Positions 1-42,918 of a stretch of 42,918 nt of DNA are shown piece after piece (the first letter of the stretch is position 1; each line of letters begins with the position of its first letter). The stretch is from a virus. The notes below the pieces were generated by a model. It had not been told where the DNA came from and did not search any database. It saw only the letters and a list, made by a program, of their open reading frames with translations. Made by a program: the position numbers and the translations under genes. The stretch spans positions 1 through 42,918 of IMG/VR virus record IMGVR_UViG_3300034069_000749; one strand, given 5' to 3'.

Positions 1-95
1 CATTCGGTTGAGTACTTGAACCGCCACGTCGGGCACTGGTTCGCGGTTTGCTCATGTGGCTGGAAGACAAGTGACTTGGGTTCCTGGTCAGAGGC
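1..95. repeat. 95-nt terminal direct repeat, copy 1 (identical to 42824..42918); circular replicon written with an end overlap
   Basis: Bases 1-95 (cattcggttgagtacttgaacc...ggttcctggtcagaggc) recur exactly as the last 95 bases of the window. Confidence 0.95.
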
Positions 96-150
96 TCGGG
101 TGGTTGGCGTCAGCCATCAGATTCTTGGCACGAGCGGCCAGGCGTCGTGA
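1..150 (+). CDS. 3' part of a small wrap-around CDS (about 52 aa if started at ATG 42815); hypothetical CxCGW-motif protein
   Basis: Frame 1 is open from the window edge to TGA 148-150 (HSVEYLNRHVGHWFAVCSCGWKTSDLGSWSEARVVGVSHQILGTSGQAS*). The same frame runs from ATG 42815, preceded by GAGGG, in the other repeat copy. Confidence 0.45.
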   Translation, partial: HSVEYLNRHVGHWFAVCSCGWKTSDLGSWSEARVVGVSHQILGTSGQAS

Positions 151-285
151 CTCCTTCCCGATCCGGGGGCACCAACTAGCAACAACAAGAAGACGGCCGC
201 TCCCATGCACGGGAACGACCGTCAATCCCCTCCACTGAGCAAGCAGCGAAAGGAACACGCACCAATGTACCGCCCCGAAAGAAGA

Positions 286-317
286 CCGTTACCTGTCAAT
301 GGGGACAGGGCCAACGG
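286..317. promoter_or_regulatory. Imperfect inverted repeat upstream of the left small-gene operon (candidate operator)
   Basis: ccgtt-a-cctgtc aatgg ggacagg-gcc-aacgg; arms CCGTT/AACGG and CCTGTC/GACAGG, about 35 nt upstream of the AAGGAG RBS of the gene at 352. Confidence 0.3.
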
Positions 318-351
318 CAACGCACACCCCACCCACACGCAAGGAGACAGC

Positions 352-681
352 ATGACCGACCCGACGCCCGCCACGGTGGCTGTACCCGTGGAACTTATCC
401 GGCAAATGCTTGACAACGAAGACACGGACTTGACGGACGACGTTCACAACGCCTTCCGCGCCCTCCTCCCCAAGCCGACCCCGCGGCTCGTGGCGGTGGA
501 CCTAGACAAGCTGTTTACCGAGCGGTCTTTCGGTGTGCCTGTTGTGACGCTAGATCTGCTGTCAGACCAACCCGACCTGCTGACCCTGCTTCAAGGGGTA
601 ATGGTGCGGGTGCAGTTGAACTCAAATCAGCGGTCTGCTGTGCTGATTGCTCTGAAGCACGATCTGGGGGTGACCGAATGA
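352..681 (+). CDS. Hypothetical protein P1 (paralog of 41901..42200)
   Basis: ATG 352 preceded by caAGGAGacagc. Stop overlaps the next start (ATGA). Shares ATVxVPVxLxR, PDLLTLLxGV and LGV(T/D)(E/Q)-end motifs with the reverse-strand ORF 41901-42200. Confidence 0.75.
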   Translation: MTDPTPATVAVPVELIRQMLDNEDTDLTDDVHNAFRALLPKPTPRLVAVDLDKLFTERSFGVPVVTLDLLSDQPDLLTLLQGVMVRVQLNSNQRSAVLIALKHDLGVTE

Positions 682-917
682 CTGACCTCACCGCCGCTCA
701 GATGACCGAGCGGCTTCGCACGTTTCGGAAGCACTACAGCCCGATAGCTCTGTACGTGCTGATGGACGATGTTGCCGATCTCATCGAGCAGCAGGCCGAG
801 CAGATCGCGGAGCTGACAGCAGAAGTAGCGACTGCTTGGGATGAAGGCTACGACGCTGGTAGCGGTGGCGATTATCACGATTTGGGCTACAACCCGTACA
901 GAGTGGAACACAAATGA
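678..917 (+). CDS. Hypothetical protein P2a (N-terminal and AWDEG/NPYR similarity to 41491..41904)
   Basis: ATGA start/stop coupling at both ends. MTD..., ADLIEQQAEQ, AWDEGY and NPYR motifs are shared with the reverse-strand ORF 41491-41904. Confidence 0.7.
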   Translation: MTDLTAAQMTERLRTFRKHYSPIALYVLMDDVADLIEQQAEQIAELTAEVATAWDEGYDAGSGGDYHDLGYNPYRVEHK

Positions 918-1246
918 GGAATCAATTGCGCGAACAACTTGACGCTTTGTCGTTGTCGTGGGGCAATACCGAGGCCGGTTTCACAATTCGCCAAACCATA
1001 TCTGAAATTGACAAGGCCGAGTCGGAAGTGGCGGAACTGCTCGACCAGTTGGCCGCCGCCGAAGCGAAGATCGCGCAGGCACCACACGCTCCTGGGTGTC
1101 AGATCGCCGGTCTGTGGATACTTCCTGTGGGCGGCGGTTTCGCCAAGCAGCAGTCAGGAGAGTGCACCTGCTGGAAGTCCGCCTCGCCCGTGTCTGCTCT
1201 CGACGCCATGCGCGCCAACGCCGCGAAGGATTCCAACCATGAGTAG
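914..1246 (+). CDS. Hypothetical protein P2b (central similarity to 41491..41904)
   Basis: ATGA coupling. Contains LAAAEAKIAQA and PVSALDAMRA, as does 41491-41904. Carries the 37-nt tract identical to 41760-41796 (reverse complement). Confidence 0.65.
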   Translation: MRNQLREQLDALSLSWGNTEAGFTIRQTISEIDKAESEVAELLDQLAAAEAKIAQAPHAPGCQIAGLWILPVGGGFAKQQSGECTCWKSASPVSALDAMRANAAKDSNHE

Positions 1247-1568
1247 GGCAACTGACCTGTTCTCAGCTGAGCGTGAGCGTCAAGTAAGCCATGAGGGGTA
1301 CGACCCGAAGCATGACAGTGGGCACGAGGGGGAGCTAGCGCTTGCTGCTGAGTCCTATGCACTGGCCGCGGCAGACGATCTTGGGGCACTGAGGTACGTT
1401 GCGAACAACCCTAACTATCCGCCGTTCGAATGGCCCTGGCACGAGGATTACTGGAAACCGACCGGCGACGCGAAGCGCGACCTCATAAAGGCGGGCGCGC
1501 TGCTCGCCGCCGCGCTTGACTCGCTGCTCGATTCTGAAGAAGCCGCGCAGACGGGAGCGGGCGAATGA
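1239..1568 (+). CDS. Hypothetical protein; pattern ERERQxxxEGYDxKHD...ELAxAAxxYA...WPW...WKP is reminiscent of the DUF550 / dATP-dGTP diphosphohydrolase N-terminal-like family (from memory, unverified)
   Basis: ATG 1239 lies in the tail of ORF 939-1568 and overlaps the upstream stop by 8 nt. Codon usage looks coding. Ends AAQTGAGE* on the repeated junction cassette. Confidence 0.6.
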   Translation: MSRATDLFSAERERQVSHEGYDPKHDSGHEGELALAAESYALAAADDLGALRYVANNPNYPPFEWPWHEDYWKPTGDAKRDLIKAGALLAAALDSLLDSEEAAQTGAGE

Positions 1569-1750
1569 TGTTGAGTTACCGAGAGTTCCGCCGGCGGTAC
1601 TCGTATCAGACCGCCGTTCTGGGTGAGCAGAGTCTTCACGGTCGTTACATGCGCCACTGTGCGTACTGGCGCACAAAGATGAACTCACCACGGTATAAGT
1701 GCGCAGTCTTCTACACAGTGCAGACTGGAGCGACCGATGCCCACCAGTGA
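1565..1750 (+). CDS. Hypothetical 61-aa protein (possible duplication remnant)
   Basis: ATGA coupling with the upstream stop and a GGGAG SD 7 nt upstream. Ends QTGATDAHQ*, as 41491-41904 ends QTGATDGHQ*. The body is basic and atypical. Confidence 0.4.
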   Translation: MMLSYREFRRRYSYQTAVLGEQSLHGRYMRHCAYWRTKMNSPRYKCAVFYTVQTGATDAHQ

Positions 1751-1919
1751 CGACCTCGCGGACGCTCGGTGCACCCACGGAGCGTGGCACTGGGAGCAAG
1801 GCCTACTCGCGTGGCTGAAAGTGTGCGACGCCTGCGAAGCCGCCTTTGGTATTGGCGGAAAGGCATACGGCCTGTACCGCACAGAGCAGATCGGAAAGGG
1901 AATCGATGCCCAGTCCTGA
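1737..1919 (+). CDS. Hypothetical protein P3a (N-terminus MPTSDDLADA, Cys/His-rich)
   Basis: ATG 1737 lies 6 nt after GGAGCG and overlaps the upstream stop by 14 nt (ATGcccaccagTGA). The N-terminus is paralogous to those at 1906 and 41504. Confidence 0.6.
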   Translation: MPTSDDLADARCTHGAWHWEQGLLAWLKVCDACEAAFGIGGKAYGLYRTEQIGKGIDAQS

Positions 1920-2190
1920 CGAACTGGCGGACGCGCTTTTCGATCAGCCCTACCCACAGGAATTCAGGGGTGTGGGTCGCTTCATCCCAGGTAAGGGTCA
2001 ACGTCGCGTTGTCCGAATCAAGCTAATGAAGAAAGAGCTTCGCACTCTGGCTCGTGACGCGGCTAAGCAAGCGCTGCTCGACGCGGCAGAGGCGTTCATC
2101 CACCTGGAGTCATTCGATCCAGATGCCGAGGACCCTGTTGGCTTCCTCCATGCCCGCGCTGAGCAGATCGGCACTCGGGATGGCGACTAA
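1906..2190 (+). CDS. Hypothetical protein P3b (paralog of 41289..41504)
   Basis: ATGcccagtccTGA overlap with the upstream gene. MPSPDELADA..., LARDAAKQALLDAAEAFI and ARAEQIG match MATSDELADN..., LARDAAKHALLDAAEEAI and ARTGQIG. Confidence 0.7.
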   Translation: MPSPDELADALFDQPYPQEFRGVGRFIPGKGQRRVVRIKLMKKELRTLARDAAKQALLDAAEAFIHLESFDPDAEDPVGFLHARAEQIGTRDGD

Positions 2191-3397
2191 GACCCGAGGC
2201 AAGGGCGAGGGCAGCCTGTACAAGGATGCGCGCGGCCTGTGGACGGCGGTGATTGAGTTGCCGCCGCGTGATGGGAAACGGCGGCGGAAGACGATCCGGT
2301 CGCGGGATAAAGCGACGGTGATGGACAGGCTGCGGGAGACGCAACGTGAGCTCGCGGAACGTGGTGACCTGCCGACCGCGGATCAGACTGTCGCGCAATG
2401 GTTCGGCTACTGGTACAGCCAAATCGTGTTGAAGGAGGTGCGCCCGAAGACTGCCGGCGGGTACAGGTCGATCATCGACCGGCATGTCATCCCCGAGATC
2501 GGCACACTCCGCCTCGCACGTGTCACGCCGACGTCTATCCGCCGCGTCACCGATCGAATCATCAACAACGGCGGGGCAGCATCATCCGCACTCAAAGCAC
2601 ACCAGGTCATGTCCTCCGCATTCGAGGCAGCACTCCGCGAAGGACGCATCAGCCGCAACCCCTGCAAGTTGATGGCCGCACCACGCAAGAACGTCACCAA
2701 ACTCGAAACACTCACCCGCACCGAAGCAAAACAGATCATCGACTACGTCGCAGCCGACCGCGAATACGGGGCACGCTGGGCAATGGCGCTCCTCACGGGG
2801 GCACGACGAGGTGAGATCCTCGGCCTCGAACGGGACCGCATCACCGACGTCATCGACCTGTCCTGGCAGTTGCAGCGCCTCTCAGTCGGGCAACGGACCA
2901 GCACCGGCAAGATCGGTGAACCCGTCGTCCCAAACGACTACGAATACCGGCACCTTTACGGCGGCTACTACCTCACCCGCCCCAAATCGCGTGCAGGGTG
3001 GCGCATCATCCCACTCGTCGAACCCCTCAAAAGCATCCTTGAGCTGCACATGGATGCCAACCCTGACGGACAATTCGGGCTCGTCTTCACCCGCAACCAA
3101 CGCCCCGTCGACCCCGACTACGACTCCAAACTGTGGACCCGCGTACTCGCAGCATCCGGCATCCAAAAACACGTCCGCCTCCACGACCTCCGACACACAG
3201 CCGTCGACCTCCTCTACGCAGCCGGACTCCCAGAAGAAACCATCATCCGCATCGTCGGACACTCAGCCGTGTCCATGACCCGCGCTTACGCATCTCGAGA
3301 CATCGACCGGTTGCGCGCTGGCATGGAAAAGTTCAGCGACTACTTCACCCGACCAGACGATTCACGTTCAGGAACACCCGAAGCAATCTCTGGCTGA
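2180..3397 (+). CDS. int: Tyrosine integrase (site-specific recombinase, phage integrase family)
   Basis: MATKTRGKGEGSLYKDARGLWTAVIELP N-terminus typical of actinophage Int. Catalytic signature: ARRGEILGL (Arg), HDLRHTAVD (H-x-x-R), GHS (His), Tyr in TRAYAS. Confidence 0.92.
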   Translation: MATKTRGKGEGSLYKDARGLWTAVIELPPRDGKRRRKTIRSRDKATVMDRLRETQRELAERGDLPTADQTVAQWFGYWYSQIVLKEVRPKTAGGYRSIIDRHVIPEIGTLRLARVTPTSIRRVTDRIINNGGAASSALKAHQVMSSAFEAALREGRISRNPCKLMAAPRKNVTKLETLTRTEAKQIIDYVAADREYGARWAMALLTGARRGEILGLERDRITDVIDLSWQLQRLSVGQRTSTGKIGEPVVPNDYEYRHLYGGYYLTRPKSRAGWRIIPLVEPLKSILELHMDANPDGQFGLVFTRNQRPVDPDYDSKLWTRVLAASGIQKHVRLHDLRHTAVDLLYAAGLPEETIIRIVGHSAVSMTRAYASRDIDRLRAGMEKFSDYFTRPDDSRSGTPEAISG

Positions 3398-3713
3398 CAC
3401 CCAACTCATTCGCCAACCTCGGCGCATCAGGCACCCACTCCATCAACCGCCGGCATTCATCCAGGTCGATCAGGTTTGCACTTGCGAGCCGATCAGCCTG
3501 GACTTCCGCTTTCGGTGACGACGTGCGATGCCCCAACGCTGCATGCGCCAACTCGTGCGCCAACGTCGACCGGTCATGCACCGCACGCAAACCCGTGCGA
3601 ATCACAATCAGGTTCCGGTCCGGGATCCAAAACCCGTTCGCTGTTCTAATCGGTCGGTGAATAACCTCGATGCCCTGGTTAGTGGCGTCCTGGTACGGGT
3701 CGTACTCCCCCAC
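3345..3713 (-). CDS. ImmA/IrrE-family zinc metallopeptidase (anti-repressor protease)
   Basis: HELAHAALGH (HExxH) motif. GTG start 18 nt downstream of the repressor stop with a GAGGA SD, matching immR-immA type operon order. The 3' end overlaps the int 3' end convergently. Confidence 0.85.
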   Translation of the reverse strand: MGEYDPYQDATNQGIEVIHRPIRTANGFWIPDRNLIVIRTGLRAVHDRSTLAHELAHAALGHRTSSPKAEVQADRLASANLIDLDECRRLMEWVPDAPRLANELGVSQRLLRVFLNVNRLVG

Positions 3714-3731
3714 GGTCTGATCCTCAGTGGT

Positions 3732-4241
3732 TTAGGAATCCCCATCCTCATCGAAGGCGGATTCCGGGGTGATCTCAGATGCAGCTTTGTCTTCGTTCCC
3801 AGCGTCGATTTGCTCTGCAGTGAGTTGGTCGTTTCGGCTGTGAAGCCGTGTCACGTTTGTAGCCGCTGCCTCCGACATTGCGGTCGTATTAGCCGCAAGT
3901 CGAGCGTTTGAATCTTCAATGAGGACGTTCAATCCACCCATTCGATTGACCGCTTTCCGGGTCAAGTCGTCCGGGTCGACTTCCAGAGCGTGCGCTATCA
4001 AGCCGAGCTGCGTGATGTTGATGTCTCGTTCACCCCGAAGTATTCGGTCCATCGTCATCTTTGGCATGCCCGAAAGCTCGGCGAGGCGTGCGGAAGACAT
4101 CCGCGGACTCTTCGCCCCTTTCTCTGCCCGAATTTCGGCAGCCAGGGCGGCGTTCATAGGTGAGTTCTTCGTATCCACTTGGACGACTTTATCTCCATAT
4201 GGCGTCGAAGTGGAACTATTTGGGCCAGAAGCCTTGCGCAT
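3732..4241 (-). CDS. XRE/CI-type HTH repressor
   Basis: HTH_XRE signature SSARLAELSGMPKMTMDRILRGERDINITQLGLIAHALEV. Divergent from the Cro-like gene. An alternative start at M29 (4157) cannot be excluded. Confidence 0.85.
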   Translation of the reverse strand: MRKASGPNSSTSTPYGDKVVQVDTKNSPMNAALAAEIRAEKGAKSPRMSSARLAELSGMPKMTMDRILRGERDINITQLGLIAHALEVDPDDLTRKAVNRMGGLNVLIEDSNARLAANTTAMSEAAATNVTRLHSRNDQLTAEQIDAGNEDKAASEITPESAFDEDGDS

Positions 4242-4269
4242 GGTCCAAACAGACTATAAAGTAGTCCAC
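4242..4269. promoter_or_regulatory. 28-bp divergent switch region with overlapping -10-like hexamers and a short palindrome
   Basis: ggtccaaacagACTATAaagtagtccac. TATAGT on the minus strand (4253-4258) overlaps TAAAGT on the plus strand (4257-4262, 7 nt before ATG 4270). Palindrome GACTA-taaag-TAGTC. Confidence 0.5.
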
Positions 4270-4491
4270 ATGGAAAGAAGAAGCCTGGCGCTTACGGTCA
4301 CGGAAAACGTGGCCGCAGCCATTGAGCGTTCCAACGAGACGCTCATCACCATCTCCCAAGCCACCGACATCCCTGTTTCAGGACTTCGCGAACGACTCGC
4401 CAATCGAGTCGAATTCACGATGTCCGAGATTGGACGTGTCGGTGGCTTTTTCCGTATCCACCCCGCTGACCTTTTGGAGAGTGCGAAGTGA
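4270..4491 (+). CDS. Cro-like HTH DNA-binding protein
   Basis: ATG 4270 has no SD and a -10-like hexamer 7 nt upstream (leaderless type). HTH segment TISQATDIPVSGLRERL. Divergent from the repressor. Confidence 0.7.
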   Translation: MERRSLALTVTENVAAAIERSNETLITISQATDIPVSGLRERLANRVEFTMSEIGRVGGFFRIHPADLLESAK

Positions 4492-4685
4492 CCAACCTCG
4501 AGGACACGAAAGAAGACGTTCTGGTCTACTCCGTCTCGTCACTGGCGGCGAAGATCAATAAAAGCCCCCAGTTCGTTCGCAATGCGATCAACTCCGGCCG
4601 CCTCGCCGCAAAGAAAGAAGGGCGCGCCATCTTCATCAAGCCGATCGAAGCCAGACGGTGGATCGACGAAATGCAGGACGCGTGA
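4488..4685 (+). CDS. HTH_17 (excisionase/MerR-like) DNA-binding protein
   Basis: GTGA coupling. VYSVSSLAAKINKSPQFVRNAINSGRLAAKKEGRAIFIKPIEARRWIDEM fits the excisionase-family HTH pattern. Confidence 0.7.
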   Translation: MTNLEDTKEDVLVYSVSSLAAKINKSPQFVRNAINSGRLAAKKEGRAIFIKPIEARRWIDEMQDA

Positions 4686-4686
4686 C

Positions 4687-5103
4687 GTGAACCTCTACGA
4701 ATTGGTTCGCGAAGACCAAGCAGGTTGCTGGGTTTGGTTGGGCGCTGTGTACCCATCAGGCTATGCCCGCCTGGGCCAGAAATATGGTCATCGGGTCGTG
4801 TGGGAATCATTTGGGAATCATTCGACTCCTGGGACGCATCTAGACCACCTGTGCCGCAACAGGGCATGTGTAAACCCCGGCCACCTCGAAGAGGTATCGC
4901 CACGAGTAAACATCCTTCGCGGAGTTGGCTGCTTCGCGGAAAATGCTCGCAAAACACACTGCGTCAACGGACACGCATTCGATGTGGAAAACACTCGAAT
5001 CCGGTGGCGTCGTGGAAACCCAACCCGGTGCTGTATCCAATGTGACCGCGCGCGTAATCGGCTTTGGTACCAGCGCCACCAGAAACAGCCCACCGCCGTA
5101 TAA
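4687..5103 (+). CDS. HNH endonuclease (HNH_3 type)
   Basis: CWVWLGAV..GYARL, then HRVVWE...HLDHLCRNRACVNPGHLEEVS..N. GTG start right after the upstream stop. Confidence 0.85.
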   Translation: MNLYELVREDQAGCWVWLGAVYPSGYARLGQKYGHRVVWESFGNHSTPGTHLDHLCRNRACVNPGHLEEVSPRVNILRGVGCFAENARKTHCVNGHAFDVENTRIRWRRGNPTRCCIQCDRARNRLWYQRHQKQPTAV

Positions 5104-5127
5104 CCAGCGGCCCCACATTCTCGTCAA

Positions 5128-5152
5128 TCCCGCCCTTACGAGGCGGTGTTTG
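5128..5152 (+). terminator. Weak hairpin after the HNH gene (possible attenuator/terminator)
   Basis: ccgcc-cttacga-ggcgg followed by tgtttgg. Confidence 0.3.
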
Positions 5153-5542
5153 GCGCGCAATAAATCGCAGGCGACACCCGACTAACCACGGGCGCTCAAC
5201 CGGTCGCCGCGGTGCAACTCCACACAGTCACGGCCCCAAGTCATGGAGGGCTGAGCAGGTCAAGCGGCCCCCTATGGAACGGACAACCCGCACACCTGAG
5301 CACCACCTAAACATCCGTCTCGACGGGTACGCGCAAGTGAGGGGAAGCCTCAACGCGGCGAACAGAGACAAGGGCTCGTCGCTATCAAGCGCGGCGGGTT
5401 CACGGATAGGGGATACGCCCCCAACTCCCCGGCTTGCGGCCCAATTTTACCGCTTAAGTGCCGGTCTTATGAATCGCGTAGAACCTGCTGAACCTCGCTG
5501 GCCTGGTGGAAACCCAAGGGTCAGGCAACGAGTGGATGCAGA

Positions 5543-5591
5543 GCCCCCGAGTCATTCGGTGATCGTCCACGTTCAAGGCGTGGCGGGGGCA
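5543..5591 (+). ncRNA. tRNA-like minihelix (7-bp acceptor-like stem plus 5-bp T-arm-like stem-loop) in a long non-coding leader
   Basis: gcccccg (5543-49) pairs with cgggggc (5584-90). ccacg-ttcaagg-cgtgg (5567-83) abuts the 3' strand as in a tRNA. Only 17 nt replace the D and anticodon arms. No CCA. Confidence 0.3.
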
Positions 5592-5624
5592 CGCATCACA
5601 CCCACCCATCCAAAGGAGAACCAC

Positions 5625-5771
5625 ATGTATTACAAGTTCCGAGTTATCGAGCGGTACCCAGACGGCACCAAATGGACGCATTACTTCGAAACAAAAACCG
5701 CCGCTCAGACAGCCATCGACGATTTGAGCAGACCCGACAAGCGCCGCACCTACGAACTCATCGAATCCTAA
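5625..5771 (+). CDS. Hypothetical 48-aa protein
   Basis: ATG 5625 preceded by AAGGAG. MYYKFRVIERYPDGTKWTHYFETKTAAQTAIDDL looks like a compact folded domain. Confidence 0.7.
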   Translation: MYYKFRVIERYPDGTKWTHYFETKTAAQTAIDDLSRPDKRRTYELIES

Positions 5772-6046
5772 TGACCGCGAACTGGAAGGCGCGTTGGGAA
5801 AAGCAACGCCTTGCGCTCGCTGACTCGCGTCGTGAAGCGCTCCTGCTGAGGGCGGCGCTCAACGAACTATCGGCCGACCTCGAGTGCATTTTGAACGATG
5901 CCGCTCAGGTGGGGCACGAAATGGCGAAATCTCATGCCATCCGAACCCAGATGGCGACTATCCGTTCGATGCGCCGGCAAATCCAGGCGGCCCCATTGGG
6001 GGCAACCACCTATGTGCCACAGAGCGCAAAAAAGCCGGTGCTGTGA
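5771..6046 (+). CDS. Hypothetical coiled-coil protein
   Basis: TAATG overlap with the upstream gene; tail of ORF 5672-6046. Confidence 0.65.
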   Translation: MTANWKARWEKQRLALADSRREALLLRAALNELSADLECILNDAAQVGHEMAKSHAIRTQMATIRSMRRQIQAAPLGATTYVPQSAKKPVL

Positions 6047-6079
6047 ACACCGGCGCAATCAACCAAGGAGGAACCCGAA

Positions 6080-6397
6080 TTGACCAACGCAAGCGTACCA
6101 AGCGCAAGATCCACCGACCCTGAAACCAGCCACGAAGCTGCGGACTCGGTCTGGAATCCATCAGCCGTCCAAGCAGTCGTGTTCCGCATCATCGAAGAAC
6201 GCGGCCCCATCAGCGACACCGAGTTGATCTGGCACTACGGGCACGAAGCAGCCCGCCAGAAAATCTACCTCCCCACCGACCAGTCCATCCGCTCACGCCG
6301 TGCGGAACTCGTCAACGCCGGCCAGGTCGAATTCAGCGGCTTCTACGGGCTCACACCCAACGGACGGCGCACACGCAAATGGTGGGTCGCCTCGTGA
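6080..6397 (+). CDS. Winged-helix DNA-binding protein
   Basis: TTG start 11 nt after AAGGAGG. AVVFRIIEERGPISDTELIWHY...IRSRRAELVNAGQV is a MarR-like winged-helix pattern common in actinophages. Confidence 0.7.
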   Translation: MTNASVPSARSTDPETSHEAADSVWNPSAVQAVVFRIIEERGPISDTELIWHYGHEAARQKIYLPTDQSIRSRRAELVNAGQVEFSGFYGLTPNGRRTRKWWVAS

Positions 6398-6570
6398 ACA
6401 CGCTCCGACAGAAGCGCAAGGCGCAAATCGAGGAACAACTGCGAAGGCGAGCGTTGAACGCCGGCCACGCGTCCTACAAACAGCAAATCGACTCAGCCCA
6501 GGTTATTCGCACTCTGGAAGCGCGGATCGAAGAGCTCGAGGCAATTGTCTACTCGGAAGAGCTCGCATGA
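6394..6570 (+). CDS. Hypothetical coiled-coil protein
   Basis: GTGA coupling with the upstream stop; heptad-like RIEELEAIV. Confidence 0.55.
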   Translation: MNTLRQKRKAQIEEQLRRRALNAGHASYKQQIDSAQVIRTLEARIEELEAIVYSEELA

Positions 6571-6695
6571 TCGCCCTTCTCGTCATCCCGGCCCTCTTCA
6601 TCGGCCACTGGCTGATCCGCACCTACTGGCTGCCCGCACTCAGGGAAGCACGCGACGTCGTCACCGAAGCCGAACGAATCAAGGACGAAACATGA
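6567..6695 (+). CDS. Small membrane protein (42 aa)
   Basis: ATGA coupling; one hydrophobic helix IALLVIPALFIGHWLI. Confidence 0.5.
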   Translation: MIALLVIPALFIGHWLIRTYWLPALREARDVVTEAERIKDET

Positions 6696-6835
6696 GCCTC
6701 ATCCCCATCCTCGAGATCCTGCTCGCCCCCATCGCCGCCTACCTCGTGGTCCGCCACATGGGCAACGACCGCAACACCACTTACTCGCAGCTCGACCGAC
6801 TGGACGGGCTGCACAACGACAAGGACAACCGATGA
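6692..6835 (+). CDS. Small membrane protein (47 aa)
   Basis: ATGA coupling; hydrophobic helix LIPILEILLAPIAAYLVV. Confidence 0.5.
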   Translation: MSLIPILEILLAPIAAYLVVRHMGNDRNTTYSQLDRLDGLHNDKDNR

Positions 6836-7182
6836 ACGCTGTATCCAATGCAATTGGCCTCTACTCCTGGACGGATGAAAATAAGACTGCCGTAGAGAAG
6901 TGGCAGCCAGTCGTCGCCGTCAACCTCGGTGGTGGCTACGACTGGGATGACCTCTACTCCTTCTACGACCCCGAGGCCAAGCGATTCAAGTGGGTGTCGG
7001 GAAGCGGCTGCTCCTGCAATTCCATCTCGGATGAGGTCTACGGCCCAGAGGACTTCGAGGACGGCGACAAGGAAGCGCTGAAACGAGCCGTTCGCAGCCA
7101 CTACGAAGGCGCGTACAACGCGAACCCTGGCGATCTGGTCGACGACCTCGCTGCGGTTTCCAGGTGGGAGGCGACCGCATGA
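6832..7182 (+). CDS. Hypothetical protein
   Basis: ATGA coupling at both ends; 116-aa ORF in the track. Confidence 0.7.
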   Translation: MNAVSNAIGLYSWTDENKTAVEKWQPVVAVNLGGGYDWDDLYSFYDPEAKRFKWVSGSGCSCNSISDEVYGPEDFEDGDKEALKRAVRSHYEGAYNANPGDLVDDLAAVSRWEATA

Positions 7183-7853
7183 TCCGCCCGACCCTCCGAA
7201 CCGCGACCGCCGCAACCCTCATCGCCGGCGGTGTAGCGCTCGGCGTCATCGCAGCAGCCCCCGCATTCGCCACCGACCCCGGCACCCGAACTGTCGCCTG
7301 GTTGGTCACGTCGGGTTCGTTCGACAACCGGTTCGGGACACCACAGACCCTCTACACGGGCTCACTCGAGTGCGGTATCGGCCTCTACCAGGTTGACGTG
7401 TACGACACCTCCACCCCCGAACACGCAGCCCTCGTCCAGTCCCTGATCGACGGCGGCACACTCACCTCCGGCCAAGACACACCGGTCTACATCAGCAACC
7501 AAGACGTGGAGCTCACACCATGCGCAATACCCACGGCAAGCACGCCGGCGACTACGACCCCGACTACGACAACGCCGCCCGCTACAAAGCCGCCCGTAGA
7601 GCCCACACCGACACCCACCCAACCGTCGGATACGCCACATACTGCACACCCAACTGTGCCAGCAACTGCCCCGGCCACTTCGCCGACGACGGCACCCACA
7701 TCACCGTCACCCTCAGCAACCAGCACCGCAGCGAAACCCGCCTCTGAACGACTCGCATACACCGGCACCAACACGGGGCCGGAACTCGCGGTCGGGATCC
7801 TAGCGACTGTCAGCGGACTCGTGCTGCTCGTGCTGAAGAGGAAGAAAGCATGA
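7179..7853 (+). CDS. Secreted, sortase-anchored (LAxTG) cell-wall surface protein with a Pro/Thr-rich stalk
   Basis: Signal peptide ...AAAPAFA/TDPG. Long TP-rich linker. C-terminal LAYTG, then hydrophobic ELAVGILATVSGLVLLVL, then KRKKA. Confidence 0.8.
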   Translation: MIRPTLRTATAATLIAGGVALGVIAAAPAFATDPGTRTVAWLVTSGSFDNRFGTPQTLYTGSLECGIGLYQVDVYDTSTPEHAALVQSLIDGGTLTSGQDTPVYISNQDVELTPCAIPTASTPATTTPTTTTPPATKPPVEPTPTPTQPSDTPHTAHPTVPATAPATSPTTAPTSPSPSATSTAAKPASERLAYTGTNTGPELAVGILATVSGLVLLVLKRKKA

Positions 7854-8143
7854 CGATGATGCAGCCAGAAATGGAAGCGAAGATCGCCCGCATCCACGAC
7901 AGCGAAAAAGCGGCTGTCCTGCGCCTCATCCAGAAGCACGTACCCGCCGACCGGATCCTCGAAACCCTCTCCATGTTCGGGTTCATCGAAATTGAACGCA
8001 AAGTGCCCGACTGCAAGAAGGGTCTGCACGCAATGACACCGGCCAACAAAGGGCTTAGAGGCGGCGTCACTATCTGCAACGCATGCCGATCGCTCGAACG
8101 CTCACAGAAGAACCGAGCCAAACGGAAGGCCCGCCATGAGTAA
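7850..8143 (+). CDS. Hypothetical protein with a basic C-terminus
   Basis: ATGA coupling; 97-aa ORF. Confidence 0.65.
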   Translation: MTMMQPEMEAKIARIHDSEKAAVLRLIQKHVPADRILETLSMFGFIEIERKVPDCKKGLHAMTPANKGLRGGVTICNACRSLERSQKNRAKRKARHE

Positions 8144-8357
8144 AAGGAAATCCGGCGTCTACTACGCCACCCGCCAGGCCGTCCGCGCACTCTTCGTGGC
8201 CGGCCTTCTTCTTGCCCTCGCCGCCTACCTCGCCTGGGCTGTCGAACACCCCGCAGCAGCCATAACCATCGGAACCCTCAGCACCACCCTCATCATCGGG
8301 TGCGCCTGGTTCCACTGGGGCGAACGAGCCGTCGCACTCATCAGGAGACACAAGTGA
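8136..8357 (+). CDS. Membrane protein (2 predicted TM helices)
   Basis: ALFVAGLLLALAAYLAWAV and ITIGTLSTTLIIGCAWF hydrophobic segments. Confidence 0.65.
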   Translation: MSKRKSGVYYATRQAVRALFVAGLLLALAAYLAWAVEHPAAAITIGTLSTTLIIGCAWFHWGERAVALIRRHK

Positions 8358-8620
8358 CCCGCATCGACGACACCGACCCCAGGCACGGCACCGAGAACGC
8401 ATACAACAACCTCCACTGCCGGTGCGACCACTGCCGCCAAGCATGGGCAAAAGCCGTAGCCGCACGACGCCAGCGACGCATCAGCCGGCCCATCCCATCA
8501 CACGTCCACGGCACCGAAAACGGTTACAACAACTACCGCTGCCGATGCCGCGCCTGCACCTACGAATACTCCAACGCCTACCACGCACGCAACCAACGAC
8601 GGGAACAGCAGAGCGCATGA
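8354..8620 (+). CDS. Zinc-ribbon protein with two HGTxxxYxxxxCRCxxC repeats
   Basis: GTGA coupling. HGTENAYNNLHCRCDHC and HGTENGYNNYRCRCRAC. Confidence 0.7.
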   Translation: MTRIDDTDPRHGTENAYNNLHCRCDHCRQAWAKAVAARRQRRISRPIPSHVHGTENGYNNYRCRCRACTYEYSNAYHARNQRREQQSA

Positions 8621-8712
8621 AGACCGAAGAAGCAATGGCTCTCGAACGCAAGTGGGAAGGCGCACGCATCTACTTCGTGGAGCACGCCCACGAAGACGAG
8701 GACGACGCATGA
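8617..8712 (+). CDS. Hypothetical 31-aa protein
   Basis: ATGA coupling at both ends; below the ORF-track cutoff in its own right. Confidence 0.4.
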   Translation: MKTEEAMALERKWEGARIYFVEHAHEDEDDA

Positions 8713-8888
8713 GCATCCGCATCACCGATACCCACATCCCGCACACGTTCGCACCCCGCAACTACCCCTGCTGGATCTGCAACGCACCAGCTGGCACCAA
8801 CTGCGTCCTGCCCAACGGCAACAAGCGCGAATGGTGCCACGACGGACGCGGACCTAGACACCCAATGAAAGAAGACAACGATGACTGA
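8709..8888 (+). CDS. Small Cys-rich protein
   Basis: ATGA coupling. CWICNAP..TNC...WCH pattern. Confidence 0.55.
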   Translation: MSIRITDTHIPHTFAPRNYPCWICNAPAGTNCVLPNGNKREWCHDGRGPRHPMKEDNDD

Positions 8889-9006
8889 CGCCGCTTACGA
8901 GTCCGACGTCTTCGAAAGATCGCAGGAAATCCAGGATCTCTACCCGGGCACGTCATACGAAGACGCACTCCAAGCCGCACGACGCGAACTCGAGGCACGA
9001 CGATGA
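8881..9006 (+). CDS. Hypothetical 41-aa protein (not in the ORF track)
   Basis: ATG 8881 overlaps the upstream stop. Its own stop overlaps the next start (ATGA at 9003). MTDAAYESDVFERSQEIQDLYPGTSYEDALQAARRELEARR. Confidence 0.45.
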   Translation: MTDAAYESDVFERSQEIQDLYPGTSYEDALQAARRELEARR

Positions 9007-9680
9007 GCCTGCAAATCTTCGACCAGCTCGAGCAAGGATCTGACCAATGGTTGCAGGCACGATGCGGCCTACCCACCGCATCCACAATCGGGAAACTCCT
9101 CACCCCCAAACTCGACGTCGCCAACAACGACACCTCACGCGGACTCACCGAAACACTCGTCGCCGAAAGGATCACCGGACACGTCGACTACGTGCACCCA
9201 TCGTTCGACATGCAGCTCGGGACCATGAACGAGCCGCTAGCTCGCGACCTGTACCGGGAGCAGTTCGCACCCGTTCACGAAATCGGGTTCGCCGTACGGG
9301 ACATCGGTGGGTTGAAACTTGGCGGGTCACCAGACGGGCTCGTAGGTGAGCAGGGAGGCATCGAGATAAAAAGCCGCCGCCCGAAGACCCACCTGCGCAC
9401 GATCCTCAGCAACACAGTGCCGGCCGAGAACATGGCACAGATTCAGACGCTGATGCTCATCCTCGAACGCGACTGGTTCGACTATGTGTCTTACTGCCAG
9501 GGATTTCCGTTGTTCGTCATCCGGGTCTACCCCGACCTCGAATGGCGCGACGCCATCAAAGCCGCGATCCGCAACTTCGAAGCCAACGCGGCACAGATGA
9601 TCGCCACCTACAAAGCCGCCGTTGGCAACGCACCCGCTGCGCCCTACGTTGACCACTTCCAAGACATCGAGATCGCCTAA
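9003..9680 (+). CDS. YqaJ/lambda-Exo-like recombination exonuclease (PD-(D/E)xK)
   Basis: GSDQWLQARCG, GTMNEPLAR, SPDGLV and GGIEIKSRR motifs in the typical YqaJ order. Confidence 0.85.
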   Translation: MSLQIFDQLEQGSDQWLQARCGLPTASTIGKLLTPKLDVANNDTSRGLTETLVAERITGHVDYVHPSFDMQLGTMNEPLARDLYREQFAPVHEIGFAVRDIGGLKLGGSPDGLVGEQGGIEIKSRRPKTHLRTILSNTVPAENMAQIQTLMLILERDWFDYVSYCQGFPLFVIRVYPDLEWRDAIKAAIRNFEANAAQMIATYKAAVGNAPAAPYVDHFQDIEIA

Positions 9681-10234
9681 TGGACATTTCCGCAACCACC
9701 GCACCACGTTCCGACCAGCAAAACTACGACGACTACCAGGCCGGCCCCAAGACAGTGACAGTCACCGAGGTCAAGGCTGGCAGCGATGAGCAGCCGGTCG
9801 AAATCCACCTCGCCGAGTTCCCTGGACGACCCTACAAACCGTCGAAAAGCATGCGGCGGGTGCTCGTCCAGGCATGGGGCAAAGAGTCCTCAACCTACGC
9901 CGGCAGGAGACTCACCCTCGTCGGCGACCCCACCGTCCGCTTCGGCGGATCAGTCGTCGGCGGGATCAAAATCAGCCACCTCTCCCACATCGACAAACCA
10001 CTCAGCCTCGCACTCACCGTCACCCGCGGCAAACGCGCCAGCTACACAGTGCAGCCGCTCACAGAAGCCGCACCCACACGCGACTGGGCTGCAGAACTCA
10101 AGCTCGCCGGAACAGACATCGACGCGATCGCCGCACTCGGCACAGCAGCATCCGGAGCCGGCGCACCAGACGACGTACTCAGCGTCATCCGGGACGCATA
10201 CAAGAAAGCAGCAACCACCAATGCACCTAGTTGA
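9680..10234 (+). CDS. Hypothetical protein; possible ssDNA-annealing or ssDNA-binding partner of the exonuclease (position only)
   Basis: TAATG coupling to the exonuclease gene. Beta-rich core TVTVTEV..PVEIHL..RLTLVGDPTVRFGGSVVGGIKI. No family recognised. Confidence 0.55.
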   Translation: MDISATTAPRSDQQNYDDYQAGPKTVTVTEVKAGSDEQPVEIHLAEFPGRPYKPSKSMRRVLVQAWGKESSTYAGRRLTLVGDPTVRFGGSVVGGIKISHLSHIDKPLSLALTVTRGKRASYTVQPLTEAAPTRDWAAELKLAGTDIDAIAALGTAASGAGAPDDVLSVIRDAYKKAATTNAPS

Positions 10235-10637
10235 CGAGTCCGAGACAGTCGAAATACTGTCCTTCACCATCGAAGGTGTCGCGGCCCCGCAAGGTTCTAA
10301 GAGCCTCATGCGGGGCCGTCTTGTTGAGGCGAACCCGCGCACCCGACTGTGGCGTGCAGCAGTCCAGGACGCCGCAGAACGCGCCCTAGCCGGCCGTGAA
10401 GGGTTCGGCAAGGATCCCGTACATATCCGCCTCGACTTCCACATGCCAAGGCCCAGGACCGTCAAACGCGCCCGACCATCAGTGCCCCCTGACGTCGACA
10501 AACTCTCGAGGGCAGTGCTCGACAGCATCACCAAATCAGGTGTGTGGAAAGACGACGGGCAAGTAGTCGACCTATCCGCGCACAAGCACTACGCCGAGAA
10601 ACCCTGCATCGTCGTCACGATCAGGAGAGCCGCATGA
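10221..10637 (+). CDS. rusA: RusA-family Holliday junction resolvase
   Basis: FTIEGVAAPQGSK..., PDVDKLSRAVLDSITKSGVWKDDGQV signature. Confidence 0.85.
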   Translation: MHLVDESETVEILSFTIEGVAAPQGSKSLMRGRLVEANPRTRLWRAAVQDAAERALAGREGFGKDPVHIRLDFHMPRPRTVKRARPSVPPDVDKLSRAVLDSITKSGVWKDDGQVVDLSAHKHYAEKPCIVVTIRRAA

Positions 10638-10649
10638 GGGGAGAACCAC

Positions 10650-11441
10650 ATGGCGAGACCCAAATCGCACGGACCGTACACACCACTCGCCGCTAACTAC
10701 TTTCTGGATGACGCAATCCTCGAAGCGAAAGAGCATGCCGAACTCCTCTTCGTACGGTGCCTCTCCTTCCTCGCAACGGGCGACACGGACGGTTTCATCT
10801 CCGAATTGCAGATGCGTCACGCGGTCGGGATTGGGCTTCGGGACGTCGGCAAACGCATCGAAACTCTCACGAAGGTGGGGCTTCTGTTGCGCGTAGACGG
10901 CGGGTACGAGGTACGTAGCTACCTGAAGTGGAACAAGAGTGCAGAGGAAATCGGCAGGCACCTCCGCCGCGACCGGGAGCGTAAGGCCCGGAAACAAGAG
11001 GAAGAGGAGCCGAATTCCGCACGGAATCCAGACGGAATCCGCGCGGATTCCGCGGACCACGTCACTGCACTACACGTCACTGCACTACACGACAAGCAAA
11101 TCCTTTTGTCTGGCGATGAATCGCCCGACGAAGAAGGCACCCTCATCCCAGCCGACTGGCACCCAAATCAAGGGCACCGGGACAAGGCGGCATCCCTGCA
11201 TTTGGACCCCGATGTTCAGGCTCAGAGATTCGCGGAGCACGCCAAACGGACGATGCGCCGGCTGAAGAACTGGAATACCGGGTTCACCAACTGGCTCCGG
11301 AAGCAAGCCGAATACGCGCAGCAACGGCAGGGCACGTCTCCTGCCCCGGCATACCAGCGTCGAACGAAAACGCAGCAGGCATTCGACGTCCTCGAGATGG
11401 GGCGCGAGTTGCTGAACGAGCAGAGAGCGGTGGAGCAGTGA
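10650..11441 (+). CDS. Replisome organiser / replication initiator-like DNA-binding protein
   Basis: N-terminal winged-helix-like domain (LLFVRCLSFLA...KVGLLLRVDGGYEVRSYLKWN), a charged linker carrying DNA iterons, and a basic C-terminal domain. Position is between the recombination genes and SSB. Confidence 0.6.
   Translation: MARPKSHGPYTPLAANYFLDDAILEAKEHAELLFVRCLSFLATGDTDGFISELQMRHAVGIGLRDVGKRIETLTKVGLLLRVDGGYEVRSYLKWNKSAEEIGRHLRRDRERKARKQEEEEPNSARNPDGIRADSADHVTALHVTALHDKQILLSGDESPDEEGTLIPADWHPNQGHRDKAASLHLDPDVQAQRFAEHAKRTMRRLKNWNTGFTNWLRKQAEYAQQRQGTSPAPAYQRRTKTQQAFDVLEMGRELLNEQRAVEQ
11012..11093. repeat. Iteron/palindrome cluster inside the replisome organiser gene (candidate origin)
   Basis: acggaatcc twice (11021, 11032). 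20-bp perfect palindrome cggaatccgcgcggattccg (11033-11052). 15-bp tandem repeat cacgtcactgcacta, 2.4 copies (11058-11093). Confidence 0.6.
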
Positions 11442-11821
11442 ACATTCAGCAGGTTGCCGCCGTAGTGGCGAAAGTGAAGCTCGGGGACAACCGGGACGTG
11501 GACAAGCTGGTGTTGCAGGAATGGGAAGCATCGATCGGTGACCTGGACTTCGACATGGCTATTGAGGCTGTGTCGATGCACAGGCGCGAGTCGACCGACT
11601 ACTTGCAGCCGGCGCACATTCGGCGGAACGTGGCCCGGATCAAGGAGGACAGTTCGCAGGGTCGTGAGCTGAAGGCGGCGTGGGTTGAGCATCCTGCACC
11701 GAAGCCGGACAACATGCGGGCCCTCGAGGCGGCATGGAACGACCCGCAGAACTGGGCTGCTGAAGTTGCTGCGTACAACCGGCAGCTTGATGCGGTCGGG
11801 TACAGGGGGCGGCGACCGTGA
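11438..11821 (+). CDS. Hypothetical protein
   Basis: GTGA coupling at both ends; 127-aa ORF. Confidence 0.7.
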   Translation: MNIQQVAAVVAKVKLGDNRDVDKLVLQEWEASIGDLDFDMAIEAVSMHRRESTDYLQPAHIRRNVARIKEDSSQGRELKAAWVEHPAPKPDNMRALEAAWNDPQNWAAEVAAYNRQLDAVGYRGRRP

Positions 11822-11994
11822 GCACTTCCGACGTGGCGTTTGCCATGTTCCTCGCGACCGTCCACTTCAACCACTTGAGCTCGTACGAGAAGCGTTTGTA
11901 CGCGCACATGGCGGAACATCCCGGGTTGGCATTCGATCCGACTCTGGAAGATCAGATTGCGGCGTACAGCCGCGCTAAACGAAAGGCTGCTTGA
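11818..11994 (+). CDS. Hypothetical 58-aa protein (not in the ORF track)
   Basis: GTG 11818 overlaps the upstream TGA. Its own TGA overlaps ATG 11994. VSTSDVAFAMFLATVHFNHLSSYEKRLYAHMAEHPGLAFDPTLEDQIAAYSRAKRKAA. Confidence 0.5.
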   Translation: MSTSDVAFAMFLATVHFNHLSSYEKRLYAHMAEHPGLAFDPTLEDQIAAYSRAKRKAA

Positions 11995-12329
11995 TGGCTA
12001 TCACGAACATTCAGGGCACAGTGACGCGGGTTTTCTACTCGGGCAAGGGTGCCGAGGTGACTGAGGTGTCGAACTCGAACGGCAAGGAGTTCAAAACTCG
12101 TTGGTCGTGCTGGTTCGACAACGAGCATGGGTTGTCGGAGGGGCAGCCGGTGAAGGTGTCTGGGTTCCATGGGGACAAGATCTCCGACTGGACAGACAAG
12201 GAAGGCAACCAGCGACACTCGGTGGAGCGGTCGTTGAACAAGGCGCGCGTGCAGGACCAGCAGGTTGCGCCTCCGAAGCAGCCGGCTGTCGATCAGTGGG
12301 CACCGAGCAATGAGGAGATGCCGTTTTGA
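11994..12329 (+). CDS. ssb: Single-stranded DNA-binding protein
   Basis: OB-fold-like N-terminal part, a Q/P-rich linker, and an acidic C-terminal tip ending EEMPF (SSB-type DDIPF-like tail). Confidence 0.75.
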   Translation: MAITNIQGTVTRVFYSGKGAEVTEVSNSNGKEFKTRWSCWFDNEHGLSEGQPVKVSGFHGDKISDWTDKEGNQRHSVERSLNKARVQDQQVAPPKQPAVDQWAPSNEEMPF

Positions 12330-12625
12330 AGAACCTCGAAAAGGAAGTCAAGGTTGGCGACATCATCGTCAGCAAGTGGTCTAGTTCGGGCGCGCTCTGG
12401 GAGGTAACCGATATTGGTTCTGAGGAGCAAATCTTCGGTCGCCAAAATTGGGGCATTGAACTGAAAGTCAAGTCCGTCAAGACAGGCCGTTCCGCTGTCA
12501 AATACACGCGCGACATGAAATTTGCCCCCGAGCCGAAAGAGCCTGCCATCCCCCGTGCTGCTCTGGAAGCGCGCATAGCCGAACTGGAGGCCGAGAATGC
12601 AGCTTTACGGAGGGGACGCGCATGA
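12326..12625 (+). CDS. Hypothetical protein (GC visibly lower than its neighbours)
   Basis: TTG start overlaps the ssb stop; 99-aa ORF with a coiled-coil C-terminus. Confidence 0.6.
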   Translation: MKNLEKEVKVGDIIVSKWSSSGALWEVTDIGSEEQIFGRQNWGIELKVKSVKTGRSAVKYTRDMKFAPEPKEPAIPRAALEARIAELEAENAALRRGRA

Positions 12626-12924
12626 CCCGCAACGATGATCTGGGCGATAACGCATCCCTGACCCCGAACGACACGCTCGGAGACGTGCAAGCCGCCGCAG
12701 GCGACGAACTAGCGCAGGCAAGTCGCCGGACGCCTTACTCGATTTGTACATGCCAGGTTTGCGGGCCTCCCTGGCGAGACTCAATCCCAAAGCCGACCGC
12801 GTCGTCATCCTTTGCCGAGTCGCTGTCCTGGCACTCATGGATGTCGTTGTGCCCGAGGTGCGGATGGAAGCGCTGTCCCGGCGCATCCGATCATCGAAAC
12901 GAATGCAACGAGAAAGTGTCATGA
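12622..12924 (+). CDS. Cys-rich hypothetical protein
   Basis: ATGA coupling. CTCQVCG ... CPRCGWKRCPGASDHRNEC. Confidence 0.6.
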   Translation: MTRNDDLGDNASLTPNDTLGDVQAAAGDELAQASRRTPYSICTCQVCGPPWRDSIPKPTASSSFAESLSWHSWMSLCPRCGWKRCPGASDHRNECNEKVS

Positions 12925-13112
12925 GCTACGAGACCAGTAACCAGCACCCGATCAACGGCGACTTCGGCAGCGTCGAGCTCGCCAACGTCATCCCGGAGGA
13001 TTTCACGTTCACTGCCGAATGCGACCAGTGCCCTTGGGTTGGTGTGCACCGTGCGTCCAGAGAGCAAGCCGCCGACGACTACGACGAACACATGGAGGTC
13101 ACGCACGCATGA
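12921..13112 (+). CDS. Hypothetical 63-aa protein
   Basis: ATGA coupling at both ends. Confidence 0.6.
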   Translation: MSYETSNQHPINGDFGSVELANVIPEDFTFTAECDQCPWVGVHRASREQAADDYDEHMEVTHA

Positions 13113-13789
13113 CAAGTGAACTGGAGCTGAGACTCACCGAAGCGATCGACAGGCTCACCAAACCGCGCATGGAGCACACACCCATCCCTGACTCGGATGG
13201 CAAATGGCTGCGAGTCGAGTCGGTCGAGCACCCATCATTGATAGAAACCCTGATGACCGTCCCCGGTGGAACCAAAAACGGCGGCTCATCAGACCCCGGC
13301 CTGCCAATCGATGCGGATGCGCTCGAGATCTTGGGGCAGATAAGCGACCACCTGTCGCTGTGGTCACGGCATCTGAAGTTCGAATACAGGCGCAGAGAAC
13401 TCGTCCCCTCGCTGATCGCCTGGCACAGTGCCCATTCCGACCTGGTTCGGGATGGGCACATTTCATTCGAGGCCGAACAGGATGTCGTCAGAACTGTCGA
13501 GTCATGGGTTCGGATGATCGAGAACAAGTTTGAGCCAGACAATGTCGACGAGTTCAAAGAATCCTGCCCCATGTGCGGTGCGCGACGGGTCGTCATCGAT
13601 GAGCACGAACGGTTCGCAATCAAGATCAACTGGACGCGCGTCTCGGCGAAATGTGCCAACTGCAACCAGGAGTGGCACGGTGTGACTGGGCCCGCTGAGG
13701 AGCCCGGCCTGAGGGAGCTGCGCTACATGGCGAACCTTGCCGACGACGCGCGCAAAGATGCACTTGCAGTTGCGGACTCGCAGCCCTAA
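13109..13789 (+). CDS. Hypothetical protein with a C-terminal zinc ribbon; last gene of the early operon
   Basis: ATGA coupling. CPMCG...CANCN. Confidence 0.7.
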   Translation: MTSELELRLTEAIDRLTKPRMEHTPIPDSDGKWLRVESVEHPSLIETLMTVPGGTKNGGSSDPGLPIDADALEILGQISDHLSLWSRHLKFEYRRRELVPSLIAWHSAHSDLVRDGHISFEAEQDVVRTVESWVRMIENKFEPDNVDEFKESCPMCGARRVVIDEHERFAIKINWTRVSAKCANCNQEWHGVTGPAEEPGLRELRYMANLADDARKDALAVADSQP

Positions 13790-13826
13790 ACTGGCTCCAC
13801 TACCGCAGTAGTGTCTCTACTCGCAG

Positions 13827-13864
13827 AAATGGCCTGGTCTTCGGATCGGGCCATTTTCTGTTTT
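13827..13864 (+). terminator. Rho-independent terminator closing the early operon
   Basis: aaatggcc (13827-34) pairs with ggccattt (13849-56), followed by tctgtttt. Confidence 0.8.
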
Positions 13865-14104
13865 AAGCTCCCCGACGCAATCGGGTGAGGTAAGGCGCAG
13901 GCTGGGATGCCTCATTGACCGGCGTGGTGCCGGAAGAACGCCGACACACCACATGGGCACGCTCAAATGCGGAACGCCACAAGCCGTCCGCAAGCCTCTG
14001 CCCACCTCATACTTCCGCATGTCGACGCACACACACCGAACAGCGCCCAACCGGCGACACATTGCAACCGGCGTCCGAACAGCGGAACCAACCAAGGAGC
14101 AACC

Positions 14105-14323
14105 ATGGCCACCAAGCTCAGCGTCGACACCACCCAGACGCCCATGGTCCTCACCGTCACCACCGACCGACACATCCAGACCGTCACCGCGACCGTCGGC
14201 GGCGACACCGGCACCGGGCAGATCGTGTTCCCCGTCACCATCACCGACTCCACGTCGCGCGTGTGGAAGCTCGTCTCCGATGACAAAGCCGCGCCCGTAT
14301 CCACCCTGATCTACAACGGCTGA
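14105..14323 (+). CDS. Hypothetical 72-aa protein
   Basis: ATG 14105 preceded by AAGGAG; beta-rich sequence. Confidence 0.65.
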   Translation: MATKLSVDTTQTPMVLTVTTDRHIQTVTATVGGDTGTGQIVFPVTITDSTSRVWKLVSDDKAAPVSTLIYNG

Positions 14324-14324
14324 C

Positions 14325-15560
14325 ATGGCGACCGTCACGGTCAACATCGCCGGCGAAACAACCACCGCCACCTACGGCGCGGCAAGCCAGACGACCCGGC
14401 CCGTGCTTCCCGAAATCACCTGGGCATCACTCAACCCCCAGCCCGGGGAAAGCATCGACACCGTGCTTGCCCGCATGACCAGCAACGCTGTCGTCGTGTT
14501 CCCCCCCGGCGACTTCAGCTTCGGCGGCAACGCACACTCCGGCTACTCGATCCTGTCCAAAAAAGCTCAAGGGGCCCGCGGCACACTCGACGCAGACGGC
14601 AAGAAACTCACACGGTGGGTACAAACACCCAACTCGTTCAAAACCGGGCCCATGCCGCCCGCAAACGCAGGAACCGCCGTCAGGCTCGGGTCCAACGAGC
14701 TACAGTCGGGGCCGCAAACACCCACCCTCGTCGCCGACCTCATCATCGTCGGAGCCGAACAAGTACTCAACGGCACCCCACTCAACCGGGCCGGCCTCAT
14801 CGTCTACGGCGGCGAAAAACCCATGCTCGACAACGTCGACTTCCTCGGCGTCTCCCGCGGCTCCGGCAACAACCCCGCAACCGGCGAAACCATCAGCGTC
14901 AACCTCCTCCGCGCCAACAACGTCACCGTCCGCGGCATCCTCTCAGACGGACGCGACACCGCAACCGGCAAACGAGTCGCTGGATCCGCCATCAGTATCA
15001 ACGCCTGCACCAACGTCGTCGTCGAAAACAGCACCTTCCAATACTCGCTCGTATCCGGCGTCACCAACTCCTCCGCTGGCTCAGGCGCTATTTACGCCAA
15101 CAGCTCTCGGAACATCACTTACAGGAACAACACCATCGCCCACAACGCCAACGTCGTCATGGCATCCGGGCAACGGTTCTCTGGCATCAACGGCGAAAAC
15201 TGGCTCGGCGACAACCTCATCGAAGGCAACACCATCACCGTCGACTGGGGCGAATGGAACGCCGCCCACTTCACCGTCGCCTCCAACATCACCGAAGGCG
15301 CACAAGCCACCTTCACCTACCGCAACAACACCGTCAACGACGTCGGCTACCAAGGCCGCAACAAAGGCGCACTGGTCATCAACCTGCCCTGGAACTACGC
15401 AGGCGTCCCCAACACCATCCAGCCCGCCAATCTCACCGTCATCGAAAACGGTGTCACCAAAACGGCGCGACTACTGCAATCCACACCACCCGCCGGATGG
15501 AATATCGACCCGTCCCGCGAATACATCCTCCTGCGCGAAGGCGCAAAACCGACCACGTAG
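14325..15560 (+). CDS. Right-handed parallel beta-helix protein (pectate-lyase fold; putative polysaccharide depolymerase or tailspike-like)
   Basis: Repeated coil signatures NVTVRGIL, NVVVENSTF, NITYRNNTI, NLIEGNTI and FTYRNNTV. Confidence 0.7.
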   Translation: MATVTVNIAGETTTATYGAASQTTRPVLPEITWASLNPQPGESIDTVLARMTSNAVVVFPPGDFSFGGNAHSGYSILSKKAQGARGTLDADGKKLTRWVQTPNSFKTGPMPPANAGTAVRLGSNELQSGPQTPTLVADLIIVGAEQVLNGTPLNRAGLIVYGGEKPMLDNVDFLGVSRGSGNNPATGETISVNLLRANNVTVRGILSDGRDTATGKRVAGSAISINACTNVVVENSTFQYSLVSGVTNSSAGSGAIYANSSRNITYRNNTIAHNANVVMASGQRFSGINGENWLGDNLIEGNTITVDWGEWNAAHFTVASNITEGAQATFTYRNNTVNDVGYQGRNKGALVINLPWNYAGVPNTIQPANLTVIENGVTKTARLLQSTPPAGWNIDPSREYILLREGAKPTT

Positions 15561-15568
15561 GAGACGTC

Positions 15569-16153
15569 ATGGCGCTTTGGCCCTCAGACGTCCAAATCTG
15601 CAACCTGATCATCGACGACGGCCTCTCCTCGACCGGCATCGAAACGACCACGTTCGTCACCGTCAAACTGGTCCTCCAAGGAACCAGCCGGCTCGTCTGG
15701 TCAGATGGCACCGAATTCCTTCCACTCCCCGACAAGCTCCGCAACCCCGACGTCATCCCCGTCCCCGTCACCGACCAGACATGGCGTGACGGCGGCGGAA
15801 ACACGTACACCGGGTTCGCGTACGACGTCACAGTGGAGCGTTACAGGGCCACCGCATCAACTGCCTACACAGTGCGAGTGCAGCCCACCAGCACCGACCT
15901 CACACTGACCATCAGTGAACAGTTCGACGGGTCAGTCGGCGAACCCATCATCATCCCCACTGTGCACGTAGGAACCACCTACACGATCGCCAACCAGTCA
16001 TCGGTCGCGATCACCCACGGCCTCGGACGCAGACCGCTGCCGGTCTTCTACGACACCAACGGTGCACCCTTCGACACCGACTACACAGCAACCACCACAA
16101 GCTTCACAGCCACGTTCCCCACCCCAATCAGCGGGTCAGTCGTTCTCATCTAG
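15569..16153 (+). CDS. Hypothetical protein with an ITHGLG-type C-terminal domain (tail-fibre associated)
   Basis: ATG 15569 after GGAGAC. The C-terminus SVAITHGLGRRPLPVFYD...TATF resembles the C-terminus of the next gene. Confidence 0.65.
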   Translation: MALWPSDVQICNLIIDDGLSSTGIETTTFVTVKLVLQGTSRLVWSDGTEFLPLPDKLRNPDVIPVPVTDQTWRDGGGNTYTGFAYDVTVERYRATASTAYTVRVQPTSTDLTLTISEQFDGSVGEPIIIPTVHVGTTYTIANQSSVAITHGLGRRPLPVFYDTNGAPFDTDYTATTTSFTATFPTPISGSVVLI

Positions 16154-16161
16154 GAGCCACC

Positions 16162-16914
16162 ATGTCCCGCAAATTCCTGCTTGGCCTCGACGTCAACAAC
16201 CAGCGAATCGTCAACCTCGCATCGCCGTCCGCGTCGACCGACGCCGCCAACCGTCAGTACGTTGACGACAAAGTCAACGGGCTGTCCTGGAAAGACGAAG
16301 TCCGCGCCGCGACCACCACCAACGGGGCGCTCACAACCGCCTACGCCGCCGGGCAGGTCATCGACGGTGTCACCCTCGCAACTGGCGACCGGATCCTCGT
16401 CAAAGACCAGACGACACAGACCGAAAATGGCATCTACGTCGTCGCCTCGAGCGGTGCACCCACACGCGCCACCGACGCCGATGCAACGACCGACCTCAAC
16501 AACGCCACCGTCAAGGTCACGTCCGGGACCACCAACGCCAACGCCACCTACACGCAGACCACCCAGAACCCCACCGTGGGTAGCTCGGCACTCGTATTTG
16601 TCGCAGCAGCCGGCGGAACCACCTACACCGCAGGCACCGGCCTAACCCTCACCGGCAGCACATTCGCCGTCGACCCCACCTCCAGCGGCCTCGCCAAACG
16701 GTACGCAACCAACGTGCCCACCACCGGCACCACAGTCACCATCACCCACAGCCTCGGCACCACCGACATCACGGTCGCCGTGTACGACACCAGCACGGCC
16801 AACAGCTTCGTCCTCGTCGAAGCCGACGTCATCGTCACCGGAGTCAACACACTCACACTCGGGTTCGCAACCACACCCACCACCGGCCAGTACCGCTGCG
16901 TCATCACCGCGTAA
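16162..16914 (+). CDS. Tail-fibre-like protein
   Basis: AGGAG RBS. The N-terminus LGLDVNNQRIVNLASPSASTDAANRQYVDDKV is the widespread phage tail-fibre N-terminal motif. Gly/Thr-rich fibre region. Confidence 0.7.
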   Translation: MSRKFLLGLDVNNQRIVNLASPSASTDAANRQYVDDKVNGLSWKDEVRAATTTNGALTTAYAAGQVIDGVTLATGDRILVKDQTTQTENGIYVVASSGAPTRATDADATTDLNNATVKVTSGTTNANATYTQTTQNPTVGSSALVFVAAAGGTTYTAGTGLTLTGSTFAVDPTSSGLAKRYATNVPTTGTTVTITHSLGTTDITVAVYDTSTANSFVLVEADVIVTGVNTLTLGFATTPTTGQYRCVITA

Positions 16915-16924
16915 GGGGCAACAC

Positions 16925-18892
16925 ATGTCAGTCCCGCGCCGCGGCACACAAAACACCGTCTACGGAGACTCCGCACCCCGAGCACTCCGCGACTACCTTG
17001 TGCTCCGCGCGGTGACCCCGTGCCGCTTCGTCATCCTCGGCTCATCAACCCCCGCCGGGTCCACCGCCACCACCGTCGCAAACCGTGTCGTCAACCGGCT
17101 CCTCGTCGCAATCCAGTCCGCATACCCTGCACCATCCGGGACAACCGAGCAGACCATCGGAACACTCGACACCACCCCGTCAACCGCAGGTGGCATCCAG
17201 TTCTACAACGGGGCAGTGTCAGGCAACACGTCAAGCAACTACGCCGACAGCACCACCATCACCAAAACCGTCGCAATCGCCCCCCGGGTCATCATTCACT
17301 GGGTTGGCTCCAACGACTACGCAGCCAACGTCGCCCCGGCCACCTACAAGGCGAACCTGAAGTCCGTCATCGACTCCATCGACGCGCAACTCACAGCACC
17401 CCACATCCACGTCCTCATCCAAGGACACGAACGCTTTGACGTCACCGGGCGCACCTACACCTGGGCTCAGTACGGACGGGCACAAGACGAACTCGCTGCC
17501 ACCCAGACCCTCGGCAACGTGTTCAACGTCGACATCTCAAGCTACTTCTACCCGCTCGGCGTCGCACCCTCCACCCAGTACGGCACCGACACCCTCGGCC
17601 TCATGAACGCCGACAAAATCCACATGCTCGACGCCGGCCACGCACTCATGGCCGAAGCGATCGCACGCCAGCTCGGCATCATCAACACGCCCCAGGCCGC
17701 CCTTGTCCTCGCCGACACGACCCCGCCGACCGTCCCTGGCACACCCACCGCTACCGCCGGCACCACGTCAGCATCGCTCACCTGGGCAGCCTCCACAGAC
17801 GCCAACGCGCCTATCACCTACCTTGTGTACTCGTCCGCTGACGGCTACACCAACGCCATCGGAACGACCCAGGCGACCAACTACACCGCCACGTCGCTCC
17901 CGGCCGGCACAGCAGTGTCATTCAAGGTCGCCGCCCGAGACCCCTCCAACAACACGTCCGCGCAGTCCGCTGCGTCCAACGCAGTCACCCCGACCGCGTC
18001 GACTGGCGCAGACACCACACCCCCTGGTGTCTCCACCCTGAGCGCGAAGCCGAAGCCAGCCAGCGCGCTGCTCACATGGTCTGCGGCCACCGACGACGTC
18101 GCAGTGACGAACTACCGGATCTTCCGAGACGGCACAGCAGTCACCACCGTGGGAAACGTGCTCACCTACGCGGACAGCGCCCTGACCAACGGCACCCGGT
18201 ACAGCTACACCATCGCCGCAATGGACGCCGCCGGCAACATCGGTATCCAATCAGCCGCAGCCCTCGTCGTCCCCGGCCAGATCGTCGACAACTTCGACCG
18301 CACTTCCAGCGCACTCTCCGGGCAGACAGCAGAGACAGGCGAAACCTGGCTCGCACCAATCAGCCACACCCTCGACATCCTGCCCACCGGACTCGTCAAA
18401 CGGAACTACGCCACCGACGCATCCGCCACCACAGGCCGCGCACTCAATATCGTCACCGCACCTCTCTCCGCATCCGGCGGATTCAAATACGCCATCAAGC
18501 TCGGAGCAGCACCCACCGCAGCAGGAGTCGCATCCGGTGGCCCCGCATTCGAATCCACCGCAGACGGATCCAACTTCTACTACCTCGGACTCCGCGCATC
18601 CACCTCAAGCATGGTCTACGCCTTCTTCCAAATCCCCACCCTCGGAGGCGGCGCATCAACCCGAGGCGCATCCGGCGTATCCACCATCACCCCACAAACA
18701 GGCGACCTCATCGAGATCGTCCGCACCACAGCCAACCCCACCGCCGTATCCCTCTACGTCAACGGGGCATTCGTACTCACCACCGGCACCACCTTCGCCA
18801 CACCCTCATCGTCCAACGCCTACATCGGCATGTACGAAAACGGTGACGCCGTCTTCGAATACGACTCCATCAGCTTCACCCAAATCCCCTAA
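16925..18892 (+). CDS. SGNH/GDSL-type esterase fused to two FN3-like domains and a C-terminal lectin/LamG-like domain
   Basis: Blocks VILGSST, NGAVSG, HWVGSNDY and DKIHMLDAGH. FN3-like SASLTWAAS..ITYLVYSS and ALLTWSAATDDVAVTNYRIFRDG. Confidence 0.7.
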   Translation: MSVPRRGTQNTVYGDSAPRALRDYLVLRAVTPCRFVILGSSTPAGSTATTVANRVVNRLLVAIQSAYPAPSGTTEQTIGTLDTTPSTAGGIQFYNGAVSGNTSSNYADSTTITKTVAIAPRVIIHWVGSNDYAANVAPATYKANLKSVIDSIDAQLTAPHIHVLIQGHERFDVTGRTYTWAQYGRAQDELAATQTLGNVFNVDISSYFYPLGVAPSTQYGTDTLGLMNADKIHMLDAGHALMAEAIARQLGIINTPQAALVLADTTPPTVPGTPTATAGTTSASLTWAASTDANAPITYLVYSSADGYTNAIGTTQATNYTATSLPAGTAVSFKVAARDPSNNTSAQSAASNAVTPTASTGADTTPPGVSTLSAKPKPASALLTWSAATDDVAVTNYRIFRDGTAVTTVGNVLTYADSALTNGTRYSYTIAAMDAAGNIGIQSAAALVVPGQIVDNFDRTSSALSGQTAETGETWLAPISHTLDILPTGLVKRNYATDASATTGRALNIVTAPLSASGGFKYAIKLGAAPTAAGVASGGPAFESTADGSNFYYLGLRASTSSMVYAFFQIPTLGGGASTRGASGVSTITPQTGDLIEIVRTTANPTAVSLYVNGAFVLTTGTTFATPSSSNAYIGMYENGDAVFEYDSISFTQIP

Positions 18893-18906
18893 CCCCGGAG
18901 CAACCC

Positions 18907-19029
18907 ATGTTCGCAGGCATCATCAGCCGCGACCACGGATGCCCCTGGCCCGACACCGGCATGAGACCAATCGGATACGACGGGCACGGTGCACCGCTCT
19001 ACGAATGGCAGGTAGATCGTGAGCAATAA
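18907..19029 (+). CDS. Possible 40-aa ORF (not in the ORF track)
   Basis: ATG 18907 lies 6 nt after GGAG. High third-position GC. Overlaps the HNH start by 11 nt. Confidence 0.3.
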   Translation: MFAGIISRDHGCPWPDTGMRPIGYDGHGAPLYEWQVDREQ

Positions 19030-19291
19030 AGGCAGAGGCAGCGCACAAGACAAGCGTGACCGTGCTCGCATCCGTGCAACCGGAGCTGCATGCCACATCT
19101 GCGGCCAACCCATCGACTACACGCTCGGCTACCTCGACCCAATGTCATTCGTCGTCGATCACATCGAAGCCTTAGCACGCGGAGGGGCCGACCACATCAG
19201 CAACAAAGCAGCCGCACACCGCACATGCAACAGCACCAAGAGGGCTCGCGCCTATGCCCCCACCATCAGGCGTTCCGGCGCACTCAAATAG
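19019..19291 (+). CDS. HNH endonuclease associated with terminase/cos packaging
   Basis: CHICGQPID...VDHIEALARGGADHISNKAAAHRTCNSTK, immediately upstream of the terminase genes. Confidence 0.85.
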   Translation: MSNKGRGSAQDKRDRARIRATGAACHICGQPIDYTLGYLDPMSFVVDHIEALARGGADHISNKAAAHRTCNSTKRARAYAPTIRRSGALK

Positions 19292-19433
19292 CCGCCATAT
19301 ACCGCATCCAAATCAATCGATTGAGTTAGCTTCTGGTTGTAGACCAGGGCCAGGTCCCCCCAAACCGCCTCTGAAAATCCCTCCGGGGATAGAGACGATC
19401 CCCCTCCGTTCATTTTTCCACAAGGTGGTGACC
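19292..19433. other. Candidate cos/packaging-initiation region
   Basis: Non-coding gap between HNH and TerS. 12-bp perfect palindrome tcaatcgattga (19313-24). Hairpin ggggat-agagacg-atcccc (19385-19403). Direct repeat ccctccg twice. Confidence 0.4.
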
Positions 19434-19742
19434 ATGTCTGTTACTCGAAATGGAAATATCAGAGCGGTCACGGATGCTGATATTCCGGTCAAGCCGCCTC
19501 GGGCGCTCTCCGTTCTGGAGGCAGCGGAGGGTGGTTCGCAGAGGGAGCTCCTTGCCTCGCTTCGGACTCGTGTTGCTGAGGCTGTGCAGGATGCAAACTG
19601 CCCGCCCCGTGACCTTGCTGCTCTGTCGCGCCGGCTGCAGGAGCTGAGCAAGGAAATCGCGGCTATCGATTTGCGTGAGGCGCAGGAGGCAGGCGGTTAT
19701 GCCGAAGTCGGCGATGGGGAGTTCGACGCCGCGGCTATCTGA
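19434..19742 (+). CDS. terS: Terminase small subunit
   Basis: Position directly upstream of TerL. LSVLEAAEGGSQRELLASL...PRDLAALSRRLQELSKEI is a pattern typical of actinophage TerS. Confidence 0.7.
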   Translation: MSVTRNGNIRAVTDADIPVKPPRALSVLEAAEGGSQRELLASLRTRVAEAVQDANCPPRDLAALSRRLQELSKEIAAIDLREAQEAGGYAEVGDGEFDAAAI

Positions 19743-21177
19743 GGCTGCACGGCACGTGAATATCCCGAAAGGGATTGTGACGACGGCTTGGCCCCGCGTC
19801 GTTGCTCAGTGCGAGAAAATGGGTGTCACTTTCGATTCGTGGCAGCATGGAATCGGCTCTATCTCCCTCGGGAAGCGCAAGGACGGCAAGTACGCGGCCA
19901 CGGTAGGTGGTGTCGTCCTTTCGATCCCCCGACAGGTCGGCAAAACGTTCATCGTCGGCATGATCGTGATCGCTCTGTGCATCATTCACCCTGGGCTGAC
20001 GGTTTTGTGGAGTGCCCACCGCACCCGTACCGCTTCTAAGACTTTCGGGTCGCTCAAGGGCATGACTTCGAAGAAAAAGATCAAGCCGTACATGCTTGAC
20101 CCACGGAACACGAATGGTGAGCAGGAAATCCGCTTCCGTAACGGTTCGATCATCATGTTCGGAGCTCGGGAGCAGGGCTTTGGTCGTGGTTTCGACGAGG
20201 TCGACATAGAGGTGTTCGATGAGGCGCAGATTCTCACCGAGAAGGCGCTCGAGGACATGGTTGCTGCGACTAACCAGTCGCGGCAAGAAGCTGGTGCGCT
20301 TCTGTTCTTCATGGGCACGCCACCGCGCCCAACTGACCCTGGCGAAGAATTCACGAACCGGCGCAAGAAAGCGCTGGACGGTACTGCGCCGAACATGGTC
20401 TATGTCGAGTTCTCTGCCGACGAGGATGCTGACCCGGATGATCGCAAGCAGTGGTCGAAAGCAAACCCGTCCTTCCCATCCCGGACTCCTGTGGAGTCAA
20501 TGGAGCGGATGCGGGAGAACCTCACGGACGAGGATTCTTTCAAGCGGGAGGCGCTTGGGATTTGGGACGCGGTTACTTCTAGTCGCGTTATTGATGAGGT
20601 CACGTGGAAACGGCAGGCCGATCCTGCGTCCATGCCAATCGAGCGGCTTACGTTGTCGCTCGAGGTGCCACCGGGACGTAAGTGGGCTGCTGTAGGCCTT
20701 GCCGGTAAGCGTGCTGATGGTCGTTGGCATGTGGAGTTGGACGAAATGCGCAACGGGGTTGACTGGATTATCGGTTACGCGGTGGATAAGGCTGCGAAGA
20801 ACCGGTTGCACGCGATCGTGGCTGACGAGATGTCCGGTCTGGTCGAGAAGCGCGGGGATAGGCACTTCCTGATCGGGACCGACCTGCTCGTGACGCTCGC
20901 GGCGGCTGAGGGGCGGGATATGGCTATCGCTTGCGCGAAGTTCTACGACGGTATTTATGACCGGACCGTTTCGCATACTGACCAGCAACAGACCAACGTC
21001 GCTTTGTCTCTTGCCACAAAACGGCCACTGTCTGGTGGCTGGGCGTGGAACCGCAAGGACGCCACCTCGAATATCTCCCCGATTGTGGCGGAAACCCTTG
21101 CTCTTTGGGGCGCTCAGAATGACAACGTAATCCGTCCGTCGAGGCGGACTGGATCTAGGACGGCGGTGATTCTTTGA
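19699..21177 (+). CDS. terL: Terminase large subunit
   Basis: Walker A-like SIPRQVGKTF, then VDIEVFDEAQ (Walker B), then a nuclease domain. ATG 19699 lies 9 nt after AGGAGG; the start is uncertain by up to 20 codons. Confidence 0.9.
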   Translation: MPKSAMGSSTPRLSEAARHVNIPKGIVTTAWPRVVAQCEKMGVTFDSWQHGIGSISLGKRKDGKYAATVGGVVLSIPRQVGKTFIVGMIVIALCIIHPGLTVLWSAHRTRTASKTFGSLKGMTSKKKIKPYMLDPRNTNGEQEIRFRNGSIIMFGAREQGFGRGFDEVDIEVFDEAQILTEKALEDMVAATNQSRQEAGALLFFMGTPPRPTDPGEEFTNRRKKALDGTAPNMVYVEFSADEDADPDDRKQWSKANPSFPSRTPVESMERMRENLTDEDSFKREALGIWDAVTSSRVIDEVTWKRQADPASMPIERLTLSLEVPPGRKWAAVGLAGKRADGRWHVELDEMRNGVDWIIGYAVDKAAKNRLHAIVADEMSGLVEKRGDRHFLIGTDLLVTLAAAEGRDMAIACAKFYDGIYDRTVSHTDQQQTNVALSLATKRPLSGGWAWNRKDATSNISPIVAETLALWGAQNDNVIRPSRRTGSRTAVIL

Positions 21178-22595
21178 GCGACAAGCTGACCCTCAAACAG
21201 TTGTCTGACGACGAGAACGCTGTGCTGAACCACCTGATTGAGCAGTTGGATGCGAAGACTCCGCGAAATCTGCTCCGTTCTTCGTATTACGACGGCCGGC
21301 GTGCAGTCCGGCAGATCGGGACTGTCATCCCTCCGCAGTACGCCAGCTTGGGGCTCGCTCTTGGGTGGACGGCTAAGGGTGTCGATGGGCTTGCGCGTCG
21401 CTGCAACCTTGAGAAGATGGTTTGGCCTACGGGCGATCTTGATTCTTTAGGGATGCAGGAGCTCGCAGAGGACAACTTGCTTTTTTCGGAGACGAACCAG
21501 GGCGAGACCGATTCGCTCCTGCACGGTGTCTCTTACCTGATCACCACCGCTGGTTCTGCCGGTGAGCCGAAGGCGTTGATCCACTCGAAGGACGCCCTGA
21601 ACGCCACTGGCGACTGGAATGTGCGTACCCGCAAGCTTGACAACCTGCTTTCAGTGACAGCTCGTGACGGCAACAAGATCACCGGCTTTGTTCTGTACCT
21701 GTTCAACCTGACGATCAGCGCCGAGAAGGCCGCTGATGGATGGGCTGTGAACAAGCAGCCCCACACTTGGGGTGTTCCCGCTGAGCCGATGGTTTATGGT
21801 CCCCGTTCGTCGCGTCGGATGGGTAAATCGAGGATCACGCGGCCCGCGATGGGTCTGCAAGATGCTGCACTCCGTGCCCTGGTTCGTCTCGAGGCGCACA
21901 TGGACATCTACACGATTCCGAAAATGATTCTGCTGGGTGCCGACGAAACGATCTTCAAGAACGCTGATGGCACCATCAAGGACTCGTGGCAGGTCGCTCT
22001 GGGACGCGCATTTGGTATCCCGGATGACGATGACCCACTGTCACGCAACCCACGCGCTGATGTAAAGCAGTTCGCGGCTGAGTCACCGTCACCGCATCTG
22101 GCTGACCTAAACACGTTGGCAAAGCTGATGGCCCGAGAGACGGACCTTGGGGACGCTGACTTTGCGCTGACGGATATGGCTAACCCGACGAGTGGTGATT
22201 CGTACCTTGCTGGGAGCCAGAACCTGATTTCTGAGGCTGAGACGACGACTGATAACTGGTCGCCGGCTGTTCGTCGCACTGTGGTGCGCGCACTGGCTAT
22301 CCAGAATGGAATGTCCGCTGTGCCGGCTGACTGGTCTGGGATTCAGCCGAAGTGGCGGGACGCTCGGTACATTTCGCGTTCTGCGGCTGCTGATGCCGGT
22401 GCGAAGCAGATTGGTGCTGTGCCGTGGCTTGCGGACACTGAGGTTGGCCTTGAGCTCCTGGGGCTCGACGAGCAGCAGATTAAGCGTGCTCTTGCTGACA
22501 AGCGTAAAGCGGCTGGGCGTGCTGTCCTGGCTGCCCTGACGGCTCCTGCAGCGCCTCCCACGGTCACTCCGGTGCCTGATGCCGTCCCCGCTTGA
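21174..22595 (+). CDS. Portal protein
   Basis: 473 aa directly after TerL (TTGA coupling); SPP1-type actinophage portal N-terminus LRSSYYDGRRAV. Confidence 0.85.
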   Translation: MSDKLTLKQLSDDENAVLNHLIEQLDAKTPRNLLRSSYYDGRRAVRQIGTVIPPQYASLGLALGWTAKGVDGLARRCNLEKMVWPTGDLDSLGMQELAEDNLLFSETNQGETDSLLHGVSYLITTAGSAGEPKALIHSKDALNATGDWNVRTRKLDNLLSVTARDGNKITGFVLYLFNLTISAEKAADGWAVNKQPHTWGVPAEPMVYGPRSSRRMGKSRITRPAMGLQDAALRALVRLEAHMDIYTIPKMILLGADETIFKNADGTIKDSWQVALGRAFGIPDDDDPLSRNPRADVKQFAAESPSPHLADLNTLAKLMARETDLGDADFALTDMANPTSGDSYLAGSQNLISEAETTTDNWSPAVRRTVVRALAIQNGMSAVPADWSGIQPKWRDARYISRSAAADAGAKQIGAVPWLADTEVGLELLGLDEQQIKRALADKRKAAGRAVLAALTAPAAPPTVTPVPDAVPA

Positions 22596-23247
22596 AACTA
22601 GGGCGGCTCTGCTGCTTCTGACGTCGTCCGCTGTGTCCACGGCGCAAAGGTTGTTCGCGAGCACTTCGGGTTCACCCGAGGCGCGGCGGTTGCAGCTTCT
22701 TGACGGCGTACCGGATGTGATCGGGTATTACGCGGAGGGTTCGGCTGCTCTTGCGGCTGATTTCTACGACGATGAGCGAGAACGCGCTGGGGTTGCTCAG
22801 TCGTATGTGACGACCTCGGTGATCAATGACCGTGTTGTAAAGATCCGTCGTGGGATCGCCTGGGCAGCCGAACCTCTGTTCGTGGGTGAGGACGCTGCAA
22901 CTCCTGATCGGCTTGCCGAGATTGTGCAGCTCGAGTCTGCGCGCCCGTTTCGGGACACGATCACTACGAACCGGCAGCAGGATCCTCAGGCCACCGGTTG
23001 GAAACGGGTTACCTCAGGCGGCTGCGCGTTCTGTCGAATGCTGGCCTCCCGTGGTGCCGTCTACAGGGAAGCATCGGTCCATTTTGCCAGCCACCCGAAC
23101 TGCCATTGCACGGCGGCACCGGTATTCCGCACAGGAGAGTCGGGACCAGAAGCTTCGGCGATCCAGTACAAGGCTTCACGCCGCTCAAGAACTCCTGCAC
23201 AGCGTGCCGAACTGCGCCAGTACCTCAAAGACAACTTCGGCGAATAA
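22579..23247 (+). CDS. MuF-like minor capsid / head morphogenesis protein
   Basis: Position after the portal gene. SGGCAFCRMLASRGAVY...HPNCHCT motif. Confidence 0.8.
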   Translation: MPSPLETRAALLLLTSSAVSTAQRLFASTSGSPEARRLQLLDGVPDVIGYYAEGSAALAADFYDDERERAGVAQSYVTTSVINDRVVKIRRGIAWAAEPLFVGEDAATPDRLAEIVQLESARPFRDTITTNRQQDPQATGWKRVTSGGCAFCRMLASRGAVYREASVHFASHPNCHCTAAPVFRTGESGPEASAIQYKASRRSRTPAQRAELRQYLKDNFGE

Positions 23248-23320
23248 CCACAGTCTTCCGTGACCGCGATGGTCAACGGGATCCGCGCGGCGCGATGCCG
23301 CATCCAAGAAAGGCTCTCCG

Positions 23321-23788
23321 ATGTCCGACGTGCCAACCGCCCCCGTCTCTGATGCTCCCGTTACCCCCGAAGCGCCGGTCCCGCCGACCGCAGATGCGCC
23401 GCTGGGCGAACCGGGGCTTGCCGCACTGAAAGCTGAGCGCGAAGCTCACGCCGCCGCAGTCAAGAAGCTCAAAGAGTACGAGGACCGCGACAAGACGGAC
23501 GCTGAGAAGCAGGCCGAAGAAACCGAGACGCTGCGACGTGAGAACGCCGAGCTGAAGTCCGGGGTACTTCGCGCCAATGTGGCTGCCGCCAAAGGCATCC
23601 CTGTGAACCTGCTTTCGGGCAGCACCCAGGAGGAACTTGAGGCGTCAGCGGATGCGCTCATCGCATTTCGGGGATCTCAGACCAGCAATCCGCTGGTCGT
23701 CCCCAAAGAAGGCAACTCGCCTCTGAACCCCGGCGATCCGAACAGAAACTTTGTCGGCAAGCTGTTTGGTTCTGGCGACTCAAACTAA
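23321..23788 (+). CDS. Capsid scaffolding protein
   Basis: Ala/Glu/Lys-rich coiled coil directly upstream of the major capsid gene. Confidence 0.75.
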   Translation: MSDVPTAPVSDAPVTPEAPVPPTADAPLGEPGLAALKAEREAHAAAVKKLKEYEDRDKTDAEKQAEETETLRRENAELKSGVLRANVAAAKGIPVNLLSGSTQEELEASADALIAFRGSQTSNPLVVPKEGNSPLNPGDPNRNFVGKLFGSGDSN

Positions 23789-23797
23789 GGATGAATC

Positions 23798-24715
23798 ATG
23801 GCAATTCTCGCCACCTCCGGGCTGACCCTGCCCGTCAACATCGCTGACGGCCTTTTCGCCAAGGCCACTCAGGGTTCCGGCATTGCTGCTCTTTCCGGCT
23901 CCGAGCCGCAGAAGTTCGGCCAGGTCACCCACATGACCCTCACCGGTCGACCCCGCGCGGAACTCGTGGGGGAAGGCGCACAGAAGTCCTCCACCACGAC
24001 CACGTTCGGCACCAAGGTTGTGACCCCTCACAAGTTCCAGGTGACGCAGCGTTTCAACCAGGAAGTCCAGTGGGCTGACGAGGACTACCAGCTCGGTATT
24101 CTCACTGCCCTGGCCGATGAGGCTGGAACCGCCCTGGCCCGCGCCCTCGACCTGGGTGCCTTCCATGGCATCAACCCGCTTGCAGGTACTGCCGCTGCGT
24201 CGATCGTTGCTGGCGACCGTATCGGCACCACGACCAACTCGGTGGAGCTGACCACGGCTACCCTGACGACGGCGGACCTCGTCATGGAGCAGGCTGCCGG
24301 CCTGATCATCGCTGACGGATACGTCCCGAACGGTGTCGTCTTCGACCCCACGTATGCGTGGACGATTGCCACTGCCCGGTACGCCGACGGCCGCAAGAAG
24401 TACCCGGAGCTTGGCTTCGGCTCGAACATCACCTCGTTCGAGGGCCTCAACGCCTTCTCGACGTCGACCGTTTCCGGCACGCCCGAAGCTTCGGCTAACA
24501 CCGGCGTCAAGGCGATCCTCGGCCAGTGGGACCTGTTCCGCTGGGGCGTCCAGAAGGACATCCCCGTCGAGGTCATCCAGTTCGGTGACCCTGACGGTCA
24601 GGGCGACCTCAAGCGTCAGAACCAGATCGCGCTGCGCACTGAGGTTGTCTACGGCTGGGGAATCATGGACCTCGATGGGTTCGCGACGGTTGTGGACAAG
24701 GTTGCGAACGTCTGA
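23798..24715 (+). CDS. Major capsid protein (HK97 fold)
   Basis: 305 aa; AAGGAT RBS. Position and sequence character (ELGFGSNITSFEGL...DIPVEVIQFGDPDGQGDLKRQNQIALRTE). Confidence 0.85.
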   Translation: MAILATSGLTLPVNIADGLFAKATQGSGIAALSGSEPQKFGQVTHMTLTGRPRAELVGEGAQKSSTTTTFGTKVVTPHKFQVTQRFNQEVQWADEDYQLGILTALADEAGTALARALDLGAFHGINPLAGTAAASIVAGDRIGTTTNSVELTTATLTTADLVMEQAAGLIIADGYVPNGVVFDPTYAWTIATARYADGRKKYPELGFGSNITSFEGLNAFSTSTVSGTPEASANTGVKAILGQWDLFRWGVQKDIPVEVIQFGDPDGQGDLKRQNQIALRTEVVYGWGIMDLDGFATVVDKVANV

Positions 24716-24852
24716 TGAGCCGATTCAAGAACACCTCCACCGGCGTCGTTGTATCTGTCGATGACAGCAAGGACGACCGGTTCTCGGATGGGTGGGAGAG
24801 CGCGGACGCTGAGCCGAAGCGTGCTCCTGGTCGTCCTAAGAAGTCCGAATAG
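24715..24852 (+). CDS. Hypothetical 45-aa protein (not in the ORF track)
   Basis: TGATG coupling with the capsid gene. MSRFKNTSTGVVVSVDDSKDDRFSDGWESADAEPKRAPGRPKKSE. Confidence 0.55.
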   Translation: MSRFKNTSTGVVVSVDDSKDDRFSDGWESADAEPKRAPGRPKKSE

Positions 24853-24868
24853 CTAGGAGGGGGCGGTC

Positions 24869-25345
24869 ATGTCTGTGACGCCAGAAATGCTTGCGGTTGC
24901 TCTTGGGCAGGCCGCCCCCGAACCTGCTTCTGTGATGTACCAGCAGTGGCAGATGTGGGTTGAAGACGCTTACATGCTGGTTGAAGTGCGGCGCGCAAAG
25001 ATCGCGCCGGATATGTTTCTTGATCAAGCACGCCTCGACTACGTGATCCGCGAAGTCGTAGTGGCTCATATCAAGAAGCCAGACGATGCAACTCAGGTGA
25101 CAATTGCGGTCGACGATGCATCCACATCGAAGACCTACCAGTCTGGCAAGGGTCGCGTCACCATTGTCGACGAGTTCTGGGCCCTTCTGGGGCTACTCGA
25201 GCCTGAGAGCGGCGCGTACTCCATCGACACTGTTGGAACTGCCACCCGGCATCTTCCCTGGTGCACCCTTTTCTTCGGCGCAACCTACTGCTCTTGCGGG
25301 ACAGACCTAGCCGGGTCGCCAATCTTTGAGGGCGACGGAATATGA
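24869..25345 (+). CDS. Head-tail connector/adaptor protein
   Basis: AGGAGGGGG RBS; position in the connector block. Confidence 0.7.
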   Translation: MSVTPEMLAVALGQAAPEPASVMYQQWQMWVEDAYMLVEVRRAKIAPDMFLDQARLDYVIREVVVAHIKKPDDATQVTIAVDDASTSKTYQSGKGRVTIVDEFWALLGLLEPESGAYSIDTVGTATRHLPWCTLFFGATYCSCGTDLAGSPIFEGDGI

Positions 25346-25752
25346 GCCTCGGCGAAGAAATTCTTGCTGCTCTGTCTGGCTTTCGTTCAGAGGCTGAATC
25401 GCTGATGACGGACACCTGCGAGGTAGGCACGCTCTCCGCTGGCAGCGTTCTTGATGAAACGACGGGTGAGTACACGCCGCTGTTCACGCCGGTCTACACC
25501 GGTAAGTGCAAGTTCAAGGCGGGTAACACGGCAGCTAATCAGGTGGATGCGGCATCTCAGCAGCTCGTCGAGCAGTCCTCCACTGTTTCGTTCCCCATCG
25601 ACAGTTCCTCTGGCATCAGCAAGGACATGATCATCAGATTTACGGAGTCACTTACTGACCCCGGCCTGCCTGGTGTTGTGGCGCGTGTGGAGGGGCCGTC
25701 TGTGGGCTCGTACCGGACCGCGCGGCGCTTCGCAGTCGAGGTAACTTCCTGA
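25342..25752 (+). CDS. Head closure / head-tail joining protein
   Basis: ATGA coupling; position. Confidence 0.65.
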   Translation: MSLGEEILAALSGFRSEAESLMTDTCEVGTLSAGSVLDETTGEYTPLFTPVYTGKCKFKAGNTAANQVDAASQQLVEQSSTVSFPIDSSSGISKDMIIRFTESLTDPGLPGVVARVEGPSVGSYRTARRFAVEVTS

Positions 25753-26171
25753 TGGCTGGTGGCATCGAGTTCGACTTCACGGATCTGACGCGTCTCGCCG
25801 CCCAACTGGGTGAAGTGCCGGACAACGCGGGCGAGAACATTCGTAAGGCGGTCATGGTCACGTCGATCAATGTGAAGAAAGCATGGCAGTCAAAGATTGC
25901 CAACTCTGGTTCTGCGCCTGGTGGTGCTGCTGCGATCGGCTTCGACATTGGTGCGAACGCGCGCCTGTTCGGTGGCGGGTCGAACGAGATCACGTCGGTG
26001 ATTGGTGCCGCGATTGGTGGTGCCGGTTCGCTGGTGTTCATCAACGAGTACGGGGCGCTATCGACAGCCCCTAAGGGTTCTGGTGCGGCGTCTCTTGCCG
26101 AGAACCAGGGCGACTTTGTTGAGGGTTTGAGTAAGGCGCTTGAGGATGCGGAAAGGCAGGCTGGTCTGTGA
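25752..26171 (+). CDS. Neck / tail-completion protein (HK97 gp10-like by position)
   Basis: TGATG coupling; position. Confidence 0.6.
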   Translation: MAGGIEFDFTDLTRLAAQLGEVPDNAGENIRKAVMVTSINVKKAWQSKIANSGSAPGGAAAIGFDIGANARLFGGGSNEITSVIGAAIGGAGSLVFINEYGALSTAPKGSGAASLAENQGDFVEGLSKALEDAERQAGL

Positions 26172-26566
26172 CGATTCGTGCACACGCGAACGCTGTTCTT
26201 GCGCGGCTCCGTGAAGACTCGGTGCTCTCCGGCGTGACGTTCCAGGGTGTGGTGACGGACCGGCCTGACCGGTACGTAACCATGTTCATGGACTCGGGTG
26301 ACTGGACTCAGCAGCGCCTCACCGGGCCTCAGGGTACGGCGACGTTCGGGATGACGTTCCACAGTGTTGGGACGACCGCTGAGCAGGCACAGTTCGTTGC
26401 CGAGCATGTGTTCGACAAGCTCCTCGGGTACACGCCGAACGTTCCTGCTCGAGCGTGCTGGCGGATCCGGCATGTGTCGTCCCAGCCGGTGCAACTCGAC
26501 CAAGACGTAAATCCTCCGCTCTATTACTGCGTGGACGTGTTCAATCTCACCTCTGACCCTGCCTAA
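26168..26566 (+). CDS. Tail terminator protein (by position)
   Basis: GTGA coupling; last connector-block gene. Confidence 0.6.
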   Translation: MTIRAHANAVLARLREDSVLSGVTFQGVVTDRPDRYVTMFMDSGDWTQQRLTGPQGTATFGMTFHSVGTTAEQAQFVAEHVFDKLLGYTPNVPARACWRIRHVSSQPVQLDQDVNPPLYYCVDVFNLTSDPA

Positions 26567-26660
26567 TTGTCGGTGCGTGCGTTTAAACTAGGCACGCAAA
26601 AACTCCCGCACCAGTTAGAGCTGGCCGGGAGCGTGACCAACCCTGATCAAGAGGATTGAT

Positions 26661-27410
26661 TTGACTAGCTTAACCAAGATTTGTCGTCGCTGCAGGGTGG
26701 AAAAGCCTATCGGGGATTTCCACAAGCGATCTGTTTCTCCAGATGGGCATCATCTGTATTGCCGCGACTGCGTGGTCTTCTTGAACGTCGAAGCACGTTT
26801 GGTGAAAAAAGGTCTCTTAGTCCGCGTCCCTAAGCGGAGGGCTTCCGAAAAGGCGTGCACACGCTGCAAGCTAATCCTTCCTATTGAGACGTTCTACATA
26901 AAGCGGAATTCCCCTTATGGCACTCGAGATTCGCTATGCCCGCCATGTTGGACTGAATACACCCGTGAGCGGAAAGCTGCGGATCCAAGCGCGGCCGCAA
27001 AGGCCGCCACTCGCTCTCGCAAATGGCGGAAGGCAAACCCTGAAAAGGCTTCTGCGGCAAGTCGCAGGCACTGGTCGAAAAATCGCGAACGGCTAATCGC
27101 TATCAATAAGAAGTGGCAGTTGGATAACCCCGAGAGAGCGAAGGCGCACCGGGATGCGCGCCGTGCGCTTAAGAAGGCGGCGCGGGTAACCCCCTTTACA
27201 ACCGAGCAGTTGGCCGAGCGCATGGAATACTTCGGGAACGCTTGCTGGATGTGCGGTGGTGCATTCGACGAGGTTGATCATGTGAAACCACTCAGCAAGG
27301 GCGGCATCCATGCTCTCTCGAATATGCGTCCGAGCTGTGACCATTGCAACAACACTAAGCATGCCCGGTGGTACGGGCCTAACCACTTGGATCGGTTTGT
27401 AAAGGCCTGA
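26661..27410 (+). CDS. Free-standing HNH endonuclease with N-terminal CxxC zinc-finger repeats
   Basis: C-terminal DHVKPLSKGGIHALSNMRPSCDHCNNTK. CRRCR/CRDC/CTRCK/CPPC fingers. GC visibly lower. Has its own RBS and terminator. Confidence 0.85.
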   Translation: MTSLTKICRRCRVEKPIGDFHKRSVSPDGHHLYCRDCVVFLNVEARLVKKGLLVRVPKRRASEKACTRCKLILPIETFYIKRNSPYGTRDSLCPPCWTEYTRERKAADPSAAAKAATRSRKWRKANPEKASAASRRHWSKNRERLIAINKKWQLDNPERAKAHRDARRALKKAARVTPFTTEQLAERMEYFGNACWMCGGAFDEVDHVKPLSKGGIHALSNMRPSCDHCNNTKHARWYGPNHLDRFVKA

Positions 27411-27422
27411 TCCGCTCAAAGG

Positions 27423-27449
27423 AAGCACCCCTAACAGGGTGCTTTTTTT
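27423..27449 (+). terminator. Rho-independent terminator after the inserted HNH gene
   Basis: aagcaccc-ctaaca-gggtgctt followed by ttttt. Confidence 0.8.
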
Positions 27450-27524
27450 GTGCCCAAAAGACTCCCGCAAGCCTGCGGGTACCCGACCCCTCGGTCCTCC
27501 GGGGGCAACCTCAAGGAGAAACAT

Positions 27525-28016
27525 ATGCCCCAGGAAGTCGCCCCGGCGTCAGTCGCCGCAGATGGCAACCTTCGGATCACTTACGTGCCGAGCGGTAACG
27601 CTCTGTCCGTTGCGATTCTGAACGGCGGTACGTCCGTCCCGCTCACCTATTCGTTCACGCCAGATGGGTTCAACCGGACCATCACTGAGAACACTGTCGA
27701 TGACCCGCGTCTGACTCTCAAGCAGACCTTCTCTGCTCCCGGAACGTCTTCGGAGGCACTTGAGGTCAAGTACGTTCTGTCGACGACCACGGGCTCGGCT
27801 CAGGTGACTCTGCCTGAGGGGACTACCGGACAGCTCAACCTTCGGTACGGCATTCCGAACGCGACGGCGTTCACGACCGGCCAGAGGGCAGACGTGGTGA
27901 CGTTCATCGCTGGTAAGCAGCGCAAGGATGCCCCTGCGGCTAACTCGGTCATGACGATCACGCAGACCCTGTTCATCACTGCGCTCACGGTCACTGACGG
28001 CGTGCTCGTCGCGTAA
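27525..28016 (+). CDS. Major tail protein
   Basis: AAGGAG RBS. 163-aa beta-rich protein followed by a strong hairpin and then the chaperone genes. Confidence 0.75.
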   Translation: MPQEVAPASVAADGNLRITYVPSGNALSVAILNGGTSVPLTYSFTPDGFNRTITENTVDDPRLTLKQTFSAPGTSSEALEVKYVLSTTTGSAQVTLPEGTTGQLNLRYGIPNATAFTTGQRADVVTFIAGKQRKDAPAANSVMTITQTLFITALTVTDGVLVA

Positions 28017-28024
28017 CCACTACT

Positions 28025-28060
28025 CCCTACCCGGGTGCTCTCACCGTCGCCCGGGTAGGG
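28025..28060 (+). terminator. Strong hairpin after the major tail gene (attenuator)
   Basis: ccctacccggg (28025-35) pairs perfectly with cccgggtaggg (28050-60); weak T tract. Confidence 0.55.
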
Positions 28061-28110
28061 GTTCCACGTTTCCAACGGTGTCCTCAACGGTGATTAGAAC
28101 GGTGAACGAA

Positions 28111-28539
28111 ATGACTTTTGCTGACGATCTGAAAAAGGCGACAGCGGCGAAAACGCCGCATGCGGATGTCCCGGTGATTATTGGCGGCACACTGCACACC
28201 CTGCGGTTTACTCAAATGGATGGGATGAGTTGGGCGGCCGAGACAGATAGGCACCCGATCCGGCAGGACGTCGACATTGATGCGCAGTTCGGGTACAACA
28301 TTCGTTCCCTCACCGTGTCGGCTGCCATCGCTAGCGGGTCTCGTGTTGAGGGATCTCAGCCGGTACCTCTGTCTGAGGAAGAATGGGAAGCAGTCTTCGC
28401 AGCGGTTTCTGGCTCTGAATTCCAGGCGATCACCGATGCAATTTGGGGTCTCAACGAGTACAACCCCCGCGTAGCTGTCGCTAAGGCGGTGGAGTCCCTA
28501 AAAAAAGCAAGGGGACGTTCGCCGAAAGCCTCCGCTTAG
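28111..28539 (+). CDS. Tail assembly chaperone (G-like, zero-frame product)
   Basis: Position between the major tail and tape measure genes. Contains the slippery A7 near its 3' end. GTG 28078 is an alternative start. Confidence 0.75.
   Translation: MTFADDLKKATAAKTPHADVPVIIGGTLHTLRFTQMDGMSWAAETDRHPIRQDVDIDAQFGYNIRSLTVSAAIASGSRVEGSQPVPLSEEEWEAVFAAVSGSEFQAITDAIWGLNEYNPRVAVAKAVESLKKARGRSPKASA
28500..28506 (+). other. Programmed -1 frameshift slippery heptamer A_AAA_AAA
   Basis: The zero frame reads CUA AAA AAA GCA. The -1 frame stays open to 28928. Confidence 0.7.
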
Positions 28540-28928
28540 CGGTAAAGCTGGGCGTGTCCCCTCGCCGCTTGAGCGGCTGGGAACCGCGAACGATAACTGA
28601 TCATGTTTATGACGGCAGCGGGCGTCTGGTTCAAACAGTCGTTACATCTGAACCCGAATGGGATCAAGATCAGGTCTCTCTGCTTCTCGCTTCTGAGCGC
28701 GTGGAGTCTGACATCGGTCCTCATGGTCAGCCCATGAGCGAAGCTACATCTCCTCAGGCGGATCCGAATAGGCCGGGAGGTTGGTACTACTCAACTGATG
28801 CCGTCCCGGTGGTGGACTTTGCTCAGCAGGCAATCGACCGCGACCGCGACCGGTACAGCAAAGCGAACCCGGATGCCGATACTGCTGGCCACGTGTGGAG
28901 GGTTCGCCGAGTAGACGTCAACGGTTGA
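28506..28928 (+). CDS. Tail assembly chaperone -1 frameshift extension (G-T fusion: 28111..28506 joined to 28506..28928)
   Basis: The -1 frame continues KKSKGTFAESLRLAVKLGVSPRRLSGWEP... into ORF 28554-28928. This is the canonical siphovirus G/GT arrangement. Confidence 0.7.
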   Translation, partial: SKGTFAESLRLAVKLGVSPRRLSGWEPRTITDHVYDGSGRLVQTVVTSEPEWDQDQVSLLLASERVESDIGPHGQPMSEATSPQADPNRPGGWYYSTDAVPVVDFAQQAIDRDRDRYSKANPDADTAGHVWRVRRVDVNG

Positions 28929-29193
28929 TGTACCGCGTAATTCCGTACCCGATCATGCTTAGAACGCCAACTACGGCTGCTCCGGCCCCGATCATGGCTA
29001 CCCACTCGCCGAGGTAGGGCCCGTACTGAGTGAACCCGCTGAGCGCATCGGTGTTGCGGGCGGTCGTGGCGGACTGATTTCCGCTGTAGATCGCGATCAG
29101 TCCGCCCACGAAAAGCAGAAAACCGGTCACGAGCAGGGCCGTTGAGAGCCGCGCGAGGCGCGGGTTCTTCGTCGTTGCTGAGTCATGTGTCAT
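28918..29193 (-). CDS. Reverse-strand small membrane protein (2 TM) inside the tail operon
   Basis: High third-position GC. TM segments LSTALLVTGFLLFVGGLIAIY and WVAMIGAGAAVVGVLSMIGYGI. TAAAAT lies 6 nt upstream of the ATG. Confidence 0.75.
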   Translation of the reverse strand: MTHDSATTKNPRLARLSTALLVTGFLLFVGGLIAIYSGNQSATTARNTDALSGFTQYGPYLGEWVAMIGAGAAVVGVLSMIGYGITRYINR

Positions 29194-29199
29194 GCGCTG

Positions 29200-29205
29200 A
29201 TTTTA
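29200..29205 (-). promoter_or_regulatory. -10 hexamer TAAAAT positioned for leaderless expression of 28918..29193
   Basis: The minus strand reads cttAAAATcagcgcATG (TAAAAT-N6-ATG). Confidence 0.45.
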
Positions 29206-29224
29206 AGCGCCTTCCTTGCTTGCC

Positions 29225-29250
29225 GAGCCCCCTTTTGTGGGGGTTTTTGG
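29225..29250 (+). terminator. Hairpin plus T-run between the chaperone and tape measure genes
   Basis: ccccc-ttttgt-ggggg followed by tttttgg. Confidence 0.5.
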
Positions 29251-29274
29251 CGTGCCGAACGAGAGCGAGTGGCG

Positions 29275-32200
29275 ATGGCCTCCGACCGAATTACCCGAGT
29301 TTCTTTGGTAGCCAACGTTTCTAATTACATCACTGGGATGAACCAGGCGGCTGCAGCGACGAGGGCAACTGGTACGGCGGCCGAGCAGTTGGCGCAGCGG
29401 CGTGAGGGAATTGAAACGCTCGGCAAGGCACTTCTCGCGGTGGGTACTGTGGCCGCGGCTGGCGTGGCCCTTGCCGTTTCTAAGTTCGCCGAGTTCGATC
29501 AAGCTGTTTCTGGTATCCAGGCGGCTACGCACGCGACGACCAAAGACATGGGGCTTCTGCGTGACGCTGCGCTGAAGGCAGGCGCAGATACCGTTTATTC
29601 GGCTACGGAAGCCGCTAACGCGATCACCGAGCTGTCTAAAGCCGGTCTGACAACTGGGCAGATTCTCGGCGGCGGTCTGAACGGGGCGCTGTCGCTTGCG
29701 TCTGCCGGCGGGCTTGAAGTTGCGGACGCCGCTAACATTGCGGCCGTCGCTGTGAAGCAGTTCAACTTGGCCGGCTCGGATGTTCCCCACGTCGCTGACC
29801 TTCTTGCTGCTGGTGCCGGCAAAGCAGTTGGTGACGTATCTGATCTCAGTGCCGCTCTAGGTCAGGCGGGCCAGGTCGCGAACCAGACTGGTCTAACAAT
29901 CGAAGAGACGACTGGCGTTCTGGCTGCTTTTGCCGACCAGGGTCTTCTTGGGTCTGATGCAGGCACATCCCTCAAAACGATGCTGCAGTCTCTTACGCCT
30001 TCTTCGAAGCAGGCGGCTGATGAGATGAAGCGTCTGGGGATTAGTGCTTATGACGCGCAGGGCAACTTCATTGGGATCTCGAAATTTGCGGGCGTCTACC
30101 AGAACGCTCTCAAGAATTTGTCTCCTGAGCAGCAGTCGGCTACATCAAAGATCATTTTCGGCTCAGACGCTGTCCGAGCTTCGAACGTTCTCCTGGGGCT
30201 CGGTGCCAAGGGAATCCAGAAGTACATCGACCAGACCAATGACCAGGGGTACGCGGCTGAGACGGCACGCCTGAAGCTAGACAACCTCCGCGGCGATGTC
30301 GAGAAGCTCGGTGGATCTCTTGATACTGCTCTGATCCAGACGGGCTCGAGCGCGAATGGTGTCCTGCGCGGTCTGACCCAGTCGGCCACTAATCTCGTTG
30401 ACTCTTTCGGTTCGGCACCCAAACCGCTTCTTGCGTCGGGTCTTGCGCTGGGTACTCTGGTTGCCGCGATTGGCCTCGTTGGGGGAGGCGCTCTTATCGC
30501 TGTCCCGAAGATCGTTGCGTTCCGTACGGCGATGCAGCAGGTCGGTGTGGGTGGCCGTGCCGCCGCTGCTGGTATCGGAGCCGTAAGTATTGGTCTCACT
30601 GCTGCCACGGTCATCATTGGCGCTTACGTGGCTAAGCAGGGGCGAATCTCGGCTGCTACGTCTGAGCTGGTTTCAACGCTCGATGAGGCGACTGGGGCTC
30701 TAACTAAGTACAGCGCTTCCTACGTGGCGAAGCAGCTTGCCGAGAGCGGCGCATTCAAGGCCGCAAAGGAAGCCGGAGTCGGTCAGAGGGAACTAACGGA
30801 GGCAATCCTCGAGGGCGGTGACGCACTAGACGAAACTCTCCATAAGTTCGGTAAGACGAACTCTTTGGGCGGCGTCTTTAACGGTGAGGCGTTCCGAAGC
30901 ACGAAGGCGCAGAGTCAGATTAAGGAACTGCGTCAGAGTGTCGAGGACAGCTCGGCAGCGTTTAAGGATCTCAAGGCGTCTGGAACTGACGTTGGGGACA
31001 CAAACGGCACGGTTGCCTCTACTGCTGCTGACGCCGCGACCGGGCTATCCGACCTTTCAGGTGCGGCGGACACGGGTACCTCCTCTCTTGATGATCTGAA
31101 GAAGGCCATTGAGGGTTTCGGTTCTGCTCAGCTTGATGTGGATTCGGCGACTCGTGGTTTCTATGAGTCGGTGGATAAGTTGACTCAGTCGGTGAAGGAC
31201 AACGGGCAGTCGTTGGATGTGACGACGGAGAAGGGGCGGAATAACCAGTCGGCCCTGGATGATATTGCGTCGTCCACGTTGTCTTTGTCGTCGGCGACTC
31301 TTACGCAGACGGGTTCTCAGCAGAAGGCTGCGGCGGTTATTGATCAGGGTCGTGCGGCGTTTATTCGGGCTGCGGGTCAGCTTGGTGTGAATGCTGCTCA
31401 GGCTGCGAAGTTGGCTGACAAGTTGGGTCTGATTCCGGCGAATGTGGCTACTGCTGTTTCGCAGACGGGTGTTGATCCGGCGATTGCGAAGCTGGATGCG
31501 CTGATTGCGAAGATCCGCGATGTTCCTGGTTACAAGGCGGTTGTGATTGATCAGCAGATCCGTCAGACGGGTGCTGCTCCTGGTGCGGTGAAGGCGGCGT
31601 ATAACGCTGAGGGTGGCGCGATTCGCGGGCCGGGGTCGGGGACTTCGGATTCAATTCTGTCGTTCTTGTCGAATGGTGAGTACGTCGTGAAGGCGTCGTC
31701 TGTTTCGAAGTATGGGGTTGCGTATCTGGATGCCCTGAACAACGGCAAGGTGCAGAAGTTCGCGGCGGGTGGTTACGTCCAGAATCTTGCCGCGGCGCAG
31801 AAGCAGTACGACTCGCAGGTGAAGTATCAGAAGGCGGCTGAGGCTGCTTTGAGTGTTGCGAAGAGTGCTCGTCGTAAGGCTGATGCGCGGTCTGATTTGG
31901 CTGAGGCGAAGGCTGATGTAGCGGCTGCGAAGAAGCGTTTGGATGCGGCTAAGGCGGCCCCTCAGGGCGCGTCCCTGTCGGACAAGATCAGTTTCCGTTC
32001 GTCGACTCGTGATGGGTCGTTTGATGCGGACAAGGGCATCTCAAGTTTGTATTCGATGGCGCAGGATTCGACTGCGTATTCGGGTAAGCAGCGCAGTGCT
32101 TTTCTGAGCTTGGCGTCGAAGGATGAGGTGGCGCTGAATAAGTTGGAGAAGCAGTCTGATCGGGCTGCTGATGCTGTGAAGTCTGCGGCTGACAAGTTGT

Positions 32201-33033
32201 CTGATTTGAAGGATAAGTCGGAGTCGTTGGCTTCGTCTGTGGCTTCGAATCTTTCGGGTTCGGGTATTTCGTCGGGTCAGACGGCGACTGGTTTCCGCAA
32301 GTCGCAGGCGTTGCAGAAGACGCAGTTGACTCAGCTTGCGGCGTTGCTGAAGAAGTTGAAGGGTAAGGGTCTTGATCCTGCTCTTCTGGCGCAGATCGCT
32401 GGTTTGGATCCGGCGGTGGCGTTGCAGACGGCTCAGTCGTTTGATGCGTTGTCTTCATCGGCAGTGAAGTCGGTGAACAGTGATTACAAGTCGGTTCAGT
32501 CGACGGCTGCTTCTATTGGCCGGCAGGTGGCGGATGCGAATTATGGTCCGCAGATTAAGCAGGCTCAGGCGGCTTTGGATAATGCTGACCGGAATGCTGC
32601 GGCGATCACGAAGGCGATTGGTCGTGAGTCGGAGAAGCTGCGGAAGGTGATCGGTAAGGCACTTGGTCTGCCGGGCTATGCGGCTGGCGGTCACATTGTG
32701 GGTGCCGGTTCGGGTACTTCGGACAGCATCAACGCGCGCCTGTCGAATGGCGAGTTTGTGGTGAATGCTGCTGCGACTCGTCGGAACCGGTTGCAGCTCG
32801 AGGCGATCAATCGTGGGTTTGCGGCTGGCGGTTATGTGCAGCCGACGTATGTGCGGTCGTCGGGTGCTGGTTCGGGTATCGATTATGGGCAGTTGGCTGC
32901 GGCTTTGCGTGCTCAGCCTCGTGAGGTTGTGTCGGCGCAGATCATTCAGCAGCCGATCCGTGATCAGAACCCGAGGACTGCTGCTGTGTTGGCGGCCCGT
33001 GAGTTGGAGCGAGAGTTGAGGAAGCACAAGTGA
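29275..33033 (+). CDS. Tape measure protein
   Basis: 1252 aa, Ala/Gly/Ser/Gln-rich. Hydrophobic segment LASGLALGTLVAAIGLVGGGALIAV. Position after the chaperones. Confidence 0.9.
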   Translation: MASDRITRVSLVANVSNYITGMNQAAAATRATGTAAEQLAQRREGIETLGKALLAVGTVAAAGVALAVSKFAEFDQAVSGIQAATHATTKDMGLLRDAALKAGADTVYSATEAANAITELSKAGLTTGQILGGGLNGALSLASAGGLEVADAANIAAVAVKQFNLAGSDVPHVADLLAAGAGKAVGDVSDLSAALGQAGQVANQTGLTIEETTGVLAAFADQGLLGSDAGTSLKTMLQSLTPSSKQAADEMKRLGISAYDAQGNFIGISKFAGVYQNALKNLSPEQQSATSKIIFGSDAVRASNVLLGLGAKGIQKYIDQTNDQGYAAETARLKLDNLRGDVEKLGGSLDTALIQTGSSANGVLRGLTQSATNLVDSFGSAPKPLLASGLALGTLVAAIGLVGGGALIAVPKIVAFRTAMQQVGVGGRAAAAGIGAVSIGLTAATVIIGAYVAKQGRISAATSELVSTLDEATGALTKYSASYVAKQLAESGAFKAAKEAGVGQRELTEAILEGGDALDETLHKFGKTNSLGGVFNGEAFRSTKAQSQIKELRQSVEDSSAAFKDLKASGTDVGDTNGTVASTAADAATGLSDLSGAADTGTSSLDDLKKAIEGFGSAQLDVDSATRGFYESVDKLTQSVKDNGQSLDVTTEKGRNNQSALDDIASSTLSLSSATLTQTGSQQKAAAVIDQGRAAFIRAAGQLGVNAAQAAKLADKLGLIPANVATAVSQTGVDPAIAKLDALIAKIRDVPGYKAVVIDQQIRQTGAAPGAVKAAYNAEGGAIRGPGSGTSDSILSFLSNGEYVVKASSVSKYGVAYLDALNNGKVQKFAAGGYVQNLAAAQKQYDSQVKYQKAAEAALSVAKSARRKADARSDLAEAKADVAAAKKRLDAAKAAPQGASLSDKISFRSSTRDGSFDADKGISSLYSMAQDSTAYSGKQRSAFLSLASKDEVALNKLEKQSDRAADAVKSAADKLSDLKDKSESLASSVASNLSGSGISSGQTATGFRKSQALQKTQLTQLAALLKKLKGKGLDPALLAQIAGLDPAVALQTAQSFDALSSSAVKSVNSDYKSVQSTAASIGRQVADANYGPQIKQAQAALDNADRNAAAITKAIGRESEKLRKVIGKALGLPGYAAGGHIVGAGSGTSDSINARLSNGEFVVNAAATRRNRLQLEAINRGFAAGGYVQPTYVRSSGAGSGIDYGQLAAALRAQPREVVSAQIIQQPIRDQNPRTAAVLAARELERELRKHK

Positions 33034-33869
33034 CTCTTGTTTTGACTTTTGATGGGTTGACGTTTGATGCGAATGCGGTGTCTGGTCTGACTTTGTCGGC
33101 TTTGACTGGTTGGTGGGATGGGCCGGCACCGCGTTTGTCGTTGGATGAGCGGCCGCAGGATGATGGGTCGTTTTCTCCGGGGCGTGTTTTCAAGTCGGGG
33201 AAGGTGGTGACGGTTGAGGGTTCGTTTGTTGGGTCGTCGTTGCTGGATGCGCAGGTGATGCGGCGTCGGCTGGCGGCTATTCAGCAGTCGGGGTTGGAGT
33301 CGGACTTCACGGTTCAGGATGATCTGGGTTCGTTTACGGTGTCGGCGCTTTTGTCGGCGGCTGTGGTGTTGCCGGACGACCTGTTTTCCCCGTTTTTCAC
33401 GTTCTCGTTTGCTGTGTCGTCGGCGTCGGCTTACAAGTTCGGGCCAGCGGTGACGGCATCTACGGGACTGGCGACGTCTGCTCCTGGGATCACGTTCCCG
33501 GTGACGTTCCCGATCACTTTTGGGACGGCTGCGAATAACGGTCAGGTGACGTCGTCGAATCCGGGTACGGCTCGTTCGTGGCCTGTGTTTTCGGTGACGG
33601 GTCAGATGACTGGCGGGTTCCTGCTGACCAACACGGTGACGGCTCAGCGGATCCAGTTGGTTCGTGATATTCCGCTGACGTCGGTTGTGTCTATTGATTC
33701 GAGGAACGGTCAGGCGTTCATTGATGGTTCTCCGATTCCTGGTTATCTGACTCGTGCTGAGTGGTGGTCGGTTCCTCCTGGTGGTTCGTCGACTGTTCAG
33801 TTCACAGCTCTTGGTGTGACTTCTGGTTCTCCCACTCTCACCGTCACGGTGAAACCCGCTTATCTCTAG
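33030..33869 (+). CDS. Distal tail protein (Dit-like minor tail protein)
   Basis: GTGA coupling to the tape measure gene; 279 aa; position. Confidence 0.7.
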   Translation: MTLVLTFDGLTFDANAVSGLTLSALTGWWDGPAPRLSLDERPQDDGSFSPGRVFKSGKVVTVEGSFVGSSLLDAQVMRRRLAAIQQSGLESDFTVQDDLGSFTVSALLSAAVVLPDDLFSPFFTFSFAVSSASAYKFGPAVTASTGLATSAPGITFPVTFPITFGTAANNGQVTSSNPGTARSWPVFSVTGQMTGGFLLTNTVTAQRIQLVRDIPLTSVVSIDSRNGQAFIDGSPIPGYLTRAEWWSVPPGGSSTVQFTALGVTSGSPTLTVTVKPAYL

Positions 33870-33885
33870 CTCGTAAGGAGCTCTT

Positions 33886-34962
33886 ATGACTCTTCATGTC
33901 GGCCTTGCGGCGAATACGGTTTCCGCTGATGCGCCTGATGTTCGTTTGGCTCTTGCGGGTTTGGTGGTGCGTGATGGGAATGGTCTTGCGCGGTCTGGTT
34001 TTTTCCCGAACCGGTCGGTGACTGCGACTGTTACTGGGCGTACGGACATGGCCGTGAATGTCGGCTATTTCAATGCGGCGATCGCGTTGACGACGGCTAG
34101 TGGTCCGCTGTTCTTCGGGAATGACGGGACGGTGACGAGTCCTACTCTTGCTGCGGCTCCGGCGTCGAACTCGAGGTATGACCTGCTGTATGTCCAGCAT
34201 GGGGTTTCGTCGGCACCTGTGTTTGGGGTGGTGACGGGTACGGCTTCGGCGACACCTGTCGTACCGACTCTGCCAGCGAACTCGATCGCCATTGCCACCA
34301 TCCTGATCCCGTCCACTGCGACGACGACGAGCTCGAGCGGCGTTGTCATCAACGAGATTTTCCCGTACACGGGCACGACGGGTTCGCCTATTTGGATGCG
34401 GACTCAGGCTGAGCGTGACGCTGCGGGTCTGAGTTTCGGGCAGCAGGTGCGCCGCCTTGATCTGGACAACTGGGTTGAGGAGAACATGCAGTCGCGGGCG
34501 TCGTCGGGTTCTGCGGATCCTGGGCGGGCGGCTGGGTGGTATCCGGTGGTTGGGCGCACTCCCTCGTTTGAGGCGGGAACCACTACCAGTCAGTCGATTG
34601 CATCTGGGACGACGACAACCGTATTTGGGTATGCGTCCGGCGACCGTTCACTGTGGGGCGGGGCAACTTACGCGGGATCGGGTGTGTTCAATCTTGGTGT
34701 CGCCGGGCGGTGGCTTGTCTCCGCCATGGTCCAGTACCCGATCGGTACGAGCGGGCGACGTGAGCTGTCGCTTGTGGATGGCAGCGGCAATGGAATTTGC
34801 CGTCAGTCGGTCACAGACAGTGTCTCCGGGACAGTGAGCGTAGCGGGCGAATTCATTTCTACCGCCTCGGGGACGGTAGCCCTGAATTTCTACCAGGTCA
34901 GCGGTTCGAACATGACAGTCACTGTGCAGCAGTTCAAGGGCGTGTACCTGGGCCCCAATTGA
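33886..34962 (+). CDS. Minor tail protein
   Basis: AAGGAG RBS; 358 aa, Thr/Ser/Gly-rich, beta-rich. Confidence 0.65.
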   Translation: MTLHVGLAANTVSADAPDVRLALAGLVVRDGNGLARSGFFPNRSVTATVTGRTDMAVNVGYFNAAIALTTASGPLFFGNDGTVTSPTLAAAPASNSRYDLLYVQHGVSSAPVFGVVTGTASATPVVPTLPANSIAIATILIPSTATTTSSSGVVINEIFPYTGTTGSPIWMRTQAERDAAGLSFGQQVRRLDLDNWVEENMQSRASSGSADPGRAAGWYPVVGRTPSFEAGTTTSQSIASGTTTTVFGYASGDRSLWGGATYAGSGVFNLGVAGRWLVSAMVQYPIGTSGRRELSLVDGSGNGICRQSVTDSVSGTVSVAGEFISTASGTVALNFYQVSGSNMTVTVQQFKGVYLGPN

Positions 34963-34983
34963 TCTTCCCCCGTTGGTTTCTCG

Positions 34984-34999
34984 GCCCGCTTCGGCGGGC
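34984..34999 (+). terminator. Short GC hairpin (gcccgc-ttcg-gcgggc), possible attenuator
   Basis: Perfect 6-bp stem with a TTCG loop, followed by attgtcgttt. Confidence 0.35.
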
Positions 35000-35020
35000 A
35001 TTGTCGTTTAAGGAGTGCCC

Positions 35021-36193
35021 GTGACAAACGTGCTGTACGGGAACCTGCTCACGGGGTTGATCGGCGGGTACATTCCCTTCCTCACTGCTTCTCTCTCATG
35101 CCGCTTGAATGCTCCCGGGACAGTCGAAGTGACCGTCGATCTGAACGATGACGCGGTGGCACTGCTAGACCTGAAGAACAATGCCGCGCCCAGGCAGGCG
35201 TACCTCGCTTGGGAAGAGAACGACGTCGTTCTCGAGGCCGGCCCGATCTCGGGGCACAGCTTCGACGTCGACACCGGCCAGTTGACGATCACAGCTTCTG
35301 GTCTCTGGTCGTGGTTCGATGACCGGGTAGCACTACCCACCAAAGCGCTCTCTAGCCCGTTTTTCATCAGCGACCCGAACACGTTCGACACCCTCATCCC
35401 GAACCCTGCACTCGACACGGTTTTCACGAACACGTCGTACGCCAACATGTACAAGGGGCTCGTTCAGCAGGCCATGCAGTGGCCGTCCGGGTCGCTGCCG
35501 ATCCTTTTCCAGCCTGACGACACCGGGAGCTCGTCTCTGACGGTGAACGGTGTTGACGTGCAATACGTGGGCGATGTTCTGCGGGATATCAACCAGCTCA
35601 CCAACGGGCCCGACCTTGAGTTCACCCCATCACGAACATCTGATCGCCGGTCCATTCAGTGGACACTCCGGTCAGGTACCACCGCAAAACCTGACCTGGG
35701 TGCGCTCAACACCTTCAACTGGGATCTGTCCGTCGACTCGCCGCGGGCAGAATCGTTGAAGGTCGACGTTGACGGTTCGATGCGGGCCAGCCGAGTGTGG
35801 GCAATTGGCGGCAAATCTTCGGACACAGCAATCATCGTCAGCGCTGCCGACCCGACACTGACCAACACGGGTTTCCCCATTTGGGAACGCGTTTTGTCTG
35901 ACCGGAACGATATTTCCTCCGCGACGTTGCTGCAGTCGTACGCCAACGAACAGGTGCGGTTGGGCAAGTCGACGACCGAAACGTGGTCGTTCAAAGTGCA
36001 AGCTAACAAGAGCCCGAAGCTTGGCGAGTACCGGGTGGGCGATTACGCGCAACTGACCATCGGTAAGGACAACCCGTACATTCCGCAGGGCATCTACCTG
36101 CGCAGGATTCTGTCGATGGCAACTGATCAGGATGCGTTGTGGGTTTCGATCACTACAGGGGAGGTGTATTCGACCAATGGGGCAGCAGTCTAA
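35021..36193 (+). CDS. Minor tail protein (Tal-like baseplate protein by position)
   Basis: GTG 35021 lies 5 nt after AAGGAG; 390 aa. Confidence 0.65.
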   Translation: MTNVLYGNLLTGLIGGYIPFLTASLSCRLNAPGTVEVTVDLNDDAVALLDLKNNAAPRQAYLAWEENDVVLEAGPISGHSFDVDTGQLTITASGLWSWFDDRVALPTKALSSPFFISDPNTFDTLIPNPALDTVFTNTSYANMYKGLVQQAMQWPSGSLPILFQPDDTGSSSLTVNGVDVQYVGDVLRDINQLTNGPDLEFTPSRTSDRRSIQWTLRSGTTAKPDLGALNTFNWDLSVDSPRAESLKVDVDGSMRASRVWAIGGKSSDTAIIVSAADPTLTNTGFPIWERVLSDRNDISSATLLQSYANEQVRLGKSTTETWSFKVQANKSPKLGEYRVGDYAQLTIGKDNPYIPQGIYLRRILSMATDQDALWVSITTGEVYSTNGAAV

Positions 36194-36971
36194 AGGTGAG
36201 GGTTTCGAGTATCAGGCGGATTTGAGGCGGGCGGATCAGCGGGCGGCGCGAAGGCTCGCGCGTCCGACGCAGACGCAGAAAGATGGTGCGTGGCGTAAAC
36301 CTGTCCACACTCCGAACAGTGTGACGGCGGACGCTGGCATGGCTTCGATCGGTGCCAGGACGAACACGGTGACGAATTCACCGGTGCCGTTGTACATTGA
36401 CGCGGCCGGCAACCTCGGGGTGTCCGCTTCTACGCGAGCACGGAAGAACATCGGCTCGGATTACAAAGTGGACATGGCGAAGTTCTTGGCCATCGGCCTG
36501 AAGAACTGGTCGTACATCGACAACCCGGCGGCTACCGGTATGGGCCCGATCGCGGATGACCTCGATGCCGCAGGGTTGAAAGAGTTTGTGATCTACAACC
36601 TGGACGGCTCCATTCAGGGTATCCGCACGGACACGCTGCTCATGGGCCTGTGGTCAGCGTACGTGCAGTCCAGGACCACGACCCTTGCTCGCATTGCAAA
36701 CCAGGCGTACCAGACGCAGACCGTGACCGGGATGGCGGCACTGACGCTGGGTGGCACGAAGCAGTACGCGATTTCGTGGCCGGCGGCTTTCGCTGACGCG
36801 AACTACATGGTTGTCCCCACCGTTTACTCCACTGGCGGTCTTCCTGTTGCCGGCGCAACGGCTGCCGTAATTCAGGGCACGAAGACAGCTACGGGTTGCA
36901 CCGTCCAGGTGAACGCGTCCGTCGCCATTCTTTCAGGTCAAACGCTCGTCGTTGAGGCGACGCACATTTAA
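36177..36971 (+). CDS. Tail-fibre protein with a peptidase S74 (intramolecular chaperone) domain
   Basis: STRARKNIGSDYKVDMAKFLAIGLKNWSYIDNP...GPIADDLDAAGLKEFVIYNLDGSIQGIRTDTLL matches the S74 pattern. Confidence 0.65.
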   Translation: MGQQSKGEGFEYQADLRRADQRAARRLARPTQTQKDGAWRKPVHTPNSVTADAGMASIGARTNTVTNSPVPLYIDAAGNLGVSASTRARKNIGSDYKVDMAKFLAIGLKNWSYIDNPAATGMGPIADDLDAAGLKEFVIYNLDGSIQGIRTDTLLMGLWSAYVQSRTTTLARIANQAYQTQTVTGMAALTLGGTKQYAISWPAAFADANYMVVPTVYSTGGLPVAGATAAVIQGTKTATGCTVQVNASVAILSGQTLVVEATHI

Positions 36972-37123
36972 GGACCGGAGAACTCGAAATCATCCGCTGC
37001 GCATTCGTTTGAGCAGTAGATAACTCCGAACGCGACCACTTTGTGATCGGTGGTGATCGGCTTCCCACACACCCCGCACCAACGTCGAGGTCGGGGCTGC
37101 AGGAAACGCCGCCACCAGTTCAC
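36968..37123 (-). CDS. Small zinc-finger protein (51 aa), second gene of the reverse-strand operon
   Basis: GTGA coupling with the SGNH gene stop (37120-37123). CGVCGKPI...YCSNEC. The stop overlaps the tail-fibre stop (TTAA). Confidence 0.55.
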   Translation of the reverse strand: MNWWRRFLQPRPRRWCGVCGKPITTDHKVVAFGVIYCSNECAADDFEFSGP

Positions 37124-37764
37124 GAGGTGGGCAGAGACGCTGCCTGGCGAATGTAGACGCGCATGCGAGATGCGACGCGGGTGTTCGTCACGGTAGTCGG
37201 GTGCACGCCATCCACGGATGCATTGGTGCCCCACGCGTTGTTGTAGGCCCGCTGGAATGAGAACGGGTCCACGTACAGGTAGTTGTGGGTGACGGCCATG
37301 TCGATCAGTGTACGGTTCTGCGTCACGCCCGCTGCTCGGCGGTTCACGTGCGTGCGACTGTCGTCTTCGATGTTCGACGGCGGCAGGGCGAGGATGAGCA
37401 CGTGCTTAGCCTGAACTTTATTGGCGAGGGCAACAATGTTCGATGCGACGGTGCTTTCGGGGACCTGCTGGGTGACGTCGTTGGTTCCGAGCTCGACGAC
37501 GAGGACGTCGGCATCAGAGTGGGGCGTGGATGCGGCGAGGATCTCTGCCGATGTTTTGCCGCTGATGGCCGTCCCGCCGACGCTCTGCAGTCCGTCGTCG
37601 TTGAGCTGGTAAAGCCAGGAGTCGTCTCGGGCGGTGATGGAGTCGCCTCCGTAGGTGAAGGTGATGGGGTTGTCGTCTGTTGCGCCGGCGCTGGTGCAGG
37701 TGGTGAGCGTGGTGGCTGCGATGCCTGCTGCGATCGCGAGTGTGGCGAGTATGGGTTTCAGCAT
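37120..37764 (-). CDS. Secreted SGNH/GDSL esterase lipoprotein
   Basis: Signal peptide with lipobox LTTC. Blocks GGDSIT, GGTAISG, ELGTNDV and DGVHP. Confidence 0.8.
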   Translation of the reverse strand: MLKPILATLAIAAGIAATTLTTCTSAGATDDNPITFTYGGDSITARDDSWLYQLNDDGLQSVGGTAISGKTSAEILAASTPHSDADVLVVELGTNDVTQQVPESTVASNIVALANKVQAKHVLILALPPSNIEDDSRTHVNRRAAGVTQNRTLIDMAVTHNYLYVDPFSFQRAYNNAWGTNASVDGVHPTTVTNTRVASRMRVYIRQAASLPTS

Positions 37765-37793
37765 TTGTGGGCCTGTTTCTGTTCTGTTGGCGG

Positions 37794-37819
37794 TACACTT
37801 TACGAATGACGTAAGTGTA
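37794..37819. promoter_or_regulatory. Inverted repeat in the divergent SGNH / HTH intergenic region (candidate operator overlapping a TAAAGT -10 on the minus strand)
   Basis: tacactttacg-aatga-cgtaagtgta (10 of 11 positions symmetric). gcggtaca is repeated at 37790 and 37826. Confidence 0.45.
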
Positions 37820-37853
37820 TCGCATGCGGTACAGAAAGCAAGTGGGTGTCAGA

Positions 37854-38081
37854 ATGTCCCTCGTGACGGGGAAGAAGAAGGCCATCGATCCGGAGACTGA
37901 GTTGCGTCTTCGGGAGGCTGGTGCTGCCCGGGCTGTATCCCGCGCAAAGGCGGAGACGGCTGAGGCGGCTCTCAGGGATGTTGTCTTGGACGCTCTGGCA
38001 TCGGGTGCGTCGGTTCGTGTTGTTGCTGAGCTTGCTGGTGTTGCCCCGGTGACTGTGGCGAAGTGGAAAGCGAACCGCTGA
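37854..38081 (+). CDS. Small HTH DNA-binding protein
   Basis: C-terminal HTH ASVRVVAELAGVAPVTVAKWK. Followed by a terminator. ATG 37815 is an alternative start. Confidence 0.6.
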   Translation: MSLVTGKKKAIDPETELRLREAGAARAVSRAKAETAEAALRDVVLDALASGASVRVVAELAGVAPVTVAKWKANR

Positions 38082-38100
38082 CCGCCACCTATCTATTTGA

Positions 38101-38132
38101 AACGCCTCCGATTGTCGGGGGCGTTTTTGTTT
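38101..38132 (+). terminator. Rho-independent terminator
   Basis: aacgcctcc-gattgtc-gggggcgtt (9 bp with one G-U pair) followed by tttgttt. Confidence 0.75.
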
Positions 38133-38155
38133 GCCCGAAAACTTTGGAGGACCAC

Positions 38156-38920
38156 TTGCCCAACAACGGTGAACTCGACGCGGCAACACTGCGCGTCCTC
38201 CCCGGGTTCCTGCCCTACGCCGCAGCCAACAACTTCCAAGCGGTGACGTCGACTGACGGATCCAACCTGATCCTTGCCGGCCTGTACACCGATGCCGTGA
38301 ACATGGCTGCTGACTTCGAGGTTGCTTGCCACCAGCCGCTGACCTACGCCGAGTCGTACCGGTCGCTCGCCACCCAGCGTGTGCGTGCGCTCGAGCACAC
38401 CAGGGGCGGGCCGAACGCTGCCACCCCTGGGTACAGCAACCACGGTTGGGCTCAGGCGCTCGACTACCGCAACGGAATCGGCGGCGGGCCCGGGAACACC
38501 ACTTACGACTGGATGCGCGCCCATGCAGGCGATTACGGCTTCGTGGAGGACGTACCCGGGGAGCACTGGCACTGGCACCACCCGTCGACCACGAGCATCA
38601 CCCGGCCTCGCACGACTACCGCCAGCACTGGCGGAACCACCGAACTAGGAGACGACGACATGACCCCCGACCAGGCACAGATGCTTCACGACCTGAATGA
38701 GCGCACCAAGAACATGCGCGACGACATTAACCACCTGCAGGAGGGCACGAGCTCCGATGGCCTGCTCTCGGCGATTGCCGTTGCTTTCCTCAATACCCCG
38801 GTCGATCCGAAGTCAAACCCACCGGTCGGGAAGGTTTATCAGGCTCTCCGTGACGCACGGCAGGGCACGTTCGGCAACCAGTCCCTGCTGAAGAAGATCA
38901 CCAAGAAGCTCGGCCTCTGA
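38156..38920 (+). CDS. Endolysin, peptidase M15 (VanY / D-Ala-D-Ala carboxypeptidase-like) with an unknown C-terminal domain
   Basis: TTG start 5 nt after GGAGG, downstream of the terminator. SYRSLATQ, GYSNHGWAQALD and GEHWHWH zinc-ligand motifs. Confidence 0.8.
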   Translation: MPNNGELDAATLRVLPGFLPYAAANNFQAVTSTDGSNLILAGLYTDAVNMAADFEVACHQPLTYAESYRSLATQRVRALEHTRGGPNAATPGYSNHGWAQALDYRNGIGGGPGNTTYDWMRAHAGDYGFVEDVPGEHWHWHHPSTTSITRPRTTTASTGGTTELGDDDMTPDQAQMLHDLNERTKNMRDDINHLQEGTSSDGLLSAIAVAFLNTPVDPKSNPPVGKVYQALRDARQGTFGNQSLLKKITKKLGL

Positions 38921-38947
38921 CGTTCCTCCGATTCCCAGGGGGGAACC

Positions 38948-39379
38948 ATGCAAACCATCTGGTCTGACACTTCGATTCCGCCTTCGGAATGGAAGTACCG
39001 AAACCTGAAACGAATCGTCCTGCCCACCATCGACCTGCTGTTCGTCCTCGGGGGCGTCCTCGGGGCACTGCACGGAATCCCAGCGATCAGTGACGTGTTC
39101 CCGGGGTGGCCGGCAACTGTCGGCGGCATCGCGTTCGCGTTCGTGGGCGCGGTGTGCCTCGTCGGGGTTGCGATTCCGAAGCTGTGGCAGGTGGAGGTGT
39201 GGGGCAAGTCGATCATTCTTGGGATGATCGTCGGCTACATCATCGCCCTTGCCACCGCTTCGATCATCACTCGCACTTCGGCTGCGTACGTGCTGTCGCT
39301 TGCTGGGATTGCGCTCACGATTGTTGTGTGGCGGTTGTCGCTGCTGGCTGCGGAAGCTCGAGAGCGGAGGGGCTTGTGA
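38948..39379 (+). CDS. Holin-like membrane protein (4 TM)
   Basis: Four hydrophobic helices and a charged C-terminus AEARERRGL; directly after the endolysin gene. Confidence 0.7.
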   Translation: MQTIWSDTSIPPSEWKYRNLKRIVLPTIDLLFVLGGVLGALHGIPAISDVFPGWPATVGGIAFAFVGAVCLVGVAIPKLWQVEVWGKSIILGMIVGYIIALATASIITRTSAAYVLSLAGIALTIVVWRLSLLAAEARERRGL

Positions 39380-39816
39380 CGGATGTGGCGGCAACTCTGA
39401 CGGCTGCGGCCGGAGTCATTACGGGCGTCGGAGCGTTGGTCGTCACGTACATGCGGACTCGTGCGTCGAACACGAATTCGTCTTTGAAGATCAAGCAGCA
39501 GCTTGATCAGCAGATCGATGAGCGGGTGTCTGCGCAGCTCACGGAGGCGTGGGCGCGGATCAGTCAGCTCGAGTTGCAGGTGGGCACGCTTACTGATGAC
39601 CGTGACTTCCAGAAGTCGGCGGTGCGCACTCTCGGTGATGGCCTCGAGGCTGTCCTCGATTATGTCGAGCGGACGACCCCGACGCCTCAGTACACGCGTC
39701 GGGAGAAGCAGTACATCGACGATGCGAAGGCGCTGCTTGCGGATGACTTGCTCTGGAATACGAGCGCGCGTTTGAAAGCGCAATCGACTAAACCGAAACC
39801 TAAGGAGAAACCATGA
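39376..39816 (+). CDS. Membrane-anchored coiled-coil protein (lysis accessory)
   Basis: GTGA coupling. N-terminal TM AATLTAAAGVITGVGALVVTY, then a coiled coil. Confidence 0.6.
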   Translation: MTDVAATLTAAAGVITGVGALVVTYMRTRASNTNSSLKIKQQLDQQIDERVSAQLTEAWARISQLELQVGTLTDDRDFQKSAVRTLGDGLEAVLDYVERTTPTPQYTRREKQYIDDAKALLADDLLWNTSARLKAQSTKPKPKEKP

Positions 39817-40097
39817 GTGACACGATTAAGACTGTTGTTGACCGTGCTTGGACTGACATTGAGCCGAAGGTGATTGCGTGGTTCGCTGCCGGCGGTCTGC
39901 TGACGGTCGCTTCGATCGTGTACGGGTATGTGTTCCCTTCTGAGCCGCTGCCTGTGTGGATTGCCCCGGTTGTCACGCTGATCGGTGGCGCTGTTGTGGC
40001 GTACCTGAAGAAGTCGACGGTCCCGGTAGAGGTTTCGGATGGTGCCCACGAGGCGACCGCGGCTGTGACTGAGATCCCGGAGACGCCGGCCCCGTAA
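39813..40097 (+). CDS. Small membrane protein (2 TM), holin-like
   Basis: ATGA coupling. VIAWFAAGGLLTVASIVYGYVF and VWIAPVVTLIGGAVVAYL. Confidence 0.65.
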   Translation: MSDTIKTVVDRAWTDIEPKVIAWFAAGGLLTVASIVYGYVFPSEPLPVWIAPVVTLIGGAVVAYLKKSTVPVEVSDGAHEATAAVTEIPETPAP

Positions 40098-40114
40098 CCC
40101 TGTTAGCGCGATTC

Positions 40115-40140
40115 CTGCCCCCATCTTCGGATGGGGGCAG
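40115..40140 (+). terminator. Rho-independent terminator ending the late operon
   Basis: ctgcccccatc-ttcg-gatgggggcag (perfect 11 bp) followed by ctttcgtggttt. Confidence 0.8.
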
Positions 40141-40216
40141 CTTTCGTGGTTTGTCGGTGGGTCCGTCTAGTGTTGGGGTATCACGATTGGCCTCTGCTCC
40201 CTTAGGTGGGATGGGG

Positions 40217-40498
40217 TCAATTTTCTTTTGCCCACCAGTGGAATGCGGTGATTGGATCTGTGAACACTGATTCGGCTGGTTCCGCGTCGAGCATCCCTTT
40301 CACCCGCCATCCCACGCTGTCTTGCCTCACGGACGCTTCGGCCCGGAGTAGGGATGTGCGTGCGGTGATGACCCACATGGCTGGTACTTGCTGCGGGTAC
40401 AAACGCAACTCCCACCAGCCTGAGCTCGCAATGACGTCGTGGGCCCAACCGTTCTCGAGGAACAGGTCGAATCCTTTTGGTGCGTTGCTGACTCCCAT
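40217..40498 (-). CDS. Hypothetical 93-aa Trp-rich protein
   Basis: Third-position GC bias. No SD, but CATAACCTGGCA lies 3 nt upstream of the ATG, the same 12-mer as upstream of 42197-42391. Confidence 0.55.
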   Translation of the reverse strand: MGVSNAPKGFDLFLENGWAHDVIASSGWWELRLYPQQVPAMWVITARTSLLRAEASVRQDSVGWRVKGMLDAEPAESVFTDPITAFHWWAKEN

Positions 40499-40505
40499 GA
40501 GTGCC

Positions 40506-40511
40506 AGGTTA
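40506..40511 (-). promoter_or_regulatory. -10-like TAACCT, 7 nt upstream of ATG 40498 (leaderless type)
   Basis: The minus strand reads cccaccagtgggatggcCATAACCTGGCActcATG. The palindrome cccac-ca-gtggg lies just upstream. Confidence 0.4.
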
Positions 40512-40750
40512 TGGCCATCCCACTGGTGGGTGCAGTGACATTGGTTTAAACTGCTTGCTATTGGACCTCCTGGCCGTCAATGTATGGGCGAGGTCTACGG
40601 TCCCGCTAATGCCTGCCAGGGGCAAGGGATCCGTTTTGAAAACAGTCGCGGAACTATTTGCCGGTTCTGGCCGTGGCTGATTTAGGCCGGCTGAGCGGTT
40701 TCACGCGATGGTCTGGCAGGTGAATCCAAGCCAAGCTGTTGCACGAGCCG

Positions 40751-40930
40751 TCACCCCTCATGCCTCCAGTACGAACACTGGTTGCCTCTGAGGGGTGATA
40801 TGTTTTCGTCGGTTGCTCGTGTGAGCACATCTCCGCTGCCATTTTCGGCCTCCGCTTTCGCTGCTGCTCTCGCGTTGACGACTTCCTCGGAATTTTCGTC
40901 GAAGCCCAATTCCCTGAAAAGATTGATCAC
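40751..40930 (-). CDS. Possible 59-aa ORF (not in the ORF track)
   Basis: GTG 40930 lies 4 nt after GGAGG. VINLFRELGFDENSEEVVNARAAAKAEAENGSGDVLTRATDENISPLRGNQCSYWRHEG. Confidence 0.3.
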   Translation of the reverse strand: MINLFRELGFDENSEEVVNARAAAKAEAENGSGDVLTRATDENISPLRGNQCSYWRHEG

Positions 40931-41058
40931 GACGCCTCCAACGGCCCGAACGTATGTGTCTGTTTGAACCAGACTACGCTCCGGCTGGCGTTCAAAGAAT
41001 GACCCAGTTTCTTCGCATGACTAGGCCCGGTGTCGGTGGTTGGGTGGACACTGGTCGC

Positions 41059-41292
41059 ATGACTGAGCGTGACAGGGTACTGCTGGATTTCGAGGACGCG
41101 CATCCGATGCCTGGCCCGTTGAAGGTGGCGGCGATCAGGTTGCAGCTCGGATTGAGTGCGGCCCGGTACCAGCAGCGGCTGATTGGGCTTATGCGGTCGC
41201 GTGAGGCGTTGGAGGGGTGGCCGCAGCTTGTGCACCGTTGGGAGCGGCAAACGGCGGCACAAGCGCGGCTGCGGGCTGTGCGCGGGTTCTAG
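41059..41292 (+). CDS. DUF3263-like protein
   Basis: MTERDRVLLDFE...IRLQLGLSAARYQQRLIGLMRSREALEGWPQLVHRWER matches the actinobacterial DUF3263 pattern. Upstream ATGs at 40999 and 41017 are alternative starts. Confidence 0.65.
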   Translation: MTERDRVLLDFEDAHPMPGPLKVAAIRLQLGLSAARYQQRLIGLMRSREALEGWPQLVHRWERQTAAQARLRAVRGF

Positions 41293-41504
41293 TTACCGAT
41301 CTGCCCAGTGCGGGCCCTGAGCCACTCGGCAACATAACGGCCATTCGGGCTAAATTCGATGGCTTCCTCCGCTGCGTCGAGCAGCGCATGTTTGGCCGCG
41401 TCACGAGCCAAGTCGCGGAGTACCTGGCCCAGCTCGGCGCGCATGATCGGCAAGCCGGCAAGTTCTTCCGTAACGTTGTCCGCGAGTTCGTCACTGGTGG
41501 CCAT
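41289..41504 (-). CDS. Hypothetical protein P3' (paralog of 1906..2190 and of the N-terminus of 1737..1919)
   Basis: ATGgccaccagTGA overlap with the upstream gene; GGGAG SD. MATSDELADN, LARDAAKHALLDAAEEAI. The stop overlaps the DUF3263 stop (CTAG). Confidence 0.7.
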   Translation of the reverse strand: MATSDELADNVTEELAGLPIMRAELGQVLRDLARDAAKHALLDAAEEAIEFSPNGRYVAEWLRARTGQIGN

Positions 41505-41904
41505 CGGTCGCTCCCGTCTGCGCGGCACGGTACGGGTTATCCGGGTCATCCATAGACCGGTCGTTGTACTGCTCTATGCGGTCTCGGACTGCCTGGGCAC
41601 CCTCGTCCCAGGCCTCGGCGCGCACGGCGTCGAGAGCGGATACGGGCCCTTCGAGGACGGCATGGAAGTCATCCCATGCCTGCTCGTACCCTTTGAGGAA
41701 TGCGTGCCGCCTGACGGGTTCGTCGATAGGGACCACTTCGTGACGCTGAGGAATGCGGAGTGCCTGCGCGATCTTCGCTTCGGCGGCGGCCAACTGTTTG
41801 GCTTGCTGCTCGATGAGGTCGGCGGCGTCGGCTTCGAGTTTCCAATCCGTGTACGTCTCGTCACGCAGCAGGTTGACGAGTTCCGCATGGCTGATGTCGG
41901 TCAC
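41491..41904 (-). CDS. Hypothetical protein P2' (mosaic paralog of 678..917, 914..1246 and the end of 1565..1750)
   Basis: ADLIEQQAKQLAAAEAKIAQA, PVSALDAVRAEAWDEG, NPYRAAQTGATDGHQ. Confidence 0.7.
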   Translation of the reverse strand: MTDISHAELVNLLRDETYTDWKLEADAADLIEQQAKQLAAAEAKIAQALRIPQRHEVVPIDEPVRRHAFLKGYEQAWDDFHAVLEGPVSALDAVRAEAWDEGAQAVRDRIEQYNDRSMDDPDNPYRAAQTGATDGHQ

Positions 41905-42200
41905 TGGTCGACCCCCAGAGCAGTGCGGATGCGGGACTTCATGACAGTTACGGCAGCGGGCTCAATTCCGTACATCCGCCAGCCAACGTCCTCAATCACA
42001 CCGTCGAGCAGGGTCAGCAGGTCAGGGAGCGTGGCGAGGTATTCGCCGATGATGTTGGTTCCGTCGTCCTCCACCGCAACGATGCGCCGGCGTGGGAGTA
42101 GACCCCTTGCCTCTCCCAAGGCGAAGGCACCTGGTTCATCCTCAACCAACTTTCGTAACAGACGAACGGGCACTTCCACCGTGGCGGCATTGTCGCTCAT
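41901..42200 (-). CDS. Hypothetical protein P1' (paralog of 352..681)
   Basis: Overlap coupling at both ends. ATVEVPVRLLRKL, PDLLTLLDGVI, ALGVDQ-end. Confidence 0.7.
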   Translation of the reverse strand: MSDNAATVEVPVRLLRKLVEDEPGAFALGEARGLLPRRRIVAVEDDGTNIIGEYLATLPDLLTLLDGVIEDVGWRMYGIEPAAVTVMKSRIRTALGVDQ

Positions 42201-42391
42201 CGCGTTGCCCCTTTCGGAGTGACGGGTGTAGACAGCGCGTCCAGGTCGGTGCGGGCAATCACGATGCGGCGCAGACCGAGCCGGGATGCCGGCAGTGTCC
42301 CGTCGTCGATGAATCTTCTGAGGGTGCTGACGCTGAGCGTCGAGTAGTCGGCTGCCTCTTTGAGGGTGAGCCGCGGTTCGTTCGTGTCCAT
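42197..42391 (-). CDS. HTH_17 excisionase-family DNA-binding protein (candidate Xis/RDF)
   Basis: LTLKEAADYSTLSVSTLRRFIDDGTLPASRLGLRRIVIARTDLDAL. It is the first gene next to attP. Leaderless-type promoter. Confidence 0.7.
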   Translation of the reverse strand: MDTNEPRLTLKEAADYSTLSVSTLRRFIDDGTLPASRLGLRRIVIARTDLDALSTPVTPKGATR

Positions 42392-42397
42392 GCTGCC

Positions 42398-42403
42398 AGG
42401 TTA
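42398..42403 (-). promoter_or_regulatory. -10-like TAACCT, 6 nt upstream of ATG 42391 (leaderless type)
   Basis: The minus strand reads actccatttggagtCATAACCTGGCAgcATG. The palindrome actcca-tt-tggagt lies just upstream. Confidence 0.4.
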
Positions 42404-42586
42404 TGACTCCAAATGGAGTACCGCAAGTGCTGTTGGGAACTCCTAAGCGCTTACGATCGTCAGTGAATTACCCAAAATTGTTCACTGGCACCTGAACGTA
42501 CCCAGAAATGGGGTGGCGACAACGTCGGCTGCATCAGCGGCTACACTCGGGCTGTTCAGATAAGTGCTGTTCCCAGTGTTTATTTG

Positions 42587-42633
42587 AGCCGCCTGTCGGA
42601 ATCGAACCGACGACCTTCTCATTACGAGTGAGA
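42587..42633 (-). other. 3' portion of tRNA-Thr(CGT) (anticodon arm, variable loop, T arm, acceptor 3' strand): putative attP core
   Basis: The reverse complement reads tctca-ctCGTaa-tgaga aggtc gtcgg-ttcgatt-ccgac aggcggc t. No matching 5' acceptor strand or D arm is present upstream. Confidence 0.7.
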
Positions 42634-42814
42634 AGATATGTCGCCGTTCAGTCTTGCTTTCACCCCAAATAGAGTACTAGGGTGTCCATATGGCCCACCG
42701 GGCACTAGGTGGGCTGCAAGTGATGGCAACACGTTAGGCACCAAGGACAAATGGCCGGAAGAAGAAGATGAAAACTCATTGGTTAATCGACAACGTGAGC
42801 GAGCTGAGGGCCGC

Positions 42815-42918
42815 ATGACTGGGCATTCGGTTGAGTACTTGAACCGCCACGTCGGGCACTGGTTCGCGGTTTGCTCATGTGGCTGGAAGACAAGTGACTT
42901 GGGTTCCTGGTCAGAGGC
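42815..42918 (+). CDS. 5' part of the wrap-around small CDS (continues at bases 96-150)
   Basis: ATG 42815 lies 4 nt after GAGGG. The frame is open to the window end and continues through the repeat copy. An upstream in-frame ATG at 42638 is an alternative start. Confidence 0.4.
   Translation, partial: MTGHSVEYLNRHVGHWFAVCSCGWKTSDLGSWSE
42824..42918. repeat. 95-nt terminal direct repeat, copy 2
   Basis: Identical to bases 1-95. Confidence 0.95.

Follow-up and report, generated by a model that had tools for sequence, protein, structure and literature searches.

The concept of morons, or lysogenic-conversion genes, has been reviewed (PMC3594210). The locus described here resembles surface-glycan morons, such as the AT3 O-acetyltransferase Oac of Sf6 and GtrABC, in that a small accessory unit of mobile position sits between modules of a temperate phage, its product is probably directed at a surface polymer and its transcription would be independent of the late genes. 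The cargo differs: it is a predicted secreted SGNH hydrolase and not a membrane acetyl- or glycosyltransferase. The cassette differs further in carrying a putative HTH regulator of its own, divergently encoded, along with a palindromic operator and a partner gene for a zinc finger.

NanS-p of Stx prophages is a sialate O-acetylesterase that acts on mucin sialic acids, feeding the bacteria (PMC10462455). Like the enzyme of our cassette, NanS-p is a stand-alone SGNH-type esterase and the product of an accessory gene that a temperate phage carries in its late region; however, it is larger, carries other domains and has neither a dedicated divergent regulator nor a zinc-finger partner, and we detected no sequence relationship of the cassette esterase to NanS-p. 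SGNH deacetylases are common in prophage regions of Curtobacterium (PMC9862828), as they are in prophage receptor-binding proteins of Klebsiella and Curtobacterium (PMC13123978, PMC9862828). With virion SGNH deacetylases (gp63.1 of E. coli phage G7C and the prophage receptor-binding proteins) the cassette enzyme shares the catalytic fold and, likely, the chemistry, polysaccharide de-O-acetylation. Unlike them, it is a protein of 214 aa that begins with a signal peptide and lacks a domain for tail attachment; it is expected to be exported by the cell and not borne on the virion.

The envelope glycoproteins HEF of influenza C virus and HE of coronaviruses, which infect eukaryotes, have the SGNH fold and remove O-acetyl groups from receptors; they may be seen as functional analogues of the role proposed below, a likeness of mechanism only. 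T5 Llp and TP-J34 Ltp are lipoproteins acting in superinfection exclusion and are not enzymes, while mycobacteriophage LysB is a cutinase-like alpha/beta-hydrolase esterase encoded beside the endolysin, co-oriented with lysin A. Llp, Ltp, LysB and the cassette esterase are alike as exported phage proteins acting at the envelope, LysB being also an esterase; in contrast to Llp and Ltp, lipidation of the cassette esterase is not supported. We considered LysB as an identity for the cassette esterase and rejected it in view of the SGNH fold, the opposite strand and the Sec signal.

We analysed a stretch of 42,918 nt of viral DNA (hereafter, the window). It is a temperate siphophage with a tyrosine integrase (at 2054-3397), and its host is probably a member of Microbacteriaceae, e.g. 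Curtobacterium. The coding features considered are as follows.

36968..37123, minus strand: 51-aa zinc finger, C16-x2-C19...C37-x3-C41, of FCS/TRASH/YacG treble-clef type (ORF conservation, alignment A7)
37120..37764, minus strand: SGNH/GDSL serine esterase of 214 aa, predicted to be exported (Pfam, alignments, AlphaFold2, Foldseek)
37681..37764, minus strand: predicted signal peptide, esterase residues 1-28 (sequence inspection, pattern tests)
37854..38081, plus strand: 75-aa predicted DNA-binding protein (sub-threshold HTH matches, AlphaFold2 model)
38099..38133, plus strand: intrinsic-terminator-like hairpin and U-run, 3' of the HTH gene and upstream of the endolysin start
38156: TTG, probable endolysin start, with GGAGG before it at 38146-38150
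16925..18892, plus strand: second SGNH esterase fused to fn3 repeats (Pfam), in a tail-fibre-like gene cluster outside the cassette

The original prediction was of a leftward operon of esterase and zinc-finger genes, located between the tail-fibre genes and the lysis cassette and sharing a control region with a small HTH gene that runs the other way; the open reading frames at 36968-38081 bear out this arrangement, and the position, with the tail module on one side and the endolysin on the other, is correct. The cassette is antisense to the late operon, which runs through it between the tail and lysis modules. The stop codon of the leftward operon overlaps the stop codon of the tail-fibre gene; no terminator of the esterase operon's own was found in the window, while one is present in a related locus, L031.

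The esterase matches PF13472, Lipase_GDSL_2 (3.4e-14, 54.2 bits at a gathering cut-off of 32.9), as well as PF00657 (30.4 bits, cut-off 23.6). The blocks GGDSIT, GTND and DGVHP claimed for it are all present: G40-D41-S42, G64/G69, G93-x-N95-D96 and D185-x-x-H188 are invariant across 52 homologues, and the catalytic residues (S42, G63/G64/G69, N95, D185, H188) are invariant in alignments A2 and A3. The AlphaFold2 model (pLDDT 91.8) has the three-layer alpha/beta/alpha SGNH fold, with Foldseek probability of 1.0 to SGNH acylhydrolases. The 50 matches that Foldseek listed include 4iyj, 3p94, TesA and sialate O-acetylesterase (TM 0.6-0.7); the solved structures nearest to the model are acylhydrolases of Bacteroides, themselves uncharacterised, TesA and sialate O-acetylesterases, with TM ∼0.65. 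We characterized the gene as encoding a minimal SGNH/GDSL serine esterase, predicted to be catalytically intact, with a putative N-terminal signal peptide of Sec type.

The signal peptide consists of the n-region MLK, a hydrophobic Ala/Thr/Ile-rich h-region of ∼19 residues and a likely signal-peptidase I site, AGA|T; this call is a rule-based check for an n-h-c N-terminus with small residues at -3 and -1. Orthologues have AxA sites at the equivalent place (AANA|D, AEA|A, ATA|A), and n-h-c signal peptides with AxA are conserved in phage homologues. The same N-terminus had been read earlier as a lipoprotein signal with lipobox LTTC, a reading that did not hold. Under the rule that [LVI][ASTVI][GAS]C should fall in the first 35 residues and follow an n-region with K/R, Thr at -1 is non-canonical; the PROSITE pattern PS51257 and the G+LPP pattern were both negative on P0001 and P0002. 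The sequence P0003 (83% identical) reads LTTS-AANA, Cys23 is missing in the orthologues that are 82-83% identical (P0003, P0004), and no Cys was found before the GDS block in P0004 to P0008 or in phage homologues. Given the non-canonical lipobox and a Cys that is not kept among orthologues, lipidation is not supported; the esterase is probably exported, with lipidation unlikely.

These observations bear on the proposal that the prophage expresses a lipoprotein esterase which strips the ester recognised by the virion SGNH protein (16925-18892), so that the HTH protein would control a receptor-destroying form of superinfection exclusion. In its favour, the phage is temperate, the cassette appears self-regulated and is oriented against the late genes, and the second SGNH protein adjoins a tail-fibre-like gene. 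Its assignment as an SGNH-fn3 protein stood (Lipase_GDSL_2 8.1e-11, fn3 2.3e-8), while the C-terminus, previously called lectin-like, had no family match; phages of Arthrobacter and Gordonia carry homologues whose annotation is minor tail protein, tail spike or esterase. Besides the failed lipobox, the supposed pairing of the two esterases speaks against the proposal: the relationship between the SGNH domains is remote (23% identity over 90 aa, E 0.039), and they have separate sets of homologues, of different lineages, leaving the substrates unlinked. Furthermore, G7C gp63.1, as cited in PMC13123978, itself deacetylates the receptor during infection; if the virion protein acts likewise, prior deacetylation need not block entry. 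We consider the proposal in this form unlikely.

The nearest cellular homologues of the esterase are from plant-associated Curtobacterium; the chromosomal copies are N-terminally anchored, and their genome contexts were uninformative. In phages Sunfish and Kithara family members are annotated as minor tail protein. The Sunfish copy lacks a signal peptide and has the last tail gene on one side and the endolysin on the other. Phage Elener, with no integrase annotated, has a secreted homologue (52% identical) that is surrounded by non-structural genes of the forward strand, at a distance from the genes for lysis. Therefore, the role of the enzyme is not limited to lysogenic conversion; with such a close homologue in Elener, it can serve in lytic infection as well.

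Could the esterase be an accessory of lysis or egress, a functional analogue of LysB that loosens or de-O-acylates the wall for the endolysin or for progeny escape? In both the window and L031 its neighbours are lysis genes, the Sunfish copy occupies a comparable place, and homologues occur in phages without annotated integrase. Still, the opposite strand, own regulator and Sec signal indicate that the esterase is not co-expressed with the lysis genes by simple operon logic. The position of the Elener copy also tells against such a role, as do the SGNH fold, which is not the cutinase fold of LysB, and the endolysin, which resembles an M15 peptidase (VanY, E 0.0084, Pfam), a type for which we know of no blocking by O-acetylation. 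A lysis accessory is thus rather unlikely.

The second gene of the operon was expected to encode a GTGA-coupled 51-aa CxxC...CxxxC protein, and the ORF was confirmed, its GTG overlapping the TGA of the esterase. It is kept at the same position in five loci, with relocated copies in L031 and L032, and its pN/pS is 0.18-0.64. In six sequences C16, C19, C37 and C/H41 are invariant along with G17, G20 and S38, in agreement with the C-x2-C ... [FYW]-C-S-x2-[CH] ligand pattern of FCS/TRASH/YacG treble clefs; library matches are to tandem CxxCGK...YCSxxC repeats. Profile scores were below cut-offs: 16 bits for zf-MYND (cut-off 22.7), 15.4 for DUF2116 (26.8), 13 for zf-FLZ (23.4) and 16.4 for YacG (79). 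The product is predicted to be a small cytoplasmic zinc finger translationally coupled to the esterase.

The small divergent HTH gene was confirmed as an ORF of 75 aa from ATG, with HTH matches that are sub-threshold: E ∼0.01 and ∼16 bits to Pfam HTH_23/HTH_28 (cut-offs ∼25), and 1.2e-4 to PHROG 5497, 'HTH DNA binding protein', also below threshold. The AlphaFold2 model (pLDDT 87.5) has a long N-terminal helix (13-49) and C-terminal helices 54-61 and 65-73; local Foldseek matches are to recombinase, transposase and LuxR-type HTH domains (rmsd 0.6-0.8 A, E >0.3). The recognition helix, GASVRVVAE[LV]AG[VL]APVTVAKWK, does not vary among four sequences, one from each of four loci; over the whole protein the most divergent of them has 61% identity. 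That this gene has its own terminator was borne out by a hairpin at 38099-38127 (-20.2 kcal/mol, z = -2.5) followed by UUUUUGUUU after the HTH stop.

Elements of the shared control region are given below.

37765..37853, no strand: AT-richer control region, 89 bp between both start codons (GC, alignment)
37790..37797, plus strand: third half-site GCGGTACA, which with the half-site at 37816-37823 makes up the outer part of the inverted repeat
37794..37819, no strand: inverted repeat, TACACTTTACG (37794-37804), AATGA, CGTAAGTGTA (37810-37819)
37794-37799, plus strand: hexamer TACACT facing the HTH gene, putative promoter element
37819-37814, minus strand: hexamer TACACT facing the esterase, putative promoter element
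37816..37833, no strand: operator-like palindrome TGTATCGC-AT-GCGGTACA, 18 bp, core GTAYCG-N4-CGRTAC (sequence, cross-locus conservation)

The region has 48% GC compared with 60-65% in the flanks; over five loci its mean column identity is 86%, with the half-sites invariant. The near-perfect inverted repeat with N5 noted before was recovered, with one bulged base; it folds at -20.2 kcal/mol (z = -4.4), none of 200 shuffles folding as well. Each of its arms is an operator half-site fused to a TAnnnT hexamer. The string TAAAGT, proposed as a -10 overlapping the repeat, is there (minus strand, 37802-37797), but its role as a -10 was not confirmed, two related loci having CAAAGT. The operator palindrome occurs once in the window against 0.02 expected by chance and is the only such palindrome there; its central 2 nt vary among loci (AT, AG, AC, CA) with the arms fixed, and the equivalent in L031-L033 is GTACCG-N5-CGGTAC.

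In all eight loci with this arrangement (see below) the GTAYCG-N4/5-CGRTAC operator is fused to facing -10-like hexamers, and CGRTAnnnT is found in both directions, the hexamers being 7-14 nt apart and each 41-54 nt away from its start codon. We infer a promoter function of the facing hexamers. A strict sigma-70 scan of 35800-39200 gave no promoter, and the TAnnnT hexamers may therefore be operator sequence and nothing more. The half-sites of the operator are conserved along with the recognition helix of the HTH protein. That the cassette as a unit is conserved in eight loci points to this control region as a probable target of the HTH protein.

Phages P2 and 186 have face-to-face promoter switches that govern the lysis-lysogeny decision. 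The cassette is similar in that two -10-like elements, putative promoters, face each other at this short distance under operators, an overlap that would make the two transcription units mutually exclusive; it differs in that the unit would control an accessory enzyme and not lysis-lysogeny.

The same order of HTH gene, control region and SGNH gene was observed in eight loci (the window, L003, L005, L006, L007, L031, L032 and L033), among which SGNH identity falls to 43%. The HTH, esterase and zinc-finger genes and the palindromic operator travel together through these diverged loci, the zinc finger being present in seven of the eight. The cassette neighbours are listed below.

Window, L003 and L005: tail fibre and endolysin
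L006: tail fibre, that side only
L007: stand-alone AT3 O-acyltransferase (PF01757, 1.3e-22), directly adjoining
L031: lysis-type membrane proteins
L032: collagen-like protein
L033: GT61 glycosyltransferase

L007 and L033 are short contigs, and phage origin is not demonstrable from them. Wherever late or lysis genes are visible (window-type loci, L031), the cassette is opposed to them. In Arthrobacter phage Pitbull (portal 71% identical) the minor tail protein is followed straight by the endolysin, the cassette being absent. Inserted between conserved modules, absent from a related phage and found in varied neighbourhoods, the cassette behaves, on this comparison of sequences, as an accessory module (moron). 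The AT3 and GT61 genes beside its variants fit a surface-glycan theme. The SGNH protein, zinc finger and HTH protein had no match to PADLOC-DB defence models, nor had the AT3 protein of L007.

The L007 neighbour raises the question of whether the SGNH protein is in vivo no hydrolase but the extracytoplasmic transferase of a two-component O-acylation system (OatA/OafA AT3-SGNH or PatA/PatB type). Acyl groups accepted from a membrane acyltransferase would then be passed on to a wall glycopolymer, causing serotype conversion by acetylation. Pairs of SGNH protein and membrane acyltransferase are described as a general design (PMC7448272, PMC12148441), and the link of an SGNH protein to AT3 in L007 is similar. 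However, the cassette SGNH protein is unfused, and no acyltransferase is seen in seven of the eight loci, the window and six others; in the window no AT3/MBOAT candidate came up among ORFs of at least 280 aa, all of which were scanned apart from the tape measure and the gene at the capsid position. No domain of OatA, PatB or OafA is among the 50 matches that Foldseek listed, and the structural neighbours listed are hydrolases. We regard such a system as quite unlikely.

The neighbourhoods also weigh on a role as host-fitness factor, in which the secreted esterase would act on environmental substrates (acetylated polysaccharides of plants, cutin-like esters), unrelated to adsorption. The enzyme is a minimal esterase predicted to be secreted in soluble form, plant-associated Curtobacterium has the closest homologues from cells, and NanS-p provides a precedent for an SGNH esterase moron in prophages (PMC10462455). 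Yet the family has members in phages without annotated integrase and at tail-adjacent positions, and the cassette neighbours are surface-glycan enzymes and not catabolic genes. This role appears very unlikely.

The reading we prefer, tentatively and at a probability somewhat below one half (∼0.45), is a locally regulated moron whose exported esterase acts on an ester group decorating the cell envelope, with a plausible effect on the adsorption of phages. The HTH protein, probably a dimer via its long helix, would bind the palindrome and the extra half-site. As the operator sites overlap the two facing -10-like hexamers, binding would set the level of transcription of the esterase/zinc-finger and HTH genes, independently of the late operon. 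As for the zinc finger, it probably acts as a second regulator that binds nucleic acid. Once exported, the esterase would be cut by signal peptidase I after AGA28; in the lysogen or infected cell it could strip an ester group, O-acetyl being the most likely, from a glycopolymer of the envelope. Altered phage adsorption would be the most likely result, with superinfecting phages excluded or progeny spared re-adsorption.

One could speculate further that the cassette is a miniature genetic switch, with face-to-face promoters under one operator set, in which the HTH protein is opposed to a secreted receptor-destroying esterase and a zinc-finger counter-regulator; we hold this to be quite improbable. 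If true, a lysogen population would be heterogeneous or inducible for surface de-O-acylation; this would be regulated enzymatic superinfection exclusion, reused by integrase-less phages during infection, of a kind not yet described for any phage of Gram-positive bacteria.

The regulatory parts are compact and testable: a 75-aa HTH protein, an 18-bp palindrome and a 51-aa zinc finger. Phage biocontrol is under consideration for plant-associated actinobacteria of Curtobacterium type (PMC9862828). If the esterase strips a wall ester of Curtobacterium-like bacteria, the cassette would provide an enzymatic, regulated rewriting of the host receptor landscape, different from the acetyl- and glycosyltransferases and the receptor-blocking lipoproteins known so far, and would bear on host range and phage resistance in plant-associated and plant-pathogenic actinobacteria.

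The window carries an exact 95-bp direct repeat (1-95 = 42824-42918) and is a complete, circularly permuted (circularly closed) temperate phage genome. Besides the integrase it encodes YqaJ, RusA and HNH proteins, terminase, portal, tape measure and Dit protein; tail-fibre-like genes run up to 36971, with the endolysin gene and genes for membrane proteins beyond. An ORF map ranked by length placed the majority of ORFs, and all functionally assigned genes outside the operon studied here, on the plus strand, with the esterase/zinc-finger pair as the clear exception. The features considered are as follows.

2054-3397: tyrosine integrase
16925-18892: SGNH-fn3 protein, real and confirmed
36968-37123, minus strand: zinc-finger ORF (51 aa), its start overlapping the esterase TGA (GTGA)
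37120-37764, minus strand: SGNH/GDSL esterase ORF (214 aa; Pfam Lipase_GDSL_2)
37854-38081, plus strand, divergent: helix-turn-helix (HTH) ORF (75 aa), ATG 37854 being the best reading of its start; sub-threshold HTH matches
38099-38133, 3′ of the HTH gene: terminator-like hairpin with U-run, fold −20 kcal/mol

The original prediction was right about the presence of an esterase gene, a GTGA-coupled 51-aa CxxC...CxxxC ORF, a divergent small gene for a putative HTH protein with its own terminator-like hairpin and a second SGNH esterase with FN3 domains.

The genome is mosaic. The portal (21174-22595) is closest to its counterpart in temperate Arthrobacter phage Pitbull (71% identity), where the endolysin gene directly follows the last minor tail gene and the cassette is absent, while the endolysin (38156-38920) has relatives in phages of Microbacteriaceae hosts. 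The esterase and a tail-fibre-like protein (16162-16914), like the endolysin, have relatives in a set of Curtobacterium, Clavibacter and Microbacterium phages. Since endolysin relatives are confined to Curtobacterium and Clavibacter phages, and the nearest cellular homologues of the esterase are Curtobacterium proteins (∼45% identity), the host is probably a member of the Microbacteriaceae. Positions 36500-38500, used as a nucleotide query against the phage collection, gave no match.

By every sequence and fold criterion the 214-aa protein belongs to the SGNH superfamily. Its Lipase_GDSL_2 match (3.4e-14, 54.2 bits) lies well above the cut-off of 32.9 bits; no variation was seen among 52 aligned homologues in the GDS, Gly, GxND and DxxH blocks; and in Foldseek a confident AlphaFold2 model (pLDDT 91.8) matched, at probability 1.0, solved structures of SGNH acylhydrolases, TesA and sialate O-acetylesterases. 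These structural matches did not narrow the substrate, nor did the genes around the Curtobacterium chromosomal homologues (aldo-keto reductases, ABC transporter) give a clue to it. A role as a NanS-p-like fitness factor appears very unlikely. An IMG/VR scan with the SGNH alignment contributed a single informative locus, L012; five others were weak.

We found the enzyme to be apparently intact and predicted to be exported. The N-terminus (MLK, a hydrophobic stretch and an AGA/T cleavage point) has the features expected of a Sec signal. In the proposed lipobox, LTTC, position −1 is Thr, and both the PROSITE PS51257 and G+LPP patterns were negative. The Cys is restricted to the window and one other cassette locus (L003); orthologues 82-83% identical have LTTS-AANA/D or are Cys-free, with AxA sites kept in all. 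Homologues from phages Elener and Parvaparticeps and from loci L004 and L012 have signal peptides without Cys, and Sunfish gp48 has no signal peptide. The esterase is therefore probably exported but not a lipoprotein. Many Curtobacterium chromosomal homologues have ‘TAAC’ at residue 18 and do match the lipobox patterns; as the hydrophobic stretch runs on past the Cys, this segment may be a membrane anchor instead.

The second SGNH protein belongs to a receptor-binding-like gene cluster (14325-18892) distant from the tail module and shortly before the genes for HNH (19019-19291) and terminase. The other members are a 411-aa protein without family match and a 250-aa tail-fibre-like protein with 43.5% identity to Curtobacterium phage Sunfish gp37/38. 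The original prediction had paired the two enzymes, with a lipoprotein esterase acting on the same substrate as the presumed virion one. That both are SGNH proteins held up; however, the two domains appear essentially unrelated and the lipobox test failed, and we consider the pairing unlikely.

The zinc-finger ORF can be regarded as a real gene. The ORF and its 4-nt start/stop overlap are kept in five loci, the pattern CGxCG-x16-[YFW]CSxE[CH]A is invariant in the alignment, and pN/pS is 0.18-0.64 at pS 0.5-0.8. In two further loci (L031, L032) a homologue lies beyond the HTH gene and is convergent on it; thus, the zinc finger accompanies the cassette despite changing position. A word-index protein search returned zero candidates, because the ORF is uncalled in public gene sets. 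An exhaustive profile-free HMMER search found only generic multi-finger proteins with tandem CxxCGK...YCSxxC repeats, some ending in HNH-type C-termini. Given these matches and weak NCBIfam similarity to YacG and YdaE, we characterized the protein as a predicted FCS/TRASH/YacG-type treble clef, most simply read as a nucleic-acid- or protein-binding module. Small genes whose starts overlap an SGNH gene were also seen in L004 (4091-4252, a 53-aa HTH-like protein) and in Elener (gp56, L001 6567-6953, a 128-aa Cys/His-rich protein), which suggests a recurrent pairing of esterase with small regulator.

The 89-bp spacer between the divergent genes has a GC content of 48% (60-65% in the surroundings). 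As had been predicted, it is AT-richer and carries a near-perfect inverted repeat, TACACTTTACG-N5-CGTAAGTGTA (37794-37819), which out-folds 200 of 200 shuffles. This repeat appears to be a piece of a larger conserved design. There are three GCGRTACA half-sites, at 37790 (+), 37816 (−) and 37826 (+), the latter two forming a palindrome, TGTATCGC-AT-GCGGTACA, that is single-copy in the genome (chance expectation 0.02). The half-sites do not vary among five loci, while the central two bases are AT, AG, AC or CA; in L006 and L007 the outer half-sites are conserved and the inner stem ACG/CGT of the predicted repeat is not. Such a pattern is better explained by protein binding than by an RNA hairpin, and we rejected the latter reading. 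A wider regulon of the HTH protein was also rejected, the genome having neither another such palindrome nor another cluster of half-sites.

The HTH protein has only HTH family matches, all sub-threshold, and just two close relatives in a word-index protein search. Its AlphaFold2 model places a helix of 37 residues ahead of a helix-turn-helix, with local structural matches to recombinase, transposase and LuxR-type HTH domains (E above 0.3). The recognition helix is invariant in loci with the GCGRTACA half-site; in L031-L033 it differs, and so does the half-site, two GTACCG-N5-CGGTAC palindromes occupying the equivalent position.

Each of the eight loci has a half-site joined to a TAnnnT hexamer (CGRTAnnnT) in both directions; the facing hexamers are separated by 7-14 nt and lie 41-54 nt from their respective start codons. 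If the hexamers are −10 elements, two mutually exclusive promoters would stand face-to-face, each with a 5′ leader crossing an operator. A strict promoter scan found zero promoters. The TAAAGT proposed as the esterase −10 is CAAAGT in two loci. That a face-to-face promoter switch controls enzymatic receptor destruction is, in our estimate, distinctly unlikely.

The three genes with their conserved putative operator form a unit that we take to be mobile. In the window, L003 and L005 the HTH/control region/SGNH arrangement is flanked by tail fibre and endolysin (L006 covers the tail-fibre side only). Elsewhere the cassette adjoins a gene for an AT3 acyltransferase (L007; PF01757, 1.3e-22), a collagen-like protein (L032) or a GT61 glycosyltransferase (L033). 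Family members without the cassette occur in Elener, among forward-strand non-structural genes (no annotated integrase among 66 genes), and in Sunfish, as a short protein without a signal, encoded where the last tail gene gives way to the endolysin gene. The matches from operator-pattern scans of 185,579 genomes and JGI metagenomes were all attributable to chance, lying in Bacteroidota or other contigs without relationship to the phage; no integrated prophage carrying the cassette was found. The cassette had no match in PADLOC and is no part of any defence system there.

The L007 enzyme (1-1017) is a stand-alone O-acyltransferase with weak NolL similarity, and L033 encodes a 557-aa GT61 protein (354-2027); both genes are convergent on the HTH gene. 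No informative phage homologues of either were found; these could be surface-modification islands, on short contigs whose phage origin is undemonstrable. With an AT3 gene adjoining one cassette, the esterase might be the transferase partner of an AT3; however, the window's esterase is not part of an AT3-SGNH system in this genome, and such a partnership is decidedly improbable.

The stop codons of the tail-fibre (+) and zinc-finger (−) genes overlap (TTAA, 36968-36971), and these convergent genes therefore lack an intergenic terminator. On the other side, late transcripts bound for the lysis genes would face the antisense cassette and a terminator, on which Rfam gave sub-threshold matches only. 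In the endolysin start region (38063-38160), the longest ORF (GTG 38063) would include the terminator hairpin; TTG 38156, behind GGAGG at 38146-38150, is the more likely start. In L031 the cassette converges with genes for lysis-type membrane proteins, and a bidirectional terminator lies at the junction. A lysis or egress accessory could be imagined in such surroundings, but the esterase is not LysB, and we hold this role to be quite unlikely.

The original observations were largely confirmed and their interpretation partly supported. Our preferred reading, to which we give a probability of about 45%, is a locally regulated exported esterase acting on a wall glycopolymer ester, pointing to adsorption. 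The HTH protein would bind the palindromes and set how strongly both transcription units are expressed, without dependence on the late operon, which would have to read through the cassette antisense; the target of the esterase would be a wall ester, probably O-acetyl. SGNH deacetylases abound in the prophage regions of Curtobacterium (PMC9862828) and among receptor-binding proteins of prophages (PMC13123978); together with the AT3/GT61 neighbours and tail-protein relatives this points to surface glycans, and hence to adsorption.

A literature search found no description of this cassette. Its esterase is not a demonstrated bacterial lipoprotein and is possibly akin to receptor-destroying enzymes. 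The cassette would work like a moron or lysogenic-conversion gene, and what is new here is a putatively regulated accessory cassette whose cargo and regulatory arrangement are unusual.

Follow-up and report, generated by a model that had tools for sequence, protein, structure and literature searches.

Divergent gene sets and the attP spacer

The window (the whole 42,918-nt stretch of DNA that was analysed) is the complete circular genome of a temperate siphophage of 42,823 bp, with bases 1-95 repeated exactly at 42824-42918 as a 95-nt terminal overlap. The phage is one of a soil actinobacterium, with Arthrobacter phage Pitbull as its closest isolate. Two sets of small genes diverge from a tRNA-derived attP (Table 1). 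The leftward operon of overlapping genes leads from an excisionase-family HTH gene through A and B to C (42391-41289, minus strand): the stop of the HTH gene overlaps the A_R start by 4 nt, C_R starts 14 nt within the 3' end of B_R, and C_R converges on a DUF3263 gene (40954-41292, plus strand). The rightward set is an unbroken chain of overlapping ORFs (352-3397, plus strand) that comprises an A', two partial B', X, a remnant ORF, two C' and a tyrosine integrase, whose start is overlapped by the C_L2 stop by 11 nt. A repressor and ImmA pair lies beyond the integrase (3345-4241, with the HTH_3 repressor at 3732-4241). Because the overlaps of 4-14 nt continue up to int, production of Int should always be accompanied by that of the rightward set; the predictions gave no sigma-70-like promoters, so co-expression is deduced from the ORF overlaps.

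Table 1. Features of the attP region, in order along the circular map from the end of the leftward operon (window coordinates)
Feature	Position	Strand	Basis or remarks
C_R, 71 aa, last of leftward operon	41289-41504	-	C profile, E 9.5e-15
B_R, 137 aa	41491-41904	-	ORF and BLASTP
A_R, 99 aa, paralog of A_L	41901-42200	-	ORF and BLASTP
Excisionase-family HTH, 64 aa, first of leftward operon	42197-42391	-	PF12728, TIGR01764
attP, tRNA-Thr-like	about 42570-42636, core 42585-42636	-	tRNA-Thr matches and sequence reading
52-aa ORF (MTGHSVEYLNRHVGHWFAVCSCGWKTSD...)	42816-42918, on across the circular junction to base 150	+	Translation
Terminator-like hairpin, 14 pairs, then UUCUUGUUGUUG	192-223	-	Points towards attP
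int-unit leader	247-330	+	Conserved; hairpin 292-297/304-309, invariant GCCAACGGCAACGCA at 310-324
A_L, 109 aa, first of rightward chain	352-681	+	Strong SD AAGGAG; divergent paralog of A_R
B_L1, 79 aa	678-917	+	B N-terminus fused directly to WDEG...NPYR module
B_L2, 110 aa	914-1246	+	B profile, E 3e-26
X, 109 aa, inserted domain	1239-1568	+	Ends with B-type tail EEAAQTGAGE*
61-aa ORF	1565-1750	+	Only last ~14 codons (QTGATDAHQ*) B-like, as a B/C junction
C_L1, 60 aa	1737-1919	+	C-type termini around a CxH...CxxC middle
C_L2, 94 aa, canonical C	1906-2190	+	C profile, E 1.4e-31
Tyrosine integrase, last of rightward chain	2180-3397	+	PF00589, PF22022, PF14659

The HTH gene that opens the leftward operon scores above the curated cut-offs of both models for an AlpA-type/excisionase protein (PF12728 HTH_17, 39.3 bits against a cut-off of 27; TIGR01764 'excise', 37.6 bits against 28.8) and is 93% identical in amino acids to the gene at the equivalent position in the closest relative, L005 (dN/dS 0.13). 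Its placement differs from that of a typical excisionase gene in that attP and the left set part it from int. A second HTH_17 gene (4488-4685; 23.7 bits, below the cut-off) sits in the early operon where Pitbull has its annotated excise gene; with this canonical position occupied, the attP-adjacent HTH protein need not be the recombination directionality factor.

The attP core corresponds to the 3' part of tRNA-Thr(CGU), with the anticodon arm, variable loop, T arm and acceptor 3' strand, and matches phage and host tRNA-Thr genes at 84-89%. The block is 99% identical in L005, and ARAGORN found no complete tRNA at this site. The tRNA sense lies on the minus strand, so that the leftward set would follow the reconstituted tRNA in the same orientation; no terminator was predicted between the two. 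The initial annotation had thus described both the divergence of an HTH-headed and an integrase-terminated operon around attP and the positions of the sets after integration correctly. Its shared control region of ~0.9 kb is a spacer of 783 bp once the terminal duplication is discounted, and it is not empty: a 52-aa ORF, a strong terminator-like hairpin on the minus strand and a conserved leader of the int operon lie within it. The tRNA fragment is intergenic in this divergent spacer, so that integration breaks no gene and parts no promoter from its operon. Genuine sensing of the integration state around attP occurs in the mycobacteriophages BPs, Brujita and Charlie, which show integration-dependent immunity: their attP is part of the repressor gene, and the repressor is truncated upon integration (PMC4557955, PMC3694055). 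Such a system was ruled out here, as attP is outside the ORFs, the repressor and ImmA genes are beyond int and no ORF is cut.

Within the spacer, the 52-aa ORF, with the SD sequence GAGGG 5 nt ahead of its ATG and no Pfam match, belongs to 253 nt of inserted sequence (about 42745 to 174) that the alignment shows to be missing from L005. The minus-strand RNA of 176-352 is predicted to fold at -75.4 kcal/mol (z -3.1), against -42.3 kcal/mol (z -0.55) for the plus strand, and the terminator-like hairpin is kept in L005 with a G.U to A-U change. In L005, L048, L016, L050 and L014 the leader directly precedes the ORF that opens the int unit, an ORF whose identity varies among them, and the leader hairpin has compensatory double changes in four of the six stem pairs with none broken. 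As the leader is upstream of the opening ORF in all six phages, the window included, the cassette lies inside the int unit. Rfam gave no match for the whole window or for the leader searched separately.

Paralogy and modular composition of the sets

The two sets are paralogous at the protein level, as the initial annotation had proposed from ORFs that are all present where it placed them. BLASTP aligned A_R with A_L (37% over 78 aa, E 3e-7), B_R with B_L1 (40%, E 6e-6) and C_R with C_L2 (40% over 100 aa, E 3e-10). In Smith-Waterman comparisons against 1000 shuffles, z was 11.6 for the A pair, 9.2 for B_R/B_L1, 10.3 for B_R/B_L2 and 14.3 for C_R/C_L2, and not one of the 1000 shuffles reached the observed score in any of these cases; only C_R/C_L1 was marginal (z 3.6), with the similarity confined to the termini. 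Eight collinear inverted patches of DNA also tie 571-2171 to 42026-41296, among them one of 37 nt at 100% (1046-1082 against 41796-41760) and one at 93% (1720-1763 against 41521-41478).

The rightward set is the more heavily rearranged. B_R consists of an N-terminal region, a coiled coil (LAAAEAKIAQA), a linker that lacks the Cys/His knuckle, PVSALDAVRAEAWDEG, NPYR and a junction tail. The left counterpart, which had been read as a gene split in two (678-917 and 914-1246), is instead three module-shuffled ORFs and, in addition, the inserted domain X (1239-1568). B_L2 carries the coiled coil, an H..C..CxCWKS knuckle and PVSALDAMRA, is truncated at the start of domain X, holds the 37-nt exact inverted patch and is a mosaic match to the B gene of L006. 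X matches the C-terminal domains of PHROGs that have no assigned function (for example phrog_6628, E 1e-24); its gene is also called in a separate assembly, L095, and in the fusion protein P0024 an Ead-like N-terminus is followed by an X-like segment and then a B module. The following 61-aa ORF has a weak coding signal and is probably a remnant. The motif QTGATDAHQ* is B-like, as noted initially, but its home is this probable remnant, at a B/C junction. C_L1 shares 87% amino acid identity with the gene directly 5' of int in L006, while the 5' UTR and first 38 nt of A_L match the A gene of L005.

The initial assessment that these proteins have no recognised function held in the databases searched. 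A, B and C had no match in Pfam, PHROGs or NCBIfam, profile searches of the PDB with the three families returned nothing, and tBLASTn of canonical B and C found no match in GenBank phages. The B family profile retrieved only 32 representatives among 1.84 billion proteins. Searches of the viral contigs returned nothing for the single B protein or the C profile and one weak partial match for the B profile (L007); integrase matches there begin at contig ends, and the xis matches L010-L013 have an HTH that is only 51% similar and lack A, B and C. The C profile found nothing in the metagenome collection, and neither the B profile nor the int profile found anything in the genome contigs, where no integrated prophage or host was recovered. 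An AF2 model of B_R built from 6 sequences was all helical and too poor to use (pLDDT 59), and a model of canonical B from 26 sequences (pLDDT 78) had no fold match in the PDB or BFVD.

Exchange across attP and the range of contexts

Comparison with L005, whose integrase is 97% identical in amino acids, revealed that a cassette of A and the 5' part of B lies on opposite sides of attP in the two genomes and in inverted orientation (window 41777-42185 against L005 10131-9720, 92.8%). A_R is accordingly a near-ortholog of the int-side A gene of L005 (9702-10004; 95% amino acid identity). For A, dS between the two genomes is 0.067, as against 0.32-0.34 for int and xis, which indicates a recent exchange. 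The position of the cassette on the other side in L005 also means that the copies are interchangeable and not side-specific partners. Inversion of the attP segment as a whole was ruled out, since the xis-attP-leader orientation is the same in both phages (42192-42743 against 8973-9523; 179-389 against 9529-9739); only the 414-bp A and 5'-B cassette has been relocated and inverted.

The initial annotation had allowed that a chimeric mis-assembly might underlie the mirror arrangement. The contig does end in the spacer between the sets, in the 253-nt segment missing from L005, and the L095 contig breaks exactly within the 37-nt inverted repeat, as a chimeric join or a collapsed repeat at contig ends might have it. 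The 95-nt terminal overlap is exact, however, and the sequences on either side of the insertion align collinearly with a single uninterrupted part of L005 in which xis, attP, leader and A are contiguous; L005 also has B and C copies of its own on both sides. L095, from another assembly, reproduces window 1053-3623, and with it the left set, at 100%, and the order xis-A-B/C is found independently in L099. An artefact of this kind is therefore judged very improbable.

The shared C-terminal motifs are embedded Shine-Dalgarno-plus-start junctions: in the window, L005, L006, L008 and L009, B ends in aacccgtaccgtgccgcgcagacGGGAGcgaccgATG, C in gcgctgagcagatcgg..gggATG and A in ctGGGGGtcgaccaGTG, whatever gene follows, and conservation of the C-int junction extends over the window, L005 and L006. 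The motifs first listed as common to the two sets are real, but several are by-products of these junctions, which carry the ribosome-binding site and start codon of the next gene. X has a B-type tail, and in L005 the genes of 65 and 58 aa either have such a tail or come after one. The B family further includes B-C hybrids (P0011, P0019) and fusions of Ead-like, X-like and B segments (P0024) or of a LuxR-type HTH with B (P0033). Orthologs are under purifying selection (dN/dS 0.06-0.48). The exchange boundary at 41777 falls inside a 37-nt exact patch (41760-41796), so that shared boundary DNA coincides with exchange points, as in the boundary-sequence model of phage mosaicism, for which gp67 and gp68 of the mycobacteriophage Island3, which share their C-terminal 18 residues, are a precedent (PMC3029335). 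The likeness extends to the sharing of 3' tails and junction DNA by unrelated neighbours. In contrast to that model, the junctions here are clearly functional translational-coupling signals (SD and start codon), are reused repeatedly in one genome and on both strands, and would mediate exchange between inverted copies across attP.

Mirror synteny, proposed as a feature to seek in relatives, was found in the form of mirror B-family copies in L005, L014 and L048. Together with the window, these phages have B-like genes on both sides of the presumed attP although their integrases are 48-97% identical, and such recurrence in at least four genomes, with integrases down to 48% identical, could reflect selection for a copy on each side rather than tolerance. 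The gene that leads the equivalent set appears to be of the ribbon-helix-helix type in L014 (Pfam RHH_1, 18.9 bits, below the cut-off of 20.5) and in L048, the latter judged by eye from its likeness to L014. L015 was rejected as a further mirror case: the paralogs that flank its attP are HNH homing endonucleases in direct orientation. Most of the informative contexts lie within 4 kb of an integrase, a count biased by the retrieval of 80 of the loci through the integrase itself.

Other contexts depart from this plan. L094, whose late region is 94.7% identical to that of the window, has int, an A-like gene and the int-side set only, and lacks both the leftward set and the attP-adjacent HTH gene. 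The order in L006 is B-C-int. In L014, unrelated accessory genes (including one for an HD-domain protein) occupy the attP-int gap and plus-strand B copies lie downstream of int, whereas in L097 an HTH_17...B operon adjoins the lysis genes. In the 63-kb phage L008, a B-C pair belongs to an early operon of recombination genes, where its neighbours are SSB, Rad52 and a putative nuclease; no integrase gene lies closer than 10 kb. This pair is flanked by the gene for the Rad52-type recombinase and by an unannotated 331-aa ORF, which had no Pfam match and is possibly, from its sequence, the nuclease.

Function of the A-B-C genes

The evidence points to shuffled accessory genes and does not support a dedicated integration-state or directionality device. 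In our preferred reading, which we rate at slightly better than even, the two sets are copies of a mobile A-B-C accessory cassette that are exchanged by recombination and serve as lysogeny-decision or host modules, not as parts of the recombination machinery. Both occupy hypervariable sequence that flanks attP. An expanded, module-shuffled copy is inserted between the conserved leader of the int unit and int, and the other follows the excisionase-family HTH gene in a further operon of overlapping genes across attP. Homologous recombination or gene conversion may both maintain the similarity of the copies and exchange them, through short stretches of conserved sequence, namely internal patches such as LAAAEAKIAQA and the junctions in which a gene's 3' end supplies the next gene with its Shine-Dalgarno sequence and start codon. 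Direct repeats that flank attP would lead to loss of attP in the phage, or of the whole prophage in the lysogen, whereas inverted repeats only invert, which we infer is why the inverted orientation survives.

The initial annotation had offered three options, of which an accessory system is favoured here over integration-state sensing and recombination directionality. A dedicated, mirror-symmetric system of the latter kinds is hard to reconcile with the occurrence of B-C without int in L008, the one-sided arrangement in L094, the side swap of the cassette, the identity of the shared motifs as gene junctions and the presence of a second HTH_17 gene. A rival reading, that A-B-C serves site-specific recombination or the lysogeny decision as a functional accessory, deliberately doubled so that the sets bias integration against excision or report integration, is unlikely. 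It would draw on the physically real chains that couple one set to int and the other to the HTH gene, on the retained C-int junctions, on the B-like genes that flank attP in four phages, on the recurrence of xis-A-B/C in L099 and on the position of the right set directly 3' of the reconstituted tRNA, from which no predicted terminator separates it. Yet the L008 pair has neither int nor attP nearby, L094 keeps int and an A-like gene while the second set is missing, cassettes change sides of attP, and in L014 the B copies are downstream of int and unrelated genes fill the attP-int gap; moreover, integration at an intergenic attP breaks no link between genes or between promoter and operon, and the canonical excise position is held by the second HTH_17 gene. 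A shade less probable again is that A-B-C forms a new accessory module of the tyrosine-integrase cassettes of actinophages. One copy would be translated along with Int from the conserved leader and a diverged one made with an excisionase-family or RHH regulator across attP, so that each end of the prophage holds a copy and the balance between the sets tunes the choice to integrate, stay or excise, with the four-genome recurrence as the mark of selection.

Genes at prophage ends that read inward are in the classic position of morons. Both sets would take this position, and they could be lysogeny-expressed morons for superinfection exclusion, defence or counter-defence, diversified by duplication in an arms race, a reading that we regard as doubtful, though less so than a recombination accessory. 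Rapid mosaic evolution, with several diverged paralogs per genome, is in keeping with it, as are an Ltp-type exclusion lipoprotein in the equivalent region of L097, a small predicted membrane protein in the L005 and L099 sets and possible read-through from the tRNA promoter into the right set. However, none of A, B, C and X had a credible match in PADLOC-DB 2.0 (B_L2 against JetA, E 0.018, and C_L2 against SspE, E 0.066, were weak); the only strong match in the region, of the HTH gene to mad1 (E 9e-6), involves the HTH domain only. The left set, coupled to int, would normally be silent in a stable lysogen, and the L008 pair lies in an early lytic operon.

The closest parallel to the preferred reading, that of a mobile accessory cassette, is the lambda exo-xis region, whose genes, including that for the coiled-coil protein Ea22, modulate lysogenization and induction. 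Ea22 comprises an N-terminal domain, a coiled coil and a C-terminal domain, and shifts the lysis-lysogeny decision (PMC3824215, PMC7093339, PMC10834534). Both regions are clusters of small, highly mosaic ORFs that adjoin the integration module and are, here presumably, co-transcribed with int and xis, and some B members (P0014 and the B gene of L008) have an Ead-like 'ATPGPW' N-terminus. If the 331-aa ORF is a nuclease, the B-C position in L008 would also resemble the exo-xis region. The basis of this analogy is position, modular coiled-coil architecture and one sub-threshold Pfam match in a relative, that of P0014 to PF13935 (E 5e-5; 24.3 bits, below the cut-off of 27). No window protein matched Ead_Ea22 PF13935 at E <= 0.1, so B_R, B_L1 and B_L2 are not members by this profile, and the L008 B gene, despite its ATPGPW motif, had no match at E <= 0.01. 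The regions differ in that the hosts here are actinobacteria, in that the set occupies the attP-int interval with its genes pointing away from attP while the lambda genes are upstream of xis-int and point towards attP, and in that lambda lacks a mirrored second copy. The proteins are probably small helical regulators or interaction modules, B with a coiled coil and a probable Zn knuckle. The most likely target of A, B and C, as for the exo-xis genes, is the host or the choice between lysis and lysogeny, not the recombination reaction itself.

Two candidate elements for the post-transcriptional control of integrase expression are the covarying hairpin of the int leader and the strongly structured antisense strand with its terminal terminator. 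Were A-B-C an accessory of recombination after all, it would represent a new class of integration/excision modulators. If instead the sets are copies of a mobile cassette, the locus would be a clean natural example of accessory-gene shuffling in phages, in which translational-coupling junctions double as portable recombination linkers and an inverted cassette has crossed attP between otherwise collinear genomes, recently enough to be dated (dS 0.07 against 0.33). It would also define three small families with no member in 50,697 GenBank phage genomes or the PDB (A, C and B, the last marked by a coiled coil, a putative Zn knuckle and WDEG...NPYR), and the attP-int gap would be a cargo insertion site in this phage clade, with its cargo co-translated with Int.

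Divergent gene sets around attP

The first 95 bases of the window recur exactly at its end (42824-42918), and this terminal direct repeat is an assembler circularisation overlap; the genome (60% G+C) is thus circularly closed, with a true length of 42,823 bp. Its genes are ordered as in a temperate siphophage, and the nearest isolated phage is Arthrobacter phage Pitbull (large terminase, 74.6% amino acid identity). The attP core is a tRNA-Thr(CGU) fragment that can be read directly in the sequence from the anticodon arm to the acceptor end and is similar to tRNA-Thr genes of phages and hosts; ARAGORN found no complete tRNA. An exact 25-nt copy of the T-arm segment (42587-42611) is also present in the related contig L094 (16387-16411), within an early-region ORF distant from that contig's integrase.

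Features of the window, in order of position
Feature	Position	Strand	Remarks
52-aa ORF	42816 to 150	+	across the circular junction; own Shine-Dalgarno sequence (MTGHSVEYLNRHVGHWFAVCSCGWKTSDLGSWSEARVVGVSHQILGTSGQAS)
Insertion, 253 nt	42745-42823 plus 1-174		not in L005
Terminator-like hairpin	192-223		14 bp
Leader	247-330	+	hairpin 292-297/304-309
A_L	352-681	+
B_L1	678-917	+	B N-terminus fused straight to WDEG...NPYR
B_L2	914-1246	+	coiled coil, H..C..CxCWKS knuckle, PVSALDA; ends where X starts
X	1239-1568	+	unrelated domain, B-type tail at end
61-aa ORF	1565-1750	+
C_L1	1737-1919	+
C_L2	1906-2190	+
int, tyrosine integrase	2180-3397	+	last of chain
ImmA-like peptidase and HTH_3 repressor	3345-4241	-
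Second HTH_17-like gene	4488-4685	+	65 aa; 23.7 bits
Long rightward early region, then terminase, portal, tape-measure-sized 1,282-aa ORF			gene order and terminase match
Lysis region	near 38-40 kb		gene order; Pfam support weak
DUF3263 gene	40954-41292	+	convergent with C_R
C_R	41504-41289	-
B_R	41904-41491	-
A_R	42200-41901	-
xis, excisionase-family HTH	42391-42197	-	PF12728 39.3 bits; TIGR01764 37.6 bits
attP core	about 42585-42636	tRNA sense on -	49-52-nt copy of tRNA-Thr(CGU) 3' part

Two paralogous sets of small genes diverge from attP, as the initial annotation had proposed. The four leftward genes, xis and one copy each of families A, B and C (suffix _R), overlap mutually and run away from attP, and on the other side an unbroken chain of ORFs with neighbour overlaps of 4-14 nt extends from A_L to int. 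Paralogy is borne out by BLASTP (E values of 3e-7 for A_R/A_L, 6e-6 for B_R/B_L1 and 3e-10 for C_R/C_L2), by Smith-Waterman z-scores against 1000 shuffles (11.6 for A, 9.2 and 10.3 for B, 14.3 for C) and by eight collinear inverted DNA patches that connect the two regions, including one of 37 nt at 100% (1046-1082 to 41796-41760) and one of 44 nt at 93% spanning the B-stop/C-start junction. Two details required revision: the spacer, first put at about 0.9 kb, is 783 bp after removal of the terminal redundancy, and the left-hand B, first taken for one gene in pieces, is actually three module-shuffled ORFs. C is duplicated in tandem on this side.

A mis-assembly at the junction is an unlikely source of the mirror, as independent contigs support the arrangement. 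In L005, a different JGI contig of 44 kb, xis, attP, the leader and an A gene lie on one continuous stretch collinear with window 42192-42743 and 179-389, and the window differs by an insertion that holds the contig ends and the 52-aa ORF. L095, which Logan assembled from another run, matches window 1053-3623 at 100% and terminates inside the 37-nt inverted repeat, as expected of a k-mer assembler. L099, a 998-nt Logan contig, has the gene content of the right-hand operon type (xis C-terminus, A-like gene, B/C hybrid, small membrane protein) in a further sample.

Protein families and their gene junctions

A, B and C belong to no family in Pfam, PHROG, NCBIfam or PADLOC, and no relatives were found among 50,697 GenBank phage genomes or in the PDB. 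Word-indexed searching among 5.8 billion proteins returned four B, four C and two A sequences, the window's own included, and a profile run exhaustively against 1.84 billion cluster representatives returned 32 B-family members. The B consensus comprises a variable N-terminus, a coiled coil (..ERDAVIEQAPH), H..C...CxCWKS, ..AL.A..A..WDEG and ..NPYR. An AlphaFold model of a canonical member (26 sequences, pLDDT 78) features a long helix, a beta-hairpin bearing the His/Cys residues, which is probably a zinc knuckle, and more helices; it gave no fold match. The family is modular: among members from database searches, P0011 and P0019 are B-C hybrids, P0024 combines an Ead-like N-terminus with X-like and B modules, and P0033 combines a LuxR-type HTH with B. 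P0014 matches Ead/Ea22 below threshold, and the window's own proteins, when tested, fell outside this family. For domain X, the only matches are to the C-terminal domains of PHROGs without known function. The 52-aa ORF, which has no Pfam match, contains a motif (H..H..CxCGWK) loosely resembling the CxCWKS knuckle of B.

The B tail (NPYRAAQTGATD..) is coded by aacccgtaccgtgccgcgcagacGGGAGcgaccgATG, within which the following gene has its Shine-Dalgarno sequence and start codon; the C tail (RAEQIG..) is coded by gcgctgagcagatcgg..gggATG, and the A tail (LGVDQ) by ctGGGGGtcgaccaGTG. These junctions are repeated in the window and in the related loci L005, L006, L008 and L009 irrespective of whether C, int or an unrelated ORF comes next, thus indicating that the tail motifs initially listed as shared between the paralogs are conserved translational-coupling signals. 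The internal motifs on that list (ATVEVPV, PDLLTLL, LAAAEAKIAQA, PVSALDAVRA.AWDEG and LARDAAKQALLDAAE) do reflect genuine protein similarity. Many small genes of L094 (10333-11975), L014 and L048 end in ..(K/E)AGL-stop, overlapped by the next start; this junction differs from both the AAQTGATD and the RAEQIG tail, so junction reuse seems typical of the phage group as a whole.

Cassette exchange and the integrase leader

L005 shares the layout of the window, with B-like and C-like genes either side of attP (minus strand: HTH_17, 57 aa, 61 aa, B-like, 66 aa, C-like, 59 aa, 34 aa; plus strand: A, B', 65 aa, 58 aa, C', int). A_R is 95% identical to the A gene of L005, which is located on the int side, and window 41777-42185 aligns with L005 10131-9720 in inverted orientation at 92.8%, with one end of the tract inside the 37-nt exact patch. 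Values of dS between the two phages are 0.067 for the A pair versus 0.32 for int and 0.34 for xis, which indicates that a cassette crossed attP inverted, long after the backbones had diverged. Gene conversion or a double crossover at conserved patches would account for the exchange; merely inverting the attP segment would not, as xis, attP and leader are unchanged in orientation.

The leader, a conserved non-coding element of about 80 nt immediately 5' of the int unit's first ORF, has no Rfam match. It is kept in six phages (the window, L005 9529-9709, L048 3226-3308, L016 747-830, L050 529-612 and L014 9734-9816) despite differing first ORFs and integrases that are only 47-97% identical. Its 6-bp hairpin features compensatory double changes at four of six pairs, with none of the six broken, and an invariant GCCAACGGCAACGCA lies downstream. 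Because the leader precedes whichever ORF comes first, the left set is inside the int transcription unit, and the leader is a candidate for control of integrase expression, either as a regulatory RNA or as an operator. Just 5' of it, on the strand opposite the A_L-int operon (223-192), is a strong intrinsic-terminator-like hairpin followed by a U-rich tract on the minus strand; L005 has a near-identical hairpin in which a G.U stem pair is replaced by A-U. The predicted folding energy of 176-352 is -75.4 kcal/mol (z -3.1 against shuffles) for the minus-strand RNA and -42.3 kcal/mol (z -0.55) for the plus-strand RNA. As the former would be antisense to the A_L ribosome-binding site, this element could be a cis-antisense RNA over that site, or it could act as an insulator terminator that halts repressor-strand transcription before attP.

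The attP-int gap in related phages

A metagenome scan with the integrase profile yielded 80 loci (integrases 43-77% identical); where the upstream flank was long enough, roughly one locus in four carries B-like modules, which occur on either strand. The mirror arrangement is partly general. Inverted B-like pairs bracket attP/int in L014 (E 6e-20), where the minus copy follows an RHH gene beside attP and plus copies lie downstream of int, and in L048, which is ordered B-like and RHH (minus), gap, coiled-coil gene, B-like and further ORFs to int (plus). L094, with a late and lysis region 94.7% identical to the window, has the int-side set only, A-like gene first; in L097 an HTH_17...B operon adjoins the lysis genes and an Ltp lipoprotein gene is on the int side; L006 has B-C-int. 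The 63-kb phage L008 carries C and a B with an Ead-like N-terminus in a rightward early operon, where the two genes follow SSB and Rad52 and a large unannotated ORF comes next; no integrase lies closer than 10 kb.

The attP-int gap measures about 0.3 kb in L061 and L072, 1.1-1.7 kb in L015, L043, L014 and L005, and 2.4 kb in the window, and the L014 gap holds an HD-domain protein and other unrelated genes; from this variation in length and content, the gap is a cargo site in this clade. Several of the window's more distant relatives (L018, L028, L052, L062 and L089) have a DUF3263 homolog directly upstream of the integrase, which suggests an ancestral order of DUF3263 then int, with the attP-flanking cassettes as later additions. 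L015 features a different kind of duplication, in which paralogous HNH homing-endonuclease genes (8364-8738 and 9598-9960, plus strand; third copy at 17780-18010) bracket an attP-like site in direct orientation.

The simplest interpretation makes A-B-C a mobile accessory cassette that was taken up on each side of attP, and whose copies would have been kept partly alike through recombination at conserved patches and junctions. Such exchange corresponds to the short-boundary-sequence mechanism, which has long been proposed for phage mosaicism and is rarely documented in actinophages (PMC3029335). The inverted orientation may be the expected survivor, because direct repeats on its two sides would lead to the loss of attP or, in the lysogenic state, of the entire prophage. 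A role for the sets in integration-state sensing or directionality, raised initially, is an unsupported possibility. Integration-dependent immunity is a real precedent for such sensing (PMC4557955, PMC3694055), but there attP lies inside the repressor gene, a defining feature that the window lacks. The second HTH_17-like gene, in the early rightward operon after a cro-like gene, occupies the position of the annotated excise gene of Pitbull and is therefore a candidate alternative recombination directionality factor. By analogy, the closest functional counterpart of A-B-C would be the lambda exo-xis region, which resembles it in position and size, in its modular coiled-coil design and in being coupled to int and xis; the small ORFs there, Ea22 among them, influence lysogenization and induction (PMC3824215, PMC7093339, PMC10834534). 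The locus consists of mosaic accessory genes beside an integration module, a kind already known, and is of moderate interest for its three uncharacterised protein families, its dual-use junction sequences and a documented inverted cassette swap.
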